This document shows positions 1-64,000 of a stretch of 64,000 bases of DNA, piece by piece. Location: contig NC_087454.1 of NCBI RefSeq assembly GCF_036321535.1, positions 20,832,001-20,896,000 of the forward strand, given 5' to 3'. A program made the position numbers and the translations under genes. The notes beneath the pieces are model-generated. The model ran no database searches. It was not told the origin of the DNA and saw only the letters and a list, made by a program, of their open reading frames with translations. How positions within the stretch are numbered: position 1 is the stretch's first letter; the number at the start of each line of letters is the position of its first letter. Source of the stretch: Camelus dromedarius. Its lineage: Eukaryota.

Positions 1-981
1 AGATCATGTAATCCAGTCTCTTTATCTTAGAGTTAAGGACACTGAGGCCAAGAAAGAGAAAATAACCGATTGCTCATCTGTAATTGGTAGAGTTGGAACT
101 AAAACCCAAAGGCCTTCCTTTACACTTTGCTCACTCCTTTAGAAATATAGGAACTTTTATCAGCATCTTATAAAGAAAATGCTTAATAGAAACTGCTTAA
201 TCAACTTTAATCCTTGGGAGGAGTTCCTCTGACCTCCTCTTATCAAAGCACTTAACAGGCTGTGTGTAGTTGCCTGGCTCCTAGCTTACTTCCTTCAATG
301 GACTTTAAGTTCCATAGGGTCAGAGATAATAGCTTATACCAACATCTAGCACAATGTCTAACATATAAAAATTGCACACGTATACAGTCAAGGAATGACC
401 TAGTATGTTTCTGAGGTCTAATTCTATATTACACACGCATGCACACCCAGAGTTAGAAAGTCACACAATACATAGACACAGATTTTAGAAGGTATAAAAA
501 ATAAGCAATTCCTCCTACCACCAGATAAACACATTTTTGCAAATGATATTAAAATATCTTGAAAGATTGTTTTTCACCTTTTTCAGACATAAACCTTTGT
601 CCCTGTGTATTGAATTTTACTTTCTTTATTTCAAATAGGTAAAATGAGTAAACTTATAATTAAAATATTTTTCCAAGTATTAAATATAAATACATTTTCT
701 GTTTTTTAAACTTTATTTGTAGAATAGAAATGCTGCCATAATATAGAGTATTCTTTAGTCTTCCCAAATCTTATCAAAATCACTCTGTGTTCTGTGTCTT
801 CCTTCTCCATAGTGGCTGGGCTAACAATTCATGTTGAGTCCTACCTTAGCTGCGTTGTAGAATTTACCTGTCAGCAGTTACTTCTCCTTTATCATTAGCT
901 CTGGAAAACAACTGATTATTTGAGCCTCCAAATACAAAATACTACAGAGTGATATCAAATAAATTGTCACAACTTTCACAA

Positions 982-1015
982 GTGTGTGTGCGTGTGTGTG
1001 TGTGTGTTTGTGTGT
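982..1015. repeat. (TG)n microsatellite
   Basis: Interrupted TG run. Confidence 0.9.
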
Positions 1016-1087
1016 ATTTATGATTCTGCTTATGACACTCAGAATACCAGGGGCACTTGTAGAGATCAGGGCCAGATGGTTACGTAC

Positions 1088-4000
1088 CAGGATATAGCAA
1101 GGCCTTTTTCCAATCTAAAACAGAACAAATACAGGTAAAATAAGATGAGACATTAATCTGGAGTCTCATATTTCTCTTCCTTTCCCTTGTCTCTCTTCTG
1201 CTAATCATCATTAAATCTCTTAGTCTTTCTTTTCCTCAAAGGATAGGGAGCTGAGAAATTGTTGGGCATCAGGACATCAGTTAGCATGAGCATCCCTTAC
1301 CTTCTCGGTATAATGCCTTTCGCCTTTCTGAAAGAAACAATGTTCATTGAGAGATCCAGAACAGGTGTGAAAAGCAGAACAAATTCTTGTGTAGACATGA
1401 GAAGAAACAAGACTCACCAAGCTCTGCCTTGAGGTTTTCTGAAAGAGGAAGAGAAATAAAATCCATCAAATTGGGTTTTAGCTGCTCTTGAGTTTGCTAA
1501 GTAGCTGAATTAATTCTATCTGGCCATCTCTTATGGGTCCTATTGTTCAGTGGATGAGAAAGATCAGTAAACATGTATGTCAAATGCAAAACACCAAGTG
1601 CTAAGAAAAGTTACATGGAAAGTTTCGTGGGGCCACACAGGAAGGAATGCCCAGGCTTCATGGGAATTTAAGATTCCTTAGGTGTTTCTGAAGCTTATTC
1701 TTGAAGCACAAAGGGGAAGAGAAGATAAGGGAAGACATTTCCACAAAGAGAAACAGCAGCTGAGGCTGGGGCACAGAGGCATGAATAGGTATGGGGCAGA
1801 CTAGGGGCTTCATGACCCCTGCCACAGCTCTCCTAATTCCCCACATGGTTTTCTCCTTTCTGCAAGACTTCCAGCTCTGTGGAATTCTTGGTACCCTGTG
1901 TTCTGCTTGGGGTTCTTTGGCAAATCTTTTATTTCCCCAACCACCCAGCGCAGCCTGTATCTGCAACTTTTCCATAAACCTCTGATTTGACCTGCTGCCC
2001 TGATTTACCTTTGACTTCAAGCACCTGTTCCTTTTCTCTCCTCATCTCATCCTTTTCATGAGATTCTTTCTTCCTTTCCGTTACTTCTCTTTCTTTGGCT
2101 TTATGTTCTCTCCAGCCAGCGTAGCTGATCCCAATGAGGAGAAGCCCCAGCACAGGGAGGGTCCCAGCCAGAGCTGCCTTCCATGGAGACATCCTGGGGA
2201 AGAAGGCCTCTGACGGAGGCATGTGGAGACACGGTGAGAGACTGCCCCCTCTCCAAGGGCCTGTCGGCCCTCCGTGCCCTTCACACAGCCCAGCTCTGCC
2301 TTGGGGTTTGTGCCTTACTGACCTGGGAGGAAGACGGCCGACACTCTCTCCTGGCCGGAGAGGGTGTTCTGGACGGAGCAGGTCACGTTGCCTGCAGAGC
2401 TATCTGTGACCACAAGAGATGCCTCCACATGGAAGAGCCCATCTCCATCTTGGGTCTGAGACTCAGAGAGGGATGGCAGCTTCATTCCCGCCGTGCCGCT
2501 CCACTACACCCTGGGTTTGGGGAACCAGCCACCCGAGGAGCACAGAACTCGGATCCCGCCATCCTCGGGCCCCCTCATCTGAACGTGAGGGGCAGATCCC
2601 ACGCCTGAGGAGAGAAGGCATGTGCCTGAGGCCTGAGGTCCTTGAGGGCTCAGGGAGTCCCTGGGGCGGAAGGCCTAACTGCCCCTCACCAGGCTGATGA
2701 GTAAACTGAAACTCAGAGTTCAAGAAACTGCTCACAGCCAGTGCTAGGCTTAATTGTGATTCAGTTTTTAAATCAACTTAATGTCTTTGCACTTGGACTG
2801 ATAGCTCTGGGGTCATTCCAAGAAGAGAAAAGAACAGGGACAATTACAGTCAGAAAAAAGGAGTTTAATTCTATTAAGTTGTCTTTCTCTGCTGATTGAG
2901 AAAAAGAATATTTGAAGGTGTCAGTACCTATCTGAATTCATATAGTTAACTAATTTCTGAGATCTTTTTGGATATCAAAATATCCTCAGAAATATTTCCT
3001 TCTTAGTTTAAAAGCAAAGAGTGTATAGTCTTATCCTCACCATACAGTTTACAAAATTGACATTCTACAAGGTAAAGTTGTGTATCAACACGTGGACACT
3101 CACAAGAAATGCCGGGTTAAGAGTGCTCTCACCTTCCCTTTTGCTTTACACCGTGACATACACTGTGTGCTAAGTTAACATACCTACAACACGCAGCTCC
3201 ACAGTGGCTTCTTGGGAGATGCGACCATCGTTAAAATGACACCAATACTGGCCATCATCAGAGGCACGGATGTTTTGGATCAGCAGGGCCACAGCCCCTT
3301 TGCCGATGGAGTCCCCCACCAACTCTGTCCTGCCACGGTACTCCAGCATTTGCTCCCCGTCTTGTTCCTGTCCATTCTGGTACACAAGCACAGCGGGGGA
3401 GAGCTGGACTCGGTACCACCGGATCTGCATGTGGGCGGCATTCTGCTCAGGGGACAGCTGGCAGGGCAGGGTGGCATCTGCCCCTAGCAGCACCATGATG
3501 GGCTGAGCTGGTCCCTTTACAGAAAACCCGGACACTGCATGAAAATCAGAGACAGATGGGGGAATGAGTGAGGGAGATTAGATGATACACCCACCTCCAT
3601 TTCTTTATTTAGAGACTCAAACAGTTCTTTTTTAAATTATTCCCTTTTTTTAATCCTTTTTTTTTTAATTGAAGTACAGTCAATTACAATGTGTCAATTT
3701 CTGGTGTGCAGCACAGTGTCCCAGTCTTACATATACATACATACATTTGTTTTCATATTCTAGTTCTTTCTTATTTGTATTATTTTCCAAAAAACAGTTA
3801 TATATTATATTTTGTAACCTAACTTCCTCAGCTGTATTCCCCAGAAGTAGCAACTGTTGATATTTTGGCATTTGAGAAGACATGTGTTTTCTATACATTT
3901 ACAAACAGTATTTATATGTAAATTCTGTAAATCCTATGTAAAAGAGATTTATTGAGAATCAAATGTGGCAGTGTGACATTAAGCCAGTTTCCCTTTTTTG

Positions 4001-5842
4001 GTGGGAGGAGAATGGAAGGTACTTCTCTCCTCACTCATCCCTTTGTCTCCTACTGCTCTGTTCCTAGGAGGGTAAGTAGACATTTCTGACCTTGAGATTT
4101 AGGTTACTGTGCGTTGGGGGTTAGGCAGGATTAATGGCGTTTTATCCCAAAATGAAAAGTAGTATTTATAAAGTGAGGTAGGCCTTTTTAAAAAAATAAC
4201 TATGAAGGCTTGAAATCATAGAGAATTTTTTTTCATAAAAATTATTTTCTTGAGAGGAGTGTAGGACTTGGAGATCAGTGGCTCCAGGTGGTGAGGCAGG
4301 TCAGGCCTTGGCTGGGTTCCCCAGGGAAAGGAAGGAGGATGCTGGAGACCAAAATGAGACTTTGTCTGAATTATAAAATATGCTCCTTTCTCAAGTAACT
4401 TACAATCATCTGCTTGAAAATGACTTTAGTATAGAAATCCATGATGTTTAAAAGGAAATGGTAACCCCTGGGCAGGACTTGCCTTGGCTTGCACTAGCAG
4501 AGGGCCAGGATATTGTGGATCTGTGAAAGGTCAGGGATTTTAGGCCTGCAAATGCAGTGACTCTGAGCTGGGAAGAGTTCAGAGAGGTGTGGCTGTGTGA
4601 GTGCCCACATGTACTGAGCACACATGGCAAGAGCACATGAGCTTAGAGGAAGGTGCCTGTGGCCAGTCTGTCCCAGAGAGCGTGGATCAGGCCATCCTGG
4701 GCAAAGAACGTGACATCAGCCATTCTGCTGGACTGAAGCCAAGGTCCCCCTTCTTTTCCATTCCTGTATAAAACCCAGGGTATTGGTATAACTAACAGAT
4801 ATACGTCCTTAGCTAAGTGATACTGAGCTATTGGCCATTCATGTTAAATGAGCCCTTTAATTTGAGAAAAGATATTTGACATTACTTAGAGGTACATGCA
4901 GTGGAAAAACTTCATTCTGTTTCACATAAATGGGATCATTATACACCAATTTCTTCAATAAGGAACTTCCAACTATTTTAGTACATGTAGCCAGCTCTAC
5001 TGATTGTTTTGGGTACTGCCTACGCCATCGTGTTTGAGCTTTTCCTATACTGGTGAATATTGCTTCCAATTTAGTGTTACTACAAACAGCCCTGCAATAA
5101 ACATTTTAAACATACATGTATATAAACACAGACAGCTTTTCTTTAGGGTAAATTATTATAGAATTGCTGAGTCAACATATATGAAAATTAAATATTTTGA
5201 TACTTACTGCCTAATTTACTTCAAATTTAAGAGACAATAACAGAAAAGTGTCATTATTGTGAACTCGTAGTTGGTTTCTCTTCAAACCTGGAGTCTGAAC
5301 ACTTTATCTTGAGGAGCCCTTTTATTTTATGAAGGAAGGACTTGTGTTCCAGGAATAATAAATCATTTGTCCAAGATTGTAACCAGATAGTGCTCAGTGA
5401 TCCTGAGTCCAAATTCTTTGCACTGAAACTTGGGTTTTTTTGGCAGTGTAAACATTACAAAGTATATTTTAATGAACAGTTACATCAGATTTCAACAGGC
5501 TGAAATCACTTATATTCAATAAAGATTTAGATAAATATTACAGCTGACTTGTGTGAAGTCAGATCAAAGGAGTAAGGGATGTTGATATGAAGGAGATTAC
5601 TCCCACCCTTGAAGCCTCTTGTTGGCCGCAGACGCAGCCACAGTTTCCCCAGATATAACTGCCTTTGAGAGGGTGCAGAATTGTGACTGATGGACTCATT
5701 ACATGAGAAGAGCCACTGCAAACAAACCAATAAATGAAATGCATGAGGGAGACCACTGACCTGCGGAGCACCACGTGGACATCTGGAGAAGGAGGAGAGT
5801 GGGGAGAAAGCCAGCAGAGAAGAAACAGGGAACACCCATCAT
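1088..5842 (-). pseudogene. BTNL1: Butyrophilin-like 1 (BTNL1-like) gene with a premature stop in the IgC exon; 3' end (B30.2 exon) outside the window
   Basis: GT-AG exons in phase 1: signal 5842-5761 (MMGVPCFFSAGFLPTLLLLQMSTWCSA), IgV 3534-3184 (VSGFSVKGPAQPIMVLLGADATLPCQLSPEQ...), IgC 2604-2323 (282 bp, TAG at 2506-2504 in WFPKPRV*W), TM 2209-2009 (EAFFPRMSPWKAAL...), and short exons 1438-1418 (ENLKAEL), 1327-1301 (ERRKALYRE), 1114-1088 (DWKKALLYP). These motifs closely match mouse Btnl1 as recalled (FSVKGPAEP, PEQSAARMHIRWYRAQ, RRKALYKEDWKKALLYP). Confidence 0.82.
3655..3770 (-). mobile_element. L1 3' end fragment in a BTNL1-like intron
   Basis: The reverse complement reads ...GACTGGGACACTGTGCTGCACACCAGAAATTGACACATTGTAATTGACTGTACTTCAATT(A)n, typical of a laurasiatherian L1 3' terminus. 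Confidence 0.7.
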
Positions 5843-6779
5843 CTTCTTCAGAGCAGAAAGTGGAGCACACTGGAGGCACCAAATGTTCATTCTGACAATG
5901 AGGTACTCTGTAGGAGAAGGTGGCGAGAAGCCAGGCAAGTGAAAATTCTAAGGGAAGAAAATACTCCCCTGTTCAAAGGCATACTTTTAGATACAGTTTT
6001 TGGTATGTTTTCCCTCACAGACCTTAAGACAAATACCACCAACTCCCACCTTTCCCAATGGGTTTTTTTTTTCTTTCCTCTCTTTTTTTCTGAAAACTAA
6101 CCGTTTCCCCAGCAGGTGTAGAAAATTGTAAAACGTTCTCTGGTGTCCCGTGGGCTCTCTTGCTTCTGTATGGATTCACCTTCTCAGCAGGGCTCTCTTG
6201 AAATTGAAGCCCCTGAGTTCAATGTTGAGAAATGAAGTCAGACACAAAATGTGTCCACTCCTCTCAGTCAAACTATTTTCCTCATTCATTCATTCATTTA
6301 TTCATTCATTCCTACATACATTTATTTATTTATTTTGACCGCAAATACTCTTGTGGCTTAACTCCTTAAAGGGAAGGGAGTTTTCTCACCACATGACCCA
6401 GAACCCAAGCCCTTCTTTTTTCAGGACCCACATGTCCCACAAACACACCTGCACATCACCACACATTTCTCTCTCACCATCCAGATGAGCCAGGGGGTTT
6501 CTCAGAAGCTCCTGGGCAGCTCAGTGCATCTACAAAGCCTGGCTCCAGAGACAGTTTGCACCTGGTTGTACTTGTGGTCAGCGTCCAAGAGTGTGTGTAG
6601 CTGCAGGGGCTGGATACAGCAGGATTCTAATCCGACTCTGGATTGGGAAAATATTCTTAGGAAGGGGAACAAACAAGGCTGCCAAGAGGCACTTGCACTT
6701 GAATGCTTCTCGTAGAATTGGCTAAAGGAGAAGATCACAACCTGCCTCCAGCAAAGTTCTAGTTACTTCGAAAGCGGAA

Positions 6780-6811
6780 GTAATAAAGGTCATCCCAGCG
6801 GACTTTGGACT
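6780..6811. promoter_or_regulatory. Candidate CDX + HNF4 intestinal cis-module upstream of BTNL1-like
   Basis: GTAATAAA (CDX-type) at 6780-6787 next to CGGACTTTGGACT (reverse complement AGTCCAAAGTCCG, an HNF4 DR1-type motif) at 6799-6811. A further DR1-like GGGGCAAAGTCAG lies at 7057-7069. Confidence 0.45.
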
Positions 6812-7379
6812 GGGCTGAGCTACAGAATGACAGGAACTCAAAAGTTTTTTGGTCGAAAATGCTCAGTGTAGGTCCTTCCTGCCACCTGCAAAGGGCTGAA
6901 ATCACGTGATTCAGGGAGAAGGAATCCTCTTCCTGTATATTCGGGTTGGTTGGTCATCCAAAAGTTCAACTCGAATTTGGAGAATGAGCCCAAGAGAAGC
7001 GTGCTTCCTCCTACCACACCGCAGCTGGCATCGGAAGCCGCGTGCAGAGCTGCACAGGGGCAAAGTCAGAGGTCGCAAATGGAAGGTTCTGTGCTCCGGG
7101 AAATTTACAGCTGTATTTCGAAAACCTTAGTGTTCCCAAAAGTAGAATAGATATAACAACACAGTTATCAGTGCCAGATACAGAATGGCCAAAAGGCATT
7201 TTCTTTCCCTTTCACACTCTTTCCAAATTTAATTAGTGTTTCTTCATATCACACAAAGTTTACAGATAATCAGGGACACAGACAGCAATTGCATAAATAT
7301 TCTTATGAAAGCCCCTAACTGTCTGGCCAAACAAATACCAAGATCCTAAATAAATATTCTTTAGAAACAGTGGGGATCC

Positions 7380-7830
7380 ATTTGCTTTTCTTAAGAAATA
7401 AAATGTATTGAGATATAATTCACATACAATGGAGTGCATGGTTTTAAAACATGCATTTCTATGAGTTTTCACAAATGCTTGCACTCATGTCACCACCACC
7501 TTGATCAAAATATGCATGATTTTGGTCTCTTGAAAATTTCCCTCATGCCCATCATCAGTCAGTCCGTTCCGGGAAAAACAAACAGTATTTGATATAAATC
7601 ATCATAGCTTAGTCCTGTCTATTCTAAAACTTCAAAAACAACAAAATGGAGTCATAGAGTATGTGTGCTTTTGTGTTTGGCTTCTTTGGCTAAAAACGAA
7701 AATGGTTTTTTTGAGATTCAACCACGTTATGTGTATCAATACATTTTAAATTTTTTATTGCTGAATAATATCGCATTGTTTGAATATAGGACAATGTATT
7801 CTGCAGTTATCTTTGGGGCTGCCTCCCCAT
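7380..7830 (-). mobile_element. Old L1M fragment between the two divergent BTNL genes
   Basis: T-rich antisense L1 3'UTR motifs (TATTGAGATATAATTCACATAC, GTCACCACCACCTTGATCAA, ATGGAGTCATAGAGTATGTG). Confidence 0.6.
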
Positions 7831-9879
7831 CCCATGCAGGCCCTTCTCCTTCTATTCAAGTTCTTTCACACCATGCTGGGCAGCCCTCCACCTCCTCCCT
7901 AAGGCCCTCCTGTCTCATTTGGAGTCTGATACCCACCTAATGGTTTAGGTCTAAATACTGAGGAATGGGAAGGGAAAACTGAAGGAGAAAGGGATGGGCT
8001 GAAGACACTACTTGCCTCTTCTGTTTACTTGGAAGTGTATGGTATCTGTTTGCATGTGTATTCTATCTCAAAATGGAAATACATTAATATACATTTCCAA
8101 CAAAGCTTGAAAAATTAAGAAAAAAACAAGCTTGAAAAATTTATATACATATCTTAGATATTTTCCCCAATTACAGAGAATTGTTTGAGTAAAGCCATTA
8201 ATCTGTAGAAAACATTTTGAGGGAATTATACTGAATGCATACCAGTGTTTGTGTATTTAAGAGAGAAAGGTAAAGGGGGCGGGGAGGAGAGAGAGAGAGA
8301 GAACTACAAGGTATTACTGATTTCAAAGAGCAGTTTTTAAAACAGTGTGAACAAAATGACCTTATTTGTATAAGAAAGATCAAAGGATAGACATCAAAAT
8401 CACAGGAAAATAATGATAGGGTATATATTTCTTACTGGCACAAATGTGGGTGTTTCTATTATTTTTGCTTCTCTCTAATTTTTAGATTTCTCTAACATAA
8501 AAACGTAAAGAATATCGTGTGTATATAAAGATTTGTAATCCAAATATAAAGTATATTAGGAAGGATTCACTCATAGGAGATGCAGGATTGGAAAAACAAT
8601 CAGCATTCTTGGGAATGAAAAATTGGCTTAAAGTAGAAAACAAATAGAAGTGTCACATATCAGAGTAGACAATGCTGAAGATCAAAACTTTGGGCTAGAA
8701 AAAAATAGAGTTATTATATTCTCTCAGAATATGGTACATTAAATCAAAGAGATAAAATTGAGGAAATATAAGTTAAGCATACTAGATCCAACACTTCAAC
8801 ATCCACCTAGTATGTTTTCCAAAATGGAAAGGAGATTAGGGACAAGAATCAGAAAAAAGGGCACTTCATAAAAAGTTGGACTATTGCAGAAAAAAATGAG
8901 TCATTTATACACGAATTCTTGTAAAGCACAGTGGAGGAAGGGGTTAGATAAGCTTCACACTGGGTCATTCTGTTAATCCTAAGTGGATTTCTACTAATCA
9001 AAAATTAAGAGAAATTATTGGATCTCACCAAGTCATTAAGCAAAAGATTTGACGTAGCATAGTTGTTACATTATTTAAAACCCCTGTAACTTCATTTACA
9101 TGTTCTGGAATGGTTCTGTTCATTTCTGATTAATTGTGATTGAAAAAATTTTTGAGTTCCCAACTGATTTTTGCATTTTTAAGTTCTGCTATGTTTTTAG
9201 CACCATGCAATCCTTGAAAGTCAAATGTTCTTAATGAATGCCCCTATCTTCAGGGGAAACCTTGTTTCTTTTAATGATTTCTCTCTGAATGTTATTTTTA
9301 TTTTAATTTTAATATTGTCATATGTAAAGTTTTGTTAGAATGTGTCTGGTTTATATCTGTTTATTGCTTCTTTTACTATGTCTCTTACAAACCATACATA
9401 GATGTTCAATCTTAGGTGCAGAATTTCAAAAATATAAATTAGAGCTTTCTTAATTCTTTCAGGCTTTAACTTGGAGTGTCTTTCTGTCATTCTAAGCAAG
9501 AAAAACAAATATTCTAGAACTCAAAGGATCTGAAGGATCTTCAAAACAAAAATGAATTCTGTAGACCCAGGGCAGCAAAATCATCCTCGCCTCTCATTGT
9601 TTACAGTATGGAAGGAGGATGAAAGTTTTTGGAGAACCATTTGGGGACTTTCATACTATTTTTCTGCCATCCTGGTTGCGATGGATGTAACCCAGATATC
9701 AGTGGGGGAAATTTCTACGTCTGAGAGAAGGTATGAATGGGCCCCTGTCTTTTCAATTCCCTGTCTAATGGAATAAGGGGCCTAACTGGTAGATGAAAAT
9801 TTATTATCAGAATGGCAGATATATCGAGGTGAACTGAACAAAACATCAAAATAAAAATTGCCAACACTTATAAAGAATG

Positions 9880-10080
9880 TAAAAATTACTGACGCTCTTC
9901 TAAGTGCTTCACATATATTAATTTATGTAATCCTCACGAAAACTTAGGATATGTACTACTATTGAACCCATTGTCAGATGAGGAAACTGAGGCACAGAAA
10001 GTTTATGTAACTTGCTCAAAACTTTGAACTTATAAGTAATCTTACCGGGATTTTTAACTCAGGCCATCGAGTTCTAATAT
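9880..10080 (+). mobile_element. MIR SINE remnant
   Basis: Core motif CCCATTGTCAGATGAGGAAACTGAGGCACAGAAAGTTTATGTAACTTGCTCAA. Confidence 0.75.
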
Positions 10081-11027
10081 TTATGCTATTAACCTGGAAA
10101 ATATACTTCAGAGAGAAAGAAATCGCTTGTTTTTGATCCTCTCCTTGTAAGTATGTAATTATTAGATGGGTTTATTATCCATGCCTGGTCAAAGTTCTCT
10201 TTCCTTATCTTATTTTACTTTCAATTTTGAACATGTCTGCCTAGCAGACCAGAAGCACACTGCTGAGTGGTTCCTGAGTAGGGGCCATCTTTCTTCCCTT
10301 CAGAAAGAGTTTTCTGAAACACTAAATAACCACCTAAGGCTTCCTGGGGGCTCCAAGGTTTCCAACATCTGATATTCCCTCGGCATCTTGGAGACCCGCA
10401 GGCAGCTGCGAGAGGGTAACCTGGAGGAACGGCAGAGAGTGCGTCTTCCTGGTGCCTGTGGCAGTGAGGGGGAGAAGTTCCAGGATGCCCTCGTCTCTGT
10501 AAGAAGAACTCAAAAGATGTGAGTGGGGCAAGAGGGTGAGTGAGGGAATCTGGGCAAGGACCCTGGGTGTTAACAGGACAAGCTGAGTTACATCTGCTCC
10601 TTCATCATATAGGAAAGTGAGGGAGAAAGTCTGCTGGGGCCAGAGTAACATTTGTGCTAAAGCCATCTCTCTCAGTGGCTGCTTGTTCGCTGCCTTTCCT
10701 CTGTGTTCACATCCATTGGATAAAATGTTCTTCTTGAGAGAAGAATTTAGAAATCTTGTGGTCAGCTTTATCACTGCAGAACATGGCTGTTGAGATGAAG
10801 ACTGTTTTCTTGGAAAAGGGAAACAAAAGGTCTTCTTTGTGAAAGTCAGTCTTCCCTGATGTTCCCTGAGAAGCTACAGTTGTTTGAGAGCTTCAGGAGG
10901 TCATTTCTTAGAAACACTGTGAACCACCTTAGCTGCAATCTTTTCAACCTTTTTGTTTGTTTGTTGTTTGACTCTAGCTATTTTCAGGACCTCGCTCTGT
11001 GTCATACTGCTCTCTGCTCTGGGAAAG

Positions 11028-14000
11028 ATGGCGTGTTCCTTGGACTTCTCTTTGCGGAGAGACTTCTTCTTTATCCTGCTTCTCCAGGTGTCCATGTGGG
11101 GCTCAGGTGAGAATATTTTATATTTCTGATATGTGGATTCTCTTGTTCTCTGAACAGAAGGATTAAACCACTCCATCATGTCTCATATCTACCTAAGTTA
11201 ATTCCAAATATTTTATTTTGATATAATAATGTATTTGCCCATACACGATGGCAAATAAATCATTATATGGTCATTTTAGAGAGAAGGACCAGGTAGAATT
11301 ACTTTAATGATGACTTCTAGTTCATTCAGATCTCAGCTTCTGGAGGAATGCATTTTCTGATGCGCAAGACCTGATTAAAAACTCTAGCTTCATGATTTCC
11401 CAGAACTCTCCCCTCCTCCTTCACTGAATTCACCCCCATGGCAATTTAAAAATCATTTGTTTAATACTTGATCATTCTGTTGGTTGTAAGATCTGCAAGG
11501 GTAGAAATCCGCCTTGTCTTGTTCACTGCCATCTTCAGCCTGAATTTGTGCTGCAAATTACTGCTGCGTGAGTGGGAGAGAGAATGTCCATGGGGCTCTA
11601 CTGGGCCAGTACTGACGCTGTTCTCAAATCCAGGCAGGTTATTCTGATATTCTTTTCATTTGTGGCTCTATTCCACAGATTCATTTTCGGTGATTGGCCC
11701 CTCGGAGCCCACTGTGGCCATGCTGGGTGCCGACACGGTGCTGCCCTGTCGCGTGTTCCCAGCCATGAGCCTGGAGAACATGGAGCTCCGCTGGTTCCGC
11801 TCCCAGTTCTCAGAAGCTGTGTATGTATATCAGGACGGGATGGAGCAGACAGGAGAACAGCTGGTAGATTTCAGAGGGAGAGCAGAGCTGGTGAAAGACT
11901 ACATCACTGAGGGAAGAGTGGCTGTGAGAATCCACAGCCTCCGCGTCTCAGACGATGGAATGTACAAATGTTTTTTTAAAAAGGGAAGTGATTTTGAAGA
12001 AGCCGTTTTGGAGCTAAAAGTGATAGGTGAGTAATTATCTGAAAATGTAGATTACTCTAAGGGAAATGTAACTGTTCTGTGTTTGATTTTGAGGGGAGGA
12101 TGGTGAACAGAACAAAGACAAAAAGACAGGTTTGCTTGGAGCTGGTCAACATCCTAAACACTGGATTTAACCCCAAATCCTCTTAATCTGTTTATACATG
12201 TATTGTTCTGTACTTTAAAATTAAACTATTTCCAGAAATATCTACCATAAAAATAGGTCACTTATTTCCCTCTATGTCTCCTCTCACACATTTTGAAGGA
12301 GGGCACCATGATTACCAAAATGTACCATTAATCTCAGAGGCCAGAATCCCATTTGGCTACTGTGTTGCACAGAGGCTTAACCGGGACTGTCAGTGGTCAA
12401 GTACTGAATGCACTGTTTGGAGAAAGTGACCATGAGGGTTTGACAGAATAGACTGATATTGCAGAAAAAGGAACAACAACAAAAAAAAGCATCATCCAAG
12501 GATTGAGGCTGGAAAATAATTAACATTCAGGAACTTAGTGAAGCAGAAATAGAGAAAACCATTAACAGGGTGGCTTTCGGGGAAATAAAAAGGCCCTGCA
12601 GATAGGGGCAACTGTGAAAGGCTGGAATGCACTGAGGACTGGTCCACAGAACATTGAATTGATCACTATGAGTGTTACCATCATTGGTGCTGTTTTGTTT
12701 TTAATTGTAATAAAATTATAACTCATTGCATCAAACTCAAACATTTCAGAAAGGTAAGAATATAAATGATTATCTTTTTTTCCCTTCAATATTCCTTTTC
12801 TCTTCCTAGGTAACTCTTAATGCCAGACTTCTGTGCCATTTCAGTTATCTCTATTTTTATATAATAAATTTTATATATAGTTATATTTATATATAATTAA
12901 ATTTATAAATAATTGTTTATAAAATAATAAAATATATTATGTAATTATAATATATAATATATTTATATAGCAGATCTTAATCTCTGTTCATAAATTAATT
13001 TTCAAAAATATTTATGTTTACTTATTTAAAAACAAAATTAATTCCGTCTTTAAGCCCTCAGCCAATCAGGCTCATGTGAAGTTATATCTTAGTTCTTATT
13101 GGAGCTTCCTGTCCCTTGTTCCCTTGAATAATAGTTGTGCAAGATCCCTGGAGTCTAATGCAGCCCATCACATTCAGGACTCAGTAAACCCCCTCCAGCA
13201 TTGGTCCCCTACTTGTTAGCACGAGGATGGTCATCATCCCAGCCTCTGTTACATCTTTCCTCACTGACTCCAGAAAGATTGCTACAAATATTATTAAAGA
13301 CCTTTGATGCAGCTCTTCAAGAGGCACCTAAATATCTCTGTCTCTTCCTTATGTTTTGAGAAATCTCCCCATCACTCTATCAAAATTTATTTCTATTCCC
13401 CTTAAGGACACTAGCTCATTGACATTATTTTTCCCACCTGTATTATATAATTGCTGTAACTAACTTACGCATTCAGCAATATAGGAAGAATGAGTTTCTT
13501 TATGCTGTTCCTGCTTTTAGCCAAGTAAATATCCCTGAAGCTGATATAATATAATTGGGGTCAGGAGAGAGAAAGACTTAGAGGACAATTCAAGTAACAG
13601 TTATTGAAGCACAGTTAAAAACACTATTAAAATGTCAAATAATTTTTGTTTCATATACATATACTGACTCCCTCGTGGACTCACTTCACCTTGTTACCTC
13701 CATCTTTTAGATAATCTTTACTCAGTGGAAGAAAGAAAATTTGGAAAAATTACAAAAGGAAATTGTTTAAGGAAGAGACCAGAAGAAGTCTCAATTTCAG
13801 CACAGAAAGATAGTCTTCCTTGAGACTCTAAGAAATGGAATAAGCATATGATATAGATATAGAATAGATATACTGATTTTCTTCCTGGAAGAATTCAACA
13901 TTGGCAAATTTTACTCTGCTCCTTTCCTATTACCCTTCTATGGCCAATTGCAGATATGCATGCACAGAGGAGATAAGACAGGCGTTGGTTATAAGTGTCA

Positions 14001-17000
14001 GTATCAGATTCATTGCTCTTAAATTTTTGAACCTCAGATACACACTTATCTCATGGAAAAAGAAAAGAAACCCCCTCCATCCATTGAGAACTATGGTGCT
14101 TTGTTCATCTCCCCCAACTGGTGTATCTGTGAAACATTAGGGGCTTCTGGACAAAAAAAAATGTCCAAGTCTCAGATAAATGACTTTCCTCTCCAGGTCT
14201 GGGTTCCAATCCTCATATTTTCATGGTGGGTCCAGAAGATGGAGGAATACGGCTGAAGTGCACAGGCAAAGGATGGTTTCCCCAGCCTGAAGTTCAGTGG
14301 AAAGATGCAAAGGAGGAGAGGATCCCATCTCTCTCTGAAGACCAGACGCAAGACGATGATGGGTTGTTTCAGACTGAGGCGTCTCTCATTGTGAGAGACA
14401 GCTCAAAGACAGAAGTGTCCTGTTCCATGAAGAACCCCTTCTTTGGACAAGAGCAAGTGGAAACCATTTTTATCCCAGGTCAGTGTGCTCATTTGGGGGG
14501 CAATTCAAGTAACAGTTATTGAAGCACAGTTAAAAACATTATTAAAATGTAAGTAAGAGGGGAATAAGGGTGGGTGAATACTGGGGACCTGGGATGGGAT
14601 ACGCTTGCTTGGTGTATGTTTTTGATCAGGTTTTGGGCACCCTGTGTCAGAGCCCTTCTTCCCTAGGACCTCTCCTTGGAAGGCAGCATTTGCTGTGACT
14701 TTCGTGATACTTGGGATTTCCATTGGTGCTATTGTGTATTTGGCTCTGAAAGAAAAACAGGAAAAGAAAAATGTATCAGAAGTTGAGAAGGAAAAGGAGA
14801 AAGAAAGAAAAGCCAAAGGTAAAACTGTGAATCAGACTTGGTGGGGATCTGTGAATTTATGGGTTTGTTAACAGGATGGCATCTTTTGGGAACACAGAAA
14901 GATATATACGGTTGAGTTAGAGCCCCAAGACCTCCATGAGAAAAAAATATTATTACAGAGTTCATTGGAAAGAAAAAACTCACGGTATAAACATAGGGTT
15001 TTTCTTTAATAGTCATAATAAATTTCAATTAAGGTAATTTTTTGTTCTAGGTACATGGAAGTAGCATTCAGGATCTGGATTTAGGAACACAGTCTAGAAA
15101 ATAAACCTTGGGTTTATTTTTTTTAACCTTAGGTTTATTTTCTGTTAAATCCATTTTATTATTTTCTTTCTTTTTTAGAATCACTTGAGAAGGAGCTTGG
15201 TAAGTTTTCCATTTTCTTTGCTCTAATAGAGGAAATAGAGTCCTTACTCTATGCCGTATGTCTGGCATCTCACAGGCTGTTATTCCTTTTCAGCCAGAAG
15301 GAAGACATTATATCAGCAAGGTGAGTTATATTGATGTGATGGTTGGGTCGACCATCTCACCTGCCCCTCTGTTCTAGTCACTTCCTATTTACCTTGCTGG
15401 TGAGGAAGGGATCCCTACCCTAAATAGTACAAAATGGTCAAACGTATGACACACAACACTGAACAGATGAGATTGATAGCAGTTTTTAAATTACATATAC
15501 TCACATCCTAGGGAGAAGGACACCATGAGCCATGCAGGACCACGTGGGGGTTGTACTTGAGAGCACAATGAGCTAGCAAGGGCTGTGGGAGGCAGGCTCC
15601 GTAGTTACAAGAGGATGAGATGCCTCTGTTTTCTGCGGAAGCATGAAATTGGCTTGTTTGAATAATTTTGCAGGCTGACGGTGAGGTGAAGCTCATTAGG
15701 TTAAAGACCAGGTGGGGTTAGGTTGCCTTGGCCAACAGAGAAATTAGCTGATAGGGGAGTTTTCCGTGCTGGGTGGAGGGCATATCGGGTGAGAGCAGGC
15801 AAATTAGGCACTTGGAGTCCTGTGAAGCTCAAAGGTGTCAAGGCAGCACATAAAATTTTAAGCTTTCCAATACTTTCACAATTCAAGCCTACCCCTGCCT
15901 TTAAAAACAAAACAAAAAAAAAAAACAACAACAAAAAATTAGAAAAAGAGAACCTCACATTTGATCACAAATGTGGAATGTGGAAAACGTGAGAAATGAA
16001 GCGGGAGATGTACAAGAGGACAAGCACATCAGAACCGTCACTGAGTGACGGACACGGCAGCGCAGCACCATCGTAACCCTTCCGCTTCCGCGTGGTCACA
16101 GCGTTGCCGCGCTCTGAAGTGAAGGTCCAATGAATGGGACAATCTACTTCCTTTGTTTTTTAGGGTTTTGTTTTTTTTTTTTTTTTTTTTTTTTCAGATT
16201 GGAGAAAAGCAGAGTTATATGCTGGTGAGTAACTGGTGTTGTCTTGGGCTTCAAGTGCTTCAGGATTTCATGAGGCATTTTCAGGGCAATTTTCAGAAAA
16301 GTGCCAACTTTTGGAGATTTTACTTTGAATCTGGGAGTTCAAAAAAAATACAAGGGATAAGGGGATAAGCATCTCACTCGTTCAAAAGACATGTTCTTGG
16401 CATATTTTCCCTTTTTTGTTTTTTCTTTTTAGACTGGAGAAAGGAACTGTTCAAAGCAGGTGAGTGACCTTACTATTTTGTCTCACATAATCTTTTCTAT
16501 ACAAATGAGAAAACACTCTATAATACCTAGCTGTTTATTCACTTCATGGCTTTTGCTTCAGTCTGTAGAAATGTGAACAGATTTCTTACTGTTCTGACAT
16601 CATTCATTCATTCATTCAGCATAAAATTATACAACTATTTATTCGGTGCCGAATGAATATAGCAGATCTTGTCTGACTTCGTGGGAAAGTGCATGTACAA
16701 ACGGTGATGAATATTATGGAAGGATAAGAGAATGCCATGAGAAAAAAAATGGTGGATTCAAAGAATTCCCCCAAGGAATTGATTTTAATCTGAGACTTAA
16801 GTGATATTTAAGTGAGACTTGAGATTTATTCATGCAGATAACATTGACAGAGTAGCTGAGGCAGAAGGAAGTCTACTACATAACCAGTCTGAGACAGAGA
16901 AGGGCTTGTTGCATCTCAGTGCAAGTGGAAAATAGCCCCTGATCATCTTAGAGTCTTTCCAGAATTATGAGTCAACTGTTTCTACTGTATGCTACTTAAC

Positions 17001-18547
17001 TCTGAATATCCCTGCGTCCACAAACATTTCCTAATTAATGTAATCCTCCAAAAGTTAAAATATATTCTAATTCCTCACATACAAATTCTTATGAGAAAAA
17101 TTTTAATTATTGAAGATGTGAGGTTTGCTACTATAGTTAGCACTGGTGCCACTCGCACTGCTGGTGTTAGTGTCACTACAACCATCGGAAGCTACCATTT
17201 ACCAAGTGCTCATCACGGGCAGGGTAAAGCATTATGTTCTCTGCACACTGTCTCGTTTGCTTCTCACTGTGCTGTGCTGAGGTGTCATCATCATATGCAT
17301 CTTCATGAGGTTACAGTGAGGTTGAGCAAGGCAAAGGAATTCCAAGATCACAGCTCCTAAAGACAGCGTGGTTATCACAATTCAGATCTTTCTGACCACA
17401 GAGTTGGGATTTCGACTATTAGAAATATAATAAGAGTGTGTGAGACTAGATGACTTATTTATTACATAAGCCCACAGAAAAATGACACCAAAGAAGCTCA
17501 AATGAAAGTAGATATGCTGTGATTGGCAATATGACACGGCTTAGTTATTAAGAGCGGGCAGTAAAGCAGTCAACGTTTGCATGAGGTTGGAGAAACCCCA
17601 ACTTGAAATATCTGATCCTGAGGGTTTTCAGATGAGACATCCTTCTTGGCTAAATGGTCTCAGTCTGTCTGGAACACATGGTTATCTAAGGTCCAATCCA
17701 ACCCTGACCTTCTTTGCCCTACACAACATGTGTCTCCTATGAACTGACATAGAATAGAACATAAACTGTTTTACCTTATCTTCCATTTCTCTCCCTCTTG
17801 TTTTTCTTCATTTTCCTTTCCTAGTAATTTGAATCTTTCCTAAAGTCACCCCATCTCCATGGTGGAATGATACTCATTTTTCCCCCCAAACCTGCAGTGG
17901 ATGTTACTCTGGATCCAGACACAGCTTATCACAAGCTCAAGTTATCTGAGAGCAGAAAACAAGTTTATTTAAAAGAGAATGATCCTCAGAATGGTGACGC
18001 CTCAACACACCAAGAGCAAGAAGAGTCTGAAACCATCTCCAGTGTTTTGGGCCAGGATGACCTTACCCCAGGGAGACATTGCTGGGAGGTAGAAGTGAGT
18101 ATGAAGACAGAAGTTGGATCTGGAACTAGATGTGCTCTGGGTGTTTGTGCAGTTATAGCAAAAAGAGAGGGCTGGTTTGCAGAAAGTCCAGAGAAGAATT
18201 TCTGGGTGGTAACATACAAGGAAGGAGAAGTCATTTCCCAGAAAGGGTCTCTGTCACTGAGACAGTGGCCCCGCAGGATTGGAGTTTTCCTGGACTGGGA
18301 TGCTGGGAACGTGTCCTTTTACAACATGATCGATGGGTCCCACATCCATTCTTTTACTGGAATCTCCTTCTGCGGAGAACTTCGTCCTTATTTTAGTCTT
18401 CAGGGTGATGGCACATCTTTGACTATCTGCTCAGCTTCAGATAACAATGAAAATTGTCCTGATTTTTCTGCAAAGGCCTCTGTAACTCATTTGAGTAGTT
18501 GTGATCTAAGTGTCCCCGAAGAAGCTAACTCTCTATTATGTCCATAA
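11028..18547 (+). CDS. Intact MHC-linked butyrophilin-like protein (signal-IgV-IgC-TM-heptads-B30.2), 542 aa
   Basis: Exons 11028-11106 (MACSLDFSLRRDFFFILLLQVSMWGS), 11679-12026 (IgV), 14197-14478 (IgC), 14651-14818 (TM, EPFFPRTSPWKAAF), 15179-15199, 15294-15320, 16198-16224, 16433-16459 and 17898-18547 (B30.2: VDVTLDPDTAYHKL...GRHCWEVEV...IGVFLDWDAGNVSFYN). All junctions are GT-AG; the total is 1629 nt with no internal stop. AATAAA at 19074-19079. Confidence 0.9.
13586..14550 (+). repeat. 50-bp near-identical direct repeat pair flanking the IgC exon of the BTNL paralog
   Basis: CAATTCAAGTAACAGTTATTGAAGCACAGTTAAAAACA(C/T)TATTAAAATGT at 13586-13635 and 14501-14550, with one mismatch. Confidence 0.95.
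15395..15875. mobile_element. Probable old solo LTR in an intron of the BTNL paralog
   Basis: About 480 bp, more GC-rich than the surrounding intron and LTR-like in composition. The family and orientation were not identified. Confidence 0.4.
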
Positions 18548-21169
18548 GAAGTGAAGTGTCGGCACATCTGCTGCCCCCGCCTGAACTTCTTATGGGTGTT
18601 TCTCCAAGAGCAGGTCAGCCTCACTGGGTATGAACTCAGCCCCTTGCAAAGAGACAGGGAGACGGGGAGAGAAATGGGAACAGCTGGAAAACGTCTGGGG
18701 GAATTTCCTCTAGTGCTACCTTTGGGGAAGCCCTCTTTGTGGACAGCAACGATTTGTCATAAGAAAACTCCAGCTAAACGCATGGGCCTTTCTTCAGTTC
18801 TGGCACTTACTGTGTTTTGAAGTAAATATGTTTAAAGCTACATTTAAAAAGAAAATCTCTCTTCCTACTATTTTTGTTATCAAATATGGAGGAGGGTGTG
18901 GTGCATGAAGGGAAGGGTCCCAGTTGAGTAAATTCTTAATACACAGGCTACGGTTGGAGATACACAGAAATCTGCTCAAGTCTTTTAAAAGTTAATGACT
19001 CAGCTTGTCTTTCCTTAGACTTTGGTGTCCATCAACTTCTAAACTTGGACTTTGCCAAGGGGTGGGGAGGACTAATAAATAACTATAAATCATTTGAGCA
19101 GGAGACCAAGCCTTCTGGGAAGGAAGAGCACCCCCCCTCATTTTTTTAAACAAGTTCTCACTGATCAGCAAGTCCAGAATTGTAAGTATGTGAATGTAAA
19201 AGGAATGGGCATTGCAATGTATGTTTTCGGAGAAAAAAGTCATTTCTTTCTGACCATGTTCTTCCCGCTGTTGAGGGTTTCCTTTGCCTTTAATCCATCT
19301 AAGCCTCTGCAGCTATTTATTACAAAGCTTGCGTCTTCCAGAAAGTAATATATGAGCGTCTCCTGTCAAATAAATCCTGTCTTTCTGACAATAAAAGAGA
19401 TCAACTTAGACCCACTTAGATTTTTCTGTACAACCAGCTGATCCTTAAATGGCAAGTCCCTTTAACAATTTCTTTTGGAAGATATATCTCTTTGGCAAAA
19501 TTTCCCTAAAACACGGCCACTAGAGGGCAAAGCCAGTATTTGAACCCAAGAAGAATAAATCCAGATCCCAGAATATTAACTTTACTGAATTAAGGCAACG
19601 TTTTAAATGGCAAGAAATAGTAAAAGCGGGAGAGAGGCAAGTAAACGGTGGGAAAATATTAGTAGGTATAATCAAATGGACATGTGGGGGTAACAGCAAA
19701 ATGGGTACAAATGGTATTGGAAGTATGGCATGGAACAGGAAGGGCAGTGGGTTCAGTTTTGGGTATTTGACTTTTGTTTATACTCAAGACATTCAGCATG
19801 AGGTTACCAAATGAGTTTTTAGTATGTATCCTGCAAGAATTAAAAATTCCTAGTTTATTCTATAGCAGAATTCTTCTACCTGTCACTTCACTCACTTTAG
19901 TGGTTTTTTGTCCTTCTAACTTAGACATTGGGGAGCAAAGGCTGGAGGTGTTCAGTGAAAGACTATGTGACAGTTGATGCTCTATTGGAATCAGGGTTAT
20001 AGAAATGTTTTCAGGGACACCACCATCCAACATAACCTCATCTCTAGCTGCGGGTAAGTCAACAAGCAGTGAAGGGTCTCCAAGTAGCCCGTGGTTTCCA
20101 GCAATGTAATAATCTTAAATTCACCACCTGACTCCATCAATTGATTCCTATTGCTAGACTACTCTGGCCATCCCATTTTGAGTAGAGTTCAAGAAGATTT
20201 GGTAAGACATTCAAAAAACAAAGAGACTTCACTAGAAGAAAGAAATATCTTAGGGCAGGAATTATGTCTTATTAAGCATTTTACTCTAGGACCTAGCCCA
20301 GTGAATTCTACAGATAAGGTATTTAATAAATATTCTATTTATGAATCTATTCACACATTCCACAGATGTTTGTTGACCAATGAATAAATGCCATTTTTCT
20401 AGGTTGTGAGGATACACAGAAAAGAATAATATCACTGCCTTAATGGAACTTATAGTCTACTGACAAGTGAGGACAAAGTCCTGCAGGGGGGTTGACAGAA
20501 TTACTCTCTCTGGTTTCTTCCTGTCCTTTCCTTGAAACTGAGATCCATCCAATCTGCACATCTGTTGTGAGAGTTGCCACGCTTTGCATGACTACAGCCA
20601 GCCCTCTGTGCATCAGCGGTGAGAAGGAACGGGGTCCTTGATGGGCCGATCCAGTTACTCATCCGTTAGTCACAGTGATTGTTTCCATGTTTGGGGCGTC
20701 TTATCCAAGCACCAACCAGTCTCTTTCCCTGTGGGTTTTCTACTTGGAATTGGAACTGAGAAAGTAAATCAACCCCCAATTGGGGAAGCTAACAGAAAAT
20801 ATGTTTCTTAATACATAGTGAAAGATTTTGACTGATGAAAAACACATTTCATGACACTCTCCTAGGGAAAATGTATGTATTTATCTATTGGGCCTATACA
20901 AGCCCATAGGACTAACAAGAAAAGAATTAGGTTGAATGGGCAGGCCAATTCAAAAAAAAGAAAAGAAAAGAAAGAAAAGGAAAAGAAAGGACAGTTAACC
21001 TCAGACATTATTAAATAAAATATTTTTAATTATATTAAATCATAACAAAGTAACATCAAAAATATTTTAAGGCTGCTATATTTATTAACAAATTTGTCTT
21101 AAAAAATATAAGGGGTACATAAAGGTGTGTCAAAAATGTTTGTACCAAAAACATGTAAATCATTTATGA

Positions 21170-21745
21170 AATCCCAGAAAATGTACAATACACAAAGTGA
21201 ACCTTGATGTAACTCTGGACTTTAGTTGAAAATAGTGTATCGGTATCAGTTCATGAGTTGTAACAAATGTACTACACTGATCAAGCTGTTAATAGCAGAG
21301 GAAACAGAGGGGTGAGAGGAGAGGGATATGGGAGTGCTCCGGATTTTCCACTCAGTTTTGTTGTAAACCTAAAACATCTCTTGAAGTACTGGTACATGCT
21401 ACAACATGGATGAACTTTGAAAACATTTTGCTAAGTAAAAAAATACAGACACAAAAAAAATCCACATATTTTACAACTGCATTTGCATTTATGTGAAATA
21501 CCCCATATAGGTAAATTCACAGAGACAGAAAGTAGATTGGGGGCTGGAGGCAGGGGGAAATGGGTACGACTGCTTGACGGTTATAGAGTTTCCTTTTGGA
21601 GTAATCAAAATATTCTGGAACTGGATACTGATGGGGGTTGCACATATTGTGAGGGTAAAAATACGAGTGAATTGTACACTTTAAAATAGCTTAAACAATC
21701 AATTTTATGTGATGTGTATTTTACCACAATTGAAAAAATGTAAAA
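21170..21745 (+). mobile_element. Two L1M 3' fragments between the convergent BTNL paralog and BTNL2
   Basis: GTGAACCTTGATGTAACTCTGGACTTTAG...TGTAACAAATGTACTACACTG, then TACATGCTACAACATGGATGAACTTTGAAAACAT...GTATTTTACCACAAT. Confidence 0.7.
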
Positions 21746-22769
21746 CTAAATAAAATAAATGTGTAAACATTTGTGAAAGAATAATGCATAGTTTCAAACA
21801 TAAAGTTATGAGCTTTAAAATGGAGAAAAAAATTATGAACCAGAAGAGAAAACTCTGGAATGCTGCAGAAAAAAAATCTTCGAAGGACAGCAGGAACCGT
21901 GGTGTCTGCCTCCCTAGACGGCAGTAGCGTGTCATTTGCTGGTATTCCTCATTCTCACTTCAGATGATTTTCAGACTTTCTCCAAATCTTTATTTCTTCA
22001 CATTCTTTCTTCTTCTACCTGTAGCTTCTCTTTCCTAATTCATTATGACTTTAAAATATTTTTATTTCCATTGCATTTTATTACTTGTGTTGCATTTATT
22101 GCTTATGTTTATTTTACAATTACTAATTTTAAATTGTGTTTTTTTCACTCTAAAAAATAAGTTTGACGTTTTCATATACATGACACATAACTAATTTTTC
22201 TCTTGGACTAGAATTTCTGAAAAGTTTCCTCACTCCGTGTTCTCAATTAACTTTCTGAAAAAAGTCTGGTGCAGGGATTCCACACTTCATGGGATTTTCA
22301 AGATTACATCTTGGTAATCAGGTTTTTCTCCTTATATTCAGTTGTATTTTCTCTTCCTTGTTTTTAACTATATTTTTGTTTTCTCAGCCCTCCTTGCATA
22401 ATTAATTGTCACTTTCCTAAAGAAACCAATCAAATACTTGGTCATGCCTTGCACTTCCTCATCTAGGCTAAATTGCATTTCCCACTGGGTTTTCTAAGGG
22501 TCCTTTGTCATCCGAAATCAGATTGTGATCAGTGGGCAGGATATCAGAGAGCTTGGATACAATAGGTCACTGAAAGAATCAGTCTTCTGGTCAGATTTGA
22601 GGCCAGAGTGTGGTTAAAGCCTCCTGATTGGGTACTTGGGTGATGGTGTGAGTTCCCTTCAGGTGGCTGGTGAAAGGAGAGAAAGGCTGGGATTCAGAAT
22701 ATAATGCCGGTTTCCAGAATCCTAGGTTATTATTTTCCTTGGAGGAGTTGCAGAGGCTCCCTTGGGTGC

Positions 22770-23270
22770 AGGAAAGATGTCAAGAGAACATACATTAGGG
22801 AACCAAAGAATGAAGTGAGGGATGCAGAATTTCAGAGAAGGAAACTGAGGGGAAGGGTATACACAGGGCACTTGCTGTTCATGTTATAAAAGGAGAAGCA
22901 TCCAGAGGGTGTAGTCAAGGGAGATTCTAATCTGTCCTGGGGACATGTGCAGGGAGAGGAGGAGGAGAGGAGAGGTGATGGCCCAGTACTCATTTCCATA
23001 ATAACCCATTGCTCAAACCCATTCTCAGATGGCATAGAGATGACTCCACGACATTGTCCTTGGCAACACTCAGGACCAGTGCTTCCCTGTCCCTAAACTC
23101 CACCTCTCAGACCCATCTGCCTGACATGAGCCCCTCCTGGCCCAGAGCATTGAGGAGGTTGTGAAATCTCTACAGATCTCTGGCTGCTTGATTGACCTTG
23201 GGCCACATGCTCATTTTCCTCAGAAAGGATTGCTTCTGGTGAGCTGTATTTGGGTCCAATGTCTCATTCG
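22770..23270 (-). pseudogene. Degenerate B30.2 (PRY/SPRY) exon forming the terminal exon and 3'UTR of BTNL2
   Basis: A phase-1 acceptor (ttttctttctctgcag) is followed by collinear B30.2 motifs across frameshifts: [124 protein letters not shown]. The 3' end is approximate. Confidence 0.85.
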
Positions 23271-24172
23271 CTGCAGAGAAAGAAAATTCATTCTGATAAG
23301 AATCAGTATGGGAGCATCTTAAAATACTAATTTCATGATATTAACATCCAAATGGGCAAACAAAAGTTATAGTAACTTAAGAAATTCAAAGTGGGAGAAA
23401 TTTCTAGGGCACACCAAACAACCTATCAATCCCTGGGAAGTCTTTCCTGGGCATGGTAGAAATAACCAATAAGCATCATATTTGTAATGATTTTAGTGAA
23501 ATGTTCATGCCAATAGCATCCCAGTTAAGTCTCAGCTCTCAGCCTTGAAAGCAAGGCTGGCTATGCCACATTTTTTCTTCTTCTACCTTAACTGGATCAC
23601 TTGGGAATGTGGACAGGGGCGGGAGGGTGAAATGATTGTCTTTTAATCCTTTTGCTTCTATTATAACTGTAAACTCTGATCTCATTCAGCACTGATCCTC
23701 AATTACACGTGTGTAAGCCATGGACTCTCGTGTTTTATTGATCACTGAATATCCACTGAATGCCTCTGTGTGTGCCTGCTGAAAAGAGAGGCCAGGGAAA
23801 GTGTACAGTAAGGTTCCCACCACAAAGCATGCTTCACACTGTTTCTGTTTGCCTGACTTACCTCGTCTACAGCAGCACCTCCAGATCAAGCCTATAGCTC
23901 CAACAAGAAGCACTCCCCAAATAATTGGTGTCATCCATGGAAAAGTCATCCTGAACTCTAAAACGGAAACCCCAGAATCACATTAAATCATGAAATTGGG
24001 AAAATTTCAAGATCTTCCTTTTCATCTGAGCAGCTCCTGGGCTGAGGAGGAGGGTTAGAATTGGTCCTGTCAAGAAGGAATTTGGTCTGCTCCTCCTTGC
24101 TCTGCAGATGCTGAGGAGAGACCAGAGGTTTATGCTGATTTTACTGTTTGCTCCTCTCAGAAACCACCCCCT

Positions 24173-24213
<41 letters not shown>

Positions 24214-27200
24214 CCCTTCTCTTTTCCAATTATATCATCACCATCACTGGAACAACAAGGGTGACAAAAAGATAAAATCACCAAGTCCAAGGCCGTGAAG
24301 ATAATGTTGAGGAAGATTAGTTTCTAATCCAGAAGAAAACCCATCATGAGGGGAAAAAAGTGATATCATTTTCACAACAGAAGAAAAGAATTTGTAGATA
24401 CAGTGACAATAGAGTCAAATCTTGGAATTTGGTATGTAACAATGTAACAATGTAACCTTAGAGCTTTAGTTGGGGATTTCTAGAAGAGACTCAAAAGAGT
24501 AGAATCTCTAGGTGTCCAGAAGACCAGCTTTGCAAGAGCCATCAAGAGGTTTCATCAGAAAGAAAAAAGGAAAAATAGAAAAGCGACATGATGAGTAAGT
24601 CTGGGTCAGTGTGCGTATTTATCTCCCAAAGCTGAGAGGAACGCATGGAGTCACTAACCTGAAAGAGAGAAAGCTGTCACTTTCTCCTCACCAAGAAGGG
24701 GGTTGCTGATGGAGCAGGTCACGTTCACAGTGGAGCTGTTTGTGACCAGTAGAAACGCCTCCACGCGGAATAGCCCATGGCTGCCTTGAGTCAGGTCCTG
24801 GGAAAACGATGGTATTGCCTTTCCTTCCACGTCCCTCCACTGTACATGGGGCTGTGGGAACCACCCTTCTGAAGTGCACAGTAGCTTTATTTCTCCATCC
24901 TTCCAACCCTCCACGGAGATCAGAGGGGAAGAACCAAGACCTGAGGAATAGAAACCAAGGAAGGCAACTTAGAGTCTCTGAAAGTGGTTATATAGTCAGT
25001 GACTTCACCGAGAGGGAAGAGGGGGAATCAGAAGTTTGGGGAAGAAACCAAAGTTTATTGGGAAATTACACTCCACTTAGGGATGATGCTAGCAGGAGTC
25101 TTTACTTGTTTCCTCTTGTTTACATATTTTTATTTTTATTTTATGTATTCCTAAAATCATCCTAGGACAGGTTAAGGGATCCAATACATTTCAAATCCAT
25201 TTTTTTTTTCTTCTATACCTGAAACAAAATAACTTTGACCAGGGCATGAGTCATATGGCCAAGAAAGAAAATGAAAGTGAATAAGAGAATACTCTCAAAG
25301 ATCAAAATCCTATAAATATATGTGTCCAATGGCAAAAATGATAGTGTTCATTTAACTTTTCAACATGCACTCCCATAGATAATTTTTAAATATATATATT
25401 AATTTGGATACACCATAAGTGGAAGAAACAAGTAGATTATCCCTGATTTTGGCTATGAACACAATGGAATTTGCTAACATTGGAAAACCAATTTTCACTC
25501 ATAAATAGAAGCAGTGGGACATCATGACGTGGGGAGTAACTTTGCCTTTCCTCTTCCATCCCTGCCAATACTGTCAATATTTATGATTTTTGCTTCTACA
25601 GTGGATCTGGTTTAGTCTTCATCATCATAATTTCTAATAACTATACATTTCCCAGAATTTTAACAACACACTGAAATAATGAGTCCTGTGTAGTTATGGA
25701 GTAAAATTTCCAGACTTCACTAGATGTACAGCCACTTTATGGAGATCTAGAGACGATACAAATTCTACACACACAGAATTAAATCTGGTCCACTTGTGTT
25801 TCTGGACTTGATGACATCTCTTGCACATTGGAGCGTTTAATATAAATTTGATGAGTGAATGGGCATTAAGAAAATTTTAGTGCTAGAGAAAATTTCCATG
25901 AACTAGGAAGTTAAAGCAGTAGAAACAGATGTTGAATTCAAAACATCTATCTAGAGTCCTTACCTACGATCTTCAGATCCAGATTGGCTTCCTGGTAGAC
26001 ACCATCTTTTTCAAAAAGGCACTGGTACTGTCCGTCATCTGAAATTGTGGCATTGTTTATCTGCAGGGTCAGCCTCCCCTCATTGATGGTATTGCTCACC
26101 AATACAGTCCTGCCTCTGTACTCGGCCATCTGCTCTCCAGCCACATGGTCCCCATCCATGTAGACATAAACAGCAGGATAGCGGTGGGATCGGACCCACC
26201 TAACCTCCATGCTCTGTGCATTAGTCTTAGGGGACAGGGAACAGGTTAATTGTATGTCTTCTCCCACTCTGACCAGGATGGGCTGGGAAGGTCCAATCAC
26301 CTTTAAGGAAGCTGAAAATACACAATGAAAGATTCAAAATGGAGCAAAGAGTGTCATCAGCAAGAACATTTCGGGTTGTTTAGAACCCAGGGGCATCCCG
26401 GGGGGGCTGATAATCTCATCATCATATCATTTAATCCTGTCTCAACCATCTTATTCAATAAGTGGGCTATCTCATTCCTCAAATACAGTAAACCATGTCA
26501 TGTCATATCATATGATATCATGACTCTTACTTAGAACCTGACACTACATTAGGGATTAAGTTCAATATGTGTATTTTAAAGTGACAAAGTAGAGACCAAT
26601 GACTTACTAAAATCACCAATAAGTGATTAAGAGCACATACTCTTAAGTCAGCTAGACAGAGATTAGAAGGCAAATATCACAATTTCTTCATGGTTTTCAG
26701 CAAACCACATATGTCTCTAAGATTGTTTCCCACCTGTAAAATGAGGACAAATCTATTCATCTTTAAAATTATTGTAAGAAAAGAAAATAACTCCTGAAAA
26801 GCACTTGGCATAGTGCCGAGCATATAATTAACCTTTCAAAAAATTAGTCATAATTTTTAAAATATTTGACAGGGTGGGAAGTAGAAATTCAGCCTCAGGA
26901 CTTCTACAGAAAGCTCAGCTTGCCTCTGAGCGCTTAGGCACAAGCCCTAACAACCAGAGGCGGCTGCGACTCCCCTGGTTCTCTCCATTAACAGCACACC
27001 CTTGAAGCTCCTGAGGGCCCAGCCCTCCTCCCGACCAGGAGCCAAGGGAAGCTCCAACTTTTCATCTTGTTTAACTGTGGTCCCAGAAGCTGTGCACAGC
27101 TTAGAAACAACATTAGGACATCAGGCTGTATTTTGTGTGCTGGGTCTCCAACGGACACGGCGATTTGGTTCAGATAACTCCAAGAAATGACTCTTCACTG

Positions 27201-30200
27201 AAAATCTTCCTAAGGGACAGAGACGTGGCTCAACCTGCCCCAGTCACAGGCTTGGCTCTCTGAGCTGTAACTAACCAGTCAAGGTTTCCGTCCTGTCACA
27301 AGCAGATGCCACCCCGGGCAGGAGGGCGTCCGACTTGGAAGGTCAGGCTCACAGGTGTGCAGCTCTCCTCCGACTGTGGCGTTACCTTTGACCGTCCCAA
27401 GTCCTTCCCCTTTATCTTTATGGCCCAAAGGGGTCAGAAGTGTCACAACAGACTCTGGCAGAGATTGGGGTGTGTTTGCCACCCTAATTTTCCTCTAAAA
27501 CTCCTACATGGGCTGAAAAGTGGGCTTAAACTCACCTAATGCACAACAAGCATACATACACACACACCTACACACATTTTCCTGTAACAGGTGTTTTGAG
27601 CGAGAGCAGGGTATTGGAAGGAGAAAGTGAACGGGCAGGGAGCAGACTGGCCGTAATGGGCTGGGAGAAGAGGACACCAAAAGGAAGAAAAGGAGGAAGA
27701 TGATAAAGCAATAAAGAGAAACCAAAAGCGGCTCAAAAATCAGTTGGTTATTGTTTAAACCGCTTATCTGAGGTCCAATAAAATAATGCCTGCATCCGAC
27801 TATTAAGTAAAAAAAAAAAAAAAAAACCAGAAAATTATCACCTCACAGGCTGCATCTAGGAAAGTAACAGCCCCTCCTGACAGTAATGAGGCTGGGCGCA
27901 CGGGGGCGAGCAGCAGGTGCAGAAACTGCAGCAGGCCGGAGGCGGCAGGAGCGGGTGAGGACCACCGGTTCTCACGATGCCTCTGCACTTACACCAGAAA
28001 CTCACACTAGGGCTCCCAGAGCTTGGCCGGCCGCTCTGTGCCACCCTCTACACACACCAGAAGCAGCTCCCTTTCCTCCCGCCCAGTAGGACAGAGCTGG
28101 CGTCTGCAGCCATCTTGGGCATCTCTCCGAGGCTCACTGGGGTCCCCACAGACACTGAAAGCGGTAGGTTATGGAGGGCAAAGGTGCCTGCGGGAGGCTG
28201 CGCTTGCTTTGTGGGTCCCTCCAGTACTAACTGAACGTGAGACTGGGCAGGTCCTGCCTTGGTTTCTCATCTGGATCACGAGCAGTCGCCGTGGCTGCAC
28301 ATGCTTTGTCCAGGGAGCACCACCTCCCTCCGGGGAGGGCAGAGGCTCATCTAGACTCGTGCTTGCAACCGCATCTACGTACCGAGCTCCGTCTGCAGTT
28401 TCTCTGGAAAAATAATGAGAATAACATATTAAACATTTTGGTCTAAGGGAAAGGACAGAAAATGTTTCAAAAAATAATAAAATCAAGTCCTCCATTTTAT
28501 TGATATGCTTGATTCATAAGAAAGAAACTAAATGCAGAAAAATAGTATTTTTTTTCCCATCCATCTCCTAGTGGTCCAGCTGCTTTTCCTTTTCTCTGTA
28601 CAACAAAAATGCTCTTGGGTCAACCACCTACACACATTTCTACCGCCCTCTGATTCTGTTTGTTTCTGCCTATATTGAACATACTAGTATTTAACTATTT
28701 TATTAAAATAATATTATGTTTATAAATGCATAAAATATATGGACATAGACAATTATCACCCATAATTACACACTGAGAGATAAAACATATAAATATATGT
28801 ATATGTTTTATAATTTATATATATATACATAGTTGGCTCCTTTTGACATTAACATACAATATTTATTTTAACTTTTTTCCCTGTATCCATTTATATGAAT
28901 AACTGTGTACTTGCATCCTTATATCTAAATATAATAGAGTATGTCCCAAAACTCTTAACACAGTTCGAAGTTTATTTAAAGCCAATAAACTTTACATGAT
29001 TGGAAATCTCTATTTAAAGGTAGATAGATGAATAGACAGATATAATCTTTATCATTGAGGAGTCCGTCATGATGATTTTTTTCAACCATTAAATTTATTT
29101 GAAAATACCATTTTTCCTCAATGCTATAATGTATAGTAACATAATACACTTAACGCTCCACTGTTGTATTGGGTTTCTGGCAGTAGTTTGTGTTGCTGTT
29201 TATAAATGAGGCTGTAATTACGATGCTACTATGTAAACAGCTGTCTCCATCTCTGATTATCTTCAGATGATAGGTTCCAAGAAGTAACTGACACAAATTC
29301 AGCATAGGAAAACATTCTGGTTGAAAGAATATAGTTATATTTTCTTTACAATGTAACACATACTTGTGAGTAAAGTAAATTAATAAAAAAGAAAAAGAAG
29401 GACTTGAAAATTAATCAGGATATATAGTGTATATATTTCTAGCCATAAATAGTTTTATAGTTTTTAATGTATATTACTAAATGTTAGATTTTTTTTCTTG
29501 ATTAAAAAATACTGGGTGCTATGGAGCTGTCCCTGTGACCTTTCCTGCTAATCTGAGCACCTTGGTCCTAGAGGCAGAGCACTGACCTGGGATGGAGATA
29601 TGTGACCCCTTCTTCTCAGTGAGCGTGGGGTTGTGGATGAAGCAGGACACGACCTCTGGAAGGGGATTCCTGACCACGAGAGTGCTTTCCACATAGAACA
29701 AGCCGTCCTCATCTTGGACGTGATGCTCAGAGACAGTCAGCAACTTTTCTCCCGTGATGTCTTGCCAAGAAACCTGAGGTTCTGGGAACCAGCCTTTTGC
29801 AGTGCACGCAAGCTGGACTCCATTCTCCACAGATCCCTCCATGTGAATGTAAGGGGTGGACCCCAGACCTGAGAAAAGACACAGCCCTGAGGCCCAGAGC
29901 CCACGGAGGCACAAATAGAGGCTGAGAGTCCAGTGACGGTGCTCAGAGGGAGCGCCAGGAGTTCAGCGTTTTGGGGAGCAAACAGTGGCCCAAAGTCTTC
30001 TTCCCATACAAACTGGAGTTTGTACACACTTTATATGAACCCCAGTCTGGTTCTTTATATTTTAGTATATGAGCAGTATTTGTATGCAGATCCAGACAGG
30101 AAAATAAGGGGAAAGGACATAATGACATTTTGTTTCCATCTCTAGTACTGCAAACAAAGGTTTATTCATGAACTCCCTCATGCCACAAACTCTGCCTTTT

Positions 30201-33200
30201 TCATCTTATTGTAGCAGGCACTTTGTCTCACCTGTTGGATGGTAGCTTGACTCTAATTTAAATAGAATATTTAATATAAGGGGAGAAATCACCTCCAGGG
30301 AAAATGTTCTTCCCCTTCCTTTTGTTGGTGGTTGTGACCTTGAGATACAAACAGATAACCTGGGGTGTGTAAAGTGGCAAGCTTCATGAGGAGTTCCTCA
30401 GCCTAAATATTCCATTCCATGGGAGAATGGTTTTGAAACAGCCCAGTTTTATACAATCAGAAAATTCTTTCTGTATTCAACACAACTCTCAAACCCAAAC
30501 AAAGGTGATTATATTTTCCATAGATGGTGATTCTGTCTCTATCACTTGCCGGAGGACAGAGACCCACTTTCTCAGCTAGGGCCTTAGAAAATGCATGTTT
30601 GGTTTTCGGATATTCCTGGTGAAACCCCTTGGTATGTGCCCTCCACCTTGCACATCTCAGAAGTACGAGGATTCTTTCCTCCACTTTGAATCACCTGGAA
30701 CATATTAGCAGTAATAATCATAGTCACAGGTCGTACTAAAAAAGGTGTCAGGGAACAGCCTCATGGGGGAGCAAAGAAGGAGGCAGCATCGGCCGGAGAC
30801 GTTAGCACCTCCAGAGAGCCATTTCTCCAATGAGGGAAAGAGATTCACCTGATTTTGTCTTTAGCACATGATGGAGTTACTCCTGCCAGGGAACCATGTG
30901 ATAGTCCATTTTTCAGATATTTTGTTTTCCCACAGAGAAATCCTTTCTCCACTCTCCTTCTTCCAACTCCTCCCTACTTTGCCAACACAACAGCATCATA
31001 CAGAACCTTGCCCTTCACAGTGGGCACGTCCAAGAGCATCCCCGATCCCCCAGTTCACTGAACAGGAGTATATGATAATCCCCACAAAACACAGTGTTCT
31101 TAACCTCTTCAGTCTCATCAGGAGCCTTCTAACGGGACGTGTTACACAAAGAAACAAAGTGTTCACTTCTCAGTCCCTGTATTTTCAGGCTGAGTAGAGA
31201 ACACAGATGTAACTCAGCAACTGACCTGCCCTTGCACGCCAGCCCACGTGGCGTGGGTTCTTGCCTCCGCAAAACTGTTAAAGGCTACATGTCATCAACT
31301 GTAAATAGTCCTCAAGAATAGTCAAAACGTGTAACTTAAATCTGGGGAAATTGTGTATGAGTGAGCTCACTTTAAAGACTTCAGAAACACTTGCCTTCAA
31401 GTGAATCGGGAATGGAGAACTGGACAGTAGCAATTACCTTGATGGCCCAAAGGGAATTCTTCCGTTGGCAATAAGCTCACCACAAATTAATATACCTCTC
31501 TTTCCAAGACCTTATGTCTTTCCCCCGATATTCACCTGCTACTCTGAGCCACAAGCTTGTTTCACCACAGTAGTTTCCCTCTTGGAAGCGGCACCAGTAC
31601 TTCCCATCGTCGGATGGTTGGATGCTGTGAATCTTCAGAGCCACGGTTCCCTCAGCAATGTTGTCCTGTATCCACTCTGCCCGGTCTCTGTATCCCTCCA
31701 TCTGCGTCTCCGTCACCTCAGCTCCGTCCCGGTACGCAAACACAGGTGTGCTGGGCTCTGAGCGGTGCCACCGCACTTCCATGTGCGCCGCCGTTCTCCT
31801 GGGAAGGAGCTGACAGGTCAGGACGGCATCTTCTCCGACCATGGCCAGGATAGGACGGGCAGAACCAATCACTCTGAAGTCATCTACAAAAGAGTGACAA
31901 CGAAAACCAGGAAAAGCCGACTGGAGGATTAATATGTTTGCTTTGGGAGGTCCAGCCTCTCAAAATGGAGGCACCTGGAGGAGGGAAAGCTTTATTTTCA
32001 ATGTTCTAGAGAAATCCAGCATTATGATGTGTGATGGGAAGTGGGGCAAATCCACTATTCTCAATGAGATTTTGAGATTTGGAATCTCAATTTCTTAATC
32101 TTTAAGATACTAAAACCTCCATCTTCGGGTTGTTTTTATTCTCAAATAAGTTAATGTATAAATTGATTTTTCAGTTTGTAACTTTATTAGTTAGTGGCTT
32201 ACTTTTTATTTTATAGTGATTTATTTTATAGTCAGTAATTTCACTTCAGTGACTGAATTATAATCAGTCACTTTTCCTAAAATTTAGGTAATAGGTTTAT
32301 CCAATAGACTGTTCAGCTTTTCGGGCCTGCTCTTGTCCTAGGTAAAGCTTTTTTGTTTGTTTGTTTATTTGGTTGGTTTTTTGTTTGTTTGTTTTTTGGT
32401 CTGGAGCAGGCAAGACTCCAGTGACTGGGGCTGTGTAAAATGTTGTTTTTGTAAGGACATTTTGTAGTGAATTAAGGGCTATGACTTGTGTAGAGAGTTG
32501 AAGCCTCCCAATCAAATTTTAAGTCATGTTTGACCTCTTCATTATCTGCAAACTGAAGAGACGTTGAACAATTCTGTCTGTTACTACGCTTAATCATTTC
32601 ATCTGTTGTGTATATGACTTTTTTTCCTCATCATAAAATGCTCCAGGGCCATTGGCACTTTCTCTGTGCAGATCCAATCTTCCTAAGAAGGAACAGCATC
32701 TTGCTTAGTTGCTGCTCGATACCAAATAGACGGTGCTCAGAGGTGACTGTGGAACTTGGGTGGTGATCTGCTTGCTTTCTGCATGGATGCAATCTAAAGA
32801 TAAAGCCAGAACTGGAGTCCTACCATCTGGTTGGCTTTTTTTTTTTTAACAGGTTAGGAAAGAGCATCGCACAGAGGTTTCTGGCAGCCTCACCACATCA
32901 TGTAGTTTCTGGCAGCCTCAGTCTTGAGCCTGTGCCTCCTAGGGTCCTGTCCAGAGTCTCCCCACTTTGCCACCCTGTGTGTTCCTTGGGCTCCAATGTT
33001 ACCCACTGATATCGAATCTTCACAATCCTGTTTCAAGGTGCAATATTTTGACCAACAAACTTTAGCTACTGAGATTTCCAAGCCTAATTCTTGGAGGTCT
33101 CCTTCTAGTTTCTTATTTCCAAGTATTTTTATGCTGTTTAATTTATGGTTAAAAGCAGCCACTCTTTTCACCCCCAAAGTGCTGTTCTGAATAGAAGCAC

Positions 33201-33605
33201 AAGAATGGATGACTTAACGTGTTCCAGGTTCTGACTGCAGTGTTTTCCACGTACAGCCTCATTTAATCTTAAAGCCTGTGCCAGCCTATGAGACATAGGT
33301 AAGCTGTTATTCTTATCATATAGATGAGAAAACCAAGGCAGAAGGTATTCAGGTAAGTTCCAAAGATAACACAGCTGAGAGTGGAGGAGCCCTTTTTGGA
33401 ACACAGGTGCTCCGGCTCCTGGATCTCCACTCTTAATGTTGTACTGGCCTTTTGAATTTCGATCTCTGCACCCAGACTGGACCTCTGAGACACTCGAGTA
33501 CAGTCAAGGGAAGAAGAGCGTCCTACCTGACTGCCTCATGCTGAGCAATACAAAGAGGAAGGAGGCAGCTACGCCAGACAGACTGTATCCTGGAAAATCC
33601 ACCAT
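23170..33605 (-). CDS. BTNL2: Butyrophilin-like 2 (IgV-IgC-IgV-IgC-TM), about 518 aa
   Basis: Exons 33605-33527 ([26 protein letters not shown]), 31883-31536 (IgV1), 29868-29587 (IgC1), 28403-28383 (EKLQTEL), 26311-25964 (IgV2), 24940-24659 (IgC2), 23957-23862 (TM) and inferred terminal exon 23270-23170 ([33 protein letters not shown]). It matches human BTNL2 exon by exon as recalled and sits head-to-head with DRA as in other mammals. The terminal exon is the least certain. Confidence 0.93.
24176..24212. repeat. (CA)n microsatellite in a BTNL2 intron
   Basis: Perfect CA run. Confidence 0.92.
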
Positions 33606-35949
33606 CCTCTCTGGAGCAAACACAAGAGAAAACATGACTGCACTTAAATGAGGCTGTGATACAGCGAGCATTTCTGTGGTTCCCGATGGCTGTGCAGACA
33701 CGAGGGATGACATCAGTGCCTTCCACAGTCAGATGATGCAATGGGCTTGGCTCCCTTTCTCTGCATTTATCCATCATTTCCACACTCTTACTTACTGTGT
33801 TGTACTTTAAGCTCTTCGGGGGCCCTGAAGGAAGACTTCTGACAAATGAAAATGTCTTCTGGGCTAAAAGGACAAAAACACTACCATAGACCACCTGCTG
33901 TCAGCGTGCTGAAAATCTTTGGCATTTTTTTTTTTTTGTAAATAAATAACCGGACTTAGATTGTAAGCTTTAAATCAAAACATTTTAATTATAAGTTTCT
34001 GACATCTCCATTTTACCATTTAATGTAACCACCATTGATATTACCATTGATACTTTGATACTGTCAAGCGATATGATCTAATATGCATGTGTATCATCGA
34101 ATTCTCAAAAACCCACGTTCCATTTACCCTTCTTTATAAAGTGCAAGTATTAAGATGCAGCGATAAGTGGTAGTTGGTGTTCAGTCAGTAGGTAAATAAC
34201 CATTCCAAATTTCAAGGTCTATGCATGCACTGTTAAAATTCATGCCAAAGAAAATTACAAATTTCTAGATGTCCTGAGTCACTAGAGGAATTTTTTCAGT
34301 TAAAAAAAAAAACTTCAAAAGTTAAATTCTCAGATTGCCAAGTAACCATAAAGGAAAATAAATCAGTTTGTGAAGTTTGAAGCTCATTTATCCATATAAA
34401 CTTAATAGACAAACGTTTTTAGGAGAGAAAGGAAAGTAAAGTGAGAGTTCTTGGAGATGAGGTGACTTTGTGTTTACCCCTGTGACCTTGAGCATCTTAC
34501 TTTATTTTCGTGAACCCCTCCTTTCTCTCGTCTCTGAAGGAGACAATCACTCCTAACATTTCTGCAGCTGCACTGTCGCCAGACAAGGAAGCAAGGCTCA
34601 GGGGCACAAGCCCAACATCAGACGTGACAAACGAATAACGTGATCCTGGTTTTCTGAGGTCTGGTCTAGAGCCCCTTCCTCGCCCAGCCTGCTTCACAGC
34701 AACTTTGTGAGGATCTGGTAAACTCTGGCAGCACTTTGCAAAGTGTAAAGTGGGGTGTGAGTGCAAAATACAGGAGGGAGGCGTTAGGACAAGTGGCTGG
34801 GTTTCCCTGCCGGGTGCCTGCGCATCCACATATACACCACGTGTCTCTATGCCCCAGTTCCTCATCTTAGCCACCTTCCCCAGCCTCCCCTGACCATCCT
34901 CCACCAGCCACTCTCCAGTCCACTCACGCGTCTCCCTCTTTCCTTGGCGACGAAACCAGGGGCTGCAGGGTCGTCTTCTCACTGGGTCTCAGGTGTAACC
35001 TTCATCCACAGGGCAGGTGTCCAAAGACAGGTCAGAGCCTGAAGTGCTGACTGGAGGGAGAATTGAGCACAGCCAGAGCGGGTGGAGGGGCCCCTGTTTC
35101 CCCCGGAGCTTTGGGTGAAGGAGGGTTTAAGCCGCCTCCCCTAAACTGAAGGAAGAGCCAAATCCCTGGAGATGAGCTTCCAATCAGACCTGCACGTTCC
35201 CCTCCTACAGCTGTAATCCTCTGAAAACTGAAACTCAGATGGTGAGTGACCTTTGGCTGGGCTGAGTTATGAGCTCCTTAGACCTGCAGACAAAACGCTG
35301 ACACTGACCCTCCCCCTCTTCCCGGGGAAGCCAGGCCCCGGCTGTGCCATCTCGTCAGGTCCTTGCTGCGCACTGCACGCTGGGGTCTGTCTGGACTGTC
35401 CCCTCTGCCTCCCTACACATCAAGGACTCCTGTCTAATCCCAAGTTTCCCCCAGAACACAGTGCTCCTGGGGCTTGGAGTGGGAAGCAAGCCCGAATATC
35501 AAATACCCCTTCCCCTCTTTTCATGGTGAGAAAACAGAGTCCCAGAGAAAGGAATTACCTTCTCCAGGCTCAGAGCGCCAGGCCAGGGGTCCATCTGAGC
35601 CAGTTTATTGCTCTTACAACTTTGGTCCTTTATCTCCCTTTGCTGGCAGATAAAGAGCTTAATTATTTTCAGACATTAAACGGAAGAAATCGAATAAGCT
35701 TCTTAACATGATGTTTGGGCACAAAAATTATGATAGAGACACTGTTGTGTTTGTGTTTTGGTTTAGGTTAGATTTTCCTTTAAATTCCCCATAAGTCAGT
35801 TTTTCTTGAATCAGAGTCCCAGTACCCGGGGGGTCCACAGACACAGGCATACCTCCCTTTGTTATGCTTCCCAGATCATTGTGTTTTGGGGGGGTTGTGT
35901 TTGTTTTGTTTGGGTTGGTTTTTTTGTTTGTTTGGTTGGTTGGTTTTTT

Positions 35950-36146
35950 ACAAATTGAAGTTTTGAGGCAACCCTGAATCAATCAGGTCTATCAGCACCA
36001 TTTTTCCAACAGCGTTTGCTCTCTTCATGTCTCTATGTCACATTTTCATAATTCTCTCGACATTTCTGACTTTTTCACTTTTATTCTGTTTGTTATGCTG
36101 ATCTGTGATCAGTGATCTTTGATGTCATCCTACAGCTCACTGAAGG
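35950..36146. mobile_element. Tigger1 DNA transposon fragment (runs into an assembly gap)
   Basis: TTTACAAATTGAAGTTTTGAGGCAACCCTG...GCACCATTTTTCCAACAGC...CTGTGATCAGTGATCTTTGATGT matches the Tigger1 end as recalled. Confidence 0.75.
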
Positions 36147-36388
36147 NNNNNNNNNNNNNNNNNNNNNNNNNNNNNNNNNNNNNNNNNNNNNNNNNNNNNN
36201 NNNNNNNNNNNNNNNNNNNNNNNNNNNNNNNNNNNNNNNNNNNNNNNNNNNNNNNNNNNNNNNNNNNNNNNNNNNNNNNNNNNNNNNNNNNNNNNNNNNN
36301 NNNNNNNNNNNNNNNNNNNNNNNNNNNNNNNNNNNNNNNNNNNNNNNNNNNNNNNNNNNNNNNNNNNNNNNNNNNNNNNNNNNNNNNN
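36147..36388. other. Assembly gap (242 N)
   Basis: Run of N. Confidence 1.
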
Positions 36389-36550
36389 AAGAGTTCGCTA
36401 GAACAATTTAAATTTAATTCTAGACGTTCATTTCAATGTAAAATACAAGCACATACAACATTATGATGTGAGAGCGTTTAAGTTGATTTTTTTTTTTTCC
36501 TGATGTTTCTTCCCCTCCCCTGGTACGACAGCCAGTAGGTACTTGGGCCA

Positions 36551-36679
36551 NNNNNNNNNNNNNNNNNNNNNNNNNNNNNNNNNNNNNNNNNNNNNNNNNN
36601 NNNNNNNNNNNNNNNNNNNNNNNNNNNNNNNNNNNNNNNNNNNNNNNNNNNNNNNNNNNNNNNNNNNNNNNNNNNNNNN
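36551..36679. other. Assembly gap (129 N)
   Basis: Run of N. Confidence 1.
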
Positions 36680-39600
36680 ATTGAAAAAAGTAATTAGGCA
36701 TTGATGAAAGTTTCTTTGCCCTGTTTCTCTCAATTAGAGTGGAGAGGGCAGTGCCCCACTTCACCTTTGGGTCCCACGGTGGCGATGGTGACACAGCTGT
36801 CTCTCTCCCACAATAGCTTCAAAGAGAAGCATTAAAGGGAAAGCTACCCAAGGCAAGAAGACACAGCCCTGAAGGCTCAATGCTTGGAATGAAAGTTTGC
36901 TGCCTCGAACGCTGGCACGGGATGATGCAGCAAGGGGAGAGGGATGGCGTGCATGTAACAGTCATCACCACTGACATGCGGAGGACGGGGCCAACCAGGG
37001 GCAGTGTGACCGTGACATACAGGGGGAGTCAATGCTGTAATGTGAGGTGAGCCTTCCCCACCCACCCTGTACTACCTCCTACCTCAGGACTTAGAAATAA
37101 CCCTGGGCGGAGGGCCGTTTTTCAACCATTAATAGTTGTGAAAGCCACAGAGTTTAACTGGAAATTACTAGATTAATGCCTTTGCTATAAGACAGTATAG
37201 GGTTTGACATAAAAATTAGAATCAGGAATAGGAAAATACAGAAATTTATTTTTTCACACCCAGTTTTGAGGTTTGAAACTATTCTACCCGTTACACATAT
37301 TCTGTATCATCTTGATGGTATATTGTGTTGGAATTTTCCCAGGACCTTAGGACTTGTCTTTGCATTTTGTTTAGGTCAGTCATGCTACCACCAACTGACC
37401 ACTTAAAGAAGCTCTGTTTAAATGTTTGTGCATCTCTTCTCAAAAAACCCTTAAAAGAGACACCAGTTTTAAAATAAGAACTATGTCCTGAATTATGCTG
37501 TGGATCATGGATGTTCATTTTGTGTAGGGACGTGGTCTGTGGGAAAGGTGGGCGAAGACAAAGGCCCAGAGGACAGGAAACCAGGAGGGAGGAGGATCCC
37601 AGCCAAGGCAGGAGGGAGCATGGAAGGAAAGGGAGTCATGCATCCACGTGGCCACCAGAGGGCAGCAGAGACACGCTCACAGTCTGCCCCTCAAGGACTT
37701 GAACAGAAGTTCAAGACATGATTCACTCACAGACCTTTCTTCTCCAAGCACTGCTGTGTTGTATGACCCACATTCATGGCTCTCTCAGCCAGTAGATGGC
37801 AAAAGGAGCCCTGAACTTAGGATGTCCAAGATTTGAATTCTAGTTTTGCTATAAATCTGGGCAAGCTTCTTTTTTGGATGTCTGTTCATTTTGGGGGTTT
37901 TGATTTCCTTAGCTTTAAAATAGGGATCATATGGGCACCACTCAACTTAAACTATTCCTAAAAGGGTAGAGAGAATATAACAATGACACAGAGCCTCTAT
38001 TTAGGTATAAAGATTCCTTATTGGGAGCAGAGAGTCTTGGAAAGACGGGAGACTAAAACAATAGAGATAAATGAAAATAAGGAAAACGCATTATCGTGAG
38101 AGGACCTCTGGAGTCTTGCTATGAATTCAGAGAAAGTCAAGTGATAGCTATCAGCTTCTATTTTGGGGACCTGGTGGAAATCTATTTTGAGGGTTGTCAG
38201 GTAGACTTATCAGAAAGACAAGAATTATTTATTTCATGGAGTCCCCTAGCAATGGGTCTTGTAAATGCAGAATTCTCCCCAGGCAAAAGAAACATGATCG
38301 ACTTAACTCTCAACATCCTGGTGCGTAGCAGTTTGTAATTCTACTGTCTTCGTGGTTTGTTTTCTGACTGGAGGGGAGGGGGCACTGGCAGAGCCCTGAG
38401 ACGCCCACCCACACGCTGAGTCACGGGCCTAACCTTCCCGCAAGCACTGAAGGAAGGTCGATCCTCAGAGCTGGACGGTGGCCTTTCTTCATAAGCATGA
38501 CCACCGTTCCATTGGCACCTCGAAGAGGGTGACCCTGTCCTTCTGTTCCTTCCTCCTCCATCACCCTGATGCTCTGGAACAACTACAGACAAGAAAGCCT
38601 GACTCTCGTTGTTTGGAAGGAGGCTGAGTCTCTGAAATATTGTTTAAAATCACATCTCTTGGATTTGTTCCTCTTGCAAATGTGTTTTCCTGACACAAAC
38701 AAACAACAACAACAAAACAGTACTTTAAATGAATCAAACTCTCAAACCCTCATCTCCCAGGGCAGAGCTGAGCCCAGTCACCGTGGACCAGCTCATTCAC
38801 ACCCGGCATCCTGGGAAGGCCCAGCAGCCCAGCTTCTCTGTTGATGCCACAGTTGGCAGTTTTTATTTCACAGACATCAATCTCTTCACATACCAACTTC
38901 TGGCCCCTCTCAGGAGGAGGAGGAGAAAAGAAACAGAACAAGAGGAGTTTCTTGCATGGGGATTTGGGAAGGAAATGCCTAGATCCATCTGCCCTCAGCT
39001 CCTCTGGTCAGACGACTTCAGCAGGAGATCCATGAAGACTCTGAGCTGGAGGGAAAAGGCGGGAAGGGAAGACAAAGGAAGGTGCTCAGAACTCAAACCA
39101 TGCAAACACCAAGCGCTGAGGCCCAGATGGCCTGGGTCCAGGTGAGAGCGACCTCATCTCCAAGCCCTCACCGGCTACTCCAAAGCAACATCCTCTCTGG
39201 TTCTGGGTTTAGTGCTATGGGAAGACACAGAGCGAGCTGAGGGAAGATTCAGTACAGGGACAGAGACGGAAGTAGACATAGAGGTGGAGAGATATACTTG
39301 CGTTTAGTAATTAAAAAAAAAATTCTTCATCACGTTTATGGTCTTGTCTGTGTAGTAGGGAATAAAGGTAGGAACGTTACATTTCCCTGGCTTTCTCTGC
39401 CTCTGGTTTCTGAATGGGGCCTGCATTCTGCCAGAGAAACAGTACTATGGGATTCAGGAAGCACAGTCAGGCTGCAGGTTTCCCAGGCAGGTGACACACA
39501 GGTTCATAGACAGGAATCCTGGCAGCAGCCTTGTGTTGCCAAGACATCCCTTCCCTTGGGGCTTGGGAGCAGCCATGATGTCAGCACGGGCCCCTGTGGG

Positions 39601-39966
39601 TCCCGACCTCGTAAAGGCAGGGGTCTGCACTGACGTGCGCTCCTCTAGACTCCCTAACAGTTTTAAGGTATGATTCCCTGAAATAGGGAAGACTTGTAAT
39701 AAATGATCTTGTTTAGAGGGTCCTCAGGGATTTCTATTTCCTGAATGAACTCTGACTAGTACAGAGGCTCCTCCCCTTTTAATGACACCAAGGCAGCCTC
39801 ATTCAGGTGTCCTCAGAAATTCCCTCAAACGCACAGGAAGCTGGAGGTCAGGAGAAAACAGGGAACAATGACTAGTGTCCAAAGAGAAACTTCTTTCCCA
39901 TCACCGAGAAGGGGAACTGAAAGTCTCTTCTAAAGACTCCCCAATTTAGTAATCTCATGAGGAGGA

Positions 39967-40030
39967 CCAATCAGCGTTAAGGTCTAAATGACATCATAAG
40001 TTGCTGAGCAACCCCTTGGGTTGAAGGTGC
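39967..40030 (-). promoter_or_regulatory. Inverted distal S'-X'-Y' MHC class II enhancer module upstream of DRA
   Basis: On the minus strand: GCACCTT (S-like), CTCAGCAACTTATG (X1), ATGTCAT (X2) and CTGATTGG (Y, plus-strand 39967-39974), with promoter-like spacing, about 1.6 kb upstream of the DRA ATG. Inverted distal modules are known upstream of HLA-DRA and mouse Ea. Confidence 0.8.
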
Positions 40031-41427
40031 CGTTTCATCATGGAAAATACAGAGATGTGTACTTGCTATCCGTTTATTAAGCATCTTGTAAGAACGAGGC
40101 ATTATGGCAGCCAGCAAAGGGAAAACATAGAAAAATTATACTTGGTTTTTCCTCTGAAAGAGGAGATGGCAAGTCTAAACCACAGACTCAGACTCTCTAC
40201 AGAGGCTGACACTGTGGAACTCTCATCTGGCTCATCCCGCTGCCTCCAGAAAACACATTCTTCAACAATTTTAGGGCAGAACTGTGCCTGCAGCCTCCCA
40301 GTGATCTAGAAGTCAGTATCGGAGGATGTTCAAAGCCCTTCGATACAATCAGAAAATCAGCAATGTATAGAGTGTTTGTGCTTATAATTTGTGAGCAGAG
40401 TGGTAGGGCAGGCTAAGACCTCAGCAGCGCAGAAAACAGTGTGGAAAACTCACCCTAAGCAGATGTGCCATGACTGATACTAAACAGTGGACTCACCGTC
40501 TCATGAGCTGCCTCCCTGCCAAGTCTCTTCCTTGGAAGCATTTGGATTCCAGCCCTTTCTATGGATGGTTCAACATTTTCCTTTCTGTTTTGCTACATTT
40601 TCAGAAACATGAGGGTCACTGTGTCCTAACTTTCAGTCTTCTCAATAGTGAATGTCAAAGTAAACTCTTTGAATCAGAACTTTTATAATTTATGATGTGA
40701 GGAAGTAATGATAAAGCCCTCCTGCAGGTCACCATCTCCAGTCTTCCAGGTAAATAAGCTCTGCCCAGTTTACTCTGTATATCCGTCTATCTGAGTCTTC
40801 AGATAAGATGTGGGCCCAGCAGTCGTCTCCAATCTCTGGTCATATTTTAGGTGACAGCAATTAGGAAGAGGGTCCCCCTTCATAGCCTGCTGTTTCTGGT
40901 AACCACTGTCCATGTTCCACTGTGTAGCTTCTCATCCCTCCCCAGCTTTGGGAGTGTTGAAACTCAGTTTCTCCTCCAGTGTTCTCTAAATATGGTGAAC
41001 TGCCAGGGACCCCGAGCTCTTGGGCAGAGTCGGCCACCTTGGAGTCCAGGACACTGGAGGAGGATCCTGAAGCAATAAGAGGCATCTTAAGTGAAGCTCC
41101 GTCACTCAGTACTGCCAAGATTTGGGCATTCTTCATAGCCTAACAGTTTGCCTTCTTTTTAGATGACTTGTCCCTTAAATAAATTCCCCAGCGATCACAG
41201 CACAGAGGCATGACCTGCCATTAACTCTCACCTTAGGGCATTTCCATTGATTCTCCTGTCACTAATGTGCTTCAGGTATGTTTCTTTCTAGAACTTGGAA
41301 GAGTCTGCGAGTGATTGCTAATCATTCTTGAAAACTCGATTTTTTTGGTCTTTTTTGTTTGGTCATGAGTTTGTCTGATTGATTAAGAAGTTCCTTTTCC
41401 TTTAATGAACAAATTGTCTCCTTTCCT

Positions 41428-41492
41428 GGACCCTTTGCAAGAGTCCTTCCCTTAGCAACAGATGTGTCATCTCCAAAGATTTTTCTGATTGG
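41428..41492 (+). promoter_or_regulatory. DRA proximal promoter S-X1-X2-Y module (RFX/CREB/NF-Y/CIITA)
   Basis: GGACCCT at 41428-41434, CCTTAGCAACAGATG at 41450-41464, TGTCAT at 41465-41470 and CTGATTGG at 41485-41492, in canonical order and spacing. Confidence 0.93.
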
Positions 41493-41623
41493 CTGCAGCT
41501 CAACTTATTTTAAATTTTAAGCAGACTCTATGACACCCTACATTCTCTTTTCTTGTATTCCTGGCTGTTCTGACCCACCTGTTCTAAACTCTACTGACCC
41601 TCATCAAGGCACCTAAGAAGAAA

Positions 41624-44600
41624 ATGGTCATGACTGGGGTCCCAGTCCTAGGAGTTTTCATCACGGTCCTGATGAGACTTCAGGGATCATGGGCTATCAA
41701 AGGTAAGTGCTGAGAGAATCAAAAGTAGGGGTTGTAACCTCTGAGAGCATCAGAGAAATGAGCTGTGAACATTTGGAAGATAGTCTTTGGAGTGAAAGAG
41801 AAATGTAACGGGTATTATGTGGGTCTGAATCTAGAACTGAAGTAAGTTGTAGTTGGAAGAGTCCTTTCCTCACCACAAATTGGAGTAAGTGAAGCTTAGA
41901 TTAGGGGCGAAACTCAGACACTGATTAATCCCATCGACTTGGAGATAAACCAGACTTGAGGGGAAATATTTTCTGACAGGCATTAACACGTTACCTCCCT
42001 GCACTTTAATTTTTCATTTTGGAAAATTAGTAAAATGAAAGGCCTGACATAATTTTGTGAGGGTTAAATCAGAAAAAATATGAGAATTTCTTGGCACCTG
42101 TTCTCAGCTGTTTTAGCCTGTGACTCCTCTCAGCATGTCTGGAGCACAGACATTATACTGAAGATCACGGGAAAGGACAGTCACCAGAAAGCAACCGCCG
42201 ATCCAGGGGAGGGTGAAAGGCAGGCCTGCTGATATGAGTCACATTTAATTTACTGCCTCCTGGGACAGTGACAGCCCCGGTTACAGTGGATCTTACAATG
42301 ATCTTAAGTCATTGTCACTAAATAATGTTCCCAAGAGAGCGGGAAGAGTAAAGAAGTGGAGGGTCTGCTATTATTCTGTGCCATCCCCAGAGCAAATGTG
42401 CCACTGTGAAGATGTATTGTGAAAAAACACTCCTCACCCAGAGGGACCCCCAAAGAAGGGGGCAGGTAGACTGGAAATAAGTAAAGAAATAACCCAGCTC
42501 CGAGACCCATGCTGACAGTTGTGGGTTTGTATTGCCCAGAAAGAGCCATACGTGAGGGTGTTTACCAGGAAAGATAGCTTCCCTGGAAGCTTTCCATTTC
42601 CTGGAAATGGAAAGAGTCAGTTAGAATATTTGTGTGTGTGTGTGTGTGTGTGTGTGTTTATAGCTGCAAATGCTAAAAAAAATCCCTAGGTTTATTAATA
42701 TAGAGTCAAATTTTAAAATCTACCTCTCATTTACATGCACCACAGAATACCCTTTGCAAGAGTCCTTTGATTGCAAACTCCTCGATTGTAACTTATTTCA
42801 AGTTGATTATTCCTTTCGTATAGATTATTCTCGCTATCAACTATAATAGAGTATGTCCCATAATGACAGTCTCAACTTAAAGATCTTTAAGATACAAGGG
42901 AACGTTGGCAAGGCCAACCTCAACAGAATCCTTCCCTCAGAGGCGTGCACGGAGCGGGTGCGGACCCAGGAAAGTAGGTGTTCTCCTGCACTACCAGGTC
43001 TCAGACTTAATTATTTGGGTACCGCAAGCTCCAGTCATATATTCCGTGGATCTGGTCCTTAAACACAAAGCAGTTTCTGACCCTAAAGTACTTGTTATAA
43101 TCCTGATGGTATGCTAAGAAATTACTTACAACTAGTCTGATTTAATCTTAAAAACAAACCCAATGTAGATGCAAAACCACAGTAGAATATAGTGAGAAAG
43201 CATCCTTCTACATAAATGATAAATTAATCTACTCAAGATCATTAGGTAAATAAGTAGCTGAATGAAAATTCAAGATTTACTTTGATTCCAGAGTTCCGAA
43301 TCCAGTCTTTTTCAACAGTGTTTGTCTCTTGTTAGAGTTACAGTGCTGAGAGACGCCCTGGAATTCGGGTTTAAGTGATTTAATTCCTAGGTCAAGAGAG
43401 AACGTTTCTCTTTTAGGAGCTGCTGCTGGATTTCTAAAGAGGAAATCATTTCTTGGCCAGTAACATGGAGCCAAACAAAAGCTTCATGAGACTCTGGGTG
43501 TTTCAGCTCTTGTGTCCACACTCTCTGCGTCACCCCTTCATTCCTCCACTTCCACCTCTGAGCAACACGAACGTCCTTCACCCGGCCTCCTCCTCCTGCA
43601 CAGCCTTGCTCTCCTTCACTCCTCCACTCCACTTGGCCTCTCTTCCCACCACTCCTGCCCACGTGTTTGTGCCTCACATCCTGGGTCCTCCCTCTCTCTC
43701 TCCTGGTTCCTACCCTAATTCCCTTTCTTGTCTTTTCAGAGGAACACGTGATCATCCAGGCTGAGTTCTATCTGAACCCTGACAAGTCAGGCGAGTTTAT
43801 GTTTGACTTTGACGGTGATGAGATTTTCCACGTGGATCTGGAAAAGAAGGAGACGGTCTGGCGGCTTGAAGAATTTGGACGGTTTGCCAGCTTTGAGGCT
43901 CAGGGTGCATTGGCCAATATAGCTGTGGACAAAGCCAACCTGGACATCATGATAAAGCGCTCCAACCACACCCCGAACACCAATGGTACCTCTCTCTGCT
44001 GCCCTCCTAGACGTGGGAATTGTAGCTTTAGATAGATGCTCAGCTCTCTCTGTTGTGTTATCGTGACTGACTTGCCCTTCCAGGGGCCTGACCTTGCCAT
44101 AAGCAAACCCAAAATTCTCACATTACCAACCCAAGAACTTTATGAGTTTGTTCCTTTCTGGGTGTGCTCACATCTTGTCTTTGCCACCCATGGTATCTCA
44201 TAAAGTCTTTGCCTGAATCCATGCTTCCATGCTGGGGGAGCCAAGAATGCGGTCCTTGGAGACCTTGAACCTTAGCATCGGTCGCTGTTCATGGGGAGGG
44301 TGTCAGAGCTGGGTATCTGAGACCATGGCGCAGATTCTTAGGGCACAAGCTCAACTGCTTTTTCAGCCTCAGTGGAAGGGAGAGGGGCAGGCCTAAGCAG
44401 GGAAGGCTGATTTCTGTCACCTGTCCCCCAGTGCCTCCAGAAGTGACTGTGCTCCCCAACACCCGCGTGGAACTGGGAGAGCCCAACACCCTCATCTGTT
44501 TCATCGACAAGTTCTCCCCACCAGTGGTCAAAGTCACATGGCTTCGAAATGGCAAACCTGTCACCACAGGAGTGTCAGAGACAGTCTTCCTGCCCAGGGA

Positions 44601-45173
44601 TGACCACCTGTTCCGCAAGTTCCACTATCTCACCTTCCTGCCCTCAACCGAGGACGTCTATGACTGCAAAGTGGAGCACTGGGGGCTGGAGGAGCCTCTT
44701 CTCAAGCACTGGGGTGAGAACCAGCCTTCAGCAGTTCCTCTCGTGATGCCTGGGTCTGGTCCTTTGGAACCCCAACCCCCTAACTGTTTCATAACAACTG
44801 CTCCAGTTCCTCCTCCTGGACTTCTCCCACTGCTCAGCTTTCCCCACTTCTAATCTGTAATTCCCTTAATACATCATCCTACCTTCCTCTTATTTAATTA
44901 ATGAAAAACTATTTTTTGACTAAGTGCCCAATTTTTTGATTAAGTGCCCAATATTTGGTCCTAAGTGCTGCTCCCTATTGCATTCATTACTTCTGTATTC
45001 TGTTTTATTTTTCCCCAGAGTATGAAGCACCAGTTCCCCTCCCAGAGACCACAGAGAATACGGTGTGTGCTCTGGGCCTGGTTGTGGCTCTGGCGGGCAT
45101 CATTGTTGGGACCGCCCTCATCATCAAGGGCGTGCGCAAAAGCAATGCTGCTGAACGCCGAGGGCCTCTGTGA
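41624..45173 (+). CDS. DRA: MHC class II DR alpha chain, 253 aa
   Basis: Exons 41624-41702 ([26 protein letters not shown]), 43740-43985 ([33 protein letters not shown]...), 44432-44713 (alpha2) and 45019-45173 (TM/cytoplasmic, ...AAERRGPL*). A non-coding exon 5 starts at 45875, with AATAAA at 46257-46262. 762 nt, open frame. Confidence 0.97.
42631..42657. repeat. (TG)n microsatellite in DRA intron 1
   Basis: Perfect TG run. Confidence 0.92.
44911..44968. repeat. 20-bp tandem repeat (about 2.9 copies) in DRA intron 3
   Basis: ATTTTTTGACTAAGTGCCCA, ATTTTTTGATTAAGTGCCCA and a degenerate third copy. Confidence 0.8.
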
Positions 45174-47399
45174 GGCACCTGCAGGTAGGTTTGATGTCAG
45201 AAGAAGACATATGTGGAGTGATTCAAGGAAAGGAAACAGAGTTGGGGAAAGGGCATGTGATACCTTTAAGGGAAGGGGAAATGACTAGAAAAGCCATGGC
45301 TATTGAACTATCTTTGTTGTTCAGAATCAGACATTGGCATCATCTGGTATCCCAAAGATTCATGGTGCTACACCCCTTTCCGTACATGTGCACCTAAAAC
45401 CACACCCTCTGTCTTGGGAATTATCTCCAGTAGCTAAAATAATTGTTTCGCATTAGAATTCTGAGTCCCATGATCTGGGAAAGACAACCTCAAGACTAAG
45501 ACATTTCTTGGCTTATGTTTCCTAAGACAGGACATCAATTCTGAAGCATTTCCAGAGCTTTGCTCTTTGGGGTGTAGGGTAGATTCACAGTATGAAATGG
45601 AAATCACTTGGAAACCAATGCCTGTTTTTGCCTCCAATCTGAAAAATGATGTCAGATGGTCTAAGAAAAGGTGAAGCCTGGTATGCTCACTTGTGCTTGC
45701 TTGGAAGGTAGGTTAGAGCAGTTCATGTTGGAAAGGCTGTATTTACTAGGGATCACAAATATTAAGAGGCTTTCCCAGAGTTGAAGGATTAAGAGTGAAG
45801 AGGAAGGAATCTGAAGGTAAGAGCTCAAAATATTCATCTTAAACTCTATAGTAACTATGTGTGTCTTCCTTCAGGTAATGGATCTGGGTAGAGAGAAGAT
45901 CAGTGAAGATATTTCTGCTTGAATAGCTTTACAAACCTGGCAATACTCCAGTTGTTCACCTCAGTGAAGACAACCATCCTTCAGGACTTTCCAGCCCTTA
46001 GCTACTCCAAGAGTAAAGACGCCTTCTTCAGTCTCCAAATTCCAGTGTCCCGTTATTCCCTGTCTACTGCTTCTTCTTGTATTGGCTTTTCCTCCATTTC
46101 TCACTGCCTTGTTATTATCACCATGTAATCTGTTTGGAATAGATCCCATAGGATTTTTTCTCTGCTATGGAGCCTTTTGAATGTTCTCTGGGGGCATCCT
46201 CTGTACACTTATTACTTGGAGATTCTTCCAACTGTGATTGTGATTTTTCTGAATGCAATAAACTTGAGTGGGTCTTAAGTGGAGTTTTTGGTTTCTGAGC
46301 CAGTTCTTCACACGGGCTGGGGAATATATGTGATCCTTCCATCCTGAGATATTTGAATGTTGAATGTATCTCATAAGCTCTGTAATTAAGCAGAAATATC
46401 CCAATTCATTAGGGCTCAGTTTCAATCAGAGAGTCTGCAAGAATCCAGTTGCTGAGGTCCAGTCCTCAGCTGGAAAACCCTAGAGTAGGGTTTATTTGTT
46501 CAGAGACAATTTAGCAGTGGGTTCACAATCTGATTTGGGTTCTTAAGCCTCAAAATCAGTGAGCTATTTGGATCGTCAGTAGAGTGAATCTCAAACCCTA
46601 AGGTAGGCCTCTGATAATGGGTGAGACAGATGGCAGTGGAGAGCTAAGCAGAATACGGGAGCATCCATATACATAACAGAATTTGCATATCAACACAACG
46701 CATTTTAGACTTGAGGAGGAAGGATATTGCACCCTGAGGATTGGCATTACCTCAGTCTTACGGATTTGGAATTTAATAAGCTTGCAGTCAAAGAATATAT
46801 TCTGTGTGATTTTAATCCTGTGAAATTTATGAGATTTGTTTTACAGTCATAGTATATAGTCTATTTTGTGGATATGCTTCATGAAATTTAAAGAAATATT
46901 AGATATAGTCAATTATACACATCAATTACAAATGTCAATTAGATCAAGATGGTTGAAGTATTATTCATATCTTTGATATCCTTACTGATGGTTGTTTGCA
47001 TGAAACTATAGAGATGTTTTCTACACCGTAATTTATCTGTTCTCTATCTCAAACTTTAGAATGCCTTTTTCCTCTTCTTTTACATTTTTCATAGTGATCT
47101 TGGGGGTGTATGTAAGAATTTATCTAGCGTGGAAACACCCAAGATGAAAGTACTGGGTTCTCCAAACTACACAAAGGGGTACACCAACTTATGCTCATAT
47201 GTCCGTGTGCAGTACTCAAATATAATCCTGTAGAATGCTGTTATTTCACATATTTTATAATCTTTTGATGTAGGAAATTTTTATAATACAGACAAGTTTA
47301 TCGGGTTTTTTTTTTTAGATTTGGGAAATGTTTTTATTATTCCAAACTCTAGTGCAACAAGCATTCAATTTGATGTCTCCTTGGGCCTGTGTAGAATTA

Positions 47400-48600
47400 T
47401 TTCTTTTAAGATAGATAACTGGATATTAATTTTTGTTGTTGCAGCATTTGCATTTTAAATTTAAATAGATACTGCCAATCTGTCACCCATTCGTTATCCT
47501 AATAACAGTATATGAGAGAATCCAATTCTATAGAATTTTCTAAGTCCTTGATTTAAAAACAAACTATTATATTTGCCAATTTGGAAGAAGAAATATTTCA
47601 TCACATTGTTATTTGAACTTGCATTTTTCTGATTTCTAATGAGCTTGAAAAAAATATTTCATGTTTTATTGATCAATCATTGGTATATTCTCTTCTACAA
47701 ATAGTCTATATCCTTTGCCGAATTTTTTGTTGGATTTTTGTTCATTTATTTATCAACTTGTTGGAAATTTTACATAATAAAAAGACCCAATGTCTGCCTT
47801 GTGTGTTGCCAATTTTTTTCTGGAGCTTTACATGTTTTTTCTAATTTTATTTTCTCCATGGAAAGAAAATGTCTATTTTTATTCAAATATATTTTTCCTT
47901 TATGTCTTCTGGATTTTTATCTTGCTTAGAAAGGTTTCTTTTCTGCTAAGTTTATTTTTAACAACTTTAGTGGAATACAATTTATATACCACACATTTAC
48001 TCTTTCTACATGCAAAATTCAATGGTTTTAGTAATTTATAAATGTGTGCAACTACCAACATAATCCAGTTTTAGAACATTTCCATCACCCCCAAAAGTCC
48101 CCTGTTTACAGTCAATCCCACCCCCATCCCAGGTCCTAGGCACATACTGATCTGCTTTTTGTGTCTATAAATGTGCCTTTTCTAGATATTTCATGTAAAT
48201 GGGATCTTATGACATGTAGTCTTTTGTGGCTTCTTTCATTTAATATAATATTTTTGAAGTTCATCTGTCTTTTTTTAGTATGTATAATCATTTCCTTTTT
48301 ATATTTTTCAGTTCCTTTTTATTGTAGAGGAGTAACTTCATTGTATGGATATAGTATGTTTTGTTTATCCGCTCACTCACTGATGGATATTTGTTTACTG
48401 TTTTGGGCTATTATGACCAATGCTGCTACACACATTTGCACACATATATTTGTGTGGACTTAAGTTTTTATTTCTCTTGGGTAGATTCCAAGGAGAGGAA
48501 CTGCTGGATCATATGACAAATGTATTTTCTGACATTTTAAGAAACAACTGAAGTGTTTTTCAAAGAAGTTGTAGTATTATACACTCTCACCAGCAGTTCA
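47400..48600 (-). mobile_element. Antisense L1M fragments downstream of DRA
   Basis: Motifs such as ACATTTCCATCACCCCCAAAAG, GATATTTCATGTAAATGGGATC and GGAACTGCTGGATCATATG. Confidence 0.7.
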
Positions 48601-51167
48601 TCAGAGATGAGAAAGGGCTTTTGTTTTCAACATAATTATAACAATGACGATGACAGTAATGGAAATAATACAATCTTCAATGTATTAATTTTATACTTTT
48701 TTATGTTTCAAGTTTTATTCATCAAGAATCCATTTTGTTGAAAATAATGAGTTTGGGATACACCTTACAAACAACTTTAAACTATCTTAACTGTTCATGA
48801 ATTTAATTCTGGACCCTGCTCTACTGGTGTATTTAATCAATAATGAATCAATGGGGGGAAATAGTGCTTATTAAAATAGATTTATAATAGGTTTTAGCAT
48901 CTTTTAAAGTTAGTCACTCCTTATTACGTGTCTCTTTTCAAAAATTGCCCTGGAAAATAGTTTTCCTCATGAAATTAAGTATCAGTGCATTATGTTCTAA
49001 AGGCAAACAAATAATGCTCTTGCTTTCATTCATTTATGTATTTATTATTCCTGGTAATTGGCTTATGACTGGCCTTTAATACTCAATATTTTTTTTAAAA
49101 AAACCCTCAAACCCTTGAATTGATATCACCCATTAAGAATGTATCATCTTTCATGGGGAAATAATTAAAAATACAAATAATCAAATAAGCTAATAGTACC
49201 AGAAACCTGGTTTCCTATTTTAAAATTATTCTCCCTTGCCTCATCTACAGTTTTTTTCTTTCTAAAAAGCAAATGATTTTGCTTCTTTTCTTCCCAGTTG
49301 CTTCAGGTGAGTCACGCACACGACAAAACGGTGACTCATGGTTTCACGGTTTGTCTGATTGTAAGGCCTCTGTAATCCCATGGCGCTCCTCACGGGAGGG
49401 GAGGGGGGCTAAGGGGAATACCTGGGGAAAGGTTGCTCCTCGTGAAAGAGCACAAGGGGAAACGGTTCCTTTTCCTGCCTTTGAAAGTGATTTGCGAGAA
49501 CAGGAAGCCTCAGGCTGCCGCAGGCATCCTAGTCCTGTCCCAGGAAAGCTGACATGTAGGGGAGGACAGAGGGCAGTGGGACACACTCCCAGCAGTGTTG
49601 GTGATGCCACCAACCTGGTGACCTGACCAGCTCTACCTGGGATCAATCTGCTATGAGAGATAAGTTAAATTACAATAAAGACAATTGATTGAATTTTCTG
49701 CTACTAGTAGCAGAGCTCATTGAATATTCATGCCATTCACTTTAATTCTACCTTATAATTCCACACCCCAGGTCTCAGATAAATTGAGACAATTCATGTC
49801 TTCATCCCAGAGAACAAATCAAGAATAAAGTTACAACCCTGGGATCAACAGAACTTCCCACAGATTGCAGGTGTTACTATTAATTTACCAAGTTCCCTGT
49901 TTCACACAAATAATACACCATATAATTAACTACACATAAAGTAAGCTTTGAATTTGCTTGAAAATAAAATAATAGTTGTCTCTGACAGTGAAGAAATTAT
50001 GTTCACCTGACTATTCCTTTGAAATAAACTTTTTAATATCTCATCTGCTCTTTAGATCTGATTTACATTTGAAACTGACTCTTCAGATGAATTTCAATAG
50101 CAGAAACCATCATCTTCTTAACCAATGTAATTACCTTTCTCTGAAACCTATCCAACTTGTTTATATTATTGAAGTCTATGAATTTTGAACTATATACTGA
50201 TCTATAACTATGTTTCTGCACTGTTTTATGAAAGGATCAAAACAGTTGATTTTCTTTTCTAGCTTATTTCCCATCATATACATTTTTTTTCAAGTTTGTT
50301 TCAATTGTTAGTTTGTTTTCAGTTTTTAGGTATTGCCTTTTTTAACTTTTGATTTAAATTTTCTATTATATACAATATTTTAATGTTTCTCAAGATAAAA
50401 TTATTAAATAAGATATATTCAGAAAGCCCAGCTTTCATCTTTGTCTCCCTCAACCTTCATTTTGCCCCATAGGCAATGATTTTTTTTAAAAGTTTCTTCT
50501 ATTGTTTTTACTTACAAATTGTAATAAAACAATATTTCCCAGCATTGTCTCTGATTTCTGCTGAGCAAAGATCCCCGTAGGATTCTCCTGTGACAGACAG
50601 AAAGTTTGTCACTCAATCTGGAAGCCCTCAGAAATGCATCTTTTCCATCAATGTTGTGCTTGGTCCTGATGGCCTGAGACTTTTTATGGAGAAGGGTATA
50701 TTCCAAGCCAAACAGTCGGCACAGAACTGATTTTTATCTGATAGAAAAAAGACTGAAGTGTTGAAGCCCACCCATAATCCAAAGGGGAGTTCAAGAATTA
50801 CCCAAGTTTAGAGACTTTCTTTTTAAAATAGCAGGGGAAAACATACAAAAGAACATGATTATAAAAATTTTGAAGGCATAACACCCTTATAAGGTACCTG
50901 CATTTCTTGTATTTGTTGTCCCTTTCTGTGTCCCATGGTATGAAGGAACGTTTATATTTGTCTTTGAGAATGCAAAGAGGCAAGAGACCACCCCGATATG
51001 GGTGAATGAAGGACTTTCTCGTAGCTCAGCTAAATATTCCTAATCACAAAATACAGAAAATTCAAGATAAAACAGAGAATGAAGGAAGGAAAACTACTAT
51101 GATCCACAAGTGACCAAAATTCAGAAATAAAAATAAAAACCATTATTGTATCTTAATGAAATCCTCT

Positions 51168-51690
51168 TGTTGGGGTTCAGGGAAGGTTACCCCCAAATAT
51201 GCCACTATGGCATATTGATAATTTTGAATTAAATTTACTTAAAAAAACAGCCAGTGCAAGAGAGACACTCTGGCTGTCCTTTCTTTCTTCCTGAAAGCAG
51301 GAAATAATCTCTGTTGTGAAAGATACATCTGCTACATCCAGAGGTAGGACACACATCACCAAAGACAGGAATTCAGACCAAGAAGGCTTGCTACATCTTT
51401 AATTTACTACCCAAGCCCGAACTCTGTTTAGATTCTTCACTATTTGAGCCCCCAAAACCTACGTTTCTTTGTTCTGTCAATTATCACAAATTTATTGTTT
51501 CTTTGTCTGAAAAGCACAAAAGCTGCCTGCTTTGGCCACTTCTTAGGTCCTATTTCTATGAGACTGCCATGCATGTGAATTAAAATCCATTTCATTTTCT
51601 CTTGTTAATCTGTTTTGTGTCAACTTGATCATTAGTACAGCCACAGGAACTCAAGAGAGCGGGATGGCGGGGGGATTTCTCATGCCCCCC
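51168..51690 (+). mobile_element. Solo ERV LTR (MER34/MER39-like), antisense to DRB and just past its 3'UTR
   Basis: Starts TGTTGGGGTTCAG...CCCCAAATATGCCACTATGGCATATTGATAATTTTG, resembling the recalled MER34-group 5' end, with an internal GAAAAGCACAAAAGCTGCCTGCTTTGGCC block. The 3' boundary is approximate. Confidence 0.65.
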
Positions 51691-52073
51691 CTTCCCCGCC
51701 CCACTCCCTTTCCCTTGAAGCTGTATCAGACAGGTGGTTCCACTCCATGCGTATTTGAGAAAAACTTTGTGAAGAAATGTGGGTAAAAGCTATGTTCAAG
51801 TGCAAGGAAGGCCATAAGGGTTGAATGAAAAAAGGACCAGGAAAGAATGAAGATAAGACACTGTCTTCAGTATTCGGGGTTTCCGGGTCAAGGGCAGGGC
51901 TGAGGAAGCCAGCAGGGAGGGCATTTTCTGCAGGGTCACTGAACCAGGGGCAAAGCAGACCCTGAGAAGTACTCTCACTGCGGAAGAATCAGAGCTAAGC
52001 AGGAAACTGTTTCATGCTGCAAAGAAGCTGGGACAGAAGGTTCTTCCTTGAGCGTTACCACTTTCCCTTCAGC

Positions 52074-55000
52074 TCAGGAGTCCTGCCAAGAGAGAGAGGA
52101 CAGTGTTGTTTCCAGATCTAAATTTACAAGCAACTTGTTTACCCCTGTCTCTCAGGGCCTCATGTTAAAGCACGGTGGTAAGAAGGGGAAAAGTCCTTAA
52201 GTCTCCCTGATCAAAGCTACTTTAGAGTGCCTGCCTTCGGTTTAGTGGAAGGAAGACACTTTAGTGTAAACTGCTGGATCCGAAGTCAGATCCAAAGTCT
52301 TTCCCATTATTTCTGTCTCTTTCCTGTTGCCTCTACAATCTGTTCCAGGGAGACTAAATATGTCTCTAGAAGAGTGTTAATTTAGAGCATTACCTGTTGG
52401 CTGAAGTCCAGATGTTCTGAAAAAGAGGAGAAGATGTATACTTAAGAGATATGGAGGTAAATCTGTTCCCAAACTCAATGTTCCCACTCCCCCGCCACCC
52501 AGGCCATCACTCTTCTAAGACCTCTAAGACCACAGCCCACATCACAGGATGCCAGGGTAGACAGGAGAGCGGACACTGAGGGCATGGAGCCCTGAAGAGT
52601 CTGTCACACAAACCCAGTGAAATGTCATCAGCCTCGGGTCTCTTCCTGCACTTGTCCCAGGATCTGCACCCAGATCTCCGTGTATGTTCTACTTCTTTTT
52701 TTCTCTACAAACTATCAACTCTTATGTTCCAAACATCAGTAACTACGAACTGTTGATTTCTGGATTTCCTGGAAATTGAGGTCAATCGGGGAAATAAAGG
52801 CTTTATATGGACCACTGATATAAAGAGAACTAACTGAGCAAAACCATCGTTCTTCTTCTAAAAATGTCAGTGGGGAGTCTCAGCTGCCAACAGGCCCCTT
52901 ACCTTTTTGGTTCCTGAAGTAGACGAACAGCCCCACCCCGAGGAAGAGCAGACCCAGAACGAAGCCCCCGATTCCACTCAGCATCTTGCTCTGAGCAGAT
53001 TCAGACTGTGCCCCTGAGGAAAGAAGCTAGTTTTAGTGATTTTTACCCCAAATCCAAACCTCCTTAATTGAGACTGAGAACGAGAGCTTTGAGAATGGGG
53101 GAAGAGGGCTGCCCTGGAAGAACTAGAATAGCTGGCCTCTCCTAGAAAAAAATCGGAATCACAGTGAGTAGCTACAAGGTTCAGGCATCAAACTCATAAA
53201 TACCACAGCCCTGACATGAGGCCACACGACTGCAACATCTGATGAATGAGGAGCCTGGGACTGAATGATGCTAAGAAGCTTGTCTAGGGCGACAGAGCTA
53301 ATTAAAGGCAGAGCTGAGAGAGGACTCCCCTTTGGTCAGGAACGGCCCTACATTGGAGAGGATGTGCCCCTTCTCAGATCACAATGAACTCAGAGCAACA
53401 GTGTCAGAAGCACAAGCCCAGTACAAAACAGGGGACTGGTACCCAAAGCCAAGGGGTGACCATGACCTGTGACATCACAGGAAGCTCAAAACAGACACAT
53501 CTCTTCCCTGCATGTCAGGCAGAATTGCGTCCCCAGGGGGCATAGGTATTTGTAGGACCTATCAGGGGACATCTGTAAACTATCAGAGGATTTCTATCAC
53601 AGGCTATCACAGGGCTCCCCCAGGAACCGTGCTGAAGGAGAGGAGAACATGGAGCAAATGAGCACATGGTGCTGGGAGAGGAGGAACCTGATACTCAGGA
53701 GGAGGCAAGTCCCTCCTCAGGGGGAGATGAATGCATGAGGTCACAAAGCTTCTCACTCCATTCCACTGTGACAGGGCCCGTCCAGCTGGGGTGCTCCACT
53801 CGGCAGGTGTAGACCTCCCCACTCTGAGGAACCACTTCAAGCATCATCATGGTCTGGAAGGTCCAGTCTCCATTAGGGATCAGACCTGTGGAGACCACCC
53901 CAGCCTCCTCTTCCTGGCCATTCCGGAACCACCTGACTTCAATGTGGCCTGGATAGAAGCCCGTCACAGAGCAGACCAGGAGGTTGTGGTGCTGCAGGGG
54001 CTGGGGCTTCACAGGATACACGGTCACCGTGGGCTCCACTAGGAGAGAAGTGGTAGACGGAATAGTGAGGAAGACCCAGTGAGTCTCCTAGCTTTTCCAC
54101 ATCTAGTCTCCAGACCAGACTGCAGTCCCAGGAAGCCAGGCTGACCAGGTGGACCAACTTAGGAGTTAGTGCCATGAGCCTCGACTTCAACCCTTACAGC
54201 CTGGGCCCGTTAGAGAGATGCTGAGAATATTTCTGTGTGTGCTTCTATACTGTGATACAGCTCTTCATTGCTGATTTGAATTGTTTACAAATCTTTGCAA
54301 GGCAGATAGTGTGTTAGTTAAAGCATGATATCTGAAGCCAGGCTACCTGGGTTCAGATCCAGGCTCCCCCGTCTTAGTGACTGATCCTGGGAGAATGTTT
54401 ACATTCCTCTGTGCCTCAGCTTTCTCACCTATAAAGGGGGATAATGATATTTACTTACCTTTTAGTGTCATGTGAGGATTAATGCACCAAAAGTATGTAA
54501 ATTACAGCCATACCTGGAATCTAGCCTTCAATATGTGTTATCTACAGATTATCCTTGTTTAAGTGGGGAGAAAATAGGGTTCACTGCAGTGTGGATAAAC
54601 TGGGGAGTAGAGGCGGGGTATTCCTAGGAAAGCTGTCTCCATGCACTCACACCTTACAGCACCTCAAAAATGGTTCTACCCTGGGAAGAAGGAAAGACAC
54701 AGATGATTTTCTAACTCTATGAGTTGAATCTCGAGAAAAGCTCAAGTCCCAAAGGGGAAGGAAAGCAGGAAGGAAAGTCATTCATTTTTAAAGATTCTTA
54801 TAAGTAAACTCTGCTGATCAATCCCTTTCCTCTGCAAAACAAGCACACCTACTATTGGTATTGTTACAACTTTACATTTGTCTCTCTTTTTAAGCTGGCG
54901 TTTGAATTCAGGGCAGGATCCAGGACTCACGATGTGTGCTTAGTGCCTGAGACAACCCCAGACACTACCAGCCTCAACAAATACTTTTTTTAAAGAAGCA

Positions 55001-58000
55001 ATCTGGTGGAAAACATTTTTACAAGATAGATTTAAGATAAAGTAAATTATTTCTAACAATTTTGCAGTATATTTCGTTAAATAAGAATGTTTAAATTTCT
55101 AAAATGCAAAATAAAGAACTGAATGAAAATAGGAATCACAACCTGGAGAAAATGTTCTCTCAGACCCCAGACCCATTCCCCCAACCACATCCTCTCTCCC
55201 TTCTCACAGTCACTGCTGAAGTCACGCACTGTCTCCCCAACAACACCTTTTTCAGTTCCTTCCTAAATTATACTGGCTCACAGTGCATCCCACCCACCCG
55301 GACTCAGTATCTGTCTCTGTCTCTCTCCCTCTCTCTCCGACACACAGACACACCCCCACACACACACACCACCTCTCCCCGGCCACCCGCCCACCCGCTC
55401 ACCTCGCCGCTGCACCATGAAGCTGCCTATTCCCCAGTAGTTTGATCTGCACAGCGTGTCCACCTTGGCCCGCATCTGCTCCATGAAGTCCTTCTGCTGG
55501 TTCCAGTACTTGGCGTCCGGCTGCCCCAGCTCGGTCACCGCCCTGAACTCCCCCACGTCGCTGTCGAAGTACACATCCTCCTCCGTATTATAGATGTATC
55601 TGGCCAAGAACTGCACCCGCTCCAAGCCGTTGAAGAAACGACACTCTCCCTTAAACTGATGCATGAAAGTTGCTGTGAGGACATAAAAGATCTGGTCACT
55701 GGGTGGGCTTGTAGGAGAAGACTGACAGTGCTGCCCACCGGTGCAGAGTGCTCACGCACTGCTGGGGGCACTAGGACCCCCACTGCTCCGCTGGCGCCCT
55801 AAGCACCAGCACAAGCACCCCAGGGGTCCATCTTTCACCTGCCAGTGGTGGAGGAAGGCCGTCCTGGGGGGAGGAGACTCCTCTGATCCTAAGCCATTTG
55901 GGATGCAGTCACTCTGCACAGAGCTGGACCAGGATTTGCCCCATCACCACCTCCTCCTGAATGCCTCCACCAGAAAGACGCTGCTGCCTCCTCTCAGCCC
56001 AAACATTTTAGCTATCCCAGAAACACTTACTTGCCTAGGGCTGGCCTGGTGCCAGGTCTGTGCAGCCCCCTGGGAATCCAAAGAAGGAAAAACAGACATC
56101 TCCCCTATCTTCAAGGAGCATAAAATGTAGAGAAAGTGATGGGCAAAGCCCAACATATCATACGGGAGTCAGAAATGTCAGAAGAAAAGTGTGGAGTTCT
56201 AGAATGGAGAGTAGTTACATCAGGATGTCAGAGAAGTAGCCTCTGAAGAGTGACATTTAAGATGTGACACTGAAGGTTAAGTTGATGTGAGCTAGAGGAA
56301 GAGGCCATGTGTGTATGTTTGGGAGAAAAGGGAGGCATATTTCAGGTAAAGGTAAAGGCGTGTGTAGAAGTTTGAAAGAGATGATGAACTTCTGCAATAA
56401 ACCAGAAGGAAACAGTTCACTGAAGCACAGAGAGTGAGGAAGGAGGGTGAAAGATTCCACTGGAGAAATCACAAGAGTTGGGTACTCAAAATCTTGTAGG
56501 CGATCTAGGATTTGAATTTGTGCTAAACATAAATAGGAAACTATTGAAGAGTTTTACGGAGATTAAAACCATGATCCCAATACATGTCCACCATTCCTTC
56601 CCTGCATTTCCATATCCAGATAGCCCATAAAACCTTTTTTTTTTTTTTAATTTGGTACCAAACTCACTTGGCAAATCTCACCTGTTGAGGTAAGAGGTCA
56701 AATATGTCTCTTGGGGTGAGGGGGTCTGTTCTGTACGCTGTAGGCTGTCTACTAGCATCCCTGGCCTCTAGTCACTAGATGTCAGAAGAAATCTCAGAGT
56801 AACAACCAAAACTGGCTCCCAGTATTGCCAAATATTAGGGGGTCGAGGAATAGGGGGAAGGACTGGTCTGTCACTGGGTGAGTGCCACTGGTATAAACCA
56901 TCTAAAAATTTAATTCCTGAAAATCTTATTCCTGCATGAAATTTATATTTTTTTAAGAATCCAGCCCCAGTGGAGAGCTATTTTTCCAACAAAATAAATT
57001 TGTTCACAACTAAGGCTTATTTCTTTGCCTCGCCAACCAATTAAAAGACATATAATTTATCCTTCACATCATCTTTCTTCTTAATTTCTCTGCCTCTGGT
57101 CCACTACTCATCTATAACAGTAAACTACAGCCACAGACATTTTATTCCTATTCAAAGCTCCAACCGACTCATCTTCTAACTTTGTCTCCTACACCCAGTA
57201 ATACCAGTAGGCATCAAATTACCAGCCTTGTCCACATGTAGAATTCTCATTTCTGTAAAGTCCCCTCAGAAAAGGAGAAAAGAAGAAAAAAATGATATAT
57301 AGACAGTTTACAAAAAAAGAACAGGTCCACAGACTTTGAGTAGAGACCTTCCTTAGAAAGAGGGCAGAGAGGAGGGCTCTCTGGATCAGACCAGGTCTAC
57401 TGACTATTTAGGAATTCTCTAATATCTTCTTGTCACATGACAAAGTTTAAAAATAATGAGTCACACACCAATCTACCCCAAATCTGTTCACTTTCTCTGT
57501 CCCACAGTCTGTGTCACTACCCCACTCAATGAAGCCACAAGCACTTCTGCCCCCGAGAATTCCACCATGTTCCTAAGTGGTGTCCCTGACTCTACTTGTG
57601 AACCTTTGGAATCCAGTCTGCAAGCGGTAGCTAGGATTATTTAAAAAAATAAATAAACAAACTGACTCTCCTTATAACCTCTCAGTAGCTTCACATATCT
57701 CTATTAATAACAGTCAAAGTTCTCACCAAGGCCATCAGCGCCCAGCATGACTGGCTCCTGACTTCCTCTCTGACCTCATCTTACATGGCTCCCCAACCTG
57801 CTTGCTCTGCCCTGGTCACTCTAGCCTCCTTTCTGTCCCTTAAACACAGCAAACACCTCCCCACACTTCAGCCTTTCCGCACGCCCTCTCCCTGGAACAC
57901 TTGTCCCTTACATCCTTCACATGTCTGGCTTCTTCTCATTGTCTCAGTTGAATGTCACCTCTTCAGGCAGAGCTCTGCAGACACATGAACTGAAGTCAGG

Positions 58001-60318
58001 TGCATACAGGTCTCTCTGTTCCATACCCCTGAAGTACCCTTTTTTCAGGGCGCTTATTTCTATCTGAAATGTTTTTCCTTGTGCTCGCTTCAGCAGCACA
58101 TATGCTAAAATTGAGATGTGTTTCCTTGTTAAATGTGTGCTGGATTGTTGCCTTCCACCCCTGTCATTAGGTTAGTTCCATGACAGTAGGGGACTTTTCT
58201 GTGTTATTCATACAGAATTCTCTGACCCTAGAAAAGAGCCCAATATGTAATAGTTGCTCAGAAAAACATTTGTGATCAAAATGAATAAACCCAGGGTTCT
58301 GGGGACTGATCTTGGTGGGGATCCTGGAAAGCAAGAAGGGGCTCCAGCTCCAACACACTTTTATTCTGATGACACATATCCTTCCCATTTCCTGGGAGAG
58401 ATTCAGACAAACTTCCTTTTGCTCCTCCTACAAGGTGGAAGAAACATTCACAGGAAAGAAAAAGATCATTTCTTGTAACAACATTATCATATAATGGAAA
58501 AGAATCTGAAAAGAAAATATATGTATGTATGTACATGTATAACTGAATCACTCTGCTGTACACCTGAAACTAACGTTGTAAATCAACTACAGGTCAATAA
58601 AAACATTTTTTAAGAAAACTAAAGCCTTTATTAAAAAGCATACAGGATTCCATCACTTATACGTGATGCATCTTCTTCATCCATTCTTCTATTGACGTGC
58701 ACTTAGGATGCTTCCCTATCCTGGCAATTATAAATAATGCTGCTGTTAATAGCAGGGTGTATGTATGTTTTAAAATTAATTCTCATTTTCTGGCTGGCTT
58801 TATTCCTTTGATAACTATGTAAGTTTAAAAAGCTAAAGCTCTAAAGTTCTTAGAAACAATGAACAGTACATATATGTAAGTTTTAAAAATATGTGGAGTA
58901 TATTGTGTATATGTATATACATGCAATATATTGTATCTGTGCAGTATAATTGTAACAATTCTACTTAATAAAACTGAAAAATGAAAAAAATAAAAAATAA
59001 AAATAAATTTTAAAAGACATAGAAATTTTCATTAAGTTTTATCTCATCCAGTTGATCTGCTATAGGGCTGACAGTCTGTGTGAATTTTGGGGATTTTCAG
59101 TAATGGTGATGACGTAGCTGAGAAAAGAATAGGGAAGGACCAGATGCAGAGGACACCAAATATAGCTAATGAAGGAAATGAAAGGGCATTATTAATGAAC
59201 CTATGAAATATGGGCCCAAGACCTTGACAGGCCAATGAGCTCCCTTGACCTGCTTATTGGCTTTCAGCCTTGTGGGATGGAAACAGCCACACTCTCTGTA
59301 CCCTGCTCTGGTGTTATGGTTTGCCATATGAAAATGGTGATATTTGACTACTTTTGACATACAAAAACAGAATTTCCTATAATTTATCCTCCACTAGTTG
59401 CATCCCTTCTCATGAGCTCAGGTGAGAGAATGGAGAAATGTGGGTGGAGAAACTAACCACGTAGAAGGATTCAGAATAGCTTTATAATTAACAGTAACCT
59501 GTGCCAGGTTTTCTGAAGATTCCTAAAGCTCTTTAAGGCATCAGAGAACACTCCGTAGATGCTCCTGATCCACAGGGTCATTCCACGTACAAAGGATCCC
59601 TGGTTTAGCTCCAGGGTGTCTTCCCCAGGAGAAACAAAGAGAAAACTAACCCCAATTTCTATCAGAGAACCTCCAGGGTAGGGATACAGGCCTTTTAAAC
59701 ATTGTGGTTCAGGGAAATAGAAAAAAATAAAATGGGAAGGCACTTTGATACATTCTCACGTATTAGGGAGAGACAGCGACATCACAGATCCTGTTAAGGT
59801 TATAACACATGATCTTATGTGAGAGATCTTTCTAATTCCTTGAGATTCCCCATAAAATTTTCAGAGGAACTTTTCCTTTTTCTGACACAACATAATACGG
59901 GGAATAGTCTGATATGGAATTATTCTGACATCCTTACTTCTAAATCCTCTTAGGATCCCTAGGGAAGGGGATGTAAGTCTGGAGAGGTTTTACTGGAGGA
60001 GAGTTGAGAAGAAATATCCCACAGAAATGGAGGCACCTTAAGCAGCACTCAGAAGGCAAGCATCCAGGGCCCTTGTGTTGTGGAAGGAATGGAGAATCCA
60101 CATGATCACGATAGGAGATGACTGAAGAAAATGTCACAATTCTTTAAGGGATGTGGTCTGGACAGAGAGACAGAGGTAACTCCCTTCCTTCCCCCGCCCC
60201 ACGAGAGCTCTCCCCCAAGGTGTGCACTTACGTCGGGTCTCCCTGGCCCAAGCCAAGGGATGGCTCACCACCATCAGCATCACTGTCAGTGCTGCCATCG
60301 AGGGAACCACAGACACAT
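52074..60318 (-). CDS. DRB: MHC class II DR beta chain, divergent DRB2-like lineage; possibly low-expressed or a young pseudogene
   Basis: Exon 1 is 60318/60298-60232 (first ATG out of frame; second ATG gives [22 protein letters not shown]). Exon 2 is 55672-55403 ([29 protein letters not shown]...CRSNY), exon 3 54038-53757, exon 4 53013-52903 (TM, ...YFRNQK), exon 5 52416-52394 (23 bp instead of 24) and exon 6 starts at 52082. Exons 2-4 are open with canonical splice sites. Confidence 0.85.
54300..54520 (-). mobile_element. MIR SINE remnant in DRB intron 2
   Basis: CTGGGTTCAGATCC...CTCTGTGCCTCAGCTTTCTCACCTATAAAGGGGGATAAT. Confidence 0.7.
55309..55372 (-). repeat. Degenerate (GT)n(GA)m compound microsatellite in DRB intron 2
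   Basis: GTGTGTGTGTGGGGGTGTGTCTGTGTGTCGGAGAGAGGGAGAGAGACAGAGACAGA lies immediately 3' of exon 2, where this repeat is conserved in primate and artiodactyl DRB genes. Confidence 0.85.
56670..56890. mobile_element. MER20-like hAT transposon remnant in DRB intron 1
   Basis: GGGGTCTGTTCTGTACGCTGTAGG...AGCATCCCTGGCCTCTAGTCACTAGATG...ACAACCAAAA...ATTGCCAAAT is typical of MER20. Confidence 0.65.
57650..58260. mobile_element. L2 LINE remnant in DRB intron 1
   Basis: Pyrimidine-rich L2 3' motifs (CTGGCTCCTGACTTCCTCTCTGACCTCATC, CACCTCCCCACACTTCAGCCTTT, TAGTTGCTCAGAAAAACATTTGTG). Confidence 0.6.
58081..58112 (+). pseudogene. 3'-truncated U6 snRNA retropseudogene fragment
   Basis: GTGCTCGCTTCAGCAGCACATATGCTAAAATT matches the U6 5' end with 2 mismatches. 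It is flanked by an imperfect direct repeat, GAAATGTTTTTCCTT (58066-58080) and GAGATGTGTTTCCTT (58113-58127). Confidence 0.85.
58490..58790. mobile_element. L1 fragments (plus-strand 3' end and an antisense piece) in DRB intron 1
   Basis: ATAATGGAAAAGAATCTGAAAA...TAACTGAATCACTCTGCTGTACACCTGAAACTAAC...CAATAAAAA, followed by an antisense ATCCATTCTTCTATTG...AATAATGCTGCT. Confidence 0.7.
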
Positions 60319-60462
60319 CAGGCAGGGGACAGAAGACAGAGTGTGAGGGGAGCAGGTAAGTGTCTCACAGTGAGGACTGGGACCCTCCTCAGCTCACATG
60401 CCAAGCAATGCTGACCAATGAACTCTTTGTTCCTGGACTGGGTGACCTAAGTGTTGGAAAAA

Positions 60463-60525
60463 CCAATCAGCTTCAGAGTTGAGTAGCATCATCATTTGCT
60501 GGTCAGAGATTCAGCATGAAGATCC
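60463..60525 (-). promoter_or_regulatory. DRB proximal promoter S-X-Y module, partly degenerate
   Basis: Minus strand: GGATCTT (S, 60525-60519), ACCAGCAAATGATG (X1, 60503-60490), ATGCTAC (X2) and CTGATTGG (Y, 60470-60463). It is collinear with the HLA-DRB promoter as recalled. Confidence 0.88.
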
Positions 60526-62683
60526 TCTTCTGAAACTTAGAATTTCCTCTATAAAAGGATTGTTTTAATTTAGTGTGTTAGAGGTATGATCCAACCGTAT
60601 CTCAAACATTTTAATTGGGCCCCTACTGTGAGCCAGCTCTGTGCTGGTCAGTGATGTGCCACATATTTGAGCCTTTTAGGAACATTCATTCCTCTTACTT
60701 AAAGACAGAGAGCCACCAATGTATGTGTGACTGTGAGGAACTGAGGGAGGGGAGGGAAATGGATTGCAATTTAGGGGAACTTTAATCTGTCCTTTTTGTA
60801 CCATAACTTAGTGTTGTAGATTTGGGAAAATAACCTGTATTGTTAAAAACAAGGCACTTCGATTTTTCAGGTATTTCAATGCTGAAAAATGCTGTGATTC
60901 TGTGGACTCCTGAAGGAACAGCATCCCTGGTAACTGATGATGTGACAGAATTGCAGCTGTTGTGTGGAGAGTAGAGTCTGTACCTCCTGACAAATAAGAA
61001 TGTCTCTGATCAACTGAAGGAAATTAAAAGTTAGTCAATAATTTAATGTAAGTGCAAATGTTTTCCAGGTTTGTCTCCTGATGCTGTCACTGAATTTAGT
61101 GGCACCTGGAGAAAACACAGAGAGAACGGGGCTTATAGGAGGCAATCTACATGGAATGGAGTGTCTTGAAGGTACCTTTGTACCACTTAACCTAACAATG
61201 TAATAAAACCAACTGCCCAAATCATAGTAGGCAGGGGGCTGAAAGATGGCTAAAGTCAGCCTTGGGCACAGTAGTTCAGCTTTAGAATGTAATATTTCAT
61301 ATAAAAAAATGTTCAATTCCTCATTCCTGTTTCCCATTAGGATTTCCTCATTTTATTGGGGTTATACCCTCTTATTCAACCTCTCTTGTTTATCCTAAGA
61401 AAAGATAAAAGAAGACTTTGCTAATGAATATGTTAAGACTGTTCAGGAAAAAGAACTCTATGGAAAAACTATGAATTACATCCTTTGATATAATCATATA
61501 ATTTTAAACATATAAATCTACTCTAGATAATTATTACACATTATGCTAGTATAAATGTAGTATCTCAGGTTTAGAATGGACTTTAGACGACAACTATCTG
61601 TCCAAAGTTCAGCATTAAATCACACTCCACCCAGTTCTGATAAGCATTCATTCTTCATGTGCCTTAATATTCCCAGGGATGGTACTCATCACGCTGCAGT
61701 GAAAAAATGATAACAATTAATTGAGAAATTTTTGTGCTTTTTACTTTGTACCCAGAATTATACAAGGAGTTTTTTACACAGCTTTTAAAAATTTAATTCT
61801 CACATTATCTCAGTGATTTTAGTACTCTTTTCAACCCTACAAATGGAAAGAATAAGATGATGAGTGGAGCCTTTGCGAAGATCCAGGGCTAGATAATGGT
61901 ACATTCCAGATTGAACCAAGATATGTGTGACTCCAAACCACACAAGCTCAGACATTGCATCATACAATGTCACAGTCAATTTCTGAAGAAAACAATGTTC
62001 CTTAGGTTGAAACTATTCTCATCACTTTAATTCATGGATATATGTATCAATAAGACCACTCCTTTTAATGAATGACAACTTTTTATGTAAACTGAGACAG
62101 CTACTATGTAGCAATTCTAGTTTCTTCAAAGGATTCCCACCATCCGCATTGTTACTCTCCTCTGTAAATGACAAAACTTGCATTTATCTTATGTAATCAT
62201 CCTCATTGCTCCTCACCAGTCTCCTTCAATTGAAGATAACAGTGACCTCCAAATTCCTATATTCAATCTAGTTCTCAATTATTATTTTAGATTTCTTAGC
62301 ATAATATAGTGCTAGCCTGAACATTTTGGAATAGAATAGAAATAGAGTCACTTCCTTTGGAAAAATTCATTTCTATTAACATGGAAATTTCAAAATTTCT
62401 TGGAGTGGTTGGGTTGAAGCCATTATTGTCCCTGAATCTGAGGAGAATCTACAATAATCCAGTACTGTTGAAAGTTGTGCAATTAACTAGTTGTGACGTG
62501 ATAATTTGGAAGAGTCACACTAGGGTTCATCTTAGATAATAGAATAAAAGGAATGGTAAAAAAACTAATCATATATGAAAAACATACTGAAATATAGTTA
62601 AAGAGAATACTGTCAAAATTGTCTATATAAATTTGACACACATTTACAAATCATATAAATTTCTTTTTTAAAAAGAATTAGCT

Positions 62684-62826
62684 GTGGGGGGGGTATAGCT
62701 CAAGTGGTAGAGCGCATGCCTAGCATGCATGAGGTCCTGGGTTCAATCTCCAGTACCTCCTCTAAAAATAAAAATATTTAATTAATAAAGTAATTGAATA
62801 ACAAAATAATAAATAAAAATATTTTT
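62684..62826 (+). mobile_element. tRNA-Ala-derived SINE (camelid Vic-1 type) with target-site duplication
   Basis: GGGGGGGTATAGCTCAAGTGGTAGAGCGCATGCCTAGCATGCATGAGGTCCTGGGTTCAATCTCCAGTACCTCC carries Pol III A/B boxes and an AGC anticodon-like loop. It has an A/T-rich tail and a perfect TSD, AAAAAGAATTAGCT, at 62670-62683 and 62827-62840. Confidence 0.88.
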
Positions 62827-64000
62827 AAAAAGAATTAGCTACTGACTATGACCTAAATTCTGTTGTTGTATAGTTCAAGTAAAACAATGTAGCAACTGTC
62901 ACCAAACTATCAATCCTACAGATGATCTCAAGGCTGAGCTTCTTCACTGAAAGCAGGAGGAGACACAATCCAGCTCAACTCCCGCTGTGTAAGAGAAGTG
63001 CTAAATAAGGGCTATTTCCTGATGAAAAGGCAGTTAAATTGGTTTCTGGAAGAAAGTGGTTATCAGTACAGAAGTTCTAGTCTCTGCTCTTGGTGCATGA
63101 GAGCATAGGTTTGCTTTTACGGAAAAGAAATCACAACATTCTTGGGAACAAGCAAGTGACATCAGATGTACACAGATTTGTTTTGTTTCCTTTGAACAAG
63201 AGGCTGGTTGAAATTTCTTTTTTACATTTTTTATATTTTTTACATTTTTATAGCATTACAGAATGTCTTGAGACTTATCAGTTGTCACAGAATGGGACTC
63301 ACTTATAGGAAGCCTTAATGGTTGCGATAAATTGGAGGAAATGGGCTTTTAGTTATCAGCAAGCCAGTTAGCACAGAATATCTGTCTCTTGTCCAAGTAG
63401 CCTCAGAATATTTTTTGTAGTTTCAGAAAGATACCACCACTAATCTGGAACTTAGTGAGAAGGGTACCTTTATCTAAGGAAAAACTATTATTAGTAAGAA
63501 ATGGATAAACAGATTCAATTTCTTCTTACCATGAAAGATATGTGTTCTGGGCAGACGTCTGCCATTTACAGGCCACGTTAGCAGGCTCTGTAAGACCCTC
63601 TCCAGTGAGAGCTCAGCGATGTCCTCCGTTAGGAACTTCGGGTGGAGCCAGTCTTTACACCATAGTGCTATCTAAGTCAGTAGACGGGTCTTCAACTTCC
63701 AAATGACATTCTTTGACTCGATTTACCTGTCCTTTAATATTTTAATACAGGACTTTTTTTTAGAACCAGAATGTTTGCCATTAAGCAGTCCAGAAAGATC
63801 AACTAGAATTCACATGGGCCCATCTGTTAATATTGTACGTAGGAGACTTTCCGTTTTCTTTCCCTTTGATCTAGATCTGATGTTAACTGTACTGTGGCAA
63901 AGTATCTACCTCCTTATCCAGTAAAAATATTGGCCAGATTATTTTCCAAAATTCCACTTCGTTTTTCCACTAGCAACTGCCCAGTGATTCCACGTGTACC

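What the first reader, a model, noticed from the sequence alone, without database searches (positions are those of the whole stretch)
22770..23270. Fossil full-length B30.2 exon hidden in the BTNL2 last exon and 3'UTR
Seen: downstream of the TM exon, a strong phase-1 acceptor opens about 500 bp that encode every B30.2 landmark in order across several frameshifts, including TGA in place of the conserved W of WEVE at 23109-23107. The first frameshift yields a 33-aa tail, [33 protein letters not shown]. Known: BTNL2 is described as a butyrophilin lacking B30.2. Inferred: ancestral BTNL2 had a B30.2 domain, lost by in-situ decay rather than deletion, and today's cytoplasmic tail is exapted from the PRY start plus frameshifted sequence. 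Species-specific tails could reflect different frameshifts, and some lineages might retain an intact B30.2-BTNL2.
Basis: partly seen in the sequence, partly recalled or inferred. Interest (0 to 1): 0.75.

Follow-up and report, generated by a model that had tools for sequence, protein, structure and literature searches.

The report
Decayed B30.2 exon ending camel BTNL2
The last exon and 3' end of the camel immune gene BTNL2 are the broken remains of the intracellular B30.2 sensor domain that other butyrophilins keep; the same exon is still open in sloth, dugong and tenrec, so the domain decayed in place, beginning in an early placental ancestor.

Summary
Confirmed. On the minus strand, from the acceptor at 23270 to about 22740, lies a full-length PRY-SPRY (B30.2) exon. 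It is broken by seven frame-shifting indels and two stops: TAG at 23172-23170, which is today's stop codon, and TGA at 23109-23107 in place of the W of WEVE.

A frameshift-aware alignment scores 248-368 against shuffles of 33±5. The best match is dugong BTNL2 B30.2, 63% identity over 148 residues.

The window is Camelus.

In a tree the relic joins the B30.2 of dugong and tenrec BTNL2 (100/99), not the neighbouring paralog (AU p 0.005).

The orthologous exon is an open frame that passes Pfam PRY and SPRY in sloth, dugong and tenrec. Marsupial BTNL2 models also carry B30.2. Camel, porpoise, aye-aye and porcupine share a 7-bp deletion, and three of them share the TGA, so the domain probably died in the boreoeutherian stem.

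No paper in the searchable library reports this, and the scan had not noted it on other DNA. Interest is moderate.

The parts
23862..23957 (-). BTNL2 transmembrane exon. It ends in phase 1 at 23862, with its GT donor at 23861-23860.
   Evidence: Sequence read. Its translation equals the TM segment of dromedary BTNL2 P0282.
23170..23270 (-). Coding part of the last exon: 33 codons, the first split across the junction, plus the TAG stop at 23172-23170. The first 11-13 residues are the start of PRY, and the rest is read out of the ancestral frame.
   Evidence: Identical to the C-terminus of P0282. The AG acceptor is at 23272-23271.
22740..23270 (-). The whole B30.2 (PRY-SPRY) exon relic, which is the ancestral terminal exon of BTNL2. 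The part after 23170 lies in the presumed 3' UTR. The end near 22740 is inferred from the C. bactrianus ortholog.
   Evidence: HMM on six-frame pieces, frameshift-aware alignments, DNA alignment, tree.
23190..23191 (-). Site of a 7-bp deletion, a frameshift, shared by camel, porpoise, aye-aye and porcupine. It is absent from dugong, tenrec and sloth.
   Evidence: Alignment columns 99-105. The annotated tails of seven more boreoeutherian species are in the frame it predicts.
23239..23240 (-). Site of a camel-only 1-bp deletion. It shifts the frame after the residues [11 protein letters not shown] and sets the 33-residue tail.
   Evidence: Alignment column 49.
23107..23109 (-). TGA in the codon of the conserved W of the WEVE motif. 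The same TGA is present in aye-aye and porcupine.
22856..23176 (-). Further lesions: a 1-bp deletion near 23176 (camel only), a 7-bp deletion near 23048 (camel; the porpoise has an overlapping 4-bp one), a 1-bp deletion near 23015 (shared with porpoise), and 1-bp insertions near 22909 and 22856 (camel only).
   Evidence: on the alignment.
21989..22113 (-). First AATAAA signals downstream of the stop, 1.06-1.18 kb away. They are candidate poly(A) signals and would put the whole relic inside the 3' UTR.
   Evidence: Pattern only, use not shown.

Best explanation
The interval is the ancestral B30.2 (PRY-SPRY) terminal exon of BTNL2, dead but still in its place.

Shown here. The exon keeps its phase-1 acceptor directly after the TM exon. 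In Camelus it now supplies only 33 codons and the TAG stop. It carries seven frame-shifting indels and two stops. Its orthologs are open frames in sloth, dugong and tenrec. A 7-bp deletion is shared by four boreoeutherian lineages.

Inferred. The rest of the exon serves as 3' UTR. The domain was disabled once, in the boreoeutherian stem, and each lineage then added its own lesions. Those later lesions set the length and sequence of each species' cytoplasmic tail. The exon survived because a gene needs a terminal exon with a stop and a poly(A) site, not because the B30.2 fold is still made. Camel BTNL2 therefore acts through its four Ig domains and a short tail, with no intracellular B30.2 sensor.
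For: - Homology is far beyond chance: z about 46, and 63% identity to dugong BTNL2 B30.2.
- The window's BTNL2 exons and tail are identical to dromedary BTNL2 P0282. DRA lies upstream in the window, as it does in the tenrec locus.
- In the tree the relic joins dugong at 96/80 and then tenrec BTNL2 at 100/99, inside a 99/95 clade with marsupial BTNL2. AU tests reject the neighbouring paralog (p 0.005) and BTN1A1 (p 0.0002).
- The order IgC2, TM, B30.2 exon is the same in all eight sequences compared.
- The exon is open and Pfam-positive in sloth, dugong and tenrec, with dN/dS of 0.45-0.48.
- The shared lesions are a 7-bp deletion in 4 of 4 boreoeutherians, the TGA in 3 of 4, and a 1-bp deletion shared by camel and porpoise. 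Annotated tails of horse, bat, squirrel, whale, sheep, seal and otter are in the frame the 7-bp deletion predicts.
Against: - The splice from 23862 to 23270 was not seen in reads.
- Run statistics are only suggestive. Runs X1, X2, X3 and X6 hold the relic stretch much more fully than the flanking intron, but X4 does the opposite.
- dN/dS of the boreoeutherian relics in the ancestral frame is 0.44-0.90 rather than about 1, so the contrast with the open exons is modest.
- The exact placement of the 7-bp gap is ambiguous, although its length is the same in all four lineages.
- Only four boreoeutherian and three atlantogenatan loci were read as DNA.
Confidence: 0.9

Rival explanations
1. The relic is the terminal exon of a different, now deleted butyrophilin gene that happened to lie downstream of BTNL2 and was captured as its last exon.
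For: BTNL paralogs with B30.2 exons do lie close by: window 17867-18547 on the plus strand and the opposite strand in the porpoise locus. The porcupine BTNL2 model takes a B30.2 from an exon 12 kb further downstream.
Against: The exon sits about 590 bp after the TM exon, with the same phase-1 junction, in every species read. That includes species where it is open and part of the BTNL2 model. The relic clusters with BTNL2 B30.2 of dugong and tenrec, and AU tests reject the paralog. No Ig or TM exon remnants of a second minus-strand gene were seen between 23957 and 22740.
Confidence: 0.03
2. The domain was lost several times independently in boreoeutherian lineages, and the shared 7-bp gap and TGA are parallel events or alignment artefacts.
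For: TGG to TGA is a single transition and could recur. The porpoise lacks the TGA. The elephant model shows an independent frameshift after RFDC, so independent loss does happen. dN/dS of the relics is below 1.
Against: A gap of the same length at the same place in all four lineages, drawn from both boreoeutherian superorders. Seven further annotated tails are in the frame it predicts. No boreoeutherian with an open exon was met among about 100 BTNL2 models; the one boreoeutherian model with PRY+SPRY, the porcupine's, takes that domain from a downstream gene's exon.
Confidence: 0.08
3. The broken exon still yields a B30.2 protein in camels, through alternative splicing, RNA editing or recoding.
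For: None found. The only hint is that the acceptor and the start of PRY are conserved.
Against: Seven frame-shifting indels and two stops are spread over the whole exon. No reading-frame piece is longer than 86 residues. No piece reaches a Pfam threshold.
Confidence: 0.01

Closest known systems
BTNL2 of Atlantogenata and marsupials (dugong P0299, tenrec P0336, sloth locus L004; wallaby P0033, opossum P0167)
   Same: Same gene position and exon order: IgV-IgC-IgV-IgC, then TM, then a B30.2 exon with a phase-1 junction. The relic is 63% identical to the dugong domain and is its sister in the tree.
   Different: There the exon is an open frame that passes Pfam PRY and SPRY. In the camel it carries seven frame-shifting indels and two stops, and only 33 codons are read.
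Canonical butyrophilins with an intact intracellular B30.2 (BTN1A1, BTN2A1/2, BTN3A1)
   Same: B30.2 is encoded by a single terminal exon after the TM or juxtamembrane exons. The landmarks LDP.TAH, LSE, GRxYWEVEV, FWA, LDY..G.xSFYN and FS..L.P occur in the same order.
   Different: They form a different clade (AU p 0.0002 against BTN1A1), and in them the domain is functional. That BTN3A1 B30.2 binds phosphoantigen is from the literature (PMC5820976, citing Sandstrom 2014).
BTN3A2, a butyrophilin that lacks B30.2
   Same: A family member that lost the intracellular domain and acts through its ectodomain and partners. That BTN3A2 has no B30.2 is stated in PMC5820976.
   Different: How BTN3A2 lost the domain was not examined here. 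For BTNL2 the whole exon is still present as a datable relic.
Neighbouring BTNL paralog in the window (B30.2 exon at 17867-18547, plus strand)
   Same: Same family and same locus, lying tail to tail with BTNL2.
   Different: Its exon is intact, with Pfam SPRY at 1.8e-17 and PRY at 2.1e-07. It aligns to the relic with a score of only 93, against 368 for dugong BTNL2. It groups with a sheep BTN3A2-like domain in the tree.

Membership tests
B30.2 / PRY-SPRY domain (Pfam PF13765 + PF00622) | Match to the PRY and SPRY profiles above Pfam's gathering scores | tested here: not met
   Only the pieces could be scanned. The best was PRY at E 0.032 and 14.3 bits against a cut-off of 27.5, and SPRY gave nothing. 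The orthologous open exons of sloth, dugong and tenrec pass both.
B30.2 / PRY-SPRY domain (Pfam PF13765 + PF00622) | Homology to B30.2 over the whole domain length when frameshifts are allowed | tested here: met
   Scores of 248-368 against shuffles of 33±4.6. Residues 5-163 of the dugong reference are covered at 63% identity. The HMM hits are colinear.
B30.2 / PRY-SPRY domain (Pfam PF13765 + PF00622) | One uninterrupted reading frame of about 170-190 codons | tested here: not met
   Seven frame-shifting indels, plus TAG 23172-23170 and TGA 23109-23107. It is a relic of the domain, not a domain.
BTNL2 (ortholog group) | IgV-IgC-IgV-IgC-TM exon series next to the class II DRA gene, with protein identity to annotated BTNL2 | tested here: met
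   Exons are mapped. IgV1, IgV2 and the tail are identical to dromedary BTNL2 P0282. DRA lies at 43667-45288. DNA identity to the C. bactrianus BTNL2 locus is 99.5%.
BTNL2 (ortholog group) | The relic's closest relatives are B30.2 exons of BTNL2 in other species, not of paralogs | tested here: met
   Tree support is 96/80 with dugong and 100/99 with dugong plus tenrec. AU tests reject the paralog and BTN1A1.
BTNL2 terminal exon in use (transcribed and spliced) | Reads that join 23862 to 23270 | tested here: inconclusive
The public gene models P0281 and P0282 use the junction. Four possible RNA runs hold 0.64-0.79 of the words of 22830-23270, but only 0.29-0.40 of those of 22700-24000.

The most novel reading that the evidence does not exclude
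BTNL2 began as a full butyrophilin with an intracellular B30.2 sensor. It lost that sensor once, through a 7-bp deletion in the boreoeutherian stem. It still makes a four-Ig, TM and B30.2 protein under purifying selection in sloths, sirenians, tenrecs and marsupials. Those species would then offer a natural 'before' state for testing what the BTNL2 B30.2 senses, and why humans, mice and livestock can do without it.
Probability: 0.55. Interest if true: 0.6.

Novelty: new member of a known kind. Interest (0 to 1): 0.5.

Why it matters
Reviews describe BTNL2 as the family member that lacks B30.2, and take this as a sign that it signals differently (PMC8313535). Here that absence becomes a datable event. 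The exon is still present, its first disabling lesions are shared across Boreoeutheria, and open copies survive in Atlantogenata and marsupials.

This has three practical consequences:
- It explains why BTNL2 cytoplasmic tails differ so much between species. They are out-of-frame readings of one dead exon, so they are unlikely to carry conserved signalling motifs.
- It warns that gene models which add PRY or SPRY to boreoeutherian BTNL2 can be artefacts. The porcupine model borrows a neighbour's exon.
- It names species in which a B30.2-bearing BTNL2 could be expressed and tested.

It does not change the general picture of how butyrophilins work.

Tried and rejected
- Pfam and PDB sequence searches on single reading-frame pieces: too short, with only a sub-threshold PRY hit.
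- tblastn with the window's own paralog B30.2: only E 0.088, because the paralog is distant and tblastn cannot cross frameshifts. I replaced it with my own frameshift-aware aligner and an HMM.
From then on those places were masked in scripts and sent to no search tool. The splice junction therefore remains unverified by reads.
- The +1/-1 pair that the protein-guided aligner placed at 23097 and 23074 is not in the DNA alignment. I dropped it as an aligner artefact.
- Porcupine 'BTNL2 with intact B30.2' (P0321): rejected as evidence of retention. Its B30.2 comes from L007:26527-27027, 12 kb downstream of the true relic at L007:14494-14959, and it groups with a tenrec BTNL1.
- dN/dS as a test of neutrality of the relics: inconclusive, at 0.44-0.90.
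- Loci for sheep, horse and seal: not on record. For armadillo and Rhynchocyon no DNA was served.
- Literature: eight full-text searches and several look-ups found no report of a BTNL2 B30.2 relic. Stammers 2000 and Afrache 2012 (looked up by DOI) and Nguyen 2006 (by PMC id) are not held; Rhodes 2001 was not looked up. Prior description there cannot be excluded.
- A words search of this scan's earlier findings gave nothing on this relic.

Full report
**What is in the window**

The 64-kb window is an MHC class II border region. It holds:
- a BTNL1-like gene on the minus strand, at about 1-6 kb;
- a BTNL paralog on the plus strand (IgV 11660-12034, IgC 14223-14522, intact B30.2 exon 17867-18547);
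- BTNL2 on the minus strand (IgV1 31534-31872, IgC1 about 29.5-29.9 kb, IgV2 25947-26300, IgC2 about 24654-24914, TM exon 23957-23862);
- DRA at 43667-45288 on the plus strand, and a DRB gene at 53.7-55.7 kb on the minus strand.

The BTNL2 exons translate identically to Camelus dromedarius BTNL2 (P0282, 518 aa). The DNA is 99.5% identical to the C. bactrianus BTNL2 locus L001. The window is therefore a camel, most likely a dromedary.

**Checking the observation**

The TM exon ends at 23862 in phase 1, with a GTAAGT donor. At 23272-23271 there is a polypyrimidine tract and an AG acceptor. That tail is exactly the C-terminus of P0282, and it differs at one residue from C. bactrianus P0281.

By eye, the three minus-strand frames downstream hold the B30.2 landmarks in order. 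I then tested this formally:
- Single reading-frame pieces are too short for Pfam. Only PRY matched, at E 0.032.
- I built an HMM from ten B30.2 domains and ran it against all 3237 six-frame pieces of the window. After the intact paralog exon, the four best pieces all lie at 23340-22835 on the minus strand, in profile order.
- I wrote a local aligner of protein against DNA that allows frameshifts. It scores 248 against a Dromiciops B30.2 and 229 against wallaby BTNL2, versus 33±4.6 for 100 shuffles.
- Against dugong BTNL2 it scores 368, with 94 of 148 residues identical. The window's own paralog scores only 93.

**The lesions**

A DNA alignment of the exon from eight sequences gives the following for the window, relative to the open dugong frame:

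| Lesion | Window position | Shared with |
|---|---|---|
| 1-bp deletion | near 23239 | camel only |
| 7-bp deletion | near 23190 | porpoise, aye-aye, porcupine |
| 1-bp deletion | near 23176 | camel only |
| TAG | 23172-23170 | camel only |
| TGA | 23109-23107 | aye-aye, porcupine |
| 7-bp deletion | near 23048 | camel (porpoise has an overlapping 4-bp one) |
| 1-bp deletion | near 23015 | porpoise |
| 1-bp insertion | near 22909 | camel only |
| 1-bp insertion | near 22856 | camel only |

The first three deletions sum to 9 bp. Today's ORF therefore returns to the ancestral frame just before its stop, where dugong, tenrec and sloth have CAG, the Q codon of PQRFD, in the alignment.

A +1/-1 pair that the protein-guided aligner suggested at 23097 and 23074 is absent from the DNA alignment, and I dropped it.

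Homology continues to about 22740, judged from the C. bactrianus ortholog. After I did not examine or send places 22783-22820.

**Whose exon is it?**

The closest B30.2 domains all come from proteins named BTNL2. A search with the IgV1 exon found a wallaby 'butyrophilin-like protein 2' of 808 aa with V-set x2, C2-set, PRY and SPRY. A search with its B30.2 showed the same architecture in Trichosurus, Petaurus and Monodelphis BTNL2.

A search with a full-length ruminant BTNL2 listed about 100 eutherian BTNL2 models. Three of them carry both PRY and SPRY: dugong, tenrec and porcupine. About a dozen carry PRY only.

In a maximum-likelihood tree of 40 B30.2 domains, with X at each break of the relic:
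- the relic joins dugong BTNL2 at 96/80, then tenrec BTNL2 at 100/99;
- this group sits inside a 99/95 clade with the marsupial BTNL2 domains;
- that clade is apart from BTN1A1, BTN2A, BTNL1 and the window's paralog.

AU tests reject the relic with the paralog (p 0.005) and with BTN1A1 (p 0.0002). The rival of a separate deleted gene is therefore not supported.

**Other genomes**

I fetched BTNL2 loci of Camelus bactrianus, dugong, tenrec (with DRA as its upstream neighbour), two-toed sloth, finless porpoise, aye-aye and porcupine. In all of them the B30.2-like exon follows IgC2 and the TM exon on the same strand.

In dugong, tenrec and sloth:
- the exon has no frameshift and no stop over about 183 codons;
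- it passes Pfam PRY (E 4e-25 to 6e-21) and SPRY (E 5e-24 to 5e-15);
- it keeps an open TM exon, with a GT donor and an AG acceptor in phase 1;
- pairwise dN/dS is 0.45-0.48.

Each boreoeutherian relic has collected six to twelve lesions over the same time, so three open frames by chance are very unlikely.

The porcupine model is a chimera. Its true relic lies at L007:14494-14959, and the model's B30.2 comes from another gene's exon 12 kb downstream. That matches its place beside a tenrec BTNL1 in the tree.

**Dating the loss**

- All four boreoeutherian sequences (camel, porpoise, aye-aye, porcupine) share the 7-bp deletion. Dugong, tenrec and sloth keep those 7 bp and, with them, the frame WQ.(I/L)P(D/E).PQRFD.
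- Camel, aye-aye and porcupine share the TGA at the W of WEVE.
- Camel and porpoise share a further 1-bp deletion.
- Taking alignment columns 99-105 out of the dugong or sloth sequence and translating reproduces the odd tails annotated in horse, bat, squirrel, gray whale, sheep, seal and otter. Those species are therefore read in the frame that deletion creates.
- The elephant model keeps the 7 bp but shifts frame after RFDC, which is an independent loss. This rests on the protein alone.

The most economical reading is one inactivation in the boreoeutherian stem, followed by lineage-specific decay. I put this at about 0.75.

One caveat: Nei-Gojobori dN/dS of the relics in the ancestral frame is 0.44-0.90 rather than about 1. 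I cannot tell method bias from signal here.

**Is the exon used?**

Indirect evidence:
- The public models for both camel species use this junction.
- Among runs that may be RNA, X1, X2, X3 and X6 hold 0.64-0.79 of the sampled words of 22830-23270. They hold only 0.29-0.40 of the words of 22700-24000, which includes the 590-bp intron. This fits a spliced terminal exon.
- Run X4, which is RNA on record, shows the opposite pattern.
- The first AATAAA signals lie at 22113-21989, which would place the whole relic in the 3' UTR.

**How it works**

- Shown: the ancestral terminal exon keeps its acceptor and now provides 11-13 in-frame PRY residues, about 20 out-of-frame residues, and a stop.
- Inferred: it also provides the 3' UTR and poly(A) site, and this is why the exon stays in use after the domain died.
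- Inferred: the tail sequence is a by-product of which indels each lineage happened to fix.

**Novelty**

Reviews state that BTNL2 lacks B30.2 (for example PMC8313535). Eight full-text searches found no paper that mentions a relic, a frameshifted exon, or B30.2-bearing BTNL2 orthologs. The older closed-access papers could not be read (Stammers 2000 and Afrache 2012 are not held; Rhodes 2001 was not looked up). Public annotation already shows PRY and SPRY on some BTNL2 models, so the facts are visible to anyone who looks.

I class it as a new member of a known kind: domain loss by decay of an exon in place. It is of moderate interest to butyrophilin and MHC evolution.

Noticed in passing
window 17867-18547 (+): Intact B30.2 exon of the neighbouring BTNL paralog, lying tail to tail with BTNL2 about 4 kb from the relic. 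It has a long acidic insert in its PRY part and groups with a sheep 'BTN3A2-like' domain at 100/97. The porpoise locus has the same convergent arrangement (L005:20561-20047, opposite strand).
   Followed up: partly
L007:26527-27027 and L007:14494-14959 (Erethizon dorsatum): The public 660-aa porcupine BTNL2 model joins BTNL2 Ig exons to a B30.2 exon of another gene 12 kb downstream. It skips the true, decayed BTNL2 relic.
   Followed up: yes
L002:14513-14605, L003:41245-41343, L004:17333-17428: The public dugong and tenrec BTNL2 models splice IgC2 straight to the B30.2 exon. The sloth model stops after IgC2. All three loci nevertheless hold an open TM exon with good splice sites. The models probably under-describe a four-Ig, TM and B30.2 protein.
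   Followed up: partly
protein P0296 (Loxodonta africana BTNL2): The elephant model keeps the 7 bp that Boreoeutheria lost, but shifts frame after RFDC. That would be an independent loss of B30.2 within Afrotheria. Its DNA was not read.
   Followed up: no
window about 24150-24230: A (GT/AC)n microsatellite in the intron between the IgC2 and TM exons, seen as CVCVCV and THTHTH runs in the ORF list.
   Followed up: no
window 36147-36388 and 36551-36679: Two runs of N.
   Followed up: no
window 22700-24000, run X4: One run that is RNA on record holds more sampled words outside 22830-23270 than inside it, unlike four other runs. It may be unspliced RNA, DNA carry-over or another transcript.
   Followed up: no
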